From Mytilus californianus (lineage: Eukaryota): a DNA stretch of 64,000 nucleotides. The stretch is taken from positions 4,960,001-5,024,000 of the forward strand of contig NW_026262667.1 of NCBI RefSeq assembly GCF_021869535.1, in the 5' to 3' direction. Positions 1 through 64,000 of this stretch are shown piece after piece; the first letter of the stretch is position 1; each line of letters starts with the position of its first letter. A program made the translations under genes and the position numbers. A model generated the notes under the pieces. That model was not told the DNA's origin. It ran no database searches and saw nothing but the letters and a program-made list of their open reading frames with translations.

Positions 1-873
1 CACAAACCAAACGATATTCTAAAATTATTCAATCAACTAGGTTGTTTTGTTTTGTTTTGATTTGTTTTGTTTTGTTTTGTTTTTATATATTAAATTTGTT
101 TCAATGGAAGGTTAAGCACAGTAACTTTTGCTAGTGATTTAAACCTACGAAATAAGATTTAAACCGTCGAAATAATAAAAATAACATTTGCACATATAAT
201 TAAAAATGTTACTTTCAAGTAAACAAAAGGGTGATTTAAACACGAAATATGGTTAACCATTTTTTTTCTATTTTTAATCATATTTCATTGAGTCCTGCAT
301 GACAATGAAACGGGTCAGTGGATCATTTACGTCATACTTTTATCCTGCCACAAAAATAGGAATTCTTATAACACCTTTATATCAAAATTTATTCATCGGA
401 TTTTAAATTTGACGTCATTTCCTATTTTATTTGACAATTATCTGACGGACAGGAATTGGTTTTTAATCTTTGATTTCACATGTAGATATTTAAACTATCA
501 AGATCATTGTAAATGTGCGTATCCTACTTGAGTTAGAAATCCAAACCGAGAAACAATTTCGAGACAAATTCGTTATTATCAGTTAGTTATCTAAGCACAA
601 ATAGTTTTACTTAGTATTACATATAAAATCATTGTAATGTGCATGTGAGAAAACATGTCATTAAAGGTTTTTGTTTATTGTCCAAAATTTGCTGGAATTT
701 ATTAAAACTTTAGTAAAAGTCCACTAAACTGCAATCGGGGATATGCATCATTGATATATAAGCTTTTGCATGTGTTATCTAAGTCTAATGTCTATGAATA
801 AAGAGAAATGGGGGAAAGGGGTGGGGGTGCGTCAATAAGAGGGAGGCGAAAGATACCAAAGGGATATTCAAAC

Positions 874-1000
874 AATCTCCGGCGCAGAGTTCATATCCGT
901 TCCGTACATGCTCCGCAATACTACACTTAATATGACGTCATATTGAGTGTAGTGTTACGTAGTATTGAACGGAACGGATATGATCTCTGCGCCGGAGATT
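874..1000. mobile_element. 127-bp palindromic MITE with 11-bp target-site duplication
   Basis: Arms aatctccggcgcagagttcatatccgttccgt / acggaacggatatgatctctgcgccggagatt. GATATTCAAAC occurs at 863-873 and 1001-1011. Confidence 0.8.
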
Positions 1001-4000
1001 GATATTCAAACTGATAAGTCGGAAACAAACTGACAATGACATGGCAGAAAACGAAAAACGATCAAAAGACAAACAACAGTACACAAAACACAACACAGAA
1101 AACTAATAAAAGACTGAGCAACACCAGCCGCACCAGAAACCTAAGACAGCTACTCAACGACAAAAATAACCAAAAGACATCTAGATGGTAACATAAACAG
1201 TCTTCATCAATAGACGTCAAGCTCAGGGCTAATCATCTCTAAGAATATTCTTGGAAGTGAATTATGAAATGTGCATTCTAATAATTATGATGATCCTTTA
1301 CTTTGTATTTAAAGCAATGTTCTTATTCCACCGAAGCATGCGTGGGGTGCGCGTGCTCGAGTCTTAATTCAATTTGCAACGTTAGTTGTATTTTGAACAA
1401 CACTGGAAATCAAAATTGACATTTCTGCAGAAATTCTGTAAAATGAGAATGGTACATGAAAAGAATTATTTTGTATTTCCAATTCGTGACGCACAGATAT
1501 GGATACTATTGCATTGATTCAAGAGAGTGAAAATCACCAAATATGCTGTCAAACTGACTCGACAGTTGTAAGAAAATTCTGTAATCAACATACGCTGACA
1601 GAAAACGTTCGATATATCTAATGAGTTAAGGCATGTAGATGGTGGAATGTTACTGCATGACCAAATTAGGGCATATAGTGTTCGACGTAGGAGTAAGGGA
1701 GTAACCTTTTTTGAAAGACAGGCTGACATTTGTATCTGATATTTTATTGTTTATGTAGGAGCAAATTTAATTGCAGCCTTTTATAGATGTTTATAAATAT
1801 AGTAATTTTACAGCTATATATAGAAATACTCTATATATGGAAATACAATAAATATAGTTTACTATAAGTAACTATCGATGTGGGATACGTATTTCTGGAT
1901 TAATGGATTATCTGCAGTGTTTTACATATAAGATTGGATAATATTTATTTCAGTCATATCGATTTCACGCAATTAACCTAGTATAGTTTACAAATAGTAT
2001 TAATTTTTAATGTATTATAGCAGTTCCCACAGGTCTGGTAAAATACCAGGAACTGTTATAATAATTCTTTGCTAGTAACATCTATTAATTTGTAACAACG
2101 CAAAATTACTGGGGGAATTTCAATTGTTCCTTGGTGATAAACGGGTCTGAAAATGCTATCTTTAACAAATATTTAAATTTGTTATAAATGATCTTTAAAT
2201 AGAAAGTGCATTGGTGGAATATAGCACAATGTTTAAAGTATTGTGAGAGTTTTTGACATTAATTCTGTGAACGAGCCTTGAATTCGTATTTAGAGTAGGC
2301 ACACAATGGTTTTCATCAAATATGCCACGTTAGAGATAATATCTGTGCAAATATAGATCGTTTGCTACGGGATGAAATAATAGTCTATAACACAACAACT
2401 GCCGATAGCTCGGAAGCCTCAGCAACTTATCCAAAGGAACGAAGCCCCAATATCATAATACGTCCTTGTCCTAATGGTGATTGTGCATACGGTCATTTGT
2501 CTCTGTCCTGAAAAAGAACTAACGTTAAGAAAACAGCAACAGTGACAATTGTAGCATGTGTTGTTGTTCTACACGTTAAGACACAGCATATACAAGGTCA
2601 GGGCTGTGACAGGCAATCCTTCCAGTGAAAATCGCTAATAGACACCAGTAAAAGTGGGAGAGGGGAATTTCAATGCTTTGTTTGTACGCAATTTAAACTT
2701 TCAGGATTGTACTTTAGTTGGTTTAAAATTACTGTTTTGTTTACAGAATATTAATCAAAACATAAACATATTTGAATAATTTACTGATTTACAAAATAGA
2801 CTCTTATTTCAATAATAAAATGAATGAATCATTCTGTTTTATAATCATGTTTATATTTTTAATGGACCTTATAGTTAATTTAAATATACCTTGGTTTGTT
2901 AAATTTATTTTCTTTCAGAACATCGTGTCGACATGATATTCCCGCACAAACAAAAAGAAGCTCCGCTCCTTTAAGTAGAAGTTCTACCCAAGTCGCTTTC
3001 AGTTATTGCCATATCACTTTAAAACTATCATGATGGGGTAAAATCATAAGGATAGGAAGTATCCAGTAATCATAATCGGGTTGATTAAGTTTGTCCTTAG
3101 GAAATTGATTTGAAATACTTTTATATTTGTTTCAAAACAAGTGAACCAAATTACCTATTTAATTAAGTATTTTGCGCAACGATTTCGTGTCATTTCATGA
3201 CAAGGCATTGTAGATCGGTGCAGTAGACAGTGAGATTGAAAAAACAAAGATCTGGTTACCAAAACGCTATTTTTTTTTTTCGTCTTGCCTGTACTCAGGT
3301 ACCTGTAGTCCATGTAGGTGTAGCCATTTACTGTTGTATCCGAGATACGTGTATATTCTAATTTACCTCGAATATTTCGAAATTCAAAATTTTTACAAAA
3401 AAATCATTAAGATTGATAATGATTAACATTGTATGATAATCACAGTTTAGTTATATTGGGTTAATTTTTCGTTCAGTGGCAAGTATCTTACAGTATATTC
3501 GGGACGGCATTTAAATTGAAATTCACACAAGCAGCACTGAATCTTTAAAGGATTGAGCTGAATACAATTTCATCTTATTTTGAGTAATGACAAGTTTATT
3601 CTCTCCGTGTAGTCTAACATATAATTATAAATCACAAGAAAAAAATATATGTAAATGTGACCCAGTAACCTAGTGTTAAAAATATATGTCTCAACTTGAT
3701 AATGTATTTAAGACATTTAAACTTTAGATCAAAGAACAAAGTAAAGTTAAAGAGAACAAAGAAATCTACGTCTATAACAACCCGCCAAATATAAGAGACG
3801 TACGATATGGGTTGTGATTAACCAGGCATTTAGTACATAAAGCATGACGTATATATGAATGATCTGTTCTGTGTCTTATACAATGATCGTCTGATCAACG
3901 CTAGCTCACATGGATTTTATATATAGCTCTATAATTAGATATCAGCTGACTTAGTCACGAATTACCTGGCCAAGGGAATACCCTGAATGATATTGAATCA

Positions 4001-7000
4001 CCTTCCACGTAAATATATCCAACTGTAGTATGTACTTTGTCCTCATGGCGAGGAATGTAAACATGTAGAGTTAGTTAGAACGAGGTAACAACAATGAACC
4101 CGGAAAGCATTTATTTATTAAAATTAATAATATAACCTGTTCATATCTACATGGTACTGCATGGCAGTCAACCTTGTGCACCGACTCAATTAAAAAAGTT
4201 ATTTATCAAAACAAATGACACAAAAGATGATAGTATTGAGATTTCATCATACGTTAGATTTTCAGTTAGTATAGTTATTCACATGAACGCTTTTTTTAAG
4301 CAAATGCCTTTCTCCCTTGGTCATCATAGTTTGTAAGCTTTCTGGGGGACATGAAGGCGATCGATATTTCGGTAACATTAATTGCTATCAAAATCTCAGA
4401 AATGAAAAATCAGTCAATTGTTGCAAAAACTAACAATCAGTTGTATTCATTGTATATTTGTAAATATATTCACATCTTAAACAATTCAATAGTTTTAAAT
4501 GTGATATTTGTGGCGGAAACAAAAATTATTATAATTCGTCGAGCTTATTTTCTACAGAATGCATCCTTGTTGACGTTACATTGAAGATAAAGCATTTTCC
4601 AAAAGACAACTGGACTCTATATGTTCATTTCGTAAATGATATACACGAAAGAAATGTGACAATTTCAAAAGAGTAATGTTTTGTGTACATCTGTATGTAT
4701 TAGCACCCGTTAAACTGATTTCTTTGTTTGGCATAGTAGTGCACCAGATTTTCTTGCGGTCTCCTTTATCTATTGTGACAGTATTACCTGGTACACTCTT
4801 CTTTGTCCCAAGCTTACCTATAAAACTGATTTGTAAATAACTAAACCAACTTAAAACCGTTATCAACAATTAAAACTTTGTAGATAAATACACGACAAGC
4901 TGTCGCGTGGACCAGCTGTCATTTCGGTAATTGTTCACACCAGTCTTCCTAACACGCAATCGAATAAGCTGGTTGGCTACCTACATCCTATAGAAATTAC
5001 AAAGTTATAAAACATTTCGATATAATTTTCTTTGTTGTCACCTAGAGGGGACGGTCATATCACAAAGTAATATTTGGTGTTTTTACAAATTTTTTTTCGT
5101 GTTTGGAATGTAGTGACAGATGGCGCGTGCGACTGTGTATTCAATATATCACCTGTCGTTGACAAACTTAAAGTTTGACAGCTGTGTATTAATCAAACAT
5201 TAGGCACTTAGTTTACCGTTTGAAATTGCAGGCAGATGTCCTTTCCTAAGCAATACACCTAAAACGAAACCATAGTAACGGTCAGCACTGTTGCACGATT
5301 AAAAAAGAACAATGAGCTGTAACACAGATCAAACCAAAGATGACAAGGGATATTGATAAATAGTTTTGTTTATAAAGTCAGATGATATCAAGGGTGCAGC
5401 ACAAAGTAGGACTCAGACTGCCAAGTTTATTGGTGACGATTTAAGACTGTTATTTACGGCATTATTTTTTTTTGGAAAATTTAATCTTTTAATTTATTTA
5501 AAGTAATTTAGTTGAAAAATTCAGATTGCATTCATATTACGTTCTTTTATCATATTTTGCTGCCATCACAAAAAATTATCATTAAATAAAATGAAACAGA
5601 TAGGAATCCGACGCTTTCTATCAAAGATGAAAAAAGTAAAATCACAAAAATACCGAACTCCGAGGAAAATTCTAAACGGAAAGTCCCTAAGCAAATGGCA
5701 AAATCAAAAGCTCAAACACATCAAACGAATGGATAACAACTGTCATATTCCTGACTTGCATCGTTCCGAAAAAAAACATAATAAAAACGAAAATTGCAGT
5801 GACAAAGTCTGTGAAACCCTACAGCAGATTCCGATATTCACCTCATCCGTGGTCGTCTGTTGCCCATCGTCATCGTCGTCGTCGTTAACTTTTAAAAAGC
5901 ATTATTATAAAACTTTTGAGCCAATTTACACCAGACCACAATCACCCTCAGAGTAATTAGTTTAAATTGTACGCCGATTATACCTGTCGTCCATATTACT
6001 GGTCGCTGGTACTTTTCTATAGTAGTACCCTTTGTGAAATTTTATCGATGTCGAAATGTTGAACAACCAAGATGACAACCGCTACTTAAGCATAGCAAAT
6101 TTTATGAAAATATGTTTTTTAATCGTATCAATAGGTAATCAAATATATGAATAATGTTTGGGTAAAGTTCTCTTTCGAATATTTCCTGTAGCCAACCAAT
6201 ATAGCCAGAAATAAAGCTAGTATCTCAGCTACTTGTTAAATTATGGTGGCCTCTATCGTGCATGTAATTTATGTTTTATACTAAGAAATGAGGAACAATT
6301 CAACGTTATCACAAAATATTCCTATTTTCCGAAAGTAAAACATTACGTTAAGCAAACAATTAATTACTCGAACAATCTAATGCGTGTGTGTATGGTTTAA
6401 ATTTTGTTTCTTAGCAGATTTCCCAAATTGTTGACCCTCTAATTATTTTATAAGGAGTTGGAATTTACCCATTTAATCATTTAAAACATGTGGTGTGTCT
6501 CACTAATATATGAAATCCTGGATCCGACACTGCACATAGTTCTATAAATTTTATCCTTTTTGAATATAAACTGTTCCGGATTTTTCCAATACTTTAATTG
6601 ATTTTCTTTATCGTTCAATATAACTCACACAAAAGTAATTTCTTAGTCTAAATAATCAATGACTTATTAACTGAAGAGTGTTTTGTCTGTTTTCATGCTG
6701 GGTATACAGTGCTATGCAGATAAGTAAAACTTTTTCCTTTTTCGGAAGTACTAAAAATGTAATTAACTGCAAAGGCGTGCTAGGACTGAATCCAGGATAT
6801 TCCGCTATAAAGAACAAACTTTAGGTTCAATATTGAAAAAACTCGTTACTAAATAATAACCGGATGCTATTTTAAAATTGTCAAAGTTCTCTCGAATTAG
6901 CAATCAAATCACCTGTCTTTCACATTTCAGTTATCATAGCCTATTTATATATTGGTTTCTTTTTTTTTGGAGCCATAATGCCTTAAAGAAATGTTTTCTT

Positions 7001-8233
7001 TTCAATTCTGATTACTATATGCATTTCATGCATTGGTAGAGAAATATCGTAGTTTTGAACTTAGCAATGTCATCTCCGATATGTGATCTACACCACACAC
7101 AAGATCCGAATGACATCTGTATGTCAACTTACAAATGTACATAAAGAATTAAAACCATATTGTAATTTTCAATGGGATATGAACATTACCTATATTGATA
7201 TAAATATATTGGAAATATGAATCTTAATAACAACAAAATTGTTACAAGATTTTCCATAATTATATTCCTAAAGGATATTGATACCTAAACGGTATCCGAT
7301 TGGCTCTTGTTCAGAAGAATCAAGTATCGTTCAACTTTTATGAAAATTTTATATCCAAGATCAAATGCACATACGTGGAGGATGAAATCTTGCTTTAAAG
7401 AAAAAAATACGCTTTCTGTGCATCGTCAGATGACCGTCATATTACCCTTACAACATTTATATAAATATATGTGAACTCATACATATCCCTGTGCAACATA
7501 CGACTACAGCATGTCCGATGATCTTGCTGGGGTTTACACAATAGGGAATAATGGACAAAAAGTGCTGAATAATAATGAAAAGAGAAAAGTAGGGGGAAAA
7601 TAAGGAACAGAGAATAATGGTGTGATAGATTATAAAGAATAGAAAATAATGAGCAAAATAAAGAAAGAATAGAGAAAATTGGTCTAAAAATTAGAGAACA
7701 AATAAATGCATGACCCCCCATCCACACAAGCATGTACTCGAGTTAAACTTTGACCAATGTTTTATTAAAGACTATGGATACAGTATACTGAAAATACTTA
7801 GGAACAGACAACTCTAGAATTAACATCTGTCTGTTGTTGAAGACTGCATGTAGCCCTCTTGATGTCTATTTGTTATTATTCTCGGAGGATTTCGGTCTCA
7901 TTGACATATCCTCGCATGCATCTACCTTTGTTATCCTTATAATTATGGAACTATAAAAGACCTATAACGAATCTGTTGATAAAATCGAGTATGGAATTTT
8001 TCAGAGAAATTCAGTAGAATACATGAATAAAAAGTCCGAATAAGCAAAAAAAAAAAAAAGACAGTATTTTGGCATCCGGTCCCTTTATATGCCCATAACC
8101 ATGATACACTATACCAGCTGTATAAATGTATAATATCAATTCACCAACTGAAAATATTTACGTATATTAAGTTTTGTCCTGTTTTGATCCCTCGTATGTT
8201 TTTAAGAACTACAGCGATATAAGAATAAAGAGA

Positions 8234-8438
8234 TGTGGATGAGACAGCTATCCCCAAAACACCAAACGAGTACGAGGATGTAAACGATGTGGATGAGACA
8301 GGTATCCACAAGAGACCAAAGGACGAGGATGTAAACGATGTGGATGAGACAGGTATCCACAAGAGACCACAGGACGAGGATGTAAACGATGTGGATGAGA
8401 CAGGTATCCACAAGAGACCAAAGGACGAGGATGTAAAC
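8234..8438. repeat. 51-bp tandem repeat, about 4 copies
   Basis: Unit gatgtggatgagacaggtatccacaagagaccaaaggacgaggatgtaaac (first copy 54 bp). Confidence 0.9.
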
Positions 8439-8864
8439 AACTATAGGTCACCATACGACCTTCAACAATGAACAAAGCCTATACCGTTTAGTAGTTTATA
8501 GAATTTCAATAATGTATAATTACTAAAAGTTAAAAACAATCTTTTGTAAAACAAGGAGATACCTGATCAAAGGTACAACGTTATTGCTAAAATTTCCTGG
8601 AAGATTTTCAACGATGAGCGAAAGTGATTATATAAGGAGACGAGGTATGATTGCCAATGAGACAACTATACACCAAAGTTCAAATAAAGTGGATGTAAGC
8701 AATTAAAGGCAACCGTACGGCCTTCAACAATGACAAAAAAGGGCATTTATCCATCCCTCACCCATAACAACAAAAAGGACACTAAGTACAGATCTGAGAG
8801 TACTCAGTTACTGACAGCTAGTTCAAAGGCAATAACAACTAATAAAATAAATGGGGAATGTGTC

Positions 8865-9432
8865 CATGGGACACAGATGATGCCCCCGCTTGCATATAAT
8901 GTTATAAAGGGACATAACTCAAGAATTGTAAAAGTGACACTACCTAAATTTTTACTTGATCTGAGTTTTGTGGTATTAAGCATTGTGTATACGTTTCATA
9001 ACATTTGGTTGAGGCAAACTTAAGTTAGAGAAGGGAAACGAAAAATCAAGCAATTTTTCCATTTGTAAAGGAGTATAACTCTAGAACGGTTAAGTGACGC
9101 CACCAAAATTCAAACTTGATCTGTGTTTTGTGGTAATAAGCATTTTGTTTAATTTTCATAACATTTGATTGAGGCAAACTTAAGTTAGAGAACGGGAACG
9201 AAAAATTTAGCAATTTTTCAATTTGTAAAGGGCATAACTCTAGAACGGTAAAAATGACGCCACCAAAATTCAAACTTGATCTGTGTTTTGTGGTAATAAG
9301 CATTGTGTATAAGTTTCATAACATTTGGTTGAGGCAAACTAAAGTTAGAGAACGGAAACCAATTTTGGGACGTACGGACGGACGGACAAGGGTAAAACTT
9401 AATGCCCCTCCGCTACGGCGGGGGCATAAAAA
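8865..9432 (+). mobile_element. Helentron-like non-autonomous element (HINE/pearl-type) with ~160-bp internal tandem repeats
   Basis: Sub-terminal inverted repeat atgcccc (8880) / ggggcat (9421); about 3 copies of a ~160-bp unit; (GGAC)n microsatellite; 3' hairpin at 9402-9427 followed by an A run. Confidence 0.7.
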
Positions 9433-10142
9433 TCATGTATCTAAGACTAAATGTTTATTTTACTATGATGTGTATCTAGACAATTTTGTATCTGACTTGT
9501 GTTATATGTAAGAGTAAGTGTAAGACTACTGTGGTTGTTATGGTCCCCAGTGCATCCATACCTTATCTGCCATTCGGATTTGATTTGTTAACAATAAGCA
9601 GTATTTAAAACCTACTCAGAACGAATACACCAACGCACTATTTGTTCCGTATACTCTAGCTGATCTGGTTAATTGTAATTTCGTTGATTCCGAACCTCTT
9701 TCTACTACCAGTGTAGGGATATATTGAGGCTTAGGCTTACAAATTGTGACTTGGATGGAGAGTTGTCCCATTGGCACTCGTACCACATCTTCTTATATCT
9801 ATTAACCTACAAATTTCGTTGAAATGACGGTATATTCGAACTATTTGACCTTGACTAGTTCGTATTTGATTTAATTACTATCTATAACAGGCACATATCC
9901 GTGCGAGGAGGAGAAATATATTTTATTTCATCATTGTTATTGGCGCATACGTATTGATATATACAAGAATTAATCAAAACGCATTAAAATACAAACAAGT
10001 GCAAACAATACTTCTTTTACTCTGGATCTCCAACTTCGGTTGTAAGTAAGAGCTCCCTATTAAATACCAAGCAGTTAACATGTACTACTGCAATGTCTAA
10101 CAAATGTTGCACAAATAAAAAACAAATTTAATTGATATTCCT

Positions 10143-10148
10143 TTTATT
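10143..10148 (-). terminator. Candidate polyadenylation signal of GADD45-A (counterpart at 18401-18406 for copy B)
   Basis: AATAAA on the minus strand inside a ~70-nt block nearly identical between the two paralogs. Confidence 0.5.
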
Positions 10149-10825
10149 TCTATAACTAGGAAAACAATGAACATGCAAACATAACTGATGATTTATAAAC
10201 ATTCTAATGATATTTAACATGTCACATTTCCTAAAAAAAATTTCAGGACTCCTCCCGGGTCTGTAATCTTTGTATGATTTTTTTTATCCCTTATACATAT
10301 GTACAACTCGTCAGGGCCTTGACATACATGTACGTAGTCATCTAATCAGACTGGTCCAACGTTATCAATAACTGTTGAGACGTTCCAATAAAGACTGTAC
10401 AACGCGTCCGACAGAACTGTCAGGACTACCTCTTCATTCTTTTTTTACTTTTTATACTGCAATTGGGCAGAAAAGTTCTGAAAAAGATTTAAAATATTTT
10501 TAATGAAATAGCATTCTAATAATGATGGAATAATCCAGATTTTCGCCTGTAAATTAAATTTAACAGCAGCAAGAATTTTTCTTTACAACTTTTTAAATTG
10601 AATTTGTTCTTAAATATTTTTGTTAGCACAAACAGCTTATCATCGTCAAAGCAATATTCATTAAAACAAAGAAAAAAAAAGAAAGAAAAATCTGGTAATT
10701 TAATCAAATAAGGAAATACTTTTTTCAAATTATGTTGCTTAACCCTTTCTGTTAAAGTATTGCTTACAAAGATTTGTATATACTTACTATGAGAAATATA
10801 CACAGATGGCTGGGTTCATTCAACA

Positions 10826-13050
10826 TCAAACCGGAAACTCAATAACATGCCAGCCCCAAACTTTATACAACTTATCAAACTTCAATAACGTGTCTGCAGC
10901 TTTATCATACACGACTTTGGGATTCTGAAATAAAATAATAAAATCTAAATATATTCTTGAAATCATTTTAAAATAATATCTATGAACACCAAAAATCTTA
11001 TTTTTTTCCAATTGAGTTCTTCAAATTTGTCTTTATATTATTTGAATGCAGTACGGGTGCTCTCATATCAAAGTACTCGCCTCGAGTGTGTGGTCGTAAG
11101 TTCAAACCACAAACCGGTCAAAGACCGAAAAAGCAGAGAATAGTCAGGTTTGGTGAAATGTCTATCTGTGGACTGTTCAATTAGAATTTATGACTGAAAA
11201 ATCCTGCTCAGTATGCCACTAAAAAGTAGGAGTTATATTTATATAACATTATCATGTTCTTGTCTTGAATAAGCATTTGATTTCATAATGGACGTTAAAC
11301 AGCCATCCATTTATCATGTTTAAGTTAAAGTCTATCATAATGATTAAATCATTTTGAGTTCTAAAAAGTTTTTGTAACTAATTGTCAAACTTTTTTCTAA
11401 TGTTTCCATCTCAGATGTAACTACAATTAAAACAGACAAATTTGTAATCAACCAATGCATGAAAATCTCAACGAGAGAAATCTTTGCAAGTTAAAGTTCA
11501 TGGGTATTTACCTTTAACAGCAGACAGGTATAGTCTCCAGACCTTTCTGTGTATTTGCCATTTTTGGGTAAAGTGCCCAAGAATTTCTTTATTTTCTCTG
11601 AACTGTCAACCTGAAAGGTAAAAAGTTGTAATTTAATAAATGTACTGTTACTTTAAACTGGACTATTAATTAGATTATTCTTTCTGTTAAGATTGCTTGC
11701 TTTTAAATGATAAACTTAATTTCAAGGAATATAGTTCTTACTAATTTAATAAATAGTGCATATTCCTCCACAATGCACTTTCTAAAGGTGTTGGTTTTCT
11801 TTTCTTGCATTTTTTTTCTATTCCAATCTTATTTATTGAATAGCCAATTAACATACTGTAAGCCCGTCCAGACTAGTAAGTAAATGTAAACTTATAATTG
11901 GTATTAATATGTGGCCAAGTAATTACCTTTAGAACTCTTATACCATTTTCCATGCAGTATGCCTCCAGTAGAGTGTGTTCTATATTAATGGTAACATCGT
12001 GGAGAGGTCCATAATCTGCTAGAATACATGCCATAATGTTGTCTGGACAGCTGGAATCAAAGTAAAAAAAAAATATGAAATAAACTCAATTATCAGTGGG
12101 CGAATGCTATGTAAAATTAATAATATTTCTCAAAAGTGCAAACATTTAGAAGTCACTGTATTGATTTTATTGAAAGAGCAAAAGTACAAATTTGATATCA
12201 TCTATTTCATGACCGTTAAGGTATACATAAAACATAAACGGTACCACCTTTTATGCACCAGATGCGCATTTTAACAATTAATGTCTCTTCAGTGCTGCTC
12301 GAGGCCAAAATATTTGAAAATCCAAAACTTAAAAATAATTTTTATATCCTTTTCTTATATTCTTCATAATAGTTTAACTCTAAATGGTAATGGTGCATGT
12401 ATCTATTAATGGGTACATATACTTACTGCTGTAAATGTACTGCACAACTATGTGTTCCATTTACTACACGACTGTCTTTGTCTGCTTCTGAAACAACTTC
12501 CTTCAAAATCTTTCCTGCTTCAACAGCAGTCCTGAAATTTCAGAAAATTTGCCGTTAATACAAGGTTCCGGGAATTTCTATTCTATAAATAGAACAGGTG
12601 TGTTGTGCAATCACTATAATTGCTTAGTAATCATTTTCCGAAGAAAAATCTGGAATGTCAACGAGAAAAAAATGGACAATTTTCATATGTAACTTACCAA
12701 ATTTAATGTATGATGAAAAGTTGTACAGAACTTAGTTGTATGCAATTCCAAGAATGTTCTGCTAAAAATAGAACAATTTCGTGATGAGATGACTTTGAGC
12801 TCATTCCTATCAGAAAGTCGTTTCTAAAAACTTGGCGCATAGAAAATATCATGCATATTATAAAATTCAATAAATAATCTAGAAAATACGATTGCCGAAG
12901 TAGAATATCTTGACTGATGCAATATGACAGGTCACATGCGATAGTTGGTATTTGCAAAATAATCAGATTAATTCTTTAAAATATGAATAAAAATACTTAC
13001 TTATCAATGCTATTGTTATTCATATCTTGTTTTAAATCCGTAAGAGTCAT
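10826..13050 (-). CDS. GADD45: GADD45-like protein, copy A (5 coding exons, 158 aa)
   Basis: Hand-spliced exons 13050-13001, 12531-12427, 12050-11927, 11610-11512 and 10924-10826. All junctions are GT-AG, phases are consistent, and the total is 477 nt ending in TGA. Protein: MTLTDLKQDMNNNSIDKTAVEAGKILKEVVSEADKDSRVVNGTHSCAVHLQHCPDNIMACILADYGPLHDVTINIEHTLLEAYCMENGIRVLKVDSSEKIKKFLGTLPKNGKYTERSGDYTCLLLKNPKVVYDKAADTLLKFDKLYKVWGWHVIEFPV. It matches GADD45 hallmarks (MTL start, PDN..C.LA, I.HTL.EA.C.EN.I..L.V, C.L..NP). The alpha/beta/gamma subtype cannot be assigned. Confidence 0.92.
11050..11310 (+). mobile_element. Degenerate tRNA-derived SINE in GADD45-A intron 4
   Basis: ctcgcctcgagtg...gttcaaacc B-box-like head. 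The segment is absent from copy B intron 4. Confidence 0.4.
12255..12300 (-). ncRNA. Degenerate hammerhead remnant of a second family (CTGAAGA core) in GADD45-A intron 2
   Basis: The reverse complement reads GAGCAGCA CTGAAGA GAC attaattg TTA AAAT GCGC ATC TGGTG. It has the same layout and the palindromic ATGCGCAT, but GTC-GAAA is mutated, so it is predicted inactive. Confidence 0.5.
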
Positions 13051-13129
13051 TTTTGCTTCCTTTCTTTCTACTTTCAAAATTTCTTTCTTGCAAATGTAGT
13101 TCAATACTTTACTCTTTGGACGTTCCCTC

Positions 13130-13460
13130 TGGTATGTCAGTAAGGCGATTAGTCACGAGGTTTATCATATGTTTGTTGTGGCAATTTTGATACTCCAAAC
13201 AATTTGATTGGTTAATATTTCCGAAGCGGGATTCCCGATTTAAAATATTTTTGTTCAAGTAAAACTTTTATACCAAATATAACATGATAAATAATTTGCA
13301 AAGTTAAAATCAACAGCGTTGATTGCAGAGTATAACATCTATTTAACGTACAAAATGAAATAACGAAATATACTTGTGATTCAAATATTGGATTTATTTT
13401 TATCGGTTAACAGATACATTCGTCATAGATATATTTAAACGGCCAGGGTTTCCCTAATGT
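13130..13460 (-). promoter_or_regulatory. GADD45-A proximal promoter
   Basis: Motifs shared with copy B in the same order: TGACTAA (13149-55), CCAAT (13207-11), GGGATTCCC (13228-36) and GGGTTTCCC (13446-54). Confidence 0.55.
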
Positions 13461-15269
13461 CATTTGCAATTGATTGTGTGATTTTCGTAAGAATAGACGC
13501 ATAGCAAAATATCATATGAGCTTCAGTCTTAGTAAAAGTGGTTTCAACATTTTTTTTCAATTAAACTAAATATAATAAAAATATCTGTTATTTTTTCACA
13601 TCTTGCAGATTTTGCTATTAAGACCTTTTGAAATATTGAAATACGACCGATAAATCATTCATATCATTTCTATCATTTTTATCATTCTAGTATGAGTAAT
13701 AATAGTCCTTTATATATTCATTGTGTTTTAACATTTTCGACTCGACAATATGGTGACGGAACATTCACCGACGGATGCAAGGTAGGATTTATGTTTACTC
13801 ATTTGCTATTTGTATGCAATTATAGAATATGAATACACATATTACTATTTTCGATTGTATGATGATATTTTCTACAATCCTTCTAGATTAATAGAGTTTA
13901 ACTTACCTCGAATTTGTTGTATTTCTCATTAAATTTCGTATATTGTACGGAAAGAATAATTGCATACAAATAACAAATAAGTAAACAGAAATCATACCTT
14001 GTATCTGTCTGAAAGTGTTTTGTCACCGTACTGGATATTAGATACTATCAAGGCGAGGCATTTTTTTGCTACGGTAGTTTAGACACTTAGTAAATCTTGG
14101 TCAAATCAAAAGTACATTTATTAATCACTCCTAAGTTAGTACCTCGCTGGTTTCATATTCGGTATACTAACTTAAGTTCCTGCAATGCCAATGCTTATAC
14201 TAAAGATATGTATATTTAGATAAACAGCATTTTGAAGAAAGCCCATCAGTACTTTTCAATTGGCTTTCTCTCCTCGTACTAACTCCACAAAAAGTATTAA
14301 CGAAAATACCGAACTCCAAGTAAATTCAAAAAGGGGGAAGTCCACAAAACTTGTCAAAATCAAACGTTAGATTTTAATAATCAACGGTACGAATGCAAAA
14401 CAACTGTCATATTTCTGACTTGGTACATGCATTTTCCGATGAAAATGTTGGGTTAAACCTGGTTTTCTATCTATCTAAACCCCCCACTTGTACGACAGTT
14501 GTTTATAGTTCAGACAGTTTAGACTTGCTACAAGTGCATATCTAGAGGAATTACTACCTGAATAGAAGTTGATATTTTTACATAGCAAATTATTATTTTA
14601 AGTAAAAAAATCTAAACTGATAACATTTTCTCACTAACTGCTAAATAAATAGAGAAGCTATCTGTACACCAGTTATTTGTATACGTGTTAGTACAATCCA
14701 GTCTGAGTGGTTATCATCTGTGTGTCCCTTCAAACCGACTTGTTCTTCTAGTCATGCAAATTATAATTTATGTAGATAGTAAATATTTACACATGCTGCT
14801 GACAAAGTTTTGACCATGCATCTTATCTATAGTTAAAAAACGATCCTTGTGTGTTAAACATTACAGTGTCACAGAACTGGATGTATGGTGTTCTCCAATT
14901 TGTAAAATGAGTGGGACTTTTATTCCTATATAAACTGTATAAAGAGATGTTTTTTTGTGTTATCAAATTTTAACATCTCCCTTGTTCATTTCATTAGTTT
15001 TCGTTGCTTATCCACATGACACAAACAAATGTGAATCTGAATTTCAATTGTTTTTAGTGGAAAATGTCGTATTGTATATGTTGTTCCCACAACCTTCAGT
15101 GCACTGCAGTATACACTACTCTTGTGCGTAGTGGCTACTCGGCTTCTATTGTTTTGTAGGGGGGGGGGGGCTTTGACAGTGTCACTTTGTCTGTTGGGGA
15201 GCATACACATTCTTTTTCCTGTTATTTTGGGAGTACATTACTATTTAATAGTGTCAATTTGATATACTT

Positions 15270-16302
15270 TTATATGAATGATTTTTTAGATAAATCCAAT
15301 TTAAGATATATGAAGTATATTTTAGGTGTAAAAAAAAGTCTTCTAACCTAGCTGTGCTAGGAGAGCTTGGTAGATTCCCTTTATATTTTTCAGTTGTATT
15401 ATCAATAATGAAATATTGGTTTAGAATAAAAAAATATGAAAGATGGTTTACTGTACGATACCTATATGTGTAACAAAAACATGTTTACTAATAAAATAGA
15501 ATGCTGGTATTCATCCATACATTACATTTTTAAAAAGCTGAATATTCATAATTTGGAGGTAAAGCTTCACTTTTTTATCAAGTCAGTTTAGAAAAAACTT
15601 TGCAATAGTTTTGTAAAGTTTTGGAACACAAAAAGAACAGATACAAAGAGTAGTAAATTAGATACTTATTTCAAACTAAAAACTTGTTTTTCTAAAGAAA
15701 TGTATCTATCTTTAAACAATTTTCAATTGAGAAGTGCCATATGTAAAATCAGAATCAGTGCCCATGATCTCAAAATAGAAAGAGACAGGTATGAAACTTT
15801 ATATATAGAAAGAGACCAAAGGCTTTGTAAGAAATGTACTTTAAATCTGGTTGAAGATGAACAACATTTTATTACTAGTTGTCCAGCATACAAAGATGAT
15901 AGGGAGATATTTTCAAGGAGATAAACAGTATTTGTCCTAATTTTTCATATCTCTCAAATGAGGCAAAATTTGTTTGGTTATTTACTAATGAAAATTTGTC
16001 TGTACTTAAATATTTAGGGAACTATATTATTACATGTCTAGATGTTAGACAAAATGTAAATTAATGTATGTAATAACGATGATAATTGTAATGATTTTAT
16101 GGTTCTGGTCCTGCCTGGAATTAAATGTATGTGATTTATATAGAATGGAGATAATGACATGTCTGAACTTTTTAATGTTTCATTTCAATGTATAAAAAAA
16201 ATGTGTTTTTCTGTTACAAATCATGATGTATTGTTTTATGTGTACATGTCATGCTGCCCATCAAGGGCCCTTGATTGGAATAATAAATATTCTTATTCTT
16301 AT
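15270..16302 (+). mobile_element. 5'-truncated decayed LINE (ORF2 C-terminus + 3' UTR)
   Basis: Contains LGVKK..SNLAVLGELGRFPL, LRSAICKIRISAHDLKIE and CKKC..VEDEQHFITSC. Ends gggccc...aataaat(attctt)n. Confidence 0.75.
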
Positions 16303-16960
16303 ACTAAGAAGGATAACTCCTAATTTATTTATTTCATTTACAGACTGAATCGACTGTTTTGGTAACGTGTAAAAACATAGAATTTCCGAATTTTAAAATA
16401 TTTTCTTTTTTCCTTGAGACAGTTTAGGTTACTGTGGATAAAGTACAACATTAGAACAAACTATAAAAATCAGTTGAAAAGGGCTTAACTCATCAGACCG
16501 ATACAAATCAGAAATACATCTAACAAAAACACAGAGTGGACGTGGCAGGGTACTTATACATCCACAAAACAAATAGACACTAAATAACTAAATAACACCC
16601 CACCCTTGTTCACCCCGGGGTAATTAAAATTTTGCCAAAAAATTTTAAAAAATTTAAATTTTGCCAAAATAAAGAAAAAAAAATAATACGTAAAAAAAAA
16701 AAAAAAAAAAAAAAAATAAAAAATGAATAAATTTGAGGACAAAAAGTTTGTAAAATTTTTTTTAAAATTTTTTTTACCCGAAAATTCGAAAGAACACAAA
16801 CAATTCTGAATTTCCCCAAAATAAAGAAAAAAAGTATTTAACAATGCGCAGCAAAATCGACGTTGAAAAAATGTTATACTGGAAATTTTTCATTAGCATT
16901 TTTCAATTTTACATCCTGGTTTAAAAATGGGTAAAGGAATTGTTCATAAGATATAAATTC

Positions 16961-17123
16961 GTTATCTTGGTGTAATCAGGGGTGTACGGAATTTAACACC
17001 GTTGTTGAAAATTCATACACCCATTCGGCTGCGCCTCAGGGTGTATGAATTTTGCGCCTCAGGGTGTATGAATTTTCAACAACGGTGTAAAATTCTGTAC
17101 ACCCCTGATTACACCATGATAAC
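16961..17123. repeat. Long palindrome (hairpin element), family shared with 51665-51803
   Basis: gttatc...gataac ends, near-perfect arms and central ttcggctgcgcctc. Confidence 0.8.
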
Positions 17124-17267
17124 TAATAGTACACATCAAACATCCAATGAATTTAGTGTAAAGACGTCATTAACCGTCAGAGAAAAACATGACCTTGTGC
17201 AATGCCAAAATACAGCTATCGACAGATTGTAGAGCCATGCATGTGCATATGTATGTACACATAATAT

Positions 17268-17390
17268 TTAGTTTGATTTTAATTTACTGATAACAAAATC
17301 AATATTGATACCAATAAAAACAATATTCAAAGATCTAATTATAGTGTTGAATCGGTAACCTTTTAGAATAAGTTTATTCAAAGGATCGAT
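17268..17390 (-). mobile_element. C-terminal fragment of a related PLE RT
   Basis: PLNKLILKGYRFNTIIRSLNIVFIGINIDFVI aligns with PLNRLIRKVYSYDTVVKSLRIEYFGINIDSLI of ORF 52745-53533. Confidence 0.6.
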
Positions 17391-18202
17391 AAAAGAGAGG
17401 CGAAAGATACCAGTGGGACATTCAAACTCATAAGTCGAAAATAAACTGACAACGTCATGGCTAAAAGAGAAAAAGACCAACAGACAAACAATAGTACACA
17501 AAACACAACATAGAAAACTAAAGACTGAGCAACACGAACCCCACCAATAAGTTTACCCGGATCGTATCTAAATTTCAGGGCTTTGTAAACAAAATCTCCG
17601 TAAAAATTAAGATGTGCTATCCCGTTAAAAATAAGTTTTCTACAGGTAAAACCAAACTTTCAAACCAAATCTTTATATCTATGAAAGAATTTAGTAAAGG
17701 TTTTAAGTAATTTGTGATCACGAAATCCCTGACTTAATAATTTACCACTAATATATAGATTACGTTCATTGAAATACAAAATGTCACAACAAACTCAGGC
17801 ATAGCCAACGAGTTGTGATATATAAACACCGTAAGATGGTGCCAAAGGACCATCACCGCCCAAAAAAGGAAAATTAACAATAGTTCACAAAACACAACAT
17901 AATATAAAATATTTTTTTTTATCAGTTTTATATAAACGGACCCTTTTTGTTTAGTGCAGTACAATCAAATGTATTTTTTCTCTACCATAAGACTGGTTGT
18001 ATGATGTTCTCCATTTTAAAGTTTAAATGTATCTTACTTGAAAGTGTACTAGTATGTATTATCTGTATTGCTGGGCGCATCTTGTACATAGTAAAATGAC
18101 AAGATTATATGCTTCATTACTTGCTCTAGTTGTAGTGCTAAGGGAGGTAGTCAAAGATTTACTAAGATTTCGACCCTTTTTCACACTTGTGGATAAAGAT
18201 TT

Positions 18203-18204
<2 letters not shown>

Positions 18205-18256
<52 letters not shown>
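18205..18256. repeat. (CT)n microsatellite
   Basis: About 26 CT units. A similar (AG)n tract lies at 44761-44788. Confidence 0.95.
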
Positions 18257-18260
<4 letters not shown>

Positions 18261-19061
18261 ATCTGATGTACATTACATTACACTCATTAATGTACTGTCA
18301 GAAAACAATAGAATATGTAATACTGGATTCTTTAAGGCACTACTGCAATGTTTAACGACTTCATCAATATAAAAACAAAACAGAATCAACTGATATTCCT
18401 TTTATTTCTATAACTAGGATAACAATGAACATGCAAACATAACTGATGATTTATAAACATACAAATGATATTCAACATGTCATTTCCTTTCTTCATGTCT
18501 CCTCCCGGGTAGTCTTCATATGACACATATCTGCCCCTCGATATATGTACAACACGGATCTGGTTCTTGATGTGAACGTAGTCCTGAAGTCAGATTGACC
18601 CAACGTTATCAATAACTGTTGAGAAGGTCGGATAACGACAGTAAAATGTTCCGACAGTACAGTCAAGACTAGCTCTTTTTTTACTGTTCATTATCATACT
18701 GCAATTGTGCAGATAATTTCTGAAAAATAAATAATAAAATACTGCAATATGTTTCTTCAATATTAATGTTGTAGAAACTGTTCTCGCAATTACCATCAAA
18801 GCAATATGAAACAAAACAATCACGGGATTTACACGTAATAGGAAAAGACTGTTAATTATGTTTCTAAATTAAGGCAGCAGTGCTTTACTGAAGTTCAAAT
18901 TCATAAATATATTAGGAAGACAAATCAAGGTAACAAACAAAAACTTAAAGAATCGCATGAACCCCAAAAGGAGTGTGTCGACAGGGTAATCGTCTCTTGA
19001 TTTGCATGCATTACCAGCCATGCTTATCCACACTCAGTCAAAATGTCCCAATCGGGATAAG

Positions 19062-19300
19062 GACACAATCGGTAAGGTAAATTACATATAACATCCCTAT
19101 TCTGATATCTAAAGATATAAGACACAATCGGTAAGGTAAATTACATATTACATCCCTATTCTGATATCTAAAGATATAAGACACAATCGGTAAGGTAAAT
19201 TACATATAACATCCCTATTCTGATATCTAAAGATATAAGACACAATCGGTAAGGTAAATTACATATTACATCCCTATTCTGATATCTAAAGATATAAGAC
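19062..19300. repeat. 59-bp tandem repeat, 4 copies
   Basis: Unit gacacaatcggtaaggtaaattacatat(a/t)acatccctattctgatatctaaagatataa. Confidence 0.95.
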
Positions 19301-19329
19301 TGCGAACAAATATTGCTTGTGAGTGGCGA

Positions 19330-19865
19330 CACAGACATACCGTATCGGTCAACAAATTCGTCATGTTACCGTAAAACCTATGAAGTGTCGATTTCAGACG
19401 TTCTTTCTCTTCCATGTTGTGTAAGAGCACATTCCTGTTGATGAAGTTCGTATAGTGTGAACATGCACGAGCTTAACGTATCAATTGAGATATGTATAAA
19501 ATACGCTTGGGTAGAGGGTGTGTTACTGCCGAGAAATAAGAATTGACAATTGCAAACGCTTGTTTTAAGTCGTCGGTGTCAATATCGAAGAAGTGAAGCA
19601 AAACAATTCTGTAAGATGTTTTTTTTTTATTGTTTTGTTTGTAGATGGCATTGTCTAAATTCTGCTTCATAGTACAAAAGCAAGTCGATCAGAAGGGGGT
19701 GTTCAGTTAGTACCCATTATAATACCGACTGTTTGTTGAAATATCAATCCACCAAAGTCAACAAATATGTTGTCGATCAAATAGTATAGCACTTTGATGA
19801 TATCATCCCCGCTGTATTTGGGTTTTTTTAATCGGTGCAGTTCTTTACAAAGTCTGATTTTCTAT
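19330..19865 (-). mobile_element. Decayed Penelope-like (Naiad-type) RT fragment downstream of the GADD45-B stop codon
   Basis: The minus strand encodes KYSGDDIIKVLYYLIDNIFVDFGGLIFQQTVGIIMGTN*, homologous to the 52-53 kb RT. Confidence 0.7.
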
Positions 19866-19889
19866 GAAACCACTACTGCTAAAGTATTG

Positions 19890-20232
19890 CTTATAAATGT
19901 TTTATTTTCTTTTGTTTCCTATTCTGACATCGGACTCGGCTTTCTCTTAAACTGAGTTTTACTGTGCGTACTGTTGTACGTTTGTTTCTTCTACATTGGC
20001 TAGAGGTATCATTTTTAATTTTAGTTTCTTGCGTATAATTTGGAGTTTAGTATGACATCCATTATCACTGAACTAGTATACATATTTGTTTAGGGGCCAG
20101 CTGAAGGACGCCTCCGGGTGCGGGAGTTTCTCGCTGCATTGAAGACCCATTGGTGGCCTTCGGCTGTTGTCTTCTCTATGGTCGGGTTGTTGTCTCTTTG
20201 ACACATTCCCCATTTCCATTCTCAATTTTATT
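19890..20232 (+). mobile_element. 3' non-coding segment of the same PLE-associated repeat family, inserted about 50 nt after the GADD45-B stop
   Basis: Reverse complement of about 52178-52590 with an internal deletion. It interrupts sequence that is contiguous in copy A (aaagtattgctta...tatacttactatg). Confidence 0.7.
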
Positions 20233-20282
20233 GAATATACTTACTATGAAAAATTTACACAGATGGCTAGTTTCTTTCAACA

Positions 20283-23200
20283 TCAAACTGGAAATTCAAT
20301 AACACGCCAGCCCCAAATTTTATATAACTTGTGAAACTTCAGCAGAGTGTCTCCAGCTTTATCGTCCAAAACTTTCGAATTCTGAAATCGAATTATGATT
20401 ATGAGAACATAATATAACTTTGAAATACTTATATCAATATCTATAATCATGTAAAACATTTACTTATTTATATTTTCTAAGATTGTGGTTTACCATCTAC
20501 ATCGTCTGTCTGCTAAGTACCGAACGTGACCCATTCCCGAATATGACTGTTTTGCCGAGTGTGAATTCGCATTGTTTTACGACGTATCTCGGTATTTATA
20601 CATCCAACATTCATGTATTTAGTTATGATGTTTCTTTTGTAAGTACGGTTAGATATTGTGTTATGTCTTATCGTTTGTGGTTTGAATTCTGTATTTTCGG
20701 TACATTTCACATATGTCTTATTTGTCAGTATAGTCGAGTTAATTTCCATTTTCCATGGACAAAGTATTGTGTTAGTCCAAATAATTATGACGTCGTCACA
20801 GCATTATTCTAAAATAGCATTTCAAGACCGTCATAATCATGATAATTATTGGACTAGTATTGTGAAAATAATTGTGAATTTTGTATCTCGTTCCATATAA
20901 TTGTACGAATTTCAAGATTATATATGTAAGACTCAGATCGACGTCCGGTCTCTAATTGACGTCCGTTCCTCAAATCGATGTCTAAATCTGACGTCATAAT
21001 TGAATAAGATTCCAAATCGACGGCTAATTCTATGCCCTCTAATCTACGTCTTTTTGTTTTTCTCAAATCGACGTCCAATATATGGCTTCTCTAATCGCTG
21101 TCCTTTTAACGGACTTGCCACAATGACGTCACAATTTTGATGAAAACAACTATCATATTTCTGATTTGAAACAGGCAGTCTAACATATATACGTCACAAA
21201 AATGCGTCACTTTTTGTGGCGTTGATCCATTCGCGTAGTTTTTTGAACTATTTGTCAATTATTTTAGTTTCCACCTCAGTTGACACTATTATCAAGGCAG
21301 ACAGTTTAGTAGTTAACAATGAGAATGGGTGTAAGTATATTAACCTTAATTAACAGACAGGTAAAGTCTCCAGACCGTTCTGTGTATTTCCCATTTTTCT
21401 GAAAAGTGCCTAAGAATTTCTTTATTTTTTCAGAACTGTCAATCTGAAAGAGAAACAATTTTACTTAAATAATGTAAGAAAATTTAAAACTGTTCCCATA
21501 ACTTTAATTTCTGTTACGATGTTAAATTGTTAAGTTCATTTAATAGTCATGTTGCTATTATACTTAATAATGGAAGTTCATATTTGCCCCGCCACTATCT
21601 CGATTTTTTATAATTTTTCTGACATATTTTTTTTTTTCCCTTTTGAAAAATCAATTTAACTACTAAAAGCCCTCACCTCTAGTAAATCAATGTTAGTTTA
21701 TAAGTGTTCATATAAAGGTATTAACCTTGAGAACTTTAATACCATTTTCCATACAGTATGCCTCCAGCAAAGTGTGTTCTATGTTAATGGTAACATCATG
21801 GAGAGGTCCATAGTCTGCTAGGATACATGCCATAATGTTGTCTGGACAGCTGGAATAATCAGAGCAAACAAATATATATAAAAATGTGTGATAAACGTCA
21901 ATTAAGTCAATTAAACTGCAGCCACGGTAAACATAAAGTGTTGTGTTTTGTAGAGTGATTTTTTTTTCATTGTTTTTATCTTTTTTTTCCATGGAATATC
22001 TGTATTCTTCAACTTTAAGATACATTGTCCATTTTGTATCTTCTGCCTCAATTCTTTTTGAAAAAGGTCACTACATTGGTAGACGAAACGAGCGTCTGGC
22101 GCAAATAAAAAATTTCAATCCTGGTATCTATGATGAGTTTATTTACAACCACTGGGTCGATGCCACTGCTGGTGGAGTTTTTATTCCCCGAGGGTATCAC
22201 CAGCCCAGTAGTCAGCACTTCTGTGTTGACAAGAATTATCATTGATATGGTCATAATTATAAATTAACTGTTTACAAAACTTTACATTTTTTGAAATACT
22301 AAGGCTTTTCTACCTCAGGAATAGATTACCTTAGCTGTATTTGGCAGAACTTTTAGGAATTTTTGGTCCTCAATGCTTTTCAACTTCGTAATTTTTTAGC
22401 CTTTTTAACTTTTATGATTCGAGCGTCACTGATGAGTCTTTTGTAGATGAAACGCGCGTCTGGCGCAAATATAAAATTTCAATCCAGGTATCTATGATGA
22501 GTTTATTTGCTTCCATCGAAAGGACAATCATTAAGATAGGCTACAAACCCTACAAACTGAGTTGAATTACTACCTGAATAAGTTTATCTTTTACATAACA
22601 ACTTCAAACATGTTAATGCTAACTGTTACTTACTGTTGTAAATGTACTGCACAACTGTGAATGCCATTTATTAAACGGCTGTCTTTCTCTGCTTCTGATA
22701 AAACTTCCTTTATAATATTTCCTGCTTCCGCAGCAGTCCTGAAAATTCCAAAACATTTGATGTAAGACGTGAGAGAAAATACAACTCTCTTGGAAAATTA
22801 GAACCATAACCGAAATGTGAACGGCTTTGTCAGTTCTGTGATTTAAACCAAAGTAGAGGACGAGGTACATGTTTTTCTTCAATGTCCAGGAGAAAACGTT
22901 TATTGTCTTAGGTAGATAACCAATTCCCCAATGTAAAGTATCTAAGTACAAATAACTTGTTTATATGGATAATGATAAATGAAGACAACACATTTTTATC
23001 TTTATTGTGTGAATTTTTAAAGCTTAATTTTGCTGAAAGAAAACACCATACTTGTACTGAGTCACTCAATCATAATGATTATCTACTTGGTAAAAAAGAA
23101 AACATTAATTATAACAACCAGAGTTATCTCTCTTTATTCAAGAACTGGACTTATATGTTTTATATGATGACTTTTATGTATGTTCTACTGTACTGTATCT

Positions 23201-23819
23201 AATTAACATAATCAGAGTGAGCGGAGTGAGAAAGGTTGGTGTGAAAGTGTGAATGATCGTGTCAAATTTTTGTATAACCCGAAAGGGCCTTGTGCTTAGG
23301 AAAATAAAGAATTTGAATTTGAATTTGAATTTGTAACTATAATGGTTCCGGGAATTTCTTGACTATAAATAGAAAAATGATGTGTTGTTCAATCACTAAA
23401 ATCGCTTAGCAAATTATTTTCCGACGAAAATCTGGAAAGTTAGACGTGTAAACACAATCAATTTTCATATCATTCGTTCCACAGTAAAATTATGGTGACA
23501 TCAAATGAAGAACTTAGTTGTATGCTATTCAAAGAATATTCTGCTAAAAATAGAACAATTTCATTATGAAATGACTTCATTCATATTAGACAGTCTTTTT
23601 AAAGACCCTAAAAATAGAAAATAAAAAATATGCATGGGATAGAATTTAAGAAATAATCTAGAAAAAAAAACGATTGCAGAAGAACAAGATAAACTGATGC
23701 AACACGAAAGTTCACGTGCAAAAGGAATTTACAAAATAATTATTCAAAATTCAAAAATAAGATACTTACTTATCAATGTTATTATTATTCATATCTTGAT
23801 TTAAATCTGTTTGAGTCAT
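20283..23819 (-). CDS. GADD45: GADD45-like protein, copy B (5 coding exons, 158 aa)
   Basis: Exons 23819-23770, 22738-22634, 21849-21726, 21443-21345 and 20381-20283. Exon lengths (50/105/124/99/99) and phases equal those of copy A, junctions are GT-AG and there are no stops. 24 aa differ from copy A (MTQTDLNQD...CPDNIMACILADYGPLHDVTINIEHTLLEAYCMENGIKVLK...WGWRVIEFPV). Confidence 0.92.
22079..22508 (+). mobile_element. Retrozyme-like unit (364-bp monomer plus 66-bp terminal direct repeat) in GADD45-B intron 2
   Basis: 22079-22144 recurs at 22443-22508 (period 364). The unit carries a hammerhead ribozyme core and has no meaningful ORF. Confidence 0.75.
22423..22466 (+). ncRNA. Minimal type I hammerhead ribozyme
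   Basis: Stem I GCGTCA/TGGCGC; core CTGATGA (22429-35); stem II GTC-ttttgta-GAT; GAAA (22449-52); palindromic helix III ACGCGCGT; GTC cleavage triplet ending at 22460. Confidence 0.85.
22770..23332 (+). mobile_element. 5'-truncated LINE in GADD45-B intron 1 (absent from copy A)
   Basis: Contains RLCQFCD..VEDEVHVFLQC and NLFIWIMINED. Ends aaataaa(gaattt)n tail. Confidence 0.7.
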
Positions 23820-23894
23820 TTTTTCTTCCTTTCTTTCTATTATCGAACGTATCTCTGTCTTGCACATAATGTCCTGCTTTTGTCTGCGGTATTT

Positions 23895-24212
23895 CCCTCA
23901 GGTATGTCAGTTCGATGATTAGTCACGAGGTATATAATACTTATGATACTCCGAAAAGTTTGATTGGTTAATTTTTCACGGACGGGATTCCTTTATTTTC
24001 AAATTTTTGGTTGAAGCAAAAATTTCATTGCAAATATGATATGATATTAATTTTAAAATTTAGATTCAGCAGGATTGATTTCTGAGTTCTGTTTGTGTTT
24101 TAACGTGTAAAAGTAAATATCGAAACACCTGTCATTGAAGTATTGAATTTATTTTTATCGGTTAACATTAACATCCATCATAGCTATTTTTAATCTGGAA
24201 GAGGTTTCCCTA
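23895..24212 (-). promoter_or_regulatory. GADD45-B proximal promoter
   Basis: TGACTAA (23919-25), TATATA (23931-36), CCAAT (23963-67), GGGATTCCT (23984-92) and GAGGTTTCCC (24201-10). Confidence 0.55.
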
Positions 24213-24468
24213 ATGATATTTTTGAAATTGTCTTGTGAGTTTCATAAGCATTTGCTGCATGTGACCACACCCTCTTACCGGCTAGCGATTGGTAATGCAG
24301 GTGTGACCGGTAACACATATCAAAATCTAGTGTACACGACAATGATTTACAATAGTAATCGGAAGGACAATATTCGAGTGCTGTGAACGATAGCAAAAAT
24401 GTATTGTTTTGAATGGCATTCGGGAACACAGATCATATTGTATATGCCGTAATGATAGCTGGTAGCTA

Positions 24469-27400
24469 GGGTGTGGTGATAGCCACTTATCAAATATCAC
24501 ATAAAAGGATATCAAACGGAATCTTGTTTTCAAGTAGTTAATTGTTACAGTTCCCTAGCTAGCAAAATTTGCTCATATATTTAAAAATATAAAATTATTA
24601 AGATAAGTATGAGAAATGATTAATCACATTACTATTATTAAGGTATGAGTAATGTAAATCATCTGTAATCTGTGTAATCACGGAAGTTGCTAACTTATAT
24701 CTTTGTACAGTATTTCAGTACATTTTTGCACGTCGATTATTTTAGTAAATTTCAGAATGCATTTATACTTTACTCTCTTGTAGTTCCCCAGCCGTTTTTA
24801 AATTTCTGAAGTACATGCAATGCTCATAATGAAATTACATCTTTAGATTAATAGCATTTTGAAGAATTTATATCTATACTTTTCAATTAGCTTTCTCAAC
24901 TCGATCTCGCAACGCATTAATACTGGATCTAGTACTGGATACAATTAGAATCTTTAGTTGAATTACTACTTGAATAAGTTGATCTTTTTACATAACAACT
25001 TCAAACATGTTCATGCAAACAGGTAGTTAATTGTAGCAATATCTGTTTATTCAAAAACAGACCCATAATCATAAATTTGGTATTAATTGTAGGACTCTTC
25101 AAACCGACTCGTTCTTGTAATCATATATTATATGTTTTATGTAATTCCTCTTACGACAAAAAGGGGGAAATATTCAATTTTACTTTCAGATTCTTAAATC
25201 AAAACTTCTTATTCATTACAGTACATCTAATTTATCTCATTCTGTCTCACCATAAATATATAGATATAGGAAACAGTAGTTTATGGTCATTTTTTGTATT
25301 CCTGTCTTTCATTTTTGCTTATGTACTTTGTCTATATATATATAGTGTATATATGCCATTTTGTTTTTCTTTGTTGAATAGTTATTTGTTATTGTAGTGA
25401 TTAAGATTATAACACAATGTGGGCTGCTGTACCCCAATTTTTGGCATTTTTACCTATTATGTCTGTTTGTTCTGCTCACACATTGTTGTCAATATAATGG
25501 AATTCCATATGACTATCATACCAGTGAGAGGTTTAGATAGCTATAAAACCAGGTTTAATCCACCATTTTCTGCATAAGGAAATGCCTGTACCAAGTCAGG
25601 AATATGACAGTTGTTTTCCAGTCGTTTGATGTGTTTGAGCTTTTGATTTTGCCATTCGATAAAGGACTTTCCGTTTTGAATTTTCCTTGGAGTTCGGTAT
25701 TTTTGTTATTTTACTTTTTACCGATGATTAAATCTCATAACAGCATATTACATAATGGTCTTGAATAGTTTCTATATACTGCTTTGGTTATCAATTTAAA
25801 CAGTCGTTGACATTGTAAGAAATGCATCATATTATCTTTACACATTTTCAAACTGCATTTAAGACATGATTGTCATTATTGCTTTATAAAAAAAAATCAT
25901 TGATTTGAAAAATTTGAAAGTTTTGCTAAATAAAAAAAGAAGAATTGAAGTTATGAGATGTTTTTCATCTTCAACCTAGCCAGAGAAGCATTTTTTACAA
26001 ATTCTTTCGTTTCGTTGTATATTTGAAAAACAGCAAAATTCAATTTGAAGCTCATGTACAGATATACGTAATTAACATAGGGATCTAATAATACAACAAA
26101 ATTAACACTCTTTTTATGGACACCAAGTATAAATTTAGAAAATACTCGCACTAAAGATTTTTATAAATATTTTCATGATTGATTAAGGCGACAGTAGTTT
26201 ACCGATTTACAAATTTTGTAAATCGATTAGGAAAATACAAATCAAGGTAACAAAAAAAACTGAGGGATAACATAAACTCCAAAAGGAGCGAAATAAGGAA
26301 GATTGTAGTTTATTGCAAGATATATAACAACCACCCCAAACTCTTATATGGGAGGATTGGGTTTAGGGTATGATATTAATATGATCACATTATTTAATTA
26401 CAGGGTCAGATTTTAAAATTAATTCTTAGATTATGATATGCCTTCATAGCCTTATTGATATATTAAATCTTCGACCTAATGATAGGCGGCTGAAGGGTGT
26501 GGTGATAGCCGGCTGAAGGGTGTGGTGATAGCCACAAACCAAATATCATATTAAAGTTATTTAATGGAAATCCTGTTTTCCAAGTAGTTAACAGAAGCTT
26601 TGTTACAGCTTTCCAGCTAGCAGAATTGCTCATACATTTAAAAACATAAATATGTTGAAATAAGGCCGAGAAATGATTAATAGTATTTTGAGGAATATAA
26701 ATCTGTACTTTTCTATTGACTTTCTCAACTCGACCTTGCATCGCATTAAGACTGCATGGCCACAAACTAGACTTTTTAGTCGAATAACATCGTCAAACAT
26801 GGTCATGTTGACTGCTTATTAGGGAGGTAGTTATCTTTAGCACTATCTGTTTATTCGACAGACTCATAGTAATCCATTGGTATTATTTGTGTGACTCTTT
26901 AACCGACTGGTTCTTGTAATCATATATGCTATAGTTTATGTAATTCTTCTTAAGACCAAAAAAAAAAGGGGGGGTATTCAATTTTACTTTCAGATTCTTA
27001 AGTCAAAACTTCTTATTCCATGCAGGTTGCAATTGAGGCTAAAACAGTCTGTCTCATCATAAATATATATATATAGGTCATTGTAGTTTACCGATGTTCA
27101 AGCCTTATAACAACATATTACATAATGGTCTTGAACAGTTTCTATATACTGCTTTGTATGATAATTTAATCAGTTGTTAACATTGTAAGGATTGTATTTT
27201 TGTTGTTAAATTTTTCCTTTTTTGGGGGATGTTTGCTCCATACAAAAAAAAACTGTTTTCAGGTGGATTTTTATTCTGGTCCTTTATAATAGAAAAACAA
27301 AGGACAAGGGGTATCCATATATAACAATAGACCAATAGACCAATAGAACAAATAGTCTACGATATGCTTTCTTGTTAGCAGTTACTACAATGTTATTATT

Positions 27401-27785
27401 GTGGTGAGAAGAAACATTTTGACAGTGTTATTTTAACTGTAGGGAATCATACACATACATGGCCATACATTTTCATATGTTGTTTTTTGAAGTGCACCGC
27501 ACCGCACTCCGCAAAAAATAATTCAAGTAATTAAGTCTAATATATTAAATACAACGAAATTAACACTCTCTTTATAGACAAAAAGTAAAATTTAGAAAAT
27601 TCCCATACTGAAGATTTTTATAAATATTTTCAAGAGTAGATATGTAATTTATTGCAGAGAGATACATGACAAACTCTCCAAACTTCTGAATTATATAAGA
27701 GGATTGGTTTTAGGGTATGATAAAAACCATGAACTCATGATTGAAGTACAAGATCAGATTTATAAAATCTTTTCTAAGTTTATAG
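24469..27785. repeat. Diverged local tandem duplication (~24470-26460 vs ~26490-27785) upstream of GADD45-B
   Basis: Colinear blocks: gggtgtggtgatagccac, caagtagtta, ctttctcaactcga, aaccgact.gttcttgtaatcatat, aaattaacactct and ggattgg.tttagggtatgat. Confidence 0.75.
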
Positions 27786-27786
27786 G

Positions 27787-27845
27787 AATAAGAATATTTA
27801 TTGTCCAATTAAGGCCCCTTAGTGGGCAGCATGACATTTATACAC
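27787..27845 (-). mobile_element. 3' end of the same LINE family as 15270-16302
   Basis: Reverse complement atgtcatgctgcccactaaggggccttaattggacaataaatattcttatt resembles 16244-16302. Confidence 0.6.
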
Positions 27846-28507
27846 ACAAAACGATACACTATGATTTGTAACAACAAACAAATTTTTACATTAAAATGAA
27901 ATATCAAAAATGTTCATATAGTTATATTTATAATAGGCATGCATAGCCCTATTATACAGTTCAGTCTCATTAGTTAGCTGAAAACTATCCGATGCAGTGA
28001 AATGAACCCCTTAATACTTATAAGTAGAAACACATCCAATCAAGTTATTCTTGTCTATGCAGGAGTTGTTCGTAGTTGTAGGATATGCTTATTGCTTGAA
28101 TAAGTCAGAGTGGAAAGTTATGCTCTGCGCTCGGTTTTTATTAATGTTTAAAGAACTACGGTTCAGATGTTTGCAAAACTTATATTTGAAGAAAACTTGT
28201 TTTTCTTATATTTTTATCATATTAAAATTTATCATTTAAAATAGAAAATATGCAATAAAAATTTTATTATTCAAAATAGAAAATATGCAGTAAATAAAAG
28301 CCGTTGAACAAACAGATGGTATACTGGGTAGATCTTTAAGGAGTAGAAGTTGGTATAGTCTTAACAAAGTACTAAATACATAGCAGTAAATACATGTTCA
28401 TTAATTTCTTTCACTCGCACTGACAATCCGAAAGTTGTTTAAACTCTTGAACTCAAATATTCAAGAAGCTAAATAATAAACATTACAAAATTTACACCTA
28501 TTTTACA

Positions 28508-28642
28508 CATAAACTCGTCATAAATATCAGGATTAAAATTGTGTACGCCAGATGCACGTTTCGTCTACAAAAGACTCATCAGTGATGCTCAAATCAAAAT
28601 AGTTAAAAAGGCCAAATAAAGTACGAAGTTGAAGAGCATTAT
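28508..28642 (-). mobile_element. Second fragment of the same retrozyme family, with hammerhead core at 28546-28588
   Basis: The reverse complement reads GCATCA CTGATGA GTC ttttgta GAC GAAA CGTGC ATC TGGCG. Flanks are homologous to 22370-22508. Helices I and III each carry a mismatch. Confidence 0.75.
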
Positions 28643-28755
28643 ACCCGTACAATCCAAAATGTAATTTAAAGATTAATATTGCTGTTTACAATATTTATAC
28701 AAATTCTTTGTAAACTTTACTTTGAACGTTATCCTTTACCACAGTGAATTAATGT

Positions 28756-29628
28756 GTATCTGACAGACAAAATATAATCTAACTAGAGTAAGACTGGTAC
28801 CCGGCCGTTATTGACAAGCATGCGTATCTGACAGACAAAATATAATCTAACTAGAGTTAGACTGGTACCCGGCCGTTATTGACAAGCATGCGTATCTGAC
28901 AGACAAAATATAATCTAACTAGAGTTAGACTGGTACCCGGCCGTTATTGACAAGCTTGCGTATCTGACAGACAAAATATAATCTAACTAGAGTAAGACTG
29001 GTACCCGGCCGTTATTGACAAGCTTGCGTATCTGACAGACGAAATATAATCTAACTAGAGTTAGACTGGTACCCGGCCGTTATTGACAAGCTTGCGTATC
29101 TGACAGACAAAATATAATCTAACTAGAGTTAGACTGGTACTTGACAAGCTTGCGTATCTGACAGACAAAATATAATCTAACTAGAGTTAGACTGGTACCC
29201 GGCCGTTATTGACAAGCTTGCGTATCTGACAGACACAATATAATCTAACTAGAGTTAGACTGGTACCCGGCCGTTATTGACAAGCTTGCGTATCTGAAAG
29301 ACAAAATATAATCTAACTAGAGTTAGACTGGTACCCGGCCGTTACTGGCAAGCTTGCGTATCTGACAGACACAATATAATCTAACTAGAGTTAGACTGGT
29401 ACCCGGCCGTTACTGGCAAGCTTGCGTATCTGACAGACAAAATATAATCTAACTAAAGTTAGACTGGTACCCGGCCGTTATTGACAAGCTTGCGTATCTG
29501 AAATACAAAATATAATCTAACTAGAGTTAGACTGGTACCCGGCCGTAATGGACAATCTTGCGTATCTGACAGACAAAATATAATCTAACTAGAGTTAGAC
29601 TGGTACCCGGCCGTTATTGACAATCTTG
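28756..29628. repeat. 68-bp minisatellite, 13 copies
   Basis: Unit gtatctgacagacaaaatataatctaactagagttagactggtacccggccgttattgacaagcttgc. The copy at 29096 lacks 10 bp. Confidence 0.95.
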
Positions 29629-29691
29629 ACAATACCTTCTGTTATGGGCTAATTTAGACTGGTACCAGGCCGTTATTGACAAGCCCAAATT

Positions 29692-29988
29692 TAATTTATG
29701 GAACATTTCATCAGACAACAAGTAGACTAGCCGCCACCGTACTTTTTGTGTTTGTATATTTTTTATATGTAAACATATAATCATTTTATTATGTCTTTTA
29801 TATAGATATTTTGTGTTGATAAAGTTTGTGAAATATCCAGGAACACGAAGACAACGAAACAGTTGAAAATCTACTCCAGTTTAGGTTGGTTCCCTCCGTA
29901 AAATATTCAGTATGCCTTCGGAATATACAAATAAAAAGTACGGTGGCGGCTATTCTACTTGTTGTCTAATGAAATGTTCCATAAATTA
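29692..29988. mobile_element. MITE with ~67-bp terminal inverted repeats
   Basis: 29693-29760 is the near-perfect reverse complement of 29922-29987. Confidence 0.75.
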
Positions 29989-32794
29989 GAGTCAAAATAT
30001 GAGCTTCTGCTCATTTCAAAACTGTCCGATCCCGGTGAGTGACGTTATATTAAAGTGTCTTGGGGCAACGAGCCCGGCTGGAAGTCAGGCATGTGCAAGA
30101 AACAGAAAGTGACCCGACAAGAATATTAAAATGTCCGGTCTCGGAAGAAATAGATACTGAGTTATGATACAAACCTTTAACCAATCTCCCTCAAAAAAAA
30201 TAATGTAAACAAGTAAACATAATGATCACCGTCACACTCCCCCTCTCTGAGACCTAATGTGCCCGAACATGAGTCCTCAAGATCGGTAAGGTTTACTTAG
30301 CAAAATACAAATACAAATATGTAGTTATAAACAAATTAATAAGTTGACTATTACTGTCACAAAGTAATAAAATGTTCAAGATCGTCAATTAAATGTTCAA
30401 ATACATCTACAGATATCATCATGGCATCATAGAAGAAAGAAATCCTATTATAAAGTTCAAGCATTCAGAAACACAACTTTAAAAGGTTCCTTAATAAAAT
30501 ATAAATCATATATAGTAAATACATTAAAATATGTGGAAGTATAGTCCTCAAAATCGAACAGGTAGTTAGTTGCACGTTGTTTCGAGATTGTTTTAGTGTT
30601 ATTCAAAAAGGGACGAAAGGGCTCAGTTCTAGATCTTATGTGAAGTGTTGAATTTTTATGGTAATTCAGTATAAAATCAGACTTACCAAAAGTCATAACG
30701 ACAGAGAAGCACAGTCTTGTCATAAAATCTATAACAGTCCTAAATATACACAGCTGTCAAGCACTGAACCACTAGAACAGGTGGGTGCCCCAATATCATG
30801 TAACTCTTTAAGTCACCGAAAACGCAATCCTGTATGTTATTACTATTAACGTATAAAATACACATTTCGATACATGCATCTATACAAACTGATTGTTTGT
30901 TTATCAAATAATTGAAAAAAAATCACAAAGTCATTTAAAACAGTTATATTTTATCATTAAGATTGCAAGCCCTGGATTCCAGTAATTCCCCAATCAATAT
31001 CCTTGACCACGCAGACAACATACCCATGGTGAACCATTTGGGTTGAAAATGCATTCGTAACCAGATTTACTAATAGTCTGTATCTATCCTTGCACATAAG
31101 GTATCCCCAAATATTGCCTGTATTCATCCAAAACTTAGATTTTGAGAGTATTTTCTTCTATTTCGCTACAATCCAGTGAAACTCGTGAAGGACAACTTTA
31201 TTCCGGCTGTATGATATTTTAATTGTCATTTTTTAAATAAATAAAAGAAAACAGGCTACCACTTTCTTAATAAGCATAACTTAACTGATGAATCCGAATT
31301 TTTTTCTCTACGTAACAGTCCCAACTAAACGAAATACATATAATTAAAACCTGTACAGTATGGTAACAAATATATAACGATTCAATCAGACTGAAGAACT
31401 AAATTAAACTTTCGGACATGTGTAGAATGACAATGAGTAATCCCCAATGGCACCTCCATACCAACATTCCTCAGAAGTCATGTGTTTTGACGTCGAAAAT
31501 ATTGACGTCATTTTGTAAAAATGGCGTGATAAATCGCCGACTTCCTGTAATTTACAAAGCCATACTATGCGTTAGATAAGATTACGTTTAATACACGTGT
31601 TAGTTTTTCCCTGTCTGTAAACATTGCGCTTGTCCTCTGGGATGTGAACAAAATGCTCACAATGTGCTCCAAATATTGTACCTTTCCTGTAGGATTTCTA
31701 TTTTCTGTATTAGAAGGTAAGCTGTCTTCTTTTATTTTATTGTAAAAACATTATTCGCGGCAAGATGAGATTAAATTTTGACGTTTGTACTGATCTTTGT
31801 AGGACCAGAAACCGTAGAAATTATGGTAATAAGAACAATGACCTGTTCAATTTTGAAAATCCTATCCAACCATCATGCATATCAGACATATCAGTTTATA
31901 TTCTAATGCAATTAGGCATGTAATGCCAATTTTTATTGGAATGGATGACATCCGCCATCAATTCCACAGTCGATGTTTAAGTTTGAAAATTCAGAGTTTT
32001 GCATTAGAATAGAAATAACAGAATTGTATTTGAAAAGTCTTAATTTTATCAATCAAGTAATTCTTTCCTCAAGTATTGCTCTTTTGTATTTGTTTAATTG
32101 TTTATTATTATAATCTCATGTTGCCCATTAATTTGGAATAACATTGCACATATCTTTTTAACAATATATTTTTGGAATATATATATATATAAAAGATTTA
32201 GTGGCGTAGGAGTCGCCGTATTGGTGCGACACCGGATATTGGTACTCAAGCGATGAGAGATTGAAAACTGCAAGCTGCCGTACATATCAATAATAAGTTG
32301 CTGTACACTATCGAAACTTTGTCTTTGTGAATTACATAGCTTTTTAAAGGCACTTTATGAAAATTATGGTCTTGTGTTTTTTATAGTTGGTCTCAGTAAT
32401 TAAATGATAGGAAGAAATATCCAACTTTTGCGCATGCTCTGACTTGATAAGACGTCTTTTTTTTCTGGGGAAAAAAAATGTAAAGAAAATGGATTTATAA
32501 TTAAACTTTAAACGGAGGATTGAGTATATAAGGATGAAATTAATATTGTGATAGTGACGATGAACTAATATTTGAAGTTTTTTATCCTGATTATGATTTG
32601 ACACTATATGGAATATTGTGTGTGAGCTGTTCTCAACAGATTGTAGGTATTCGTTTAAAACTGTTAACTGTGTAATAATAAACAACAACAAACAATATAA
32701 ACATTCCAAGTTCCTGTTTTGCATACCAGCCTTACACTGTTAATCCACCTTTTTTATTACAAAATTACGACATTCATCCTTAATCACTGACAAA

Positions 32795-33859
32795 ATGCAA
32801 CCCGAAACTCCAGTAAATACAAACAGGCTCCGTCATCACAGCAAGCCTACACCACCTGAACAAGATTCAAGTAAAAAATTCGCAATGTCTTCTCCGGGTT
32901 CCTCACCCGTTCATGTTGACCCTAACGCTATTCATCATGCTTCTGTCCCTGCAGGCCTCAGCTCTCTGCAATACCAACCAACGACTGGAACTACATCTGA
33001 AACTTTACCGCAGCCAATTACATGCACTTTAGCCCAGTCAGATATCCTTCAAATAGCCTTGCAATTAAAAGAGATGATACATTGTGAGATCGACTACACA
33101 ATCAAAGCCACAATAGATCAGTACAAATTTGAAATAGAGAGGCTTAATAAAGAAAACCAATCGCTGCGTGATGGCATGGATGCGTTAGAACAATACAGTC
33201 GACGGGACTTAATTCGTATCAACGGCATTCCTGACGGTGGTATAGATGAATCTTCCATTCAAACAAACGAGTTAGTCAAAGATCTTATCAAAACCATCGA
33301 TGAACAACTAAAACCCGAAGACATCATTCGATCTCATAGAATTGGTAAACCACGCACAAGGGAAGGCAATGAAGACGGCCGAGTTAACAACAAGTTTCAG
33401 CCTCCTAGACAAATAATTGTCAAGATTAAGGATCATAATGTTAAAAAGAGGATCCTCAGATGCAGAAAATTCTTAAAAGGGAAAATAGAATACAAGTACG
33501 TCAGAATGAATGAGGACCTGACCAAGCCGAGAAACGCCATTGCATACAAAGCCAGACAGCTCAGCATTGAGCATCATCTAAGAGACACGTGGACAGTTGA
33601 TGGGAAAATTTATGTAAAGGACAATCAAATGCAAGTCCATGTTGTCAACACAATGCCAGCGTTCCTACGTTTTGTATCGATATACTGCTGTCCTGGTTCC
33701 ATGGACTTCCTTGATAGGCTAGACTACAACAACAAACAAAACAGACGCGAGTACACACCACCACAACTCATAACATATGCGGAAGCACGAGCGAAGGAAT
33801 TAGCAGAGAGAGCATCTTCAAATGCATCAGCTGAAAACACGAGTGTCCAAATTTCATGA
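32795..33859 (+). CDS. LINE ORF1p (coiled coil + RRM + CTD, L1/transposase_22-like)
   Basis: 354 aa. Coiled coil ending LEQYSRRDLIRINGIPD, then DIIRSHRIGK, PRQIIVKI, MNEDLT and WTVDGKIYVK, which are typical motifs of this ORF1 class. Confidence 0.85.
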   Translation: MQPETPVNTNRLRHHSKPTPPEQDSSKKFAMSSPGSSPVHVDPNAIHHASVPAGLSSLQYQPTTGTTSETLPQPITCTLAQSDILQIALQLKEMIHCEIDYTIKATIDQYKFEIERLNKENQSLRDGMDALEQYSRRDLIRINGIPDGGIDESSIQTNELVKDLIKTIDEQLKPEDIIRSHRIGKPRTREGNEDGRVNNKFQPPRQIIVKIKDHNVKKRILRCRKFLKGKIEYKYVRMNEDLTKPRNAIAYKARQLSIEHHLRDTWTVDGKIYVKDNQMQVHVVNTMPAFLRFVSIYCCPGSMDFLDRLDYNNKQNRREYTPPQLITYAEARAKELAERASSNASAENTSVQIS

Positions 33860-34745
33860 TTTAACTTTGAATAAAACTGCATATATTGACAACATTTTTT
33901 TTTTTTTTGTGTACGTATTTCTACATGTATTCAGACTATTTGACAGTCCTGTTTCAGAATTTTTTGCTTTTTTTTGTATTGTTTATTTATTTGTTTATTT
34001 TTCTATAATTACATGCTACACAATTCTTGTACATAATACATCTAATTTGTAATTCATCCAAATTCCTGTTAAATACACGGGAATACTTACCTTGATCGCT
34101 GATTTGTCACGTGACAAATTTTAACGTATTGAAGTTCACAACACAAACTCTCATAGTAAAATAAATTACTCATGCGTGAAAAAGGTAAAACTATAACGGT
34201 TGTTTTTACATGATGTTAAAATCCATGGTAAGGAAATTTTCATGGCTAACTTCAAGCTCCTAAAACAACTTTAAAAAAGAAGATATTACTTTCAATTTGT
34301 AAATTTTATCGTATACAAGCAATCTTTAAACAAAACGTACAGCGATTTGTACTGTTTAAAACGTGTATGCTTACTATAAATGGTAAATTGTATGGACAGA
34401 TCTTGTCAATTCAGCGATCAAATAATCAATCAGGCAATATCAAATCGAGTTGATTTGACACGGCTGGTATTTACAGTTGTACTGAATTACTACGTAGATA
34501 AAGTTGTATCATTTATACATGTGTATACTCATTCCTCCAAACTACTTGTTCAATCCATGTACATGTGCATACTTTTTCTTTTGCTTCATGCATATAACAT
34601 ATTGTTATTCAATTTTTGTTCTCACAATTTTTTCTTACTTTTTACTTACACTTTTTTCACAAAACAAACGAAATGCTATGGATTATTTAACTTTGTATAC
34701 GGCCGCTCTCAGTTTGACCAATTTCAGCCAGATGTAACATAACTC

Positions 34746-37700
34746 ATGGGGGTAGGAATCGAATTATATCGTATGAGAGTTGGCCAATACTCACCAGGCA
34801 AAAACATCAAACAAAGACTAAATTATATTGATTTTATCTGTATCAACTCATTTTTCGCTTGTAAAAGTGTCTCGCAGGCACTGGTGTTATCAATTTTAAT
34901 CTTCACGTTGTCGCATCAACTAGGCGTGTGCCCTAAACCTTCAGAGATGAAACATGTAGACTCAAATGTACAAAAAACAACAAGTGTAAATGTGAATCTT
35001 AGACTATTTATTATTTCATTTTTACTATTTGTTATACAAATTTTGCTAATCCTAGCAGGAATAGAGGTAAATCCAGGTCCAAGTGACGATATCGATTCTT
35101 CTCAAAGTTCAATTAACTCAACTGACATGTCGGATTTCAGTGAACTTTTCTCAAAATCAGTCTCAATTCTTCACTTAAATGTACAAAGCCTAGCCCCGAA
35201 AATAGATCTGATTCAAGCTGAATATTCTGATTTCGACATTTTAGCGTTTAGTGAAACCTGGTTAAACAATAATCATACAGACGAATCAATTGAAATCCTA
35301 AATTACCAGCACCCCTTCCGTCGTGACAGAGGTCAACACAAGGTTGGAGGGGGGATAATTGTTTATGTAAAAAATGATATACATGTTCAACGTCGAAGTG
35401 ACCTCGAAAGCGAAAGTTTGGAAGCAATATGGTTAGAACTTAAATTTAAAGATAAAAAGGCTTTGCTCGGAACCTTTTATATACCTCCTAATAGTGGATC
35501 AGATATCTGGGAAAAAATTGAATATTCTCTTGATATGGCGTCTAATGATAATACTATTAATTATATAATGGCCACTGGTGATTTTAACGATAACCAACTA
35601 GCCCCTGTTAATTCAAAAATTACACCTTTGTTAAGCCAATTTAGTCTTACTCAAATGATAGACGAACCTACTCATTTTACTGAATCGTCGTCATCATTGT
35701 TAGACCTTTTTATAACAAACGATGCTCACATAATAACATACTGTGGAGTCGGACCACCTTTATTAGACCAAATACGTTTTCACTGTCCTATCATTAGTCT
35801 TTTGAACTTTCCAAAATGTCGTCAAAAAACTTTTAAGCGAAAAATTTGGCTATATGATCGAGGAGATTATGACAGATATCGTAACATTTTATCTGAAAAA
35901 AATTGGGATTCCGTAATAAACTTAAATAACGTTGAACAATTTACAACCGAAATAACAAAAACTATCATAGAAGCTGCTGAAAAATGTATTCCAAATAAAA
36001 TAATAATTGTTCGTAAAAATGAACCTCCATGGCTAACAAATGATGTTAAAAAAATGATAAGGAAAAAAAATAGAATCCACAGAAAGGCTAAAAAATATAA
36101 TAACCAATCGGATCGGTCAAAATTTAAGAAAATACGAAATGAAGTTACCAGTTTAATAAGAAAATCAAAGGATGATTATAACAACAATTTAATTAAAAAA
36201 ATCATGAACAGTAACCCGTCCACTACTAATTGGTGGAAAACGGTCAAACAAATATCCGGATTAAAAACAAACGACGCAAGTATACCTCCATTAATGGTTA
36301 ATAACAACTTAATATTTGATGAAATCGAAAAGGCAAATGAATTTAATCGATTTTTTTCTTCCCAGTCAAATATTGATGATTCAAGTGCTATGTTACCTGA
36401 AGAACTTCATACTATTAGTGATGACATTAGTTATATAGAACTTACGGTTACTGAAGTTGAAGATATATTGAAAATTGTTAATCCCACAAAAGCTTCTGGC
36501 CCAGACCTCATAAGTCCCAAATTGTTAAAAGAAGCATCTTCTGTTTTGAAGTATCCACTATGTAAGCTATTTAACTTATCGTTAAGTACGTCTACTTTTC
36601 CAGATCAATGGAAAAGAGCAAATGTCACCCCAGTTTATAAAAATAGTAAACCGAATGACGTTAAAAACTATAGACCTATTTCCTTGTTGAGTGTAATTTC
36701 AAAGTGTATGGAACGTTGTGTATATAAACATGTTTACAATCACTTTAAGCGTAATAATATTTTAACGAAAAATCAGTCAGGCTTTACACGGGGGGATTCA
36801 GCGGTTAATCAATTAATTAACATTTCAAATGATTTTGGGAAGGCTTTAGATAGCGGTAAAGAAATAAGGGTAGTATTCTGTGATATAAGTAAAGCGTTTG
36901 ATCGAGTCTGGCATAAGGGACTGCTATTTAAACTTCAACAAGCGGGCATATCGGGTTCTTTACTAAGGTGGTTTGAAAATTATCTTACAAATAGAGTCCA
37001 GCGGGTGGTTATTAACGGTTCAAGTTCCGAATGGTTACCTGTAAATGCAGGCGTCCCACAAGGGTCCATTCTGGGCCCTCTCCTTTTTTTGATATTTATA
37101 AACGATATAATAGAAGACATTCAAGCTCAAATTAAGCTATTCGCAGATGACACTTCATTGTATATTATGGTTGACAATCCAACAGAAACAGCTACAATTT
37201 TAAATAACGATCTAGATAAGATTTATAATTGGTCAAAAAAATGGCTTGTGAATTTTAATGCCCAAAAAACTGAAAGTATGATAATTTCAAAAAAAATAAA
37301 TAGACCCTTTCATCCTCCATTAAATATGAATACCCAAGAGCTACAAACAGTAAGTAAACACAAACATCTAGGTGTCTTTTTTTCTAACAACGGATCCTGG
37401 AACGACCATATTGAATACATAGTTTCTAAATCGTATAAAAGAATAAATATAATGAGAAAAATGAAAAATGTTCTTGATAGGTTTACACTTGAAAAAATTT
37501 ACATATCATTTGTTCGCCCAATTCTTGAATATGCCGATGTCGTTTGGGACTCTCAAAATCAGAATTTGATTGCTAAACTTGAAAATATTCAGCTTGACGC
37601 AGCGCGTATCGTCACGGGGGGTACTAAACTTACCAGTATAAACAATTTATATGTTGAAACTCGATGGGAAAAATTATCTGAAAGACGACGCAATCATAGA

Positions 37701-38300
37701 TTAATTCATTATCACAAAATTTTGAATAATAAAACCCCAGAGTATTTAAGAGACTTATTGCCCGATTCAGTAGGAAGTAGGCATGATCATAATACAAGAC
37801 AAAGAAATAATATTACACAAGTCAATACTCGGACCCGTTTATATTCTGAATATTTCATCCCAGCAACAACAAAACTATGGAACACTCTTAACTTAAACAT
37901 AAGAAAATGTGAATCTCTATCATTATTCAAAAAACAAATTAGTACCCAAAATTGTAAGGTCCCAGCGTATTATTATATAGGACATCGTTTTGGTCAAATT
38001 CTTCATGCTCGCTTAAGAATGGATTCAAGTTCATTGAATTCTCACCTATTCGTTCGTAATTTGGTAGACTCTCCAAATTGTCGTTGTGGTGATGTAGAAA
38101 CAAATTCTCACTTCCTGTTATCTTGTCCCATATACACTGATTTAAGACATGAACTATTAGATTCTGTTTCAGTTCTTCCTGTCCAAGTTAACACAAAAAC
38201 TTTGCTTTTTGGATCAACGGTACTCTCGGATGAGCAAAATAGTCTTTTATTTAGTTTGGTGCAGAAATATATTATTAAAAGTAAACGTTTTAACCCTTGA
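34746..38300 (+). CDS. LINE ORF2p: leader + 2A-like motif + APE endonuclease + reverse transcriptase + C-terminal Cys/His domain
   Basis: 1184 aa with no stops. APE motifs HLNVQSL, FSETWL, GGGIIVYVK, GDFN, LLDLFIT. RT motifs YRPISLLS, FCDISKAFDRVW, GVPQGSILGPLLFLIFIND, FADDT. C-terminal CRCGDVETNSHFLLSC. Confidence 0.95.
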   Translation: MGVGIELYRMRVGQYSPGKNIKQRLNYIDFICINSFFACKSVSQALVLSILIFTLSHQLGVCPKPSEMKHVDSNVQKTTSVNVNLRLFIISFLLFVIQILLILAGIEVNPGPSDDIDSSQSSINSTDMSDFSELFSKSVSILHLNVQSLAPKIDLIQAEYSDFDILAFSETWLNNNHTDESIEILNYQHPFRRDRGQHKVGGGIIVYVKNDIHVQRRSDLESESLEAIWLELKFKDKKALLGTFYIPPNSGSDIWEKIEYSLDMASNDNTINYIMATGDFNDNQLAPVNSKITPLLSQFSLTQMIDEPTHFTESSSSLLDLFITNDAHIITYCGVGPPLLDQIRFHCPIISLLNFPKCRQKTFKRKIWLYDRGDYDRYRNILSEKNWDSVINLNNVEQFTTEITKTIIEAAEKCIPNKIIIVRKNEPPWLTNDVKKMIRKKNRIHRKAKKYNNQSDRSKFKKIRNEVTSLIRKSKDDYNNNLIKKIMNSNPSTTNWWKTVKQISGLKTNDASIPPLMVNNNLIFDEIEKANEFNRFFSSQSNIDDSSAMLPEELHTISDDISYIELTVTEVEDILKIVNPTKASGPDLISPKLLKEASSVLKYPLCKLFNLSLSTSTFPDQWKRANVTPVYKNSKPNDVKNYRPISLLSVISKCMERCVYKHVYNHFKRNNILTKNQSGFTRGDSAVNQLINISNDFGKALDSGKEIRVVFCDISKAFDRVWHKGLLFKLQQAGISGSLLRWFENYLTNRVQRVVINGSSSEWLPVNAGVPQGSILGPLLFLIFINDIIEDIQAQIKLFADDTSLYIMVDNPTETATILNNDLDKIYNWSKKWLVNFNAQKTESMIISKKINRPFHPPLNMNTQELQTVSKHKHLGVFFSNNGSWNDHIEYIVSKSYKRINIMRKMKNVLDRFTLEKIYISFVRPILEYADVVWDSQNQNLIAKLENIQLDAARIVTGGTKLTSINNLYVETRWEKLSERRRNHRLIHYHKILNNKTPEYLRDLLPDSVGSRHDHNTRQRNNITQVNTRTRLYSEYFIPATTKLWNTLNLNIRKCESLSLFKKQISTQNCKVPAYYYIGHRFGQILHARLRMDSSSLNSHLFVRNLVDSPNCRCGDVETNSHFLLSCPIYTDLRHELLDSVSVLPVQVNTKTLLFGSTVLSDEQNSLLFSLVQKYIIKSKRFNP

Positions 38301-39857
38301 TGTTAATGCTTCATCATTCAATAGAAACCCAAGCATTTCACACCGTATAGATTACAATAATTCATGTTTATAATTTTTTTTTTTTTTTTTTTTTTTCTTT
38401 TCTCATTAATTATTTTTTTTTCTTCTTCTTCTTCTTCTTCTTCTTTCACCTTTTTTCATATTGATATATTTATTACAGAGCATGCCAGTATTTATATTTA
38501 TGTATTGTCCAATAAGTGTATTATTTTTTGTAAAAGGAGACAGATTTGTAAAAGCAAATTGCTTGTTTCTGAATCCTTAATATTATTTCATTTGTATAAT
38601 ATCGTTTAATGTTGATTTATCTGAATAAATATTGTTTAAACCAAGCATTAAACCGGCTACTTTTCTTGATCATAAGTTATCGGTGCCACGTTTATCCGGT
38701 TCTCTATGGTAGTTTTCTATCTCCAGATTTATTTACGTTGATGTCTAACATTCCTAAATGATTTGAAGAACAGAATTGCCAGCATATTATTATTCAATCG
38801 TTAGACACGTGCAAATATTACAAATGCATAAATAGTTGGAATTCTTACCTGTGATTGCAAAATTTAATAACCTCTCTCCGCTTCAGCTAGCACCAATATC
38901 CGATGTCGCTCCCATACGGTGGGAGTGGACTGAAATGAGCAATTGAAAAAAAAACTTTTCTGATACGAGTTAATTAGTGTGTACTTTCGTTTTCTTTTTT
39001 TTATGTTCAAAAGTTTTGTTTTGCAAAATATTGCTCGTCCGGCTCCTACGCCAGTGTACACTCAAATTCTTTGTTTGTGATTTGTCCTATAGTATCACTC
39101 GATTCTAATGTAACAGGAGTCGAGTTTCCACTGTTTCGTTTTAGTCTATATAGAAATAAGGAGATGTGGTATGATTGCCAATGAAATCAATATCTACCAG
39201 TACTTAGTTGCTCAAAACAGTTGACCAATGGATAAGACTTGTCCACTGGATAAGTTACACTGATTTCAACATGCTTTATTCACTGGTCAACAGTTCAGTG
39301 GATAAAAGTTTCTAGCAGCCCAGTCCAGGGTTCAAATAACGTGAATGTAAGCTTTTATAAGTCACCGTATGGTACGGCCTTCAACAATGAGAAGAAAAAA
39401 AACATGCACTATAGTCATATATAAAAGGGCCTGAAACAATTCAAACGAAAATACTAATGGCCTTATTAAATTTTACGAAAAACAAATATCACAGACATGA
39501 GCCTATTTGTCAACATTTTACACCTCGATGTCATTCGTTGTAAAGAATGAATATATACTAAGATATTTACAAATATAATGCTTGCTCGTGTTAAAATGGG
39601 CATCATAGAGCATGACATGAAATTATTTCTTAAATAGAACAGATCGACAACCGCTGGGCAACAGGTATATATATCACACAAAATATTTATTTTATATTAT
39701 GCACTAAGAGGGATAACTCTAAAAAAAATTATCTTGTCGTTTCCCCCAAATTAGAACGATTCCAAATTTCATATTTGGAAATACAGAGGTCTACAAAAAG
39801 TTTATAAATATATTAAAACTAACTAAAACATTTTAAACAACAACCCCGATTCTATTT

Positions 39858-40050
39858 TATATAAAGAGAGTAACAACTGTTAGGAAGGATACTAATCTCC
39901 ACTGAGGCCTTCAGAATAACACTATTCTATTTTTCAGTGCCGTTGAATATATTATTTGTATTTAGAGAAATTGGTTAAAATTAAGTATCATTGATAGTTC
40001 CTTAAGTATGTCTCCAGAGACCAGTCGGGTTAATTCGGTGGTGCAAACAG
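39858..40050 (+). promoter_or_regulatory. Possible TATA box and non-coding first exon of the lipase gene
   Basis: TATATAAA at 39858-39865 and a donor CAG|GTAATT after 40050. The first coding exon has its own acceptor (ttacag ending 40386) 12 nt before the ATG, so an upstream UTR exon is implied. Confidence 0.35.
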
Positions 40051-40398
40051 GTAATTTTTTGATACCTTTTGTGCTAGAGAATGACACTAGTACGGGTAAA
40101 TTAATGTAATGAGAGCTGGTTCTCCCTTGTTGTCATCCCGACGTCTGCCAAGCTGCCTGGATATTGTACAAACCGCGTCAATATAAGTAAAATGTTTATA
40201 TAGATAACACGACTGGAACTTAGATTTCGTCCTTGTAATACATGAGCCAAGTGAGCCTCAACTTTACATTCCTATGCAGTTTGTCATTCATTTGTCATTA
40301 TCAGTACGGATTCTATATATTTGCCTTGCTGACAATTTAGGACTCTCTTATCTCTAATATTTGATATTCATCTTGTGAACTTACAGGACGGAGAGAAC

Positions 40399-43300
40399 AT
40401 GAACAATTTTCATTCCCTTTTGATAATTGGTGAGCACATATTATGATTATTTTTTGCTTTTATGAATATATATTTTATAAAAGTCCTTTTTGTAGGTATT
40501 TTAGAAGTTATGATTTTTGATTAACGTACTTAAAAAGGTAGCAATAATTTCTCATTCATGCAGCAGTATTGTAATTGTAAAATGAAAACTCTTCTAACAC
40601 CAAATATCGCAATTGTTTTTAAGTTCGTTTTCTTTGGGGTTTCTTTGCGTTTTTTTAATTGTTTTCTTCGTTTTCATGTTTTAAATTTCTTGTGATAGCT
40701 TACAGTTTTTCGAGGCTACAATTTAATACAATACAATACAATACAATACAATATTTTTATTTTTCCAAATTAAAGGGCCCATTAAGAGCATAACATTAAT
40801 AACAGCATGACATAAACATTACAGAGTGATTAAAGAAACATAAAATAATAGTTCAAATGCATGAGGAAAGGGTCAGTGGTCAAGGGGAGATAATTTTGCT
40901 ATCTATTTAACTAATTTTCTGATTTTCTAAGTTGCAGGCCTTTATCAAGGTATGAACATAAAATAGATAAAAAACTGCTATCTTCATTACTCATGATCCA
41001 TGTAAAAAGATCATTTCTGTTTAAATTAACTAAACTGGGGTATTTTTTTATATAATCAGTCATATCTCTTCTGAGGTTATTGTAAAGAGGACATTCCAGA
41101 AGAAAGTGCATTTCATTTTCAATAGAATTTGAATTACAATTTAATAGACTGTTAGTGCATCGTGTAAGGGTATGGTAAATACAGATTATCATCAAATAAC
41201 ACGGCAGTTGCGTTTCAGTAAAATACGCGCCAATATTTGATCATACATTGTATTTTCAAAATTCTCAACTGACGATAGCTATATTTGAAACCATTTTTTT
41301 TCTAAATGTTGTTCAGCTGAATGCAGTGGTAGAACATTAGCTATATATTTAAGATTATCATTTTCTGAGACATTGCTATTCAGTAAAACTTGGGTTGTGT
41401 TCTTTTTTCAGTGATTAGTCTTACTACAGTATTAGAAGCTACCAAAAAAACGACACAGAGTCATGGACCAAGTACAGTAACGGTCACCACACCAAGGATT
41501 AACGAAAACAAAACGAAATGCTATCCTTTTGTTGGCTGTTTTGACAACTTTCCACCATTCGATAATGCAAAACTAAATCTTCCTAAGTCACCACAAGAAG
41601 TTGGAACTCAAATGCAGATATTTACCAATAGTAACCCACAGAATGGTTACTTCTTAAATTTCACAGACTTGGGTACTATAACCAAATCTCCATTTAAACC
41701 CGGCCTTAAGATTAAGTTTATCATTCATGGATTTAGTAATACCATTAAGACACCGTGGATATATCAAATGAAAGACGAACTTTTGAAAATGGTAGGTGCA
41801 GAATTAGTAGTATTAAAAATCATTACAAGTGGAAATCATAAAACATTTGGGTACGCCGTTTCAAAACGTAAGATTAAAATGATTTGTTAAAAAAAAAATA
41901 CTATCACTATTTCAATACATGTTAGTCATTGAGTACAATGTCGCAGAGTGTTTATCATGGTATGATTAGTGACAGTCATTAGTGTTAAAATTGAATATAA
42001 AAATCTTTAATATCAATGCAGCTGATATATTCAGATATTCTTAAAATGTGAAAATCGCAATAATTACAAGATAGTAGCAAGATATCAAAGGGATATTCAA
42101 ACTCCTAAATCGAAGGCAAACTGACAATGCCATGGCAAAAAAATTAAATCGACAAAAAGACTAACAACAGTTTACTAAACACAACAGAAAACTAAAGATT
42201 AAGCAACATCAATCCCACCAAAAAAACGGGGGTGATCTTAGGTGCTCCGGAAGGGTAAGCAGATTATGCACCACATTTAACACCCATCGTGTTCTGCTCA
42301 TTTAAGTACACATTTTGTGATAAGTCTAGTTACGACAATTGGAACATATCCCATCATCATCTGTGAAACAGATATTCCATTATGGTCCACCAACTCGTGA
42401 TAGCGTCCGTAAAATTATTAAAGGGATGACTTCACCTTTTATCACTTAGAATCATTGGTTTAATATCTCCCTTGTAAGCAGAAACCCTCTATCTAGTAAA
42501 TAAAGATAGAAAACGCAAGTTCTGAAATACTGTATTAATTGTGAATTATATACTCCATATGCAGTCGCTGCTGGAATAGAAATGCAGAAAGTATAGAAAA
42601 TTGGGAGCTGAAATCATCTCCTTCGTCGTAAAGTTTTGTTCTTAACCAACCCTTATTGTCAATCATCATCTTTATAGAGGAACGTGAAGTAAAAAGATAA
42701 TGCTAGTTTCTTTTCATTCTTTAAAAGAAGCTCCTGTATGAAGTTTGTCCCATGTGTATAAGAAACAATTAAGCAAAGAGCACAGTTGGTTTTCATAGGA
42801 ATGTCGATTGTTTGTTGAAAAAACACCTCCTCGAAATATAACAAATATGTTATCAACCAAGACATCAAGCATCTTGACATTGTCGGTTTCGGAGAATTTT
42901 TTGTTTGAATCAGGATGATTTTATTTTACGAAGTAAGATTTATCCAACCCTTAACAAGGTGTTTGTATCTACGTTGATCAGTCTTTTTTATGAAACAAAG
43001 TTGGACCAATTCTTTCAATCTCTCTTTAAGTTTTGCATTGGAAATACCTGTGTAAAGGGTAGAAAAGTCAAATGTTTCTATACTATTGCAAGTTAAATAG
43101 ACTAAGATTGTATGTACTCTAACAGATCTTTGGAATTATTCAGTTTCTGATTCACACCGCCCCTAGAGTATGTACTGCAGCCCGGCTTTGATTGCCCATA
43201 AAATTTATTTTAATAGTTTGTAAGGATACTTATCTAACTTAGATATCCAACAGAGTGAAGGAAATTCTAGTTCTTCGTCTATGATTAGATTACAAAGGAA

Positions 43301-44756
43301 TATAGGACAGACCTATGATTATTCAGGATTTTCTCTTTGGTAAGTGTCGTGGAGGTATATGTTGAGTTTCCAAGTGAATTTTCAATACCTAATTCCTTTA
43401 TTAAGCAATTTATGTAATGCAATTTACACACAAAAACTCGCTTTTTTATGCCCCCGTCGCACCTTTTGTTCGGGATTTTCTATTTGGTAAGTGTCGTGGA
43501 GGTATATGTTGAGTTTCCAAGTGAATTTTCAATACCTAATTCCTTTATCAAGCAATTTATGTAATGCGATTTACACACAAAAACTCAGCCGTCGCAGCGT
43601 AGGGGGCATTAAGTGTTACCTTTGTCCGTCGGTACGTCCGTCCGTACGTACGGAAGTCCCGATATTGGTTTCCGTTCTCTTAACTTTGGTTTGCCTCAAC
43701 CAAATGTCATGAAAATTATACACAATGCTTATCACCACAGATCAAGTTTGAGTTTTGGTGGCGTCACTTTTACCGAGTTATGCCCTTTACAAATGAAAAA
43801 ATTGCTGAATTTTTAGTTTTCATTCTATAAAGACTGAATTATTTGGGTTATCTATATTGTACTACACGTACATGCATTGCATTGATTAATCCCGCATTAT
43901 TGGCCTTGAAAAAGATTCATGAAAAAACATGCGACAACCCCTAAAATGTATATACTTTTCACTAAACTAACTTTTCCTCTATATCCTAAAATTTCATAGG
44001 AAAATATGAACGTTGTCGTTGTAACATGGGGACCTGGTGCTGCTTTCCCAAACTATGATCAAGCTGTAGCTAATACAAGAATGGTGGGAACACAGATTCG
44101 TTTGATTATAGACATGATGGTTGATCATGCTGGTGCTAAATTTTCAGACATACATCTTATTGGACACAGCCTGGGTGCTCATACAGCTGGTTTTACAGGA
44201 TGGCTGCTTCATGGTCGACTCTCGCGTATTTCCGGTAAGTTTTATCACACACAGCTGAACCACATGTTCTTTGGAACAGGAAATTTTTTTTTTGCCCTCC
44301 ATTTTTCCCGTTATTTTTTAGTTTTCTTTTGATTTCAATTATTTTGGTGTTTTTCTGTAGTAGATTTATATTAGTATACTAAAAATATAATTGATTACCA
44401 TCAATTGCTAACTATCCACAGCAGTTACTGATTATATATATACATATGAGGGTCTGGATGGGGTTTACAGAATAGAGAATAATTGGGGGGGGGGGGGGGG
44501 GGAGTGCAGAATTAAAGCCAAAAAATATAAAGAATAGAGAATAATGGAGTGTTAAAATATAAAGTTTAGAGAATAATGGACAAAAATATAAAGAATAGAG
44601 AAAAATCGGCAAAAAAAATAAAGAATAGAGAATAATGGAGTGCTAAAATATAAAGTATTGAGAATAATGGACAAAAAATATAAAGAATAGAGAAAAATTA
44701 CCTAAAAAGTTAAAGAATACACAATTGAACCACCCCATCCAAACCCTTATATATAT

Positions 44757-44793
<37 letters not shown>

Positions 44794-47700
44794 TCATCAG
44801 ATAGAGTAGCAGTTTTATTGCCAAATAAGTTTCCCCCCTTTTTCCAGGTCACAATATTTATTCGCAAGAGTAAATTGAATACACGATTTTTTGATTTTTT
44901 TACTTTGAGTAGACCTTAAAAATTAAAAGTGTTTCTATTGTAGATGTGATGTAAAACTTGCAAAAATACAAATTGAAGTAAACATATATTAGCTCCCTAT
45001 AAAGAAATATACTCTTTTACACATGCTAAATTTGAAGAATAGAAGAGTTTGAATTTTGTATGTACTCCAATTATAGTTGCCTCTTTTTGTTGAATTTTTT
45101 TGTCATGAATATTTCATTTCATTTGTTAATCATGAAGCTATATACATGTAAAATCATGCAAGAACGGTTCGTACATTTATGAAATATTAAAGTGGAATGT
45201 TTAATAAGGTATGAAAATTACATCAGATAAGATATATGTATATGTTGTACAACTTTGCCTATTTACCTTGAAAGAGGTTTTTTCATTTAATTTGTTCATT
45301 TGATGATTCATTTACTTGCTTTTTAATGTCCATGTTTATTTTGTCTGCAAATTGTTAAAAATGAGTTAATTTATATGAATATGAAAATATCATGTATTTC
45401 CATGATAATATATTAAAGATGATTTAAGCCAAAAAATAAAGAGCAGATATGTCATACTTGAACATTAATAAAATTTGCCAATCAAATAGTTACTATAATA
45501 AATATCATTTAAGTGTGTTTCCTATTATAAAGCACATGTATACCGAGAGAAAAAAATTTAGCAACATGTATTCTTAATTTAATATATTTTAACAAACAAA
45601 CTATACTTTTAAATATAACAAATAAATATAAGTTTACATTGTTTTTATGATATAAACTATTTTATTGATTGTACAAATGTTTCTTGTTTGGATATTTAGT
45701 TAATACAATTTTTTGTTTGATAGCAATAGTTTGAATAAATCTTCATGTCCTATTGTCGCCAAAGGTGAAAAAAGTGGAGACCCTATGCCTGAAGTGGATT
45801 AAAAATGTGTTTTTCCAACTGTGGTTTGCACCGGTCCCACCTGCCTGATAAATATTTCAAGGTTACAAAAAAAATATGGTTGCAGAGAACTGTTCACTTG
45901 TTTCATTGTAACTGACTTTATGCATGCTTAGATATATGACATTAAACGTAAAACTGTTACCTGTACACCCCTTGATTTGGTTGCCCTCTCGACACACCTC
46001 ATTTCCCTTCGGACACTTCCGTCGGTGTTCACTGTCATGTAGTTGTGTCTGTACCTTACTTATTAATTTATGATAGTTAGAACTGACATCGGTTAACTAT
46101 CCTCAAAGGTTTATAATAAGCTGCAAGTAACTCTCAGATCTGTTCTTTGTGTCTTTTGTGTTTTTGTTAGTTGTATTTGTGCCTTGTATCGATCTGATGA
46201 GTCAAGCCCTTTTCAGCTAATTTTTATGTTGGGGACTGTTGGCGCGCCTGCAGACGTGTTTAACCCCGCCACATTTTGTATGTGCATGTCTAATTCAAAC
46301 TTGTGTAACCCCGCCACATTCTGTATGTGCATGTCTAATTCAAACTTGTGTAACCCCGCCACATTCTGTATGTGCATGTCTAACATGTGTCTAATTCATG
46401 CATGTATACGTATTCTTTCAGGTATGGACGCGGCTGAACCAGACTTTGAAAATCATCCAATGCAGATTAGACTAGACGACACAGACGCACAGTTTGTAGA
46501 TGTTATTCACACTAACGGAGCTCCTTTTAGTCAGGGCGGTGCAGGTCTAATGCAGGTTTCAGGACATGTAGATTTTTATGTAAACGGAGGGAAATTACAG
46601 CCGGGTTGTCCAAACCAGATTTCTGGCGCATTTAGCGGTTTGTTTGGTGGTGGATTTAAAGGTTTGTTAGACGAATTACTTTAAGAATAGACGTAAACCC
46701 TTCACCTTCTTAACGATCAAAAAATATCGGAAATATGGTTCGGTCGCTTTTATACTAAGTGACTTTGATTAAAAGACCGTGTATGACAGAGGTGATTAAA
46801 CATGGTTTTCTTCTGCAAGTATAGTTCAGCAATATTTTACATCAATCTGATAATTCCTGGGTAATTGTTATTCTCAAAATCAGACTGTGTTCATGTTTTG
46901 ATTATAAAAGGTCCAACCTCATTAATTTTGCAATCATTATATATATATATATATATCTTCCCTTAACGACGTTGTTTATGAAAACTCTATAGACTTGAAA
47001 GTCCCAAGATGGATGAAAGCGCTAGACATTACAGCACTGTTAAAACTGTTCTTGCTTCTTGATTGTAAGTTATACTAGTATATATGATAGTAGTAAATAA
47101 TCCTTGGTACAGTCGTGTATATTTCAAAATAAATTCAGAAAAAAAACACATTCCAGTTACACATATATATATTTTCCTTAGATGCTGTTCTTGCACCTGT
47201 ACAGGAATTTTATCTATCACTAATTGTATATTTTTATTGTTGATATTCACCCCATATGTACCAAGTGTTGGATTAGTTTTATTGATATCAAAGAAATTTC
47301 TTGGTATTCCTAAACGGAAGATTTTATACACACAGAAGAAGAAGTATACTTAACAACAAAATTATTTTCATTTACCTGTGTATAATATGACGCAGGTTTC
47401 TTCAAAAGTTATGATTTTTAAAAAATTGTTTGAAATTTCACAGTGATATCATACTTTAACTTTGTTTAAACCTGTTTATTTACCTTTGACTTTAATTATT
47501 TATCCCTTGTAATTTTTTATTAACTGTGTATTTGCATTCAGGTGTCACAGGTCAAATTAAATCGTTCATTGTGTGTTAATTTACGTTTTTTGATTGAGTT
47601 AAGCCTTCCAATTGACATTTTATAGTGTTGTTATACTATTGTTTCAGAAAAGGTAGAAGGTTTGGTACCATTAAAACGTTTAATCCCGCTGCAAATGTTT

Positions 47701-50700
47701 GCACCTGTCCTAAGTCAGGAATCTGATTACAATAGTTGTCGTCTGTTTATGTAGTTCATACGTGTTTCTCGTTTCTCGTTTTTATATAGATTAGACCGTT
47801 GGTTTTTCCGTTTGAATGGTTTTACACTAGTAATTTTTTGGGGCCCTTTATAGCTTGCTGTTCGATGTGAGCCAATGCTCCGTGTTGAAGGCCGTACCTT
47901 GACCTATAATGGTTTACTTTTATAAATTGTAACTTGGATGGAGAGTTGTCTCATTGGCACTCATACCACATCTTCCTATATCTATATATATATATATGTT
48001 TCTTAATATTTGCAGAAAGCGCTTACAGATAATTAAGAAACATTATGTTACTGGAACGTGTTCTTTATGAATTTATTTGAAATATATTTATACATACTCA
48101 ACAATTTGACATTTTATTTTCTATACAATTTGTAGGTGCTGCTGAGGCGGTTTCGTGTAGCCATTCCCGATCTCATGAAGTGTTTACAGAATCAATCAAC
48201 ACTCCATGTCCATTCACAGCATACCCTTGTAACTCTTCTGTAAGATTTAACACAACGACCGAATGGCTAAAGAAAGACAAGAAGACATGACTGCATTGTT
48301 ATAAGTCAAATATTGACGCGAATTCTTCATCATTTTCTTTTCGTCTACAAAGTCTTTCAAATTTAAAATGGAGTTAAAATCTTTGACCAGTATAAGTAAT
48401 ATATTAGTACGTCTTATCACAAGTTTTTTATTCGTCAAAAGCAAACGCGTCGGGTTCAAGAAGTGAAGCAAGAACTTCTTACCTCTTGAGTTCATCCCGG
48501 TTATTTCGTGGGGTTCGTGTTGGTCAATCTTGATTGGAGTGAAGTATTTGGTTTTTTATCTTTTCGTTAACTCGGTTGCCCCGTAAGGATAAGCAGTTCC
48601 TGCTTCAAGTTGTGTATTAAAAATATTTCATACATACTCAGGACGAGAACAAATAAAAACATTCTCCAATAGGTAGGTCGACAGACATGAAGGGCGGGAG
48701 GACTGTCTCTTGAAAATGAGAGTGCTGCATAAATAGGAGAAATTATGCCCTGCAATAGTCTACCTAATGATACTTAAAGATGTACACCCCCGTTCAGTTA
48801 AACGGAAGCTCCACATTGTCAAGAGTTTTACTGTCAGACGGGAAGAGTCCAGGGATGACCATATATCTATACCCAGTTAACCATTGTTATAGAAAAGAAA
48901 TATGAAAATGTTCGACCAAAATTGTAGTTTGATAAGTAAAAATAAGTTCATATAAAATCAGAAAAACATCCATGCATCCATAAACCATTAAATGTCAGAA
49001 ATTATATAAAAAGTTTGGAAATAATATTTTCTTTAAGGAACTGTATTTTTTGTGTTAAAAGCAAGGATTAATAAAATGATGTTTATGTACATGAAAGTGC
49101 TTTAAAGTTATCATATTTTTGTACATTTCAATAGACCCGTCTGCATACCCGATCCCGGACAAGTCGGATCAAACTCTTAAGAGGAATTACTGTTTAAGAT
49201 TTAGATGGGTTTAAAGCAAAACTGTGTTCACTTTTATAATATTGTTCAGGCAAGCCATGTTGCAATTGTCCAAGTTTTCAATAAGCAAGATACTAACGTA
49301 AAACCACGTGCAATGATATATTCGAAAAGCCGTCTTGATATTCTTTGAATGCACTGATTGTCAGAAAAGCCTTTTTTGTCGGGGTTTTTGGCTGTCAATA
49401 GTTTCCGTGCAATAACTTATGAACCGTTCAACCAATGCTTTTCAAATTTTAATATGTTGATACTGATGATAAATGGAGGTCAAGTTTGATACTGACGATT
49501 TTCAACACATTTACCGTTCAGGAGTTATGGTCCTTGATATATTGGAAAAGGACACTTTATGGCGTTAGAGTTATTGTACCATTAAATAAAGCTGAAAAAA
49601 ACCAACTTGTTTGTATCTGATTTTTCTACATATGAAAATGTTATTATAATGCACCAATGTTTTGTTTCAGGAATCTTTTAATGCTGGAAATTGTCTAACG
49701 TGTGGTTCAAATGGCTGCTCACAGCTTGGTTACTATGCAGATATGTATCGAGCACGTGGAAAACTCTTTCTTAACACGAAAGAGAAGTCTCCATTTTGTG
49801 GTTAGTAGTATATAACAGTACAAAAATGTTCGAATCATTGATGTAAATGTTTCATCTAACGCATATAGAGAAATTTATTTTCGGTTTTAAATTTGTTATA
49901 CCGTTGTTATCTTAGCGGTGATGTATAGCAATCGACACGGCTAGATTACAATTTCAAAAGTATGCAATGTGCATCGATTTTTTTCATTAAATCTTTTTTT
50001 CGTTCACAATTGTGACCATGTTTGTTTTTTATTTGTTTTCTGTCAAGTTAGATTTTCAAAACTAGTTTTACCTCGCATATACACATCAGAACAGAATATT
50101 TTTATTTTGAACCAAATAACGAATCGGACATTCATATGACTTAAATTCAATTGTCTTTTATATATTTCTTGATTAAAAAAAAGTCTTAATTTTTTTTGTG
50201 TAAGAATAAAAGGCGATGCATGAGGGTAGGAATGTCCTTTACCGTCAGGCGTCAAACGGTAATTTTCGGCTACCGTTAGCGTCAAATTGGTTAAAATTTT
50301 ATCGTGATTCGTCAGAATATCCTTATCGTGATACGTCATCTAGGTCTCAAATAAATATCCGTTAACGTTGTTTTTGGAAAGAATTTAACGTGATTCGTCA
50401 AAATCAGTCGATTTTTTTTATCATCACTAAGAAAATGTACATTTTATCGTCATGTACCAAAAATGACCGTTAACGTCATTTGGCAAGATTTTTTACCGTT
50501 ATTCGTCATGAAGGTACCCCATGACGACCCTCTTGCAGTCTATAAGTAAATGACACAAATAACCAATATACATCAAGAGGTATCAACATATACAGTCACG
50601 ATCTCAGATCATCAAAAACCTTACAGCTTATATGTCTTAACATACACAGTCTGAACGTCACGATGTCAGATCATCAAAAACCTTACAGCTTATGTGTCTT

Positions 50701-53700
50701 AACATATACAGTCTGAACGTCACGATGTCAGATCATCAAAAACCTTACAGCTTATATGTCTTAACATACACAGTCTGAACGTCACGATGTCAGATCATCA
50801 AAAACCTTACAGCTTATGTGTCTTAACATACACAGTCTGAACGTCACGATGTCAGATCATCAAAAACCTTACAGCTTACATGTCTCAACATACACAGTCT
50901 GAACGTCACGATGTCAGATCATCAAAAACCTTACAGCTTATGTGTCTTAACATACATAGTCTGAACGTCACGATGTCAGATCATCAAAAACCTTACAGCT
51001 TATGTGTCTTAACATACATAGTCTGAACGTCACGATCTCAAATCACAAAAAAACTTATCCCCGGCTTAGTATATTTCTAGGAGTTTGATTGGTTAACGCA
51101 CGTCGTTACAAAACCCATAGCCCCTGGGTGTTGCTAACCCATATCCCCGGACGTTGCTACCCATTACATCGGGGAATTTCACGCGCGTTTTCCTTAGTTC
51201 CATTGTTGTTCTTTATGAAATATCGAATTCTGTAGATTTTCCATGATGTCTGTATAATTAAATACGTAATCCACTAACGATTTTATCTTATTGTATCGAT
51301 TACTTGCACTCATTTTAGCAAATGCATCACTATGCAGCCACATTGTCAATGAATGGTACTACTGACCTAGCTATGCAAATGACCCACGTTGACGTCACAC
51401 CGTTTATGATATAACTCTCACAACATTGCGCGCCAAATTCGACCCATTTAAGTTTCTCTGTCTCTAGTTTAAAAACGTCTTATATTTGTCTACCTGTAGG
51501 GTTCTACCAAAGGTAGTACCCTACACCCCGTTAAAAATATGTCAAATTCCCAGATTTCAATAAAAGATATTTAAAAAATGAAAAAAACGTTGCTTTCACG
51601 TTAAACTTTGTGGTCGAATTTCTCTAAAAATCGCCAGATTTAGACTGAGACCGGGGATAAATTCGTTATCTACGTTCATATCCGTAGATATGGATATTTT
51701 AACACCCTTCAGTACCCTGTACACCCTTCGGCTGCGCCTCAGGGTGTACTTGGATACCTCAGGGTGTTAAAATATCCATATCTACGATATGAACGTAGAT
51801 AACTTATATTACAGCTTACATGTCTTAACATACACAGTCTGAACGTCACGAATTCAGATCACCAAAAACCTTACAGCTTACATGTCTCAACATACATAGT
51901 CTGAACGTCTCGATCTCAGATCACCAAAAATCTTACAGCTTACATGTCTCAACATACATAGTCTGAACGTCTCGATCTCAGATCACAAAAAATCTTACAG
52001 CTTACATGTCTCAACATACATAGTCTGAACGTCACGATCTCAGATCACCAAAAACCTTGCAGCTTACATGTCTCAACATACACAGTCTGAACGTCACGAT
52101 ATCAGATCATCAAAAACCTTACAGTTTATGTGTCTCAACATACATAGTCTGAACGTCACGATCTCAGATCACCAAAATAAAATTGAGAATGGAAATGGGG
52201 AATATGTCAAAGAGACAACAACCCGAACAAAGAGCAGACAACAGCCGAAGGCCATCAATGGGTCTTCAATGCAGCGAGAAAATCCCGCACCCGGAGGTAG
52301 TCCTGAGCTGGCCCCTAAATAAAATTGTGTGCTAGTTCAGTGAAAATGGACGTCACACTAAACTCCAAAACATATAAATTAACTAAAATTAAAAAACATA
52401 CTAGACTAACAAAGTCCAGAGGCTCCTGACTTGGGAAAGGCGCAAAAATGCGGCGGGGTTAAACATGTTTTGTGAGATCTCAACCCTCCCCCTATACCTC
52501 TAGCCAATGTAGAATAAAGAAACACATAGCAATACGCACAGTAAAACTCAGTTTAAAAGAAGCCCGATTCCGATGTCAGAATAGGTAACAAAAGAAACTA
52601 AGCAAAATGACAATGATACATAAATGAACAAAGGACTACTAGCAGTTACTGACATGCCAGCTCCAGACCTCAATTAAACTGATTAAAAGATTATGTCTTG
52701 ATCATATGAAAACAAGTACAATCCTTCCCGTTAGGGGTTAAGTATCATACCATCATAAAATATATGAGAAGAACATAACCCGTATCATGCCAACAACTGG
52801 TTTTAGAATAAATGTGTTTATTTCCGATGCAAAACCCTATGAGTGAATCAATATTAATACCAAAATATTCAATCCTTAATGACTTGACAACAGTATCGTA
52901 ACTATATACTTTCCGAATAAGTCTGTTTAAAGGTTTGGTTAGCTTTTGAGGTGAATGCCGACATTTTTGTGCTTTGTAAAGAATATTACCATAAAATATT
53001 GGATGTGAAATACCTGAACGTATAAGATGTCTGCATGTTGATTTATATTTACGAATGATGTTCTTGTACCGATGATAAAATTTAGTAAATGTTTTGACTA
53101 GTTTGTGATATCGAAAACCCTGGTGTAATAATTTTTCAGTAATACAGAGATTTCTTTCGTTGAAATCAAATACGTTGTTACATACACGAGCGAATCGAAC
53201 AAGTTGAGATATATAAACACCATAAGATGGCGACAAGGGAACGTCACCATCTAAAAATGAATAATTAACAATAGGAAATGAAAAATCATCTCTTTTATCA
53301 TAAATTTTGGTATTAAGCTTCCCGTTAAAGATAAAGATATCAAGATCCAGGAAAGTGCAGTGTTCATTGTTAGTATTAGCTTTATTTAAAGTCAGTTCGG
53401 CAGGATAAATCTCTTTAGTGTACATACTGAAGTCGTCATTATTGAGAGCCAATATGTCATCTAAATATCTAAAAGTGTTATTAAATTTTTGAATCAGATG
53501 TTGTTTCGATGGGTCTTTGCTGATTTTAGTCATAAATTAATTTCAAATAACTCATAACAATACAGAAACAGGTCCGCAATAAGTGGTGCACAGTTAGTCC
53601 CCATGGGAATTCCGATAACCTGACGATATACGGAATCTCCATAGCGAACAAAAATGTTATCTAGTAAAAATTCAAGGGCAGTTATAGTATCAAAGCAGGT

Positions 53701-56700
53701 CCAATTGACATAGTTCTTTTGTTTGTTGTTACTAAAAAATTACCTAAAAGAGTTTGAACATATATATTCGCATTCCGACAACCTTACAGCTTACATCAAG
53801 TATCTGAAAAACAAATAGTAGTACATCATGATTAACAGGTCTAATCAAATTAAGCACACATATGTTCAATGGCCAAAACCCACTAAATAGAATATAATTC
53901 GTTCAGATGATATTGTATCTAGTATCCTGTAATGTTATTATTGAGTCTAAAGGGGATTTATTTATACTTATGATATCATTCGTTCAGATGATATTGTATC
54001 TAGTATCCTGTAATGTTATTGTTGAGTCTAAAGGGTAGTTATACTTATGATAAACAGCATGTCTATAATCGTCTTTTTGCCACTTTGAGTTCATTTCAGC
54101 GCAAAAAATATAAAACAATTGACAGATTATAATATCAACATGAAGTAATGAAATTTTCGTTATTTCCAGGTTTTCATTACATGATTAAGTTAGAATCTGG
54201 TTCACTAACTACTTACGGAACAATCAACATCCAAATAAAAGGCAATTTTGGAAACACAGGATGGCTGGAATATATCAAGTAATGTTGTTGTTTTTAATCT
54301 TGAAAACAATAGTCAATGAAGCAAATGTCATGCATCAGAGTAATTAAGCTAATAGTGTTTTGTTTACAACATGAAGCCAAAATATTAAGTTTCTTTTGCT
54401 TTTAAAACTACTATTTCTTGACAAATGTCGTGTTGTTGTGTTCTTCAAGGAGTGTATTCATCTTTTTCTTTGTAGGGATGATGAAATTACCAAATACAAA
54501 ACCTACAGCAAAATGATTATATCATCGGTGGAGGTTGGAGAAATAGAAAGTGTTTATATTAAATATGTGAAAAGGCCGAAGAGTTTATTTCACATGTTTG
54601 GAGGAGAAACTCGGTATAATGCTATATCATTGGAGGTTACCTCTGGAGAAATAGGAGGAAAGTAAGTTAGGTCTAGAGAATTTATTTTCTTTGTATTACT
54701 AAGTCTAATTTAAATAAACAATCACGATAATTAATTAATTTAGGACATGTGAATGATTCATTCCACAATAAGTTATAATAACATTTTTTCAAGGAGGAAT
54801 ATCATTGAATTGAGGTTAGGTCGCTTATATTGATTGATTGACTGTTGGTATTTTAAAGCCACTTTCAACACTATTAGCAATATCGTGGCTGTCAGTTTTT
54901 GTTGACGAAGGAAGCCGGCAAGCCCGGAGCGAACCACCTGTCTTAGCAAGGAAACTGGTCAATTATTGATTGATTGTTGGTTGCAAGCTAATGTCCAGCG
55001 GCAAATATTTCATGCATGTTCAAGACGATCATAGTCAATTAAGATTAAAGTCTAACGGATCTGCAACGTGCAGGGTTCGAACTCACAACATCAGTGTTAA
55101 CAGGCTGGTGATACAGTAGATGAACTACTTTGACCACTCGTCAACCAAGGCCCCCGGATCGCTTGGAGCAATTCAAAGAACGATATATATATAAAACGAG
55201 CACTTAAAGATCAATAGGTCCTTTTAGATTTATTAGAAATTATTATTTATTAAAAAAAGTTTCTTGAACAAAAAACAACTTCTACGTCATTTGGTCTCTG
55301 GTGGAGAGTTGTCTCATTGGCAATCATTACCATATCTTCTTATTTTTATAATGATTTTATGATAATTTATATATATTTTGGAAAATTGTATTAATTTATG
55401 CAAAATTGAGACAGAAATATGTTTTTCAGATTGATATATATCATTTAATGAGAAAAAAAGACTGTTTAACAAAACCAAACTCTAAAACATCTCAGACGAG
55501 TAAAATAAAAAATCGATTCTCACAGTTATATAATAAAACCCAGTGTCAATTCTGAAATGATCTAGTGTTACAATTTCATGTGAAAAATTGTAATTTTTGA
55601 CAAACCTAGTCCGTCGATGTGTGTATGTGTGTGTAATTCATTTGTATACGGATTATATAGCAGATACTCATGACTGCTTCTGTTGAAATGTTTGTATTTC
55701 TTATTGTTTTAGTTACTTTTTCTGTTTGAATGGATTGGAGATACCACACGGAGCACCTGTTACAGCCAAAAAGTCGACAACTAGAACATGTGTCTAACTA
55801 GCGACAATAAAAATGGAAACTGCCATGATATTTCTGCTGTGTATGCCATTAATCAGTTAACAAATGTAATATATCTGTTGTATGTGAATTTTCCTGGGTT
55901 TAGAAGTTTTGTTGGGAATAAATTAATATGATAGCCAGTATTGATATAGACGTTACGGTTCAAATATGTACATTTGAATTAAGACAATACTACTTTTACC
56001 CATATGATAAATTGTTTCGATTTAGTTAATGCAATGTTTACGGGGAAAATAGTGTTGTCTTTCGTTTTTATTTCCGTTTTACAGTCTCTGTATTCACTTG
56101 TGTATCTTCAGGCTGTTATACGTATGTATATATTTCTGAAAATATGTGGTATTTCTAATTAACTAGTACTTCCTAAACGGATAATATTTAGAGCAAATGT
56201 TTATAATTTGTCGATTGCCCTGAGAGCGAGCGTCATTTACTTGATACAACCTTTTGAATAGATAATGTTTGATTGATTTTAGAATTTTAAACTTGTATGG
56301 TAGTCGCGGGTATTTGTAAAGCCCATTACTCTAAAATCAGAATCTAGAAAAAGATTATCAAGTAAAGATTATCAACAGTAGCAAAGTTTTGAAATGGAAT
56401 GTATACATTGTATTTAGATATAATGGGGTGTGATGGTGGCATATAATAAATACACGTATACTGATAACAAATAATATACAAAACATAATCGTGTATACAA
56501 CAGTATTTAAAATATATATATAACCAGGGCCGTAAACTAGAACTTGTATAATAGGAGGCATTAGAATATGCGGGGGCTTGGGAACTTACAGATCCCCATA
56601 TGATATGAAGTTTTTTATGTTTTATCTTGCTTGTTTGTCTCACCCTGGAGATATTTTGACTTGGTTTCAGAAAAAAAACCTGTCAAACGTCATAATTGAA

Positions 56701-56960
56701 ACTGCACTCTATATCACTGATAATTTCATTTATTATACCAAATTCACATTCTAATATTTGTCTTTTTAAGTTTAGTGAAGATATTTTGAACATTGTTAGT
56801 TTATGACCATTATGTGTCAAATTCATAATTTTGTTCTTATTAACTTGCTCCTAATTTCTCGTATCTGGAGATATGATATACCTAGTGTTCGAACTTGGAT
56901 ATGAATCTTCACAAGGTCACATTTTCAGATTCAAGTTCTATGGACAGCGTTCTTACCCAA
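40399..56960 (+). CDS. Pancreatic lipase-related protein (secreted lipase with PLAT domain); final exon unresolved
   Basis: Exons 40399-40429, 41412-41791, 44000-44234, 46422-46661, 48136-48239, 49671-49800, 54170-54278, 54476-54661 and 56929-56960 join in frame with GT-AG. Features: signal peptide MNNFHSLLIIVISLTTVLEA; CYPFVGCF; FIIHGF; nucleophile GHSLG; GMDAAEP (Asp); FVDVIHT; GHVDFYVNGG..QPGC; CSHSRS (His); C-terminal PLAT-like FHYMIKLESG...GEIESVYIKY. The end is either read-through to TGA at 57007 or a last exon such as 58738-58796 (TLNADTIVTEPSVVVSIQD*), giving about 500 aa. Confidence 0.88.
40724..41200 (-). mobile_element. 5'-truncated LINE in lipase intron
   Basis: ORF 40911-41195 contains C..CNSNSIENEMHFLLECP...LFTWIMSNED. 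(ATTGT)n tail on the minus strand. Confidence 0.75.
42270..43100 (-). mobile_element. Decayed Penelope-like (Naiad-type) RT fragment
   Basis: Minus-strand frames give FQQTIDIPMKTNCA...FTFLYKDDD, IDNKGWLRTKLYD and motif-A-like SIETFDFST, broken by stops and frameshifts. Confidence 0.7.
43440..43815 (-). mobile_element. Inverted, shortened copy of the same HINE-like family
   Basis: Reverse complement of about 9200-9430 (cgtccgtccgt, ggtttccgttctctaactt, gcctcaaccaaatg). Confidence 0.65.
44448..44748. mobile_element. MITE with 16-bp TIRs and purine-rich internal repeats in TA context
   Basis: gagggtctggatgggg ... ccccatccaaaccctt flank repeated aaagaatagagaataatgg units. A degenerate relative lies at about 7525-7730. 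Confidence 0.6.
46261..46385. repeat. 45-bp tandem repeat, about 2.7 copies
   Basis: Unit taaccccgccacatt(t/c)tgtatgtgcatgtctaattcaaacttgtg. Confidence 0.9.
50584..52175. repeat. 62-bp minisatellite (about 8 + 6 copies) split by insertions
   Basis: Unit aacatacacagtctgaacgtcacgatgtcagatcatcaaaaaccttacagcttatgtgtctt. A last piece (accttacagcttacat) occurs at about 53780, after the PLE. Confidence 0.9.
51055..51811. mobile_element. Insertion in the 62-bp minisatellite: 10-bp inverted repeats (51055-64 / 51651-60) plus 139-bp palindrome (51665-51803)
   Basis: ttatccccgg / ccggggataa; the array resumes in register at 51811. Confidence 0.65.
52175..53760 (-). mobile_element. 5'-truncated, frameshifted Penelope-like element (Naiad-type, C-terminal RT) in lipase intron
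   Basis: RT motifs QVIGIPMGTNCAPLIADLFLYCYE (53545-53625), FRYLDDIL, KIYDKRDDFSFPIVN and YGVYISQLVRFAR. No GIY-YIG follows the RT. A frameshift near 53540 splits the RT. The 3' non-coding part (52175-52740) recurs elsewhere in the window. Confidence 0.8.
54828..55155 (-). mobile_element. tRNA-derived SINE
   Basis: Minus-strand head ggggccttggttgacgagtggtc (A box-like), GAGTTCGAACCC (B box, 55073-55084) and a (CAAT)n tail. Confidence 0.6.
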
Positions 56961-59900
56961 GTAAGAATTTTTTATATAAAATTTTGAATGTATTTGTAAC
57001 TCATTGAACTGCGTCTGAATATCTAAAAAGTGAATTGTGTATATTTTAAGATATAATATCTAATAAAATATTATGAAAAGGATCTATAAATCGGTATAGA
57101 ATGAATGTAAAAAAACATTGATAAAATATATTGTATACACCTTGAATTTCTCGAAATTCCAGCCACAGAATTACACGGATTCGTTTTCAAGTTCAGTCAA
57201 AAATCAATTACAGTCTCGGTATGTAAAGTGACAAAAGCGTCGAAAAACAAAATAAGCTTAATGTCATGCTGTAATATCGTAATTCATCATATTTTTTCAT
57301 ACATCACGCAAACTTTAAAATGATTTTAAAAGATTTCAGAAATGATCTGGTGACCCCTGATATTTTCACACCATTAAACCGAAAATGTTCGCAGCGATAA
57401 TATATAATTTAAAACAAATAATGTTGACGGAATTATGAGAAATCACAATTTTAATCGAATAAAATGCATTTTTTTCCGTCACTTTTTACCTCTAAATTTG
57501 TAGGTAGAACTCTATTAGAGACATGTAATAAATACCTCTGGTTCGTTGTATCTCTAGAATCTATATGTCGTCTCGAGCGGTAATTGCCGGGGGATTTACC
57601 AAAAACTATGGTAAAATTTAAGAAACACCGCAAACCTAGCCAAAAGATATGAAATATCTATAACATGTACCATTTGTTCAATATTCAAATGCAGTTTAAC
57701 AAGATTTAAATGCATGCCGAATTTCGTAAAAATCCGATATATCATCCAATGATGTGTACTTCGCCTTAATAATTATCTGACTTGTCGATAGTGGTTCATA
57801 TCATTTATATCATGAACCTGTTCAAAGTGTTTCAACAGCCAATCTTATGTATTCGTTTGTGATCTCTATCGAGATTCTACAAGAGTTGATAGGAACTGTT
57901 TGTCCTGGTTCAATAGGCATTCTCCTTGATCATGAATCAACTTCAATTCAATGGCCACTTGGCATTTATCTTTCATAACAGGTTTTCTTAAATTTTTACG
58001 CTTACTCGACGCATTGATGACCTGGTAATCGTGATTGTACCTATAATTGCCACCATTATTTTGAAATCTACGACTGACTTGACAACTGTTGACAAGGACA
58101 AGATTTAGGCAGTACAACCAAAAGGGTACAAAAAATGTTCTACTTTGCATTTGAAAAGTATTGAAAAAAGGTCCAGCTTTCATTCTGCGTTAGGTTTTGT
58201 TATACTGATTCGAAAAGCTATGTGATAAGTTTTTTTGTGGATTGTGAAGACGAATGCATAGACAATTTTTTGGAAGCATGATGAATAAAATTTGTGAATG
58301 GGGTTTGACATGCATGTTCAAGAGGTCACGGGGCACGATAGATGTTCTACGGTGTCATGACAGGCATACGGTGTCAAGATAAGAACTCTCAAATGATAAT
58401 TCATTTTTATTATCGATTATTATATTTTTGGTCGGCTTGCAATGGGAGGCAACTGCCTACATGTCTCCACATAATTTACGGCCCTGACAACTGTAGTTGC
58501 ATTGACCTTACGGAGTTCTGGGAAAGTACTTCCAATATTCTTCTCCTCTCAAACAACTTGACCATTTTTTCACGGGACCTAATTAATTCCTAGTTGTCAA
58601 GATTCAAAATAATGTACTCTCTTTCTTCTTAAACCCGATGTTGTAAGCATAAATAAAACAAAAGGGTAAAAACCCAGTATACCTAAATTTCACTTTATTA
58701 ACGCGTTACATGAGGTCGATCATTCGATCATTTTCAGCACTGAATGCAGATACTATTGTGACCGAACCGTCTGTGGTGGTCTCCATTCAGGATTAGTTCA
58801 CGGAGTCAGCAAACCTATACTAGGTACACTTATATATATTTTCTTAATATCTCGTTTACTTTCGTGTGTTGACTCTCGTTTTCATTTCCAACGCCTATCT
58901 TTGGGTATGCTAAGTTAAATAAATAATTCACGGGAGGCAGGCTGGTCAGGTTTTAATAATATGTTATTGTTTAAATGAAATATGTATAGCATTTCAGACA
59001 TTTCATATTTTGTGTATGTAAAAACTCTAATAAAACGAATTCATTTCTGATAAACTTAAAACTTAAATCTTTCAATACCAAGACTAAATCGTTGAAACTA
59101 AACAGACTGGTCTATTTCCAGTGGTATAGATATTTTCAGGAGAAAGTAAAGTCTAATTAGAATCACCATACTTTTTTCAAGTTGGGGCTAATTGAATTCG
59201 AAATGGTTTTAAAATTGGTTTTCATTTACAAGTTTACAAGGTAAAAACTTGTAGTACGTGATTGTTTCGAATCTGTTTGACTGGTGTGTGTCATCGGGTC
59301 GATTGAAAAGTTAACAAACTTATGTACCGAGATATTCGTCAGGTACAAACAGAGGTTTAAATGACATTTTTACCTACCTTAAGATTTGGTCACATGGCCT
59401 AGAAGGAAGTTAAAAGTTGAATTTTAGACTCCTGATTATGTTAATCGGATTTATTTAATGTAACAAATTCATATAAATTATATTTAAATCCACCTAAATG
59501 TGAAGTATTTCTACTTTCCATCTGAAAATGTGTGATGTCGTACTCAATAGTCACTTATATCTCATCCGGAAGGGACAATTACAAGTGTACTAAAAAGGAC
59601 GTAGATTAAACTGTATATATGATGCGGTCTGAAACTTTGATACAGAATAGTTTCTGATTTTTTTTGGATTATCACTAAAATATATCCTGTATATAGAGTT
59701 TCATTTATAACAACACAAAATGGACGAGGTAAGGATTTGAGTTTATTTTATTGTATATATCTGAACAACAATATCATAACACGGAAGTTGTACAGTTTTA
59801 CAATAGATAAGACGTGAAATTTGAGAGCTATAGCTTATTTATGAATAAATGTCAGACAACGACACTAATGCGACATTATTAAATCATTTCCTAGAGCATG

Positions 59901-60879
59901 TATAAATTAGGAAAAAACTTATCATGGTGAGAACTGATGAAAAGTATTATAATCATTGTATTACTTTCTCCAGTCATCATAGAGTTTAAAACAGAAACAA
60001 ACCAGGCATTGTTAAACTTTCTCTCAATGTGGTTTGCTCTATATTTAGAAGCACATTTTCAATGTTTTAATTTTATTGTCATAAAAGTTGGCGAAAATGC
60101 CAAGAGGGACAATACATACGAGTCTATGAAAGACAGCATACACCGTGACCAAAAGAAAAATGAAAAACAAACAAACAAACAAAAATCCTCGAACAACTAA
60201 AAAGAAAACTTAAGTTTGAAAAACACGTTCCCCATCGAAAATCCGTCGCTGAACTCAGGTGACCCGAAAAAGTAGAGCAGTTCCAAGGTTACTAGTAGCA
60301 CCCGTGTTGCTCATGGTACAAAACCGGTGGTAGTTCGCATTCGATGTTGTCATATACAAGGAAATGACAGAGTTGTGGCTACGAAAAATAAAACATATAA
60401 TATCCATGGTAATCTTTGACTCAATTATTCCATGACGATCAACCAAATAATGATGGAGTCTACGGCTTTCGAATATAAGAATAAGAAGATGTAGTATGAT
60501 TGCCAATATGACAACTTTCCACCAGAGACCAAATGACGTAGAAGTTAACAACAATAGGTCACCGCACGGCCTTCAAAGACTGCTTTAGCCTTACCATTAA
60601 GATCCATTGATTCAATAGCGTCAATGTAAGCAGCAATCTTCTAAGGAAATCAGGACAGGAAACACAAGTTCTTGATTAGTGTATCAACTCAAAAGATATT
60701 TGATGCAGATGCTGCTGGGCTACATAAAACGTAATGTTTCTTCATGAACTAACACGTTAAAAATCCGTCGCAGTGTGTCGTTCTAGTACAAAGCAGGGTT
60801 CCTATTCATATCACCTTAATATGTTCTGGTCCAGAATATGAATTTAATTTGCTACGAAGTGTTAACGGTCATCTATCAA

Positions 60880-61025
60880 TATCCTGATCCAATCAGACGG
60901 GACTGTGTATCTATACATCCCAATCATCATCCTGATCCAATCAGACGGGACTGTGTATCTATACATCCAAATCATCATCCTGATACAATCAGACGGGACT
61001 GTGTATCTATACATCCCAATCATCA
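60880..61025. repeat. 48-bp tandem repeat, 3 copies
   Basis: Unit atcctgatccaatcagacgggactgtgtatctatacatcccaatcatc. Confidence 0.9.
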
Positions 61026-64000
61026 TCTGTCTTACTGTCGGACGGGAAAGGTCTATTTAACCATATGTATATACCCCATACGTCATTAGTGTTATGTATG
61101 TATGAAATCTAAATTTTAACAGTAAATGTATACACTATCAAACTGGCTCCTGTTTATATATAAGTATTCGTGACCGTCAAGATTTAACTGAATTCATTGT
61201 GATCTTAATGATTTAATTTAGTTTAGTATGAATTTAATGTGAAACGAATTATTTTTTTGTGAGGAAGAGCTCTGCTTTAAATAAAAAATGTCCTCATAAT
61301 TTGTCATCCGCTGTTTTTTTTTTTTCAACTAGAAGTTCATACGGTTGTACTAGTTTACTAAATAATGTGGATCACAGAAGTTTTCATATGGATCTAGTGG
61401 ACTTATGTGTAAATAATTTATGTAATAACTTCCTCATACATTAACATAGGAGTGACTGATGTCTGTTGCAACTAAAATAAGAACTTCATCTTTACTTAAG
61501 ACCTACATAAAGAGATACACGTATCAAGCACTAGACATTTCAATGGTCCCAAAAACGCTTGGGTAATGGACTCTTTTTTATTTAATATATATATAACTTT
61601 TTTCATATATATATTGGCCGGGTTGGACAAAGTCCGAAACTGGTTTATAGTATGGTGATGTTAGGAGGGCGGGATAAAGCAATTGAGTTTTGTGTAATCA
61701 ACTATAATTTTTCAACCTAGATCCCTGGAACTTCACCACAAGAAGGTTGCACATATGTTGATGTTGTGAACCTGCTATTATTGATTGTTTGAGATTTTCT
61801 TCCAATTTTTGCAGACTTGGGAACTTAGTATTTTTTCAGCAAAGTTTATGAAAGAGGTTACAAGTTTTGTGTAATAGACTCCTACATTTTTCATCCCAGA
61901 TCCCTGAAACTTCACAGGAAAATTGCACATATGAGCTGTGTCGAATAGAAATCGACCTTATGCAAGTGCACGTATACATGTACATGTACATAAGACTTTT
62001 TTTTAACATTGAAATATGAAATAAAAGATGAATGTTGGTTCGTTTTGTAGAGTTATTATATCAACTCAATTTTCAAACGGTTATAGCCTTTCAAATGTAT
62101 TGATATTCATTTGCATAAGGTTGATTTCTATCCGGCGAAATCTATATATTGAAGTTTTGCACCTGCTATTAAGGAGTTGTTTCAGAAATTTTTGCATTTA
62201 ATATTTCATATTTGAAATATTTGAAAGGATTCAGTATAGAGCATTCTCCATTGATTAAGAAACATTCTGTGCGCAACCCGGCCCTTTGAGAGTTTGATAT
62301 ATTTTTCAGTAAATTTTCCTTGATAATTTAACTTATTTTCTCTTATTTAATGTGTCTCTTATCCATACGATTTTACAATAACAGTATAGTTTGTACATAA
62401 TGCCCCTATATTCTTATTTTCCACAAGCTTGTGGAAAAAAAAGAATATAAGAATACATGTATATATATGGATTTAGAAAAAGGGGGGGGGGGGTCCATTC
62501 CCCCAACACCTGTGAATGGTCCATCTTCACAAGAAACAATATACTAAATACGCTGCTGATTTTGTGGTGTGTACATATGGTTATGTCTTGAAACTTACCT
62601 TAAGTTTAACCTTAAAAAACACTGCTATTTTACTTAACTTTTTTTAAAACGTTCTTTTCTTCCTATTCCCATTATAAAATATAAAAAATGACCAATATCA
62701 CATCTTATTTTTATTATAAATGTACCTGTTGTTATCTACAGTGCTGTATCACATTTCACTCATACACTCGTACAGGGTTTCCTCGAAAATGTTTTATTTA
62801 TAGTTTAGGGATTTTGTGACAGCGTTCATCGAGTAACATTTCCGTATGTATATGTATATTTACCTATCTGACATGGTCGAATGAATCATTTCACACAAGG
62901 AAGTGTTTACTGTTGGAAATAACTAATGTATGATATTGTCAACCTTTTTGGACAACTCGTATAAAGGCAAAATTTGTAAGTATCTTTATATATCATACAT
63001 TACGTAAAAATCTTCTTCAAAAATAATTTATTTCCGCCATTCAGTAATAAAACTTACGTCGACTCCTTTTCAAAGAAACCAGTAAACCGCACTAAATATT
63101 AAAGAAAGTAATATCAAACGCATGGGTAACATATTTTTGTCTTTATCAAATGTATTATGACATTTTTAATTGATGAGTTAACACTTCTATGTCAGGGAAA
63201 AATCATACATACTGTTCTAATCGTTATGGTCACTGAATCCCTTATTAATAACAATAATAATACCATTTTTTTTATATAAACAAATAATTATTAAGACTGG
63301 GGCAGGTTTACAGACATGATGATATAGTGTACATAAATATCATGTAATAAGTAATTAAGTCGGGTAAACATGTGTATGTCAACTTGTCACTGAAATGTGT
63401 TAGTACTGAACTTTGAAAAATCCAGCAAATGTAAAGAACATGAGAAATCAAATGAATAAAAATTAATATGATAAGTTGTCAAAAAATATCCCATTTGCTT
63501 TTATAAAATAAATGTTTTTAGGATTCTAAAAAAACAGAAATTAGTTTTCTCGTTCGAAATTTTTACATTTGTCATTTCGGAGCCTTTGATATATATCTTG
63601 CTATGCGGTATGGGTTTTGCTCTATGTTGAAGGCCGTACGGTGACCTATAGTTGCTAGTCTTCTACATCATTTTGTCACTGGTGGAGAGTTGTCTCATTG
63701 GCAATCATACCACATCTTCTTTTCTTTATATGGTAGAAGGTAAACTATTCCATCAAATTAACATTTCCCACATCAGTGTTTCACATCGTATTGAAAAGGA
63801 AGCTAGGATTATTTTACACCTTCCTGTTACTACTGAACAATGTTGTCTGATCAACACATTATATTGTTTGTTATACTTACTGATATAATATAACGAAAAG
63901 TTTTTGTAGTGCAAGGCAGCCATTCTTGACAGTAAAACAGTCCTCAATCAATCGTTCCACTGTCTTCATAATGTTTTATGTTAATCATTTCCCGTATTTT

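What the first reader, a model, noticed from the sequence alone, without database searches (positions are those of the whole stretch)
34746..35081. LINE ORF2 begins with a hydrophobic leader and a non-canonical 2A-like (StopGo) motif
Seen: 112 aa precede the endonuclease, with two hydrophobic stretches (VSQALVLSILIFTLSHQL; LRLFIISFLLFVIQILLILAG) ending in G-I-E-V-N-P-G-P (35058-35081). Known: D(V/I)ExNPG|P causes ribosome skipping, 2A-like sequences occur N-terminal to APE in invertebrate CR1/L2-group LINEs (Odon et al.), and some 2As double as signal sequences. Here the invariant Asp is Gly. Inference: either a variant StopGo, or a non-skipping form that leaves ORF2p attached to a membrane or ER-targeting leader. 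Either would be an unusual control of retrotransposition in an apparently intact element.
Basis: partly seen in the sequence, partly recalled or inferred. Interest (0 to 1): 0.7.

Follow-up and report, generated by a model that had tools for sequence, protein, structure and literature searches.

The report
G-type StopGo leader on mussel LINE ORF2
The mussel LINE's second gene does start with a hydrophobic leader ending in GIEVNPGP, but a glycine at that position is a known, working form of the 2A/StopGo ribosome-skipping signal and is common in related LINEs, so this is an ordinary new member of a known kind.

Summary
ORF2 (34746-38300, 1184 aa, APE plus RT) opens with 112 aa that hold two hydrophobic stretches and end in G-I-E-V-N-P-G-P (35058-35081).

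- **Not a private mutation.** About 20 copies of this family in the genome carry the same GGA codon. The closest relatives, in Mytilus coruscus and in unnamed assemblies, are also G-type.
- **Not non-canonical by current knowledge.** Li et al. 2026 expanded the core to (D/G/C/N)(V/I)ExNPGP, with G as frequent as D in RNA viruses. They describe a Leu-rich upstream motif ending "(A/G/S)G at p12", which is what is seen here. Two 2026 preprints list GxExNPGP as a functional core, including in retroelements.
- **Common in this genome.** It has 179 such cores (0 in the reversed control), 56 of them G-type from about ten further LINE families.
- **Strongly conserved.** NPGP is invariant across 15 diverged leaders. 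The core (71% identity) is better conserved than the APE start (58%).

Most likely it is a working or partly working StopGo that releases a ~111-aa leader and lowers ORF2p output.

A possibly undescribed extra is a conserved N-terminal motif, M-x6-YRxR(I/V)G, which fixes Met1 as the start. Membrane targeting remains untested.

The parts
32429..38644 (+). LINE (APE-type non-LTR retrotransposon) copy, at least this extent. All copies compared share the 3' end at 38644. Other copies are 5'-truncated at 32806 and at 33117-33149.
   Evidence: megablast of window 29000-41000 against five other copies at 99.1-99.9% identity. AATAAA at 38624-38629.
32795..33859 (+). ORF1, 354 aa, with a coiled-coil-like region followed by ...YSRRDLIRINGIPD. 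No Pfam hit.
   Evidence: shared substitutions among copies fall 102/82/193 by codon position, a coding pattern.
33860..34745 (+). 886-nt ORF1-ORF2 spacer. It includes a 120-codon ORF (34380-34742) in the ORF2 frame, closed by TAA at 34740-34742. Probably non-coding.
   Evidence: 3-12 indels per diverged copy in 34380-34739, mostly frame-shifting.
34746..38300 (+). ORF2, 1184 aa: leader, StopGo, linker, APE, RT and a C-terminal Cys/His motif.
   Evidence: four of six copies at >=99% identity keep the full 1184-aa ORF starting at the same Met.
34767..34790 (+). Conserved N-terminal leader motif YRMRVGQY (residues 8-15). General form M-x6-[YHF]-R-x-R-[IV]-G-x-[FY].
   Evidence: 17 predicted proteins carry it at residue 7-9 from their Met; the Arg codons vary between CGN and AGR, so conservation is at the protein level.
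34848..34934 (+). First hydrophobic stretch (residues 35-63), predicted helical, weakly conserved.
   Evidence: KD peak 1.78. AF2 helices 27-38 and 42-58, pLDDT about 82; 15% mean identity, above KD 1.6 in 7 of 15 relatives.
34986..35057 (+). Second hydrophobic, Leu/Ile-rich helix (residues 81-104). This is the upstream part of the StopGo element and ends ...ILLILA before Gly105.
   Evidence: KD peak 2.93. AF2 helix 81-103; above KD 1.6 in 15 of 15 relatives. G-type relatives have A/G/S at p11 and I/L/V at p10.
35058..35081 (+). StopGo core octapeptide G105-I-E-V-N-P-G111 | P112. The predicted skipped bond lies between codons 35076-35078 (Gly) and 35079-35081 (Pro).
   Evidence: conserved in family copies. 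N109, P110, G111 and P112 are invariant in 15 diverged relatives; core 71% mean identity.
35082..35156 (+). Ser/Asp-rich linker (residues 113-137), predicted disordered, between the core and APE.
   Evidence: pLDDT below 50 for residues 114-137. Ser-rich in all relatives.
35175..35762 (+). Apurinic/apyrimidinic-type endonuclease domain (residues 144-339).
   Evidence: PF03372, E = 2.3e-08.
36648..37298 (+). Reverse transcriptase domain (residues 635-851).
   Evidence: PF00078, E = 1.3e-34.

Best explanation
The 112-aa N-terminus of ORF2 is a genuine, selected leader of a recently active mussel (Mytilus) LINE family. It ends in a G-type StopGo/2A element.

**Proposed mechanism**
1. Translation starts at Met1 (34746).
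2. [quoted passage not shown]
3. There they prevent formation of the Gly-Pro bond, so the ~111-aa leader is released.
4. On some ribosomes translation resumes, giving ORF2p that begins at Pro112: a Ser/Asp linker, then APE, then RT.
5. The Leu-rich upstream helix has 4 Leu at positions -19 to -10. Such elements in eukaryotes also lower the amount of product, so the net effect is probably to uncouple ORF2p from the leader and to throttle its output.

**Shown here:** the sequence, its family-wide and cross-species conservation, its fit to the published expanded motif, and its position before APE.

**Inferred:** that skipping occurs, and how efficiently.
For: 1. **Fit to the published motif.** The core matches (D/G/C/N)(V/I)ExNPGP. 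The upstream ...ILLILA-G fits the Leu-rich 'motif 5 ends in (A/G/S)G at p12' of Li et al. 2026. It also fits the 'non-canonical -7GxExNPGP+1' core of Snell & Matreyek 2026.
2. **Not a private mutation.** GGA is present in the aligned copies at 87-100% identity. Twenty of the 56 G-type hits in the genome are this family.
3. **Recent activity.** Six dispersed copies are >=99% identical. Four of them keep the full 1184-aa ORF2.
4. **Selection on the core.** NPGP is invariant in 15 relatives of 26-54% identity. Mean identity is 71% for the core, against 58% for the APE start and 10-30% for the rest of the leader.
5. **Same tolerated substitutions as in viruses.** Among 97 NPGP-bearing relatives, p12 is D 69, G 20, N 4, and C, S, T and E once each. 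p13 is only I or V. p14 is E 58 and H 32. G, C, N and T at p12 and H at p14 are among the functional variants found independently in viruses.
6. **Register pattern as in viruses.** D-type relatives have G at p11 in 44 of 61. G-type relatives have A, G or S at p11 in 16 of 19. This reproduces the virus pattern.
7. **Predicted structure.** The AF2 helix ends at residue 103, which is position -9. The reported helix cut-off in active peptides is near -10.
8. **Experimental precedent for natural G-type cores.** DHAV-1 2A1 works. A class X3.1 peptide with G at this position was 97% active.
9. **Same architecture elsewhere in this genome.** Other G-type cores here are followed by APE, with or without a PHD finger. 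Odon et al. describe this layout.
Against: - No experiment bears on this exact peptide.
- Li et al. assayed motifs 1, 3, 4 and 6 but not the Leu-rich G-type motif 5.
- Substitutions of D12 are inactive in the F2A and P2A contexts, so activity depends on context.
- Only 7.4% of retroelement-associated 2A peptides were highly active in human cells.
- Several LINE 2A-like sequences in Odon et al. were weak or inactive.
- p15 is Val here, whereas G-type virus motifs prefer Pro.
- Within-family codon-position counts are uninformative for the leader: 7/8/8 for residues 1-67 and 3/2/0 for residues 68-112.
- RNA reads over the leader are very sparse.
Confidence: 0.7

Rival explanations
1. Mainly a stall or 'reduction' element. 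The Leu-rich helix with the G-type core stalls ribosomes, and most events end in loss of product (fall-off or quality-control degradation) rather than a clean stop-and-go. Its main role would be to hold ORF2p at very low levels, with only a minor skipped fraction.
For: Snell & Matreyek report that three or more Leu at -19 to -10 lowers protein abundance, and that 59% of the ORF2p-associated 2A-like peptides they tested fall in the reduction class. This peptide has 4 Leu in that stretch. Odon et al. and Luke et al. also proposed down-regulation of ORF2p as the role of LINE 2As.
Against: This overlaps with the best explanation rather than excluding it. The reduction phenotype was measured in human cells with 20-mers, not in molluscs. 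This element already has an ORF1 and an 886-nt spacer, which should limit ORF2 translation by themselves.
Confidence: 0.15
2. Non-skipping membrane tether or targeting leader. The Gly-Pro bond forms normally, and ORF2p stays fused to a two-helix hydrophobic leader that anchors it to the ER or another membrane.
For: There are two predicted hydrophobic helices, with KD peaks of 1.78 and 2.93. Net charge is +4 in residues 1-40, ahead of the first helix. 2A-like sequences that double as signal sequences exist in sea urchin NLR proteins.
Against: A pure tether gives no reason for NPGP to be invariant, or for the core to be the best conserved segment. The first hydrophobic stretch is poorly conserved. 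Short-leader relatives have only the one helix that belongs to the 2A itself. A nuclear-acting endonuclease/RT permanently anchored in a membrane is hard to reconcile with recent transposition. No SignalP or TMHMM-type tool was available.
Confidence: 0.08
3. Inactive relic. The motif descends from a D-type 2A that lost activity through D-to-G, and persists only because the copies are young.
For: D12 substitutions abolish activity in F2A and P2A. Many LINE 2A-like sequences are inactive in vitro.
Against: G-type cores persist in several clades of the APE tree, with relatives down to about 35-45% identity. The nearest relatives in other assemblies are G-type with NPGP intact. Family copies that have decayed elsewhere do lose the motif, which shows what neutral decay looks like.
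Confidence: 0.05

Closest known systems
2A-like sequences at the N-terminus of ORF2 in APE-type non-LTR retrotransposons (Odon et al. 2013, PMC3708506; for example CR1-1_CGi of the oyster and CR1-1_LG of the limpet, both active)
   Same: The position is just upstream of APE in ORF2. There is a Leu-rich upstream tract. The host is a mollusc. Other families in the same genome have a PHD finger between the 2A and APE.
   Different: Odon et al. searched only with GD(V/I)ExNPGP, so G-type cores were outside their survey. They place the 2A 40-80 aa from the N-terminus, whereas here it ends at residue 112. Most of their elements lack ORF1, but this one has a 354-aa ORF1.
G-type StopGo cores of RNA viruses: expanded motif (D/G/C/N)(V/I)ExNPGP and Leu-rich 'motif 5' (Li et al. 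2026, PMC12846837)
   Same: G at p12, I at p13, E at p14 and NPGP. The upstream Leu-rich stretch ends in A-G with the G at p12. The p11 preference is the same as in viruses.
   Different: This is a cellular retroelement, not a virus. p15 is Val rather than the preferred Pro. Motif 5 itself was not assayed in that paper.
'Non-canonical' -7GxExNPGP+1 eukaryotic 2A-like peptides and the leucine stall-helix (Snell & Matreyek 2026, bioRxiv 10.64898/2026.06.17.732966); Class X 2A-like peptides in reverse-transcribing elements (Baral et al. 2026, bioRxiv 10.64898/2026.09.24.754024)
   Same: The same core type, a Leu-rich alpha-helix ending near -10, and association with LINE ORF2p upstream of APE.
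   Different: I could not check whether this exact peptide or this Mytilus family is in their libraries. They did not discuss the long leader upstream of the 20-26-mer.
DHAV-1 2A1 (GxExNPGP; PMC6249498) and class B 2A peptides (Rao et al. 2025, PMC12338488)
   Same: G at the Asp position with skipping retained. G-I/V-E precedes the N/H-PGP.
   Different: Those have a ...TTE-G or W...EEG upstream context with an invariant Trp and usually Pro at p15. Here there is no Trp and the upstream is Leu/Ile-rich, like class A.
2A-like signal sequences of sea urchin NLR proteins (Roulston et al. 2016, PMC4981915)
   Same: A hydrophobic N-terminal sequence ending in a StopGo core. This allows dual fates, skipped or fused and targeted.
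   Different: Those are 26-aa sequences at the extreme N-terminus, predicted as signal peptides. Here the hydrophobic helix starts at residue ~81 and is preceded by a conserved motif and another helix. No signal-peptide prediction could be run.

Membership tests
StopGo/2A translational recoding element | Core octapeptide matching (D/G/C/N)(V/I)ExNPGP | tested here: met
   GIEVNPGP at 35058-35081. Motif definition from PMC12846837.
StopGo/2A translational recoding element | A suitable upstream context: a helical, hydrophobic or Leu-rich tract. For G-type cores it ends in (A/G/S)G at p12. | tested here: met
   ...FLLFVIQILLILA-G. AF2 helix 81-103. p11 is A/G/S in 16 of 19 G-type relatives. Definition.
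StopGo/2A translational recoding element | In frame inside a longer ORF, with selective maintenance of the core among relatives | tested here: met
   N109, P110, G111 and P112 are invariant in 15 relatives. Core identity is 71% against 10-30% for the rest of the leader. The core is conserved in family copies.
StopGo/2A translational recoding element | Two separate translation products from one ORF, with no Gly-Pro bond formed | not testable with these tools
   This needs a translation assay or proteomics. RNA reads say nothing about it.
Class B 2A peptides (Rao et al. 2025) | An invariant Trp about 15 residues upstream, an EEG(I/V)E centre, and usually Pro before N/H-PGP | tested here: not met
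   There is no Trp anywhere in residues 1-112, p15 is Val, and the upstream is Leu/Ile-rich. Definition. Only the G-I-E centre is shared.
LINE ORF2 N-terminal 2A-like sequences (Odon et al. 2013) | Located in the N-terminal region of ORF2p, upstream of the APE domain of an APE plus RT protein | tested here: met
   APE at 144-339 and RT at 635-851. The core is at 105-112.
LINE ORF2 N-terminal 2A-like sequences (Odon et al. 2013) | Signature GD(V/I)ExNPGP as used in their search | tested here: not met
   Asp is absent (AGIEVNPGP). This fails the 2013 search string but not the current motif definition.
APE-type non-LTR retrotransposon (LINE) | APE and RT in one ORF, multiple dispersed copies with a common 3' end and variable 5' truncation | tested here: met
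   all copies end at 38644, with 5' ends at 32429, 32806 and 33117-33149.
APE-type non-LTR retrotransposon (LINE) | Clade assignment (CR1, L2, Rex1 and so on) by RT phylogeny against reference elements | not tested
No Repbase or RTclass1 reference set was available.
2A-like signal sequence / membrane-targeting leader | A hydrophobic segment able to act as a signal or anchor, and membrane localisation of the unskipped product | tested here: inconclusive
   KD peaks are 1.78 and 2.93. The second segment passes 1.6 in 15 of 15 relatives and the first in 7 of 15. No signal-peptide or TM predictor was available, and no localisation data exist.

The most novel reading that the evidence does not exclude
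The leader may be more than a 2A with padding. It could be a conserved third product of this LINE group.

It is a ~55-150-aa peptide with a fixed N-terminal motif, M-x6-[YHF]R-x-R-[IV]G-x-[FY]. In this subclade it also has two hydrophobic helices. StopGo would release it with the second helix only 7 residues from its new C-terminus, a tail-anchor-like layout. The released peptide could insert into a membrane or act on the ribosome or RNP, giving the element a function separate from ORF1p and ORF2p.

The motif is conserved at the protein level across D-, G- and N-type families. I found no paper that contains the four motif strings searched.
Probability: 0.15. Interest if true: 0.6.

Novelty: new member of a known kind. 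Interest (0 to 1): 0.3.

Why it matters
The finding adds a recently active, intact Mytilus LINE family to the known set of retroelements that place a StopGo signal in front of their endonuclease.

It also shows, within one genome and its nearest relatives, three things about LINE cores:
- The Gly-for-Asp core is common: 56 of 179 cores in the genome and 20 of 97 relatives.
- It has been gained or lost repeatedly, needing at least 7-8 changes on the APE tree.
- It obeys the same register rule as in RNA viruses.

This is independent evolutionary support for the recently expanded motif. It is not a new mechanism.

The useful lead is the conserved leader upstream of the 2A, with its N-terminal YRxR(I/V)G motif and variable extra helix. 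Published screens of 20-26-mers do not address it. It could explain why LINEs keep a separate upstream product.

Tried and rejected
1. **Private D-to-G mutation.** Rejected. GGA is conserved across family copies and related families and species.
2. **Real start at the second in-frame ATG (34946, Met68).** A Mytilus coruscus gene model (P0005) starts there, and an old 73% copy (L030) has lost Met1. Rejected. Met68 is absent in sister families, 17 predicted proteins share the N-terminal motif at a fixed distance from Met1, and indels are rare from 34746 onward but frequent upstream.
3. **The in-frame 120-codon ORF (34380-34742) as part of ORF2 by read-through of TAA.** Rejected. It is indel-rich among copies and has no family hit.
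4. **Codon-position and synonymous-change test within the family.** It works for ORF1 and APE. There are too few shared substitutions in the leader to decide.
5. **Apparent divergent ORF1 in L002-L004.** An artefact. Those copies are 5'-truncated near 33117-33149.
6. **ESM Atlas feature search with the leader.** Best score 0.88 to unnamed clusters, which is uninformative.
7. **AlphaFold2 of leader plus APE start with 15 sequences.** Mean pLDDT 63.9 and pTM 0.29. Only the secondary structure is usable, so no fold search was run.
8. **RNA reads from four runs.** Very sparse, mostly 95-99% alike, with no joints. They give no evidence for splicing of the spacer and no measure of expression.
9. **The first hydrophobic stretch plus ...QLGVCPKPS as a decayed older 2A copy.** The resemblance is not conserved in relatives. 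Not pursued.
10. **Literature search for four motif strings (YRARIG, YRMRIG, YRARVG, YRMRVG).** No paper found.

Copies were only compared.
Full report
**What is there.**
The window carries an apparently intact LINE of at least 6.2 kb (32429-38644, + strand).
- ORF1 is 32795-33859 (354 aa). An 886-nt spacer follows.
- ORF2 is 34746-38300 (1184 aa).
- Pfam finds the endonuclease at residues 144-339 and the reverse transcriptase at 635-851 of ORF2.
- Five other copies at 99.1-99.9% identity share the 3' end at 38644. All but one are 5'-truncated at different points, which is the usual LINE signature.
- Four of the six young copies keep the complete 1184-aa ORF2 from the same Met, so the family moved recently.
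- The nearest database proteins are from Mytilus coruscus. The genome is therefore a mussel's.

**The observation.**
- The two hydrophobic stretches are real. Kyte-Doolittle 19-residue means peak at 1.78 (residues 37-55) and 2.93 (residues 88-106).
- The degenerate DNA pattern for [D/E/G][V/I/M]ExNPGP occurs once in the window against 0.00 expected. It occurs 179 times in the genome against 0 for the reversed control.

**Is the Gly a private mutation?**
No.
- In an alignment of 21 copies of 87-100% identity, nearly all keep GGA ATA GAG GTA AAT CCA GGT CCA. Changes occur only in older copies, most of which also carry frameshifts in flanking regions.
- Twenty of the genome's 56 G-type cores are this family. 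The other 36 come from about ten other sequence families: GIET, GIEP, GIEQ, GIER, GIEK, GVEL and GVEQ before NPGP.
- Most of the 14 G-type sites whose flanks I read sit behind a Leu-rich run and in front of an APE start or a PHD finger plus APE.
- A search of 1.84 billion representative proteins with leader plus APE returned 150 close relatives, 97 of which carry xxxxNPGP before APE.
  - p12 is D 69, G 20, N 4, and C, S, T and E once each.
  - p13 is only I or V.
  - p14 is E 58 and H 32.
- The relatives closest to this element (P0002, P0004, P0005, P0006, P0010, P0028, P0055, P0079) are G-type; the closest of all, P0001, has Ser at p12.
- On a tree of 82 APE domains, the D/G state needs at least 7-8 changes. 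G-type clades persist.

**Is Gly non-canonical?**
Not by the current literature.
- Li et al. 2026 (PMC12846837) found p12 = G in 1,207 clustered virus ORFs against 908 exact D(V/I)ExNPGP matches, and expanded the core to (D/G/C/N)(V/I)ExNPGP.
- They describe Leu-rich upstream motifs in which "motif 5 ends in (A/G/S)G at p12". Here the sequence is ...ILLILA-G-IEVNPGP.
- Their register rule is G at p11 for D-type but not for G-type. The LINE relatives reproduce it: D-type has G at p11 in 44 of 61, and G-type has A, G or S at p11 in 16 of 19.
- Snell & Matreyek 2026 name -7GxExNPGP+1 as the second functional core. They show that a Leu-rich helix at -19 to -10 drives both skipping and lower protein abundance, with 59% of the ORF2p-linked peptides they tested in the reduction class.
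- Baral et al. 2026 report 237 single-substitution 'class X' peptides in reverse-transcribing elements. One natural peptide with G at the Asp position was 97% active. Asp substitutions are dead in the F2A and P2A contexts.
- DHAV-1 2A1 (GxExNPGP) skips.
- The GIE centre recalls class B of Rao et al. 2025. However, the defining Trp and the Pro at p15 are absent, so this is not class B.

**Evidence that the motif is under selection as StopGo.**
- In 15 diverged leaders (26-54% identical to this one), N109, P110, G111 and P112 are invariant.
- Mean identity by segment:

| Segment | Mean identity |
|---|---|
| Core octapeptide | 71% |
| APE start | 58% |
| Second hydrophobic helix | 30% |
| Linker | 29% |
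| N-terminal region | 23% |
| First hydrophobic stretch | 15% |
| Loop | 10% |

- A tether or a relic would not keep NPGP invariant.
- The substitutions tolerated in LINEs include G, C, N and T at p12 and H at p14, all found functional in viruses.

**The leader itself.**
- Met1 is the real start. Sister families in the genome and 17 predicted proteins from several assemblies share M-x6-[YHF]R-x-R-[IV]G-x-[FY], with the Tyr/His at residue 7-9.
- The Arg codons differ (CGT, CGC, AGA, AGG), so the conservation is at the protein level.
- Indels among copies are frequent upstream of 34746 and rare after it.
- Short-leader relatives go from this motif to a single Leu-rich helix and the core, with NPGP ending at residue 53-69. 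This element belongs to a long-leader group (107-153 residues) with an extra, poorly conserved hydrophobic segment and a variable loop.
- AlphaFold2 with this alignment gives helices 5-14, 27-38, 42-58 and 81-103, then a coil from 104 through the Ser/Asp linker. Confidence is modest, with a mean pLDDT of 63.9.
- I found no paper that contains any of the four motif strings searched.

**How it most likely works.**
- When Gly111 is in the P site, roughly the last 30-40 residues lie in the exit tunnel (established knowledge of tunnel length). That is the whole second helix plus the core.
- So this helix is part of the recoding element. It cannot act as a co-translational signal for the skipped ORF2p.
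- The first hydrophobic stretch (residues 35-63) would already be outside the ribosome.
- Skipping would release a ~111-aa leader and let ORF2p continue from Pro112.
- With 4 Leu at -19 to -10, some loss of product is likely.
- I put 0.70 on a working or partly working StopGo, 0.15 on a mainly throttling stall element, 0.08 on a non-skipping membrane tether, and 0.05 on an inactive relic.
- None of these can be separated without a translation assay. Motif 5 itself was not assayed by Li et al..

**Differences from Odon et al. 2013.**
- Their search string required GD, so G-type cores were not seen.
- Their 2As lie 40-80 aa from the N-terminus.
- Most of their elements lack ORF1, and Luke et al. 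argued that a 2A replaces ORF1 as a brake on ORF2. This element has both.

**Other checks.**
- RNA reads from four runs are sparse and show no joints.
- An earlier first-reader note of this scan (s1-288064) records another 2A at a LINE ORF2 start elsewhere in this genome. This agrees with the genome-wide count.

**Verdict.**
This is a new member of a known kind: a LINE ORF2 N-terminal StopGo with a G-type core. The conserved upstream leader motif is the only part that may be undescribed.

Noticed in passing
window 34767-34790, and P0002, P0006, P0010, P0028, P0038, P0046, P0050, P0055, P0060, P0102, P0119, P0124, P0142, P0146, P0147: A conserved N-terminal leader motif, M-x6-[YHF]R-x-R-[IV]G-x-[FY], always 7-9 residues from the Met. 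It is shared by D-, G- and N-type LINE families and conserved at the protein level. No paper contains any of the four motif strings searched.
   Followed up: partly
P0016, P0025-P0027, P0029, P0030, P0039 and others: D(I/V)H-x-NPGP, with His instead of Glu at p14, is very common in these LINE relatives (32 of 97). In RNA viruses it is reported as a rare functional variant.
   Followed up: no
G000:C35:24.77-25.35 Mb (L030 and five similar hits): Six copies of an old (~73% identical) relative lie roughly 75-130 kb apart on one contig, all on the minus strand. In L030 the 2A core and linker are deleted and Met1 is lost. This looks like one old insertion carried along in a segmental or tandem duplication.
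   Followed up: partly
L034, L037, L039, L040 (G000:C2:40953224, C13:20096482, C57:16540147, C79:2140443): Another G-type LINE group (LLLLS-GIE[TP]NPGP) has a PHD finger between the StopGo core and APE (Pfam PF00628 plus PF03372). Its leader is short and basic, not hydrophobic.
   Followed up: partly
window 34946-35081: Among family copies, the 45 codons before the skip site show no shared third-position substitution (3/2/0 by codon position). The APE rate would predict about 6. This could be small numbers or an extra constraint at the RNA level.
   Followed up: no
window 34380-34742: A 120-codon ORF lies in the ORF2 frame, separated from Met1 by a conserved TAA and one codon. It is indel-rich among copies and has no family hit, so it is probably spacer.
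   Followed up: yes
window 38364-38450: The 3' UTR of the LINE holds a poly-T run followed by a (TTC)n microsatellite. RNA reads appear cut there, and many 3'-end reads are 95-99% alike with loose ends, so they probably come from related copies or chimeric transcripts.
   Followed up: no
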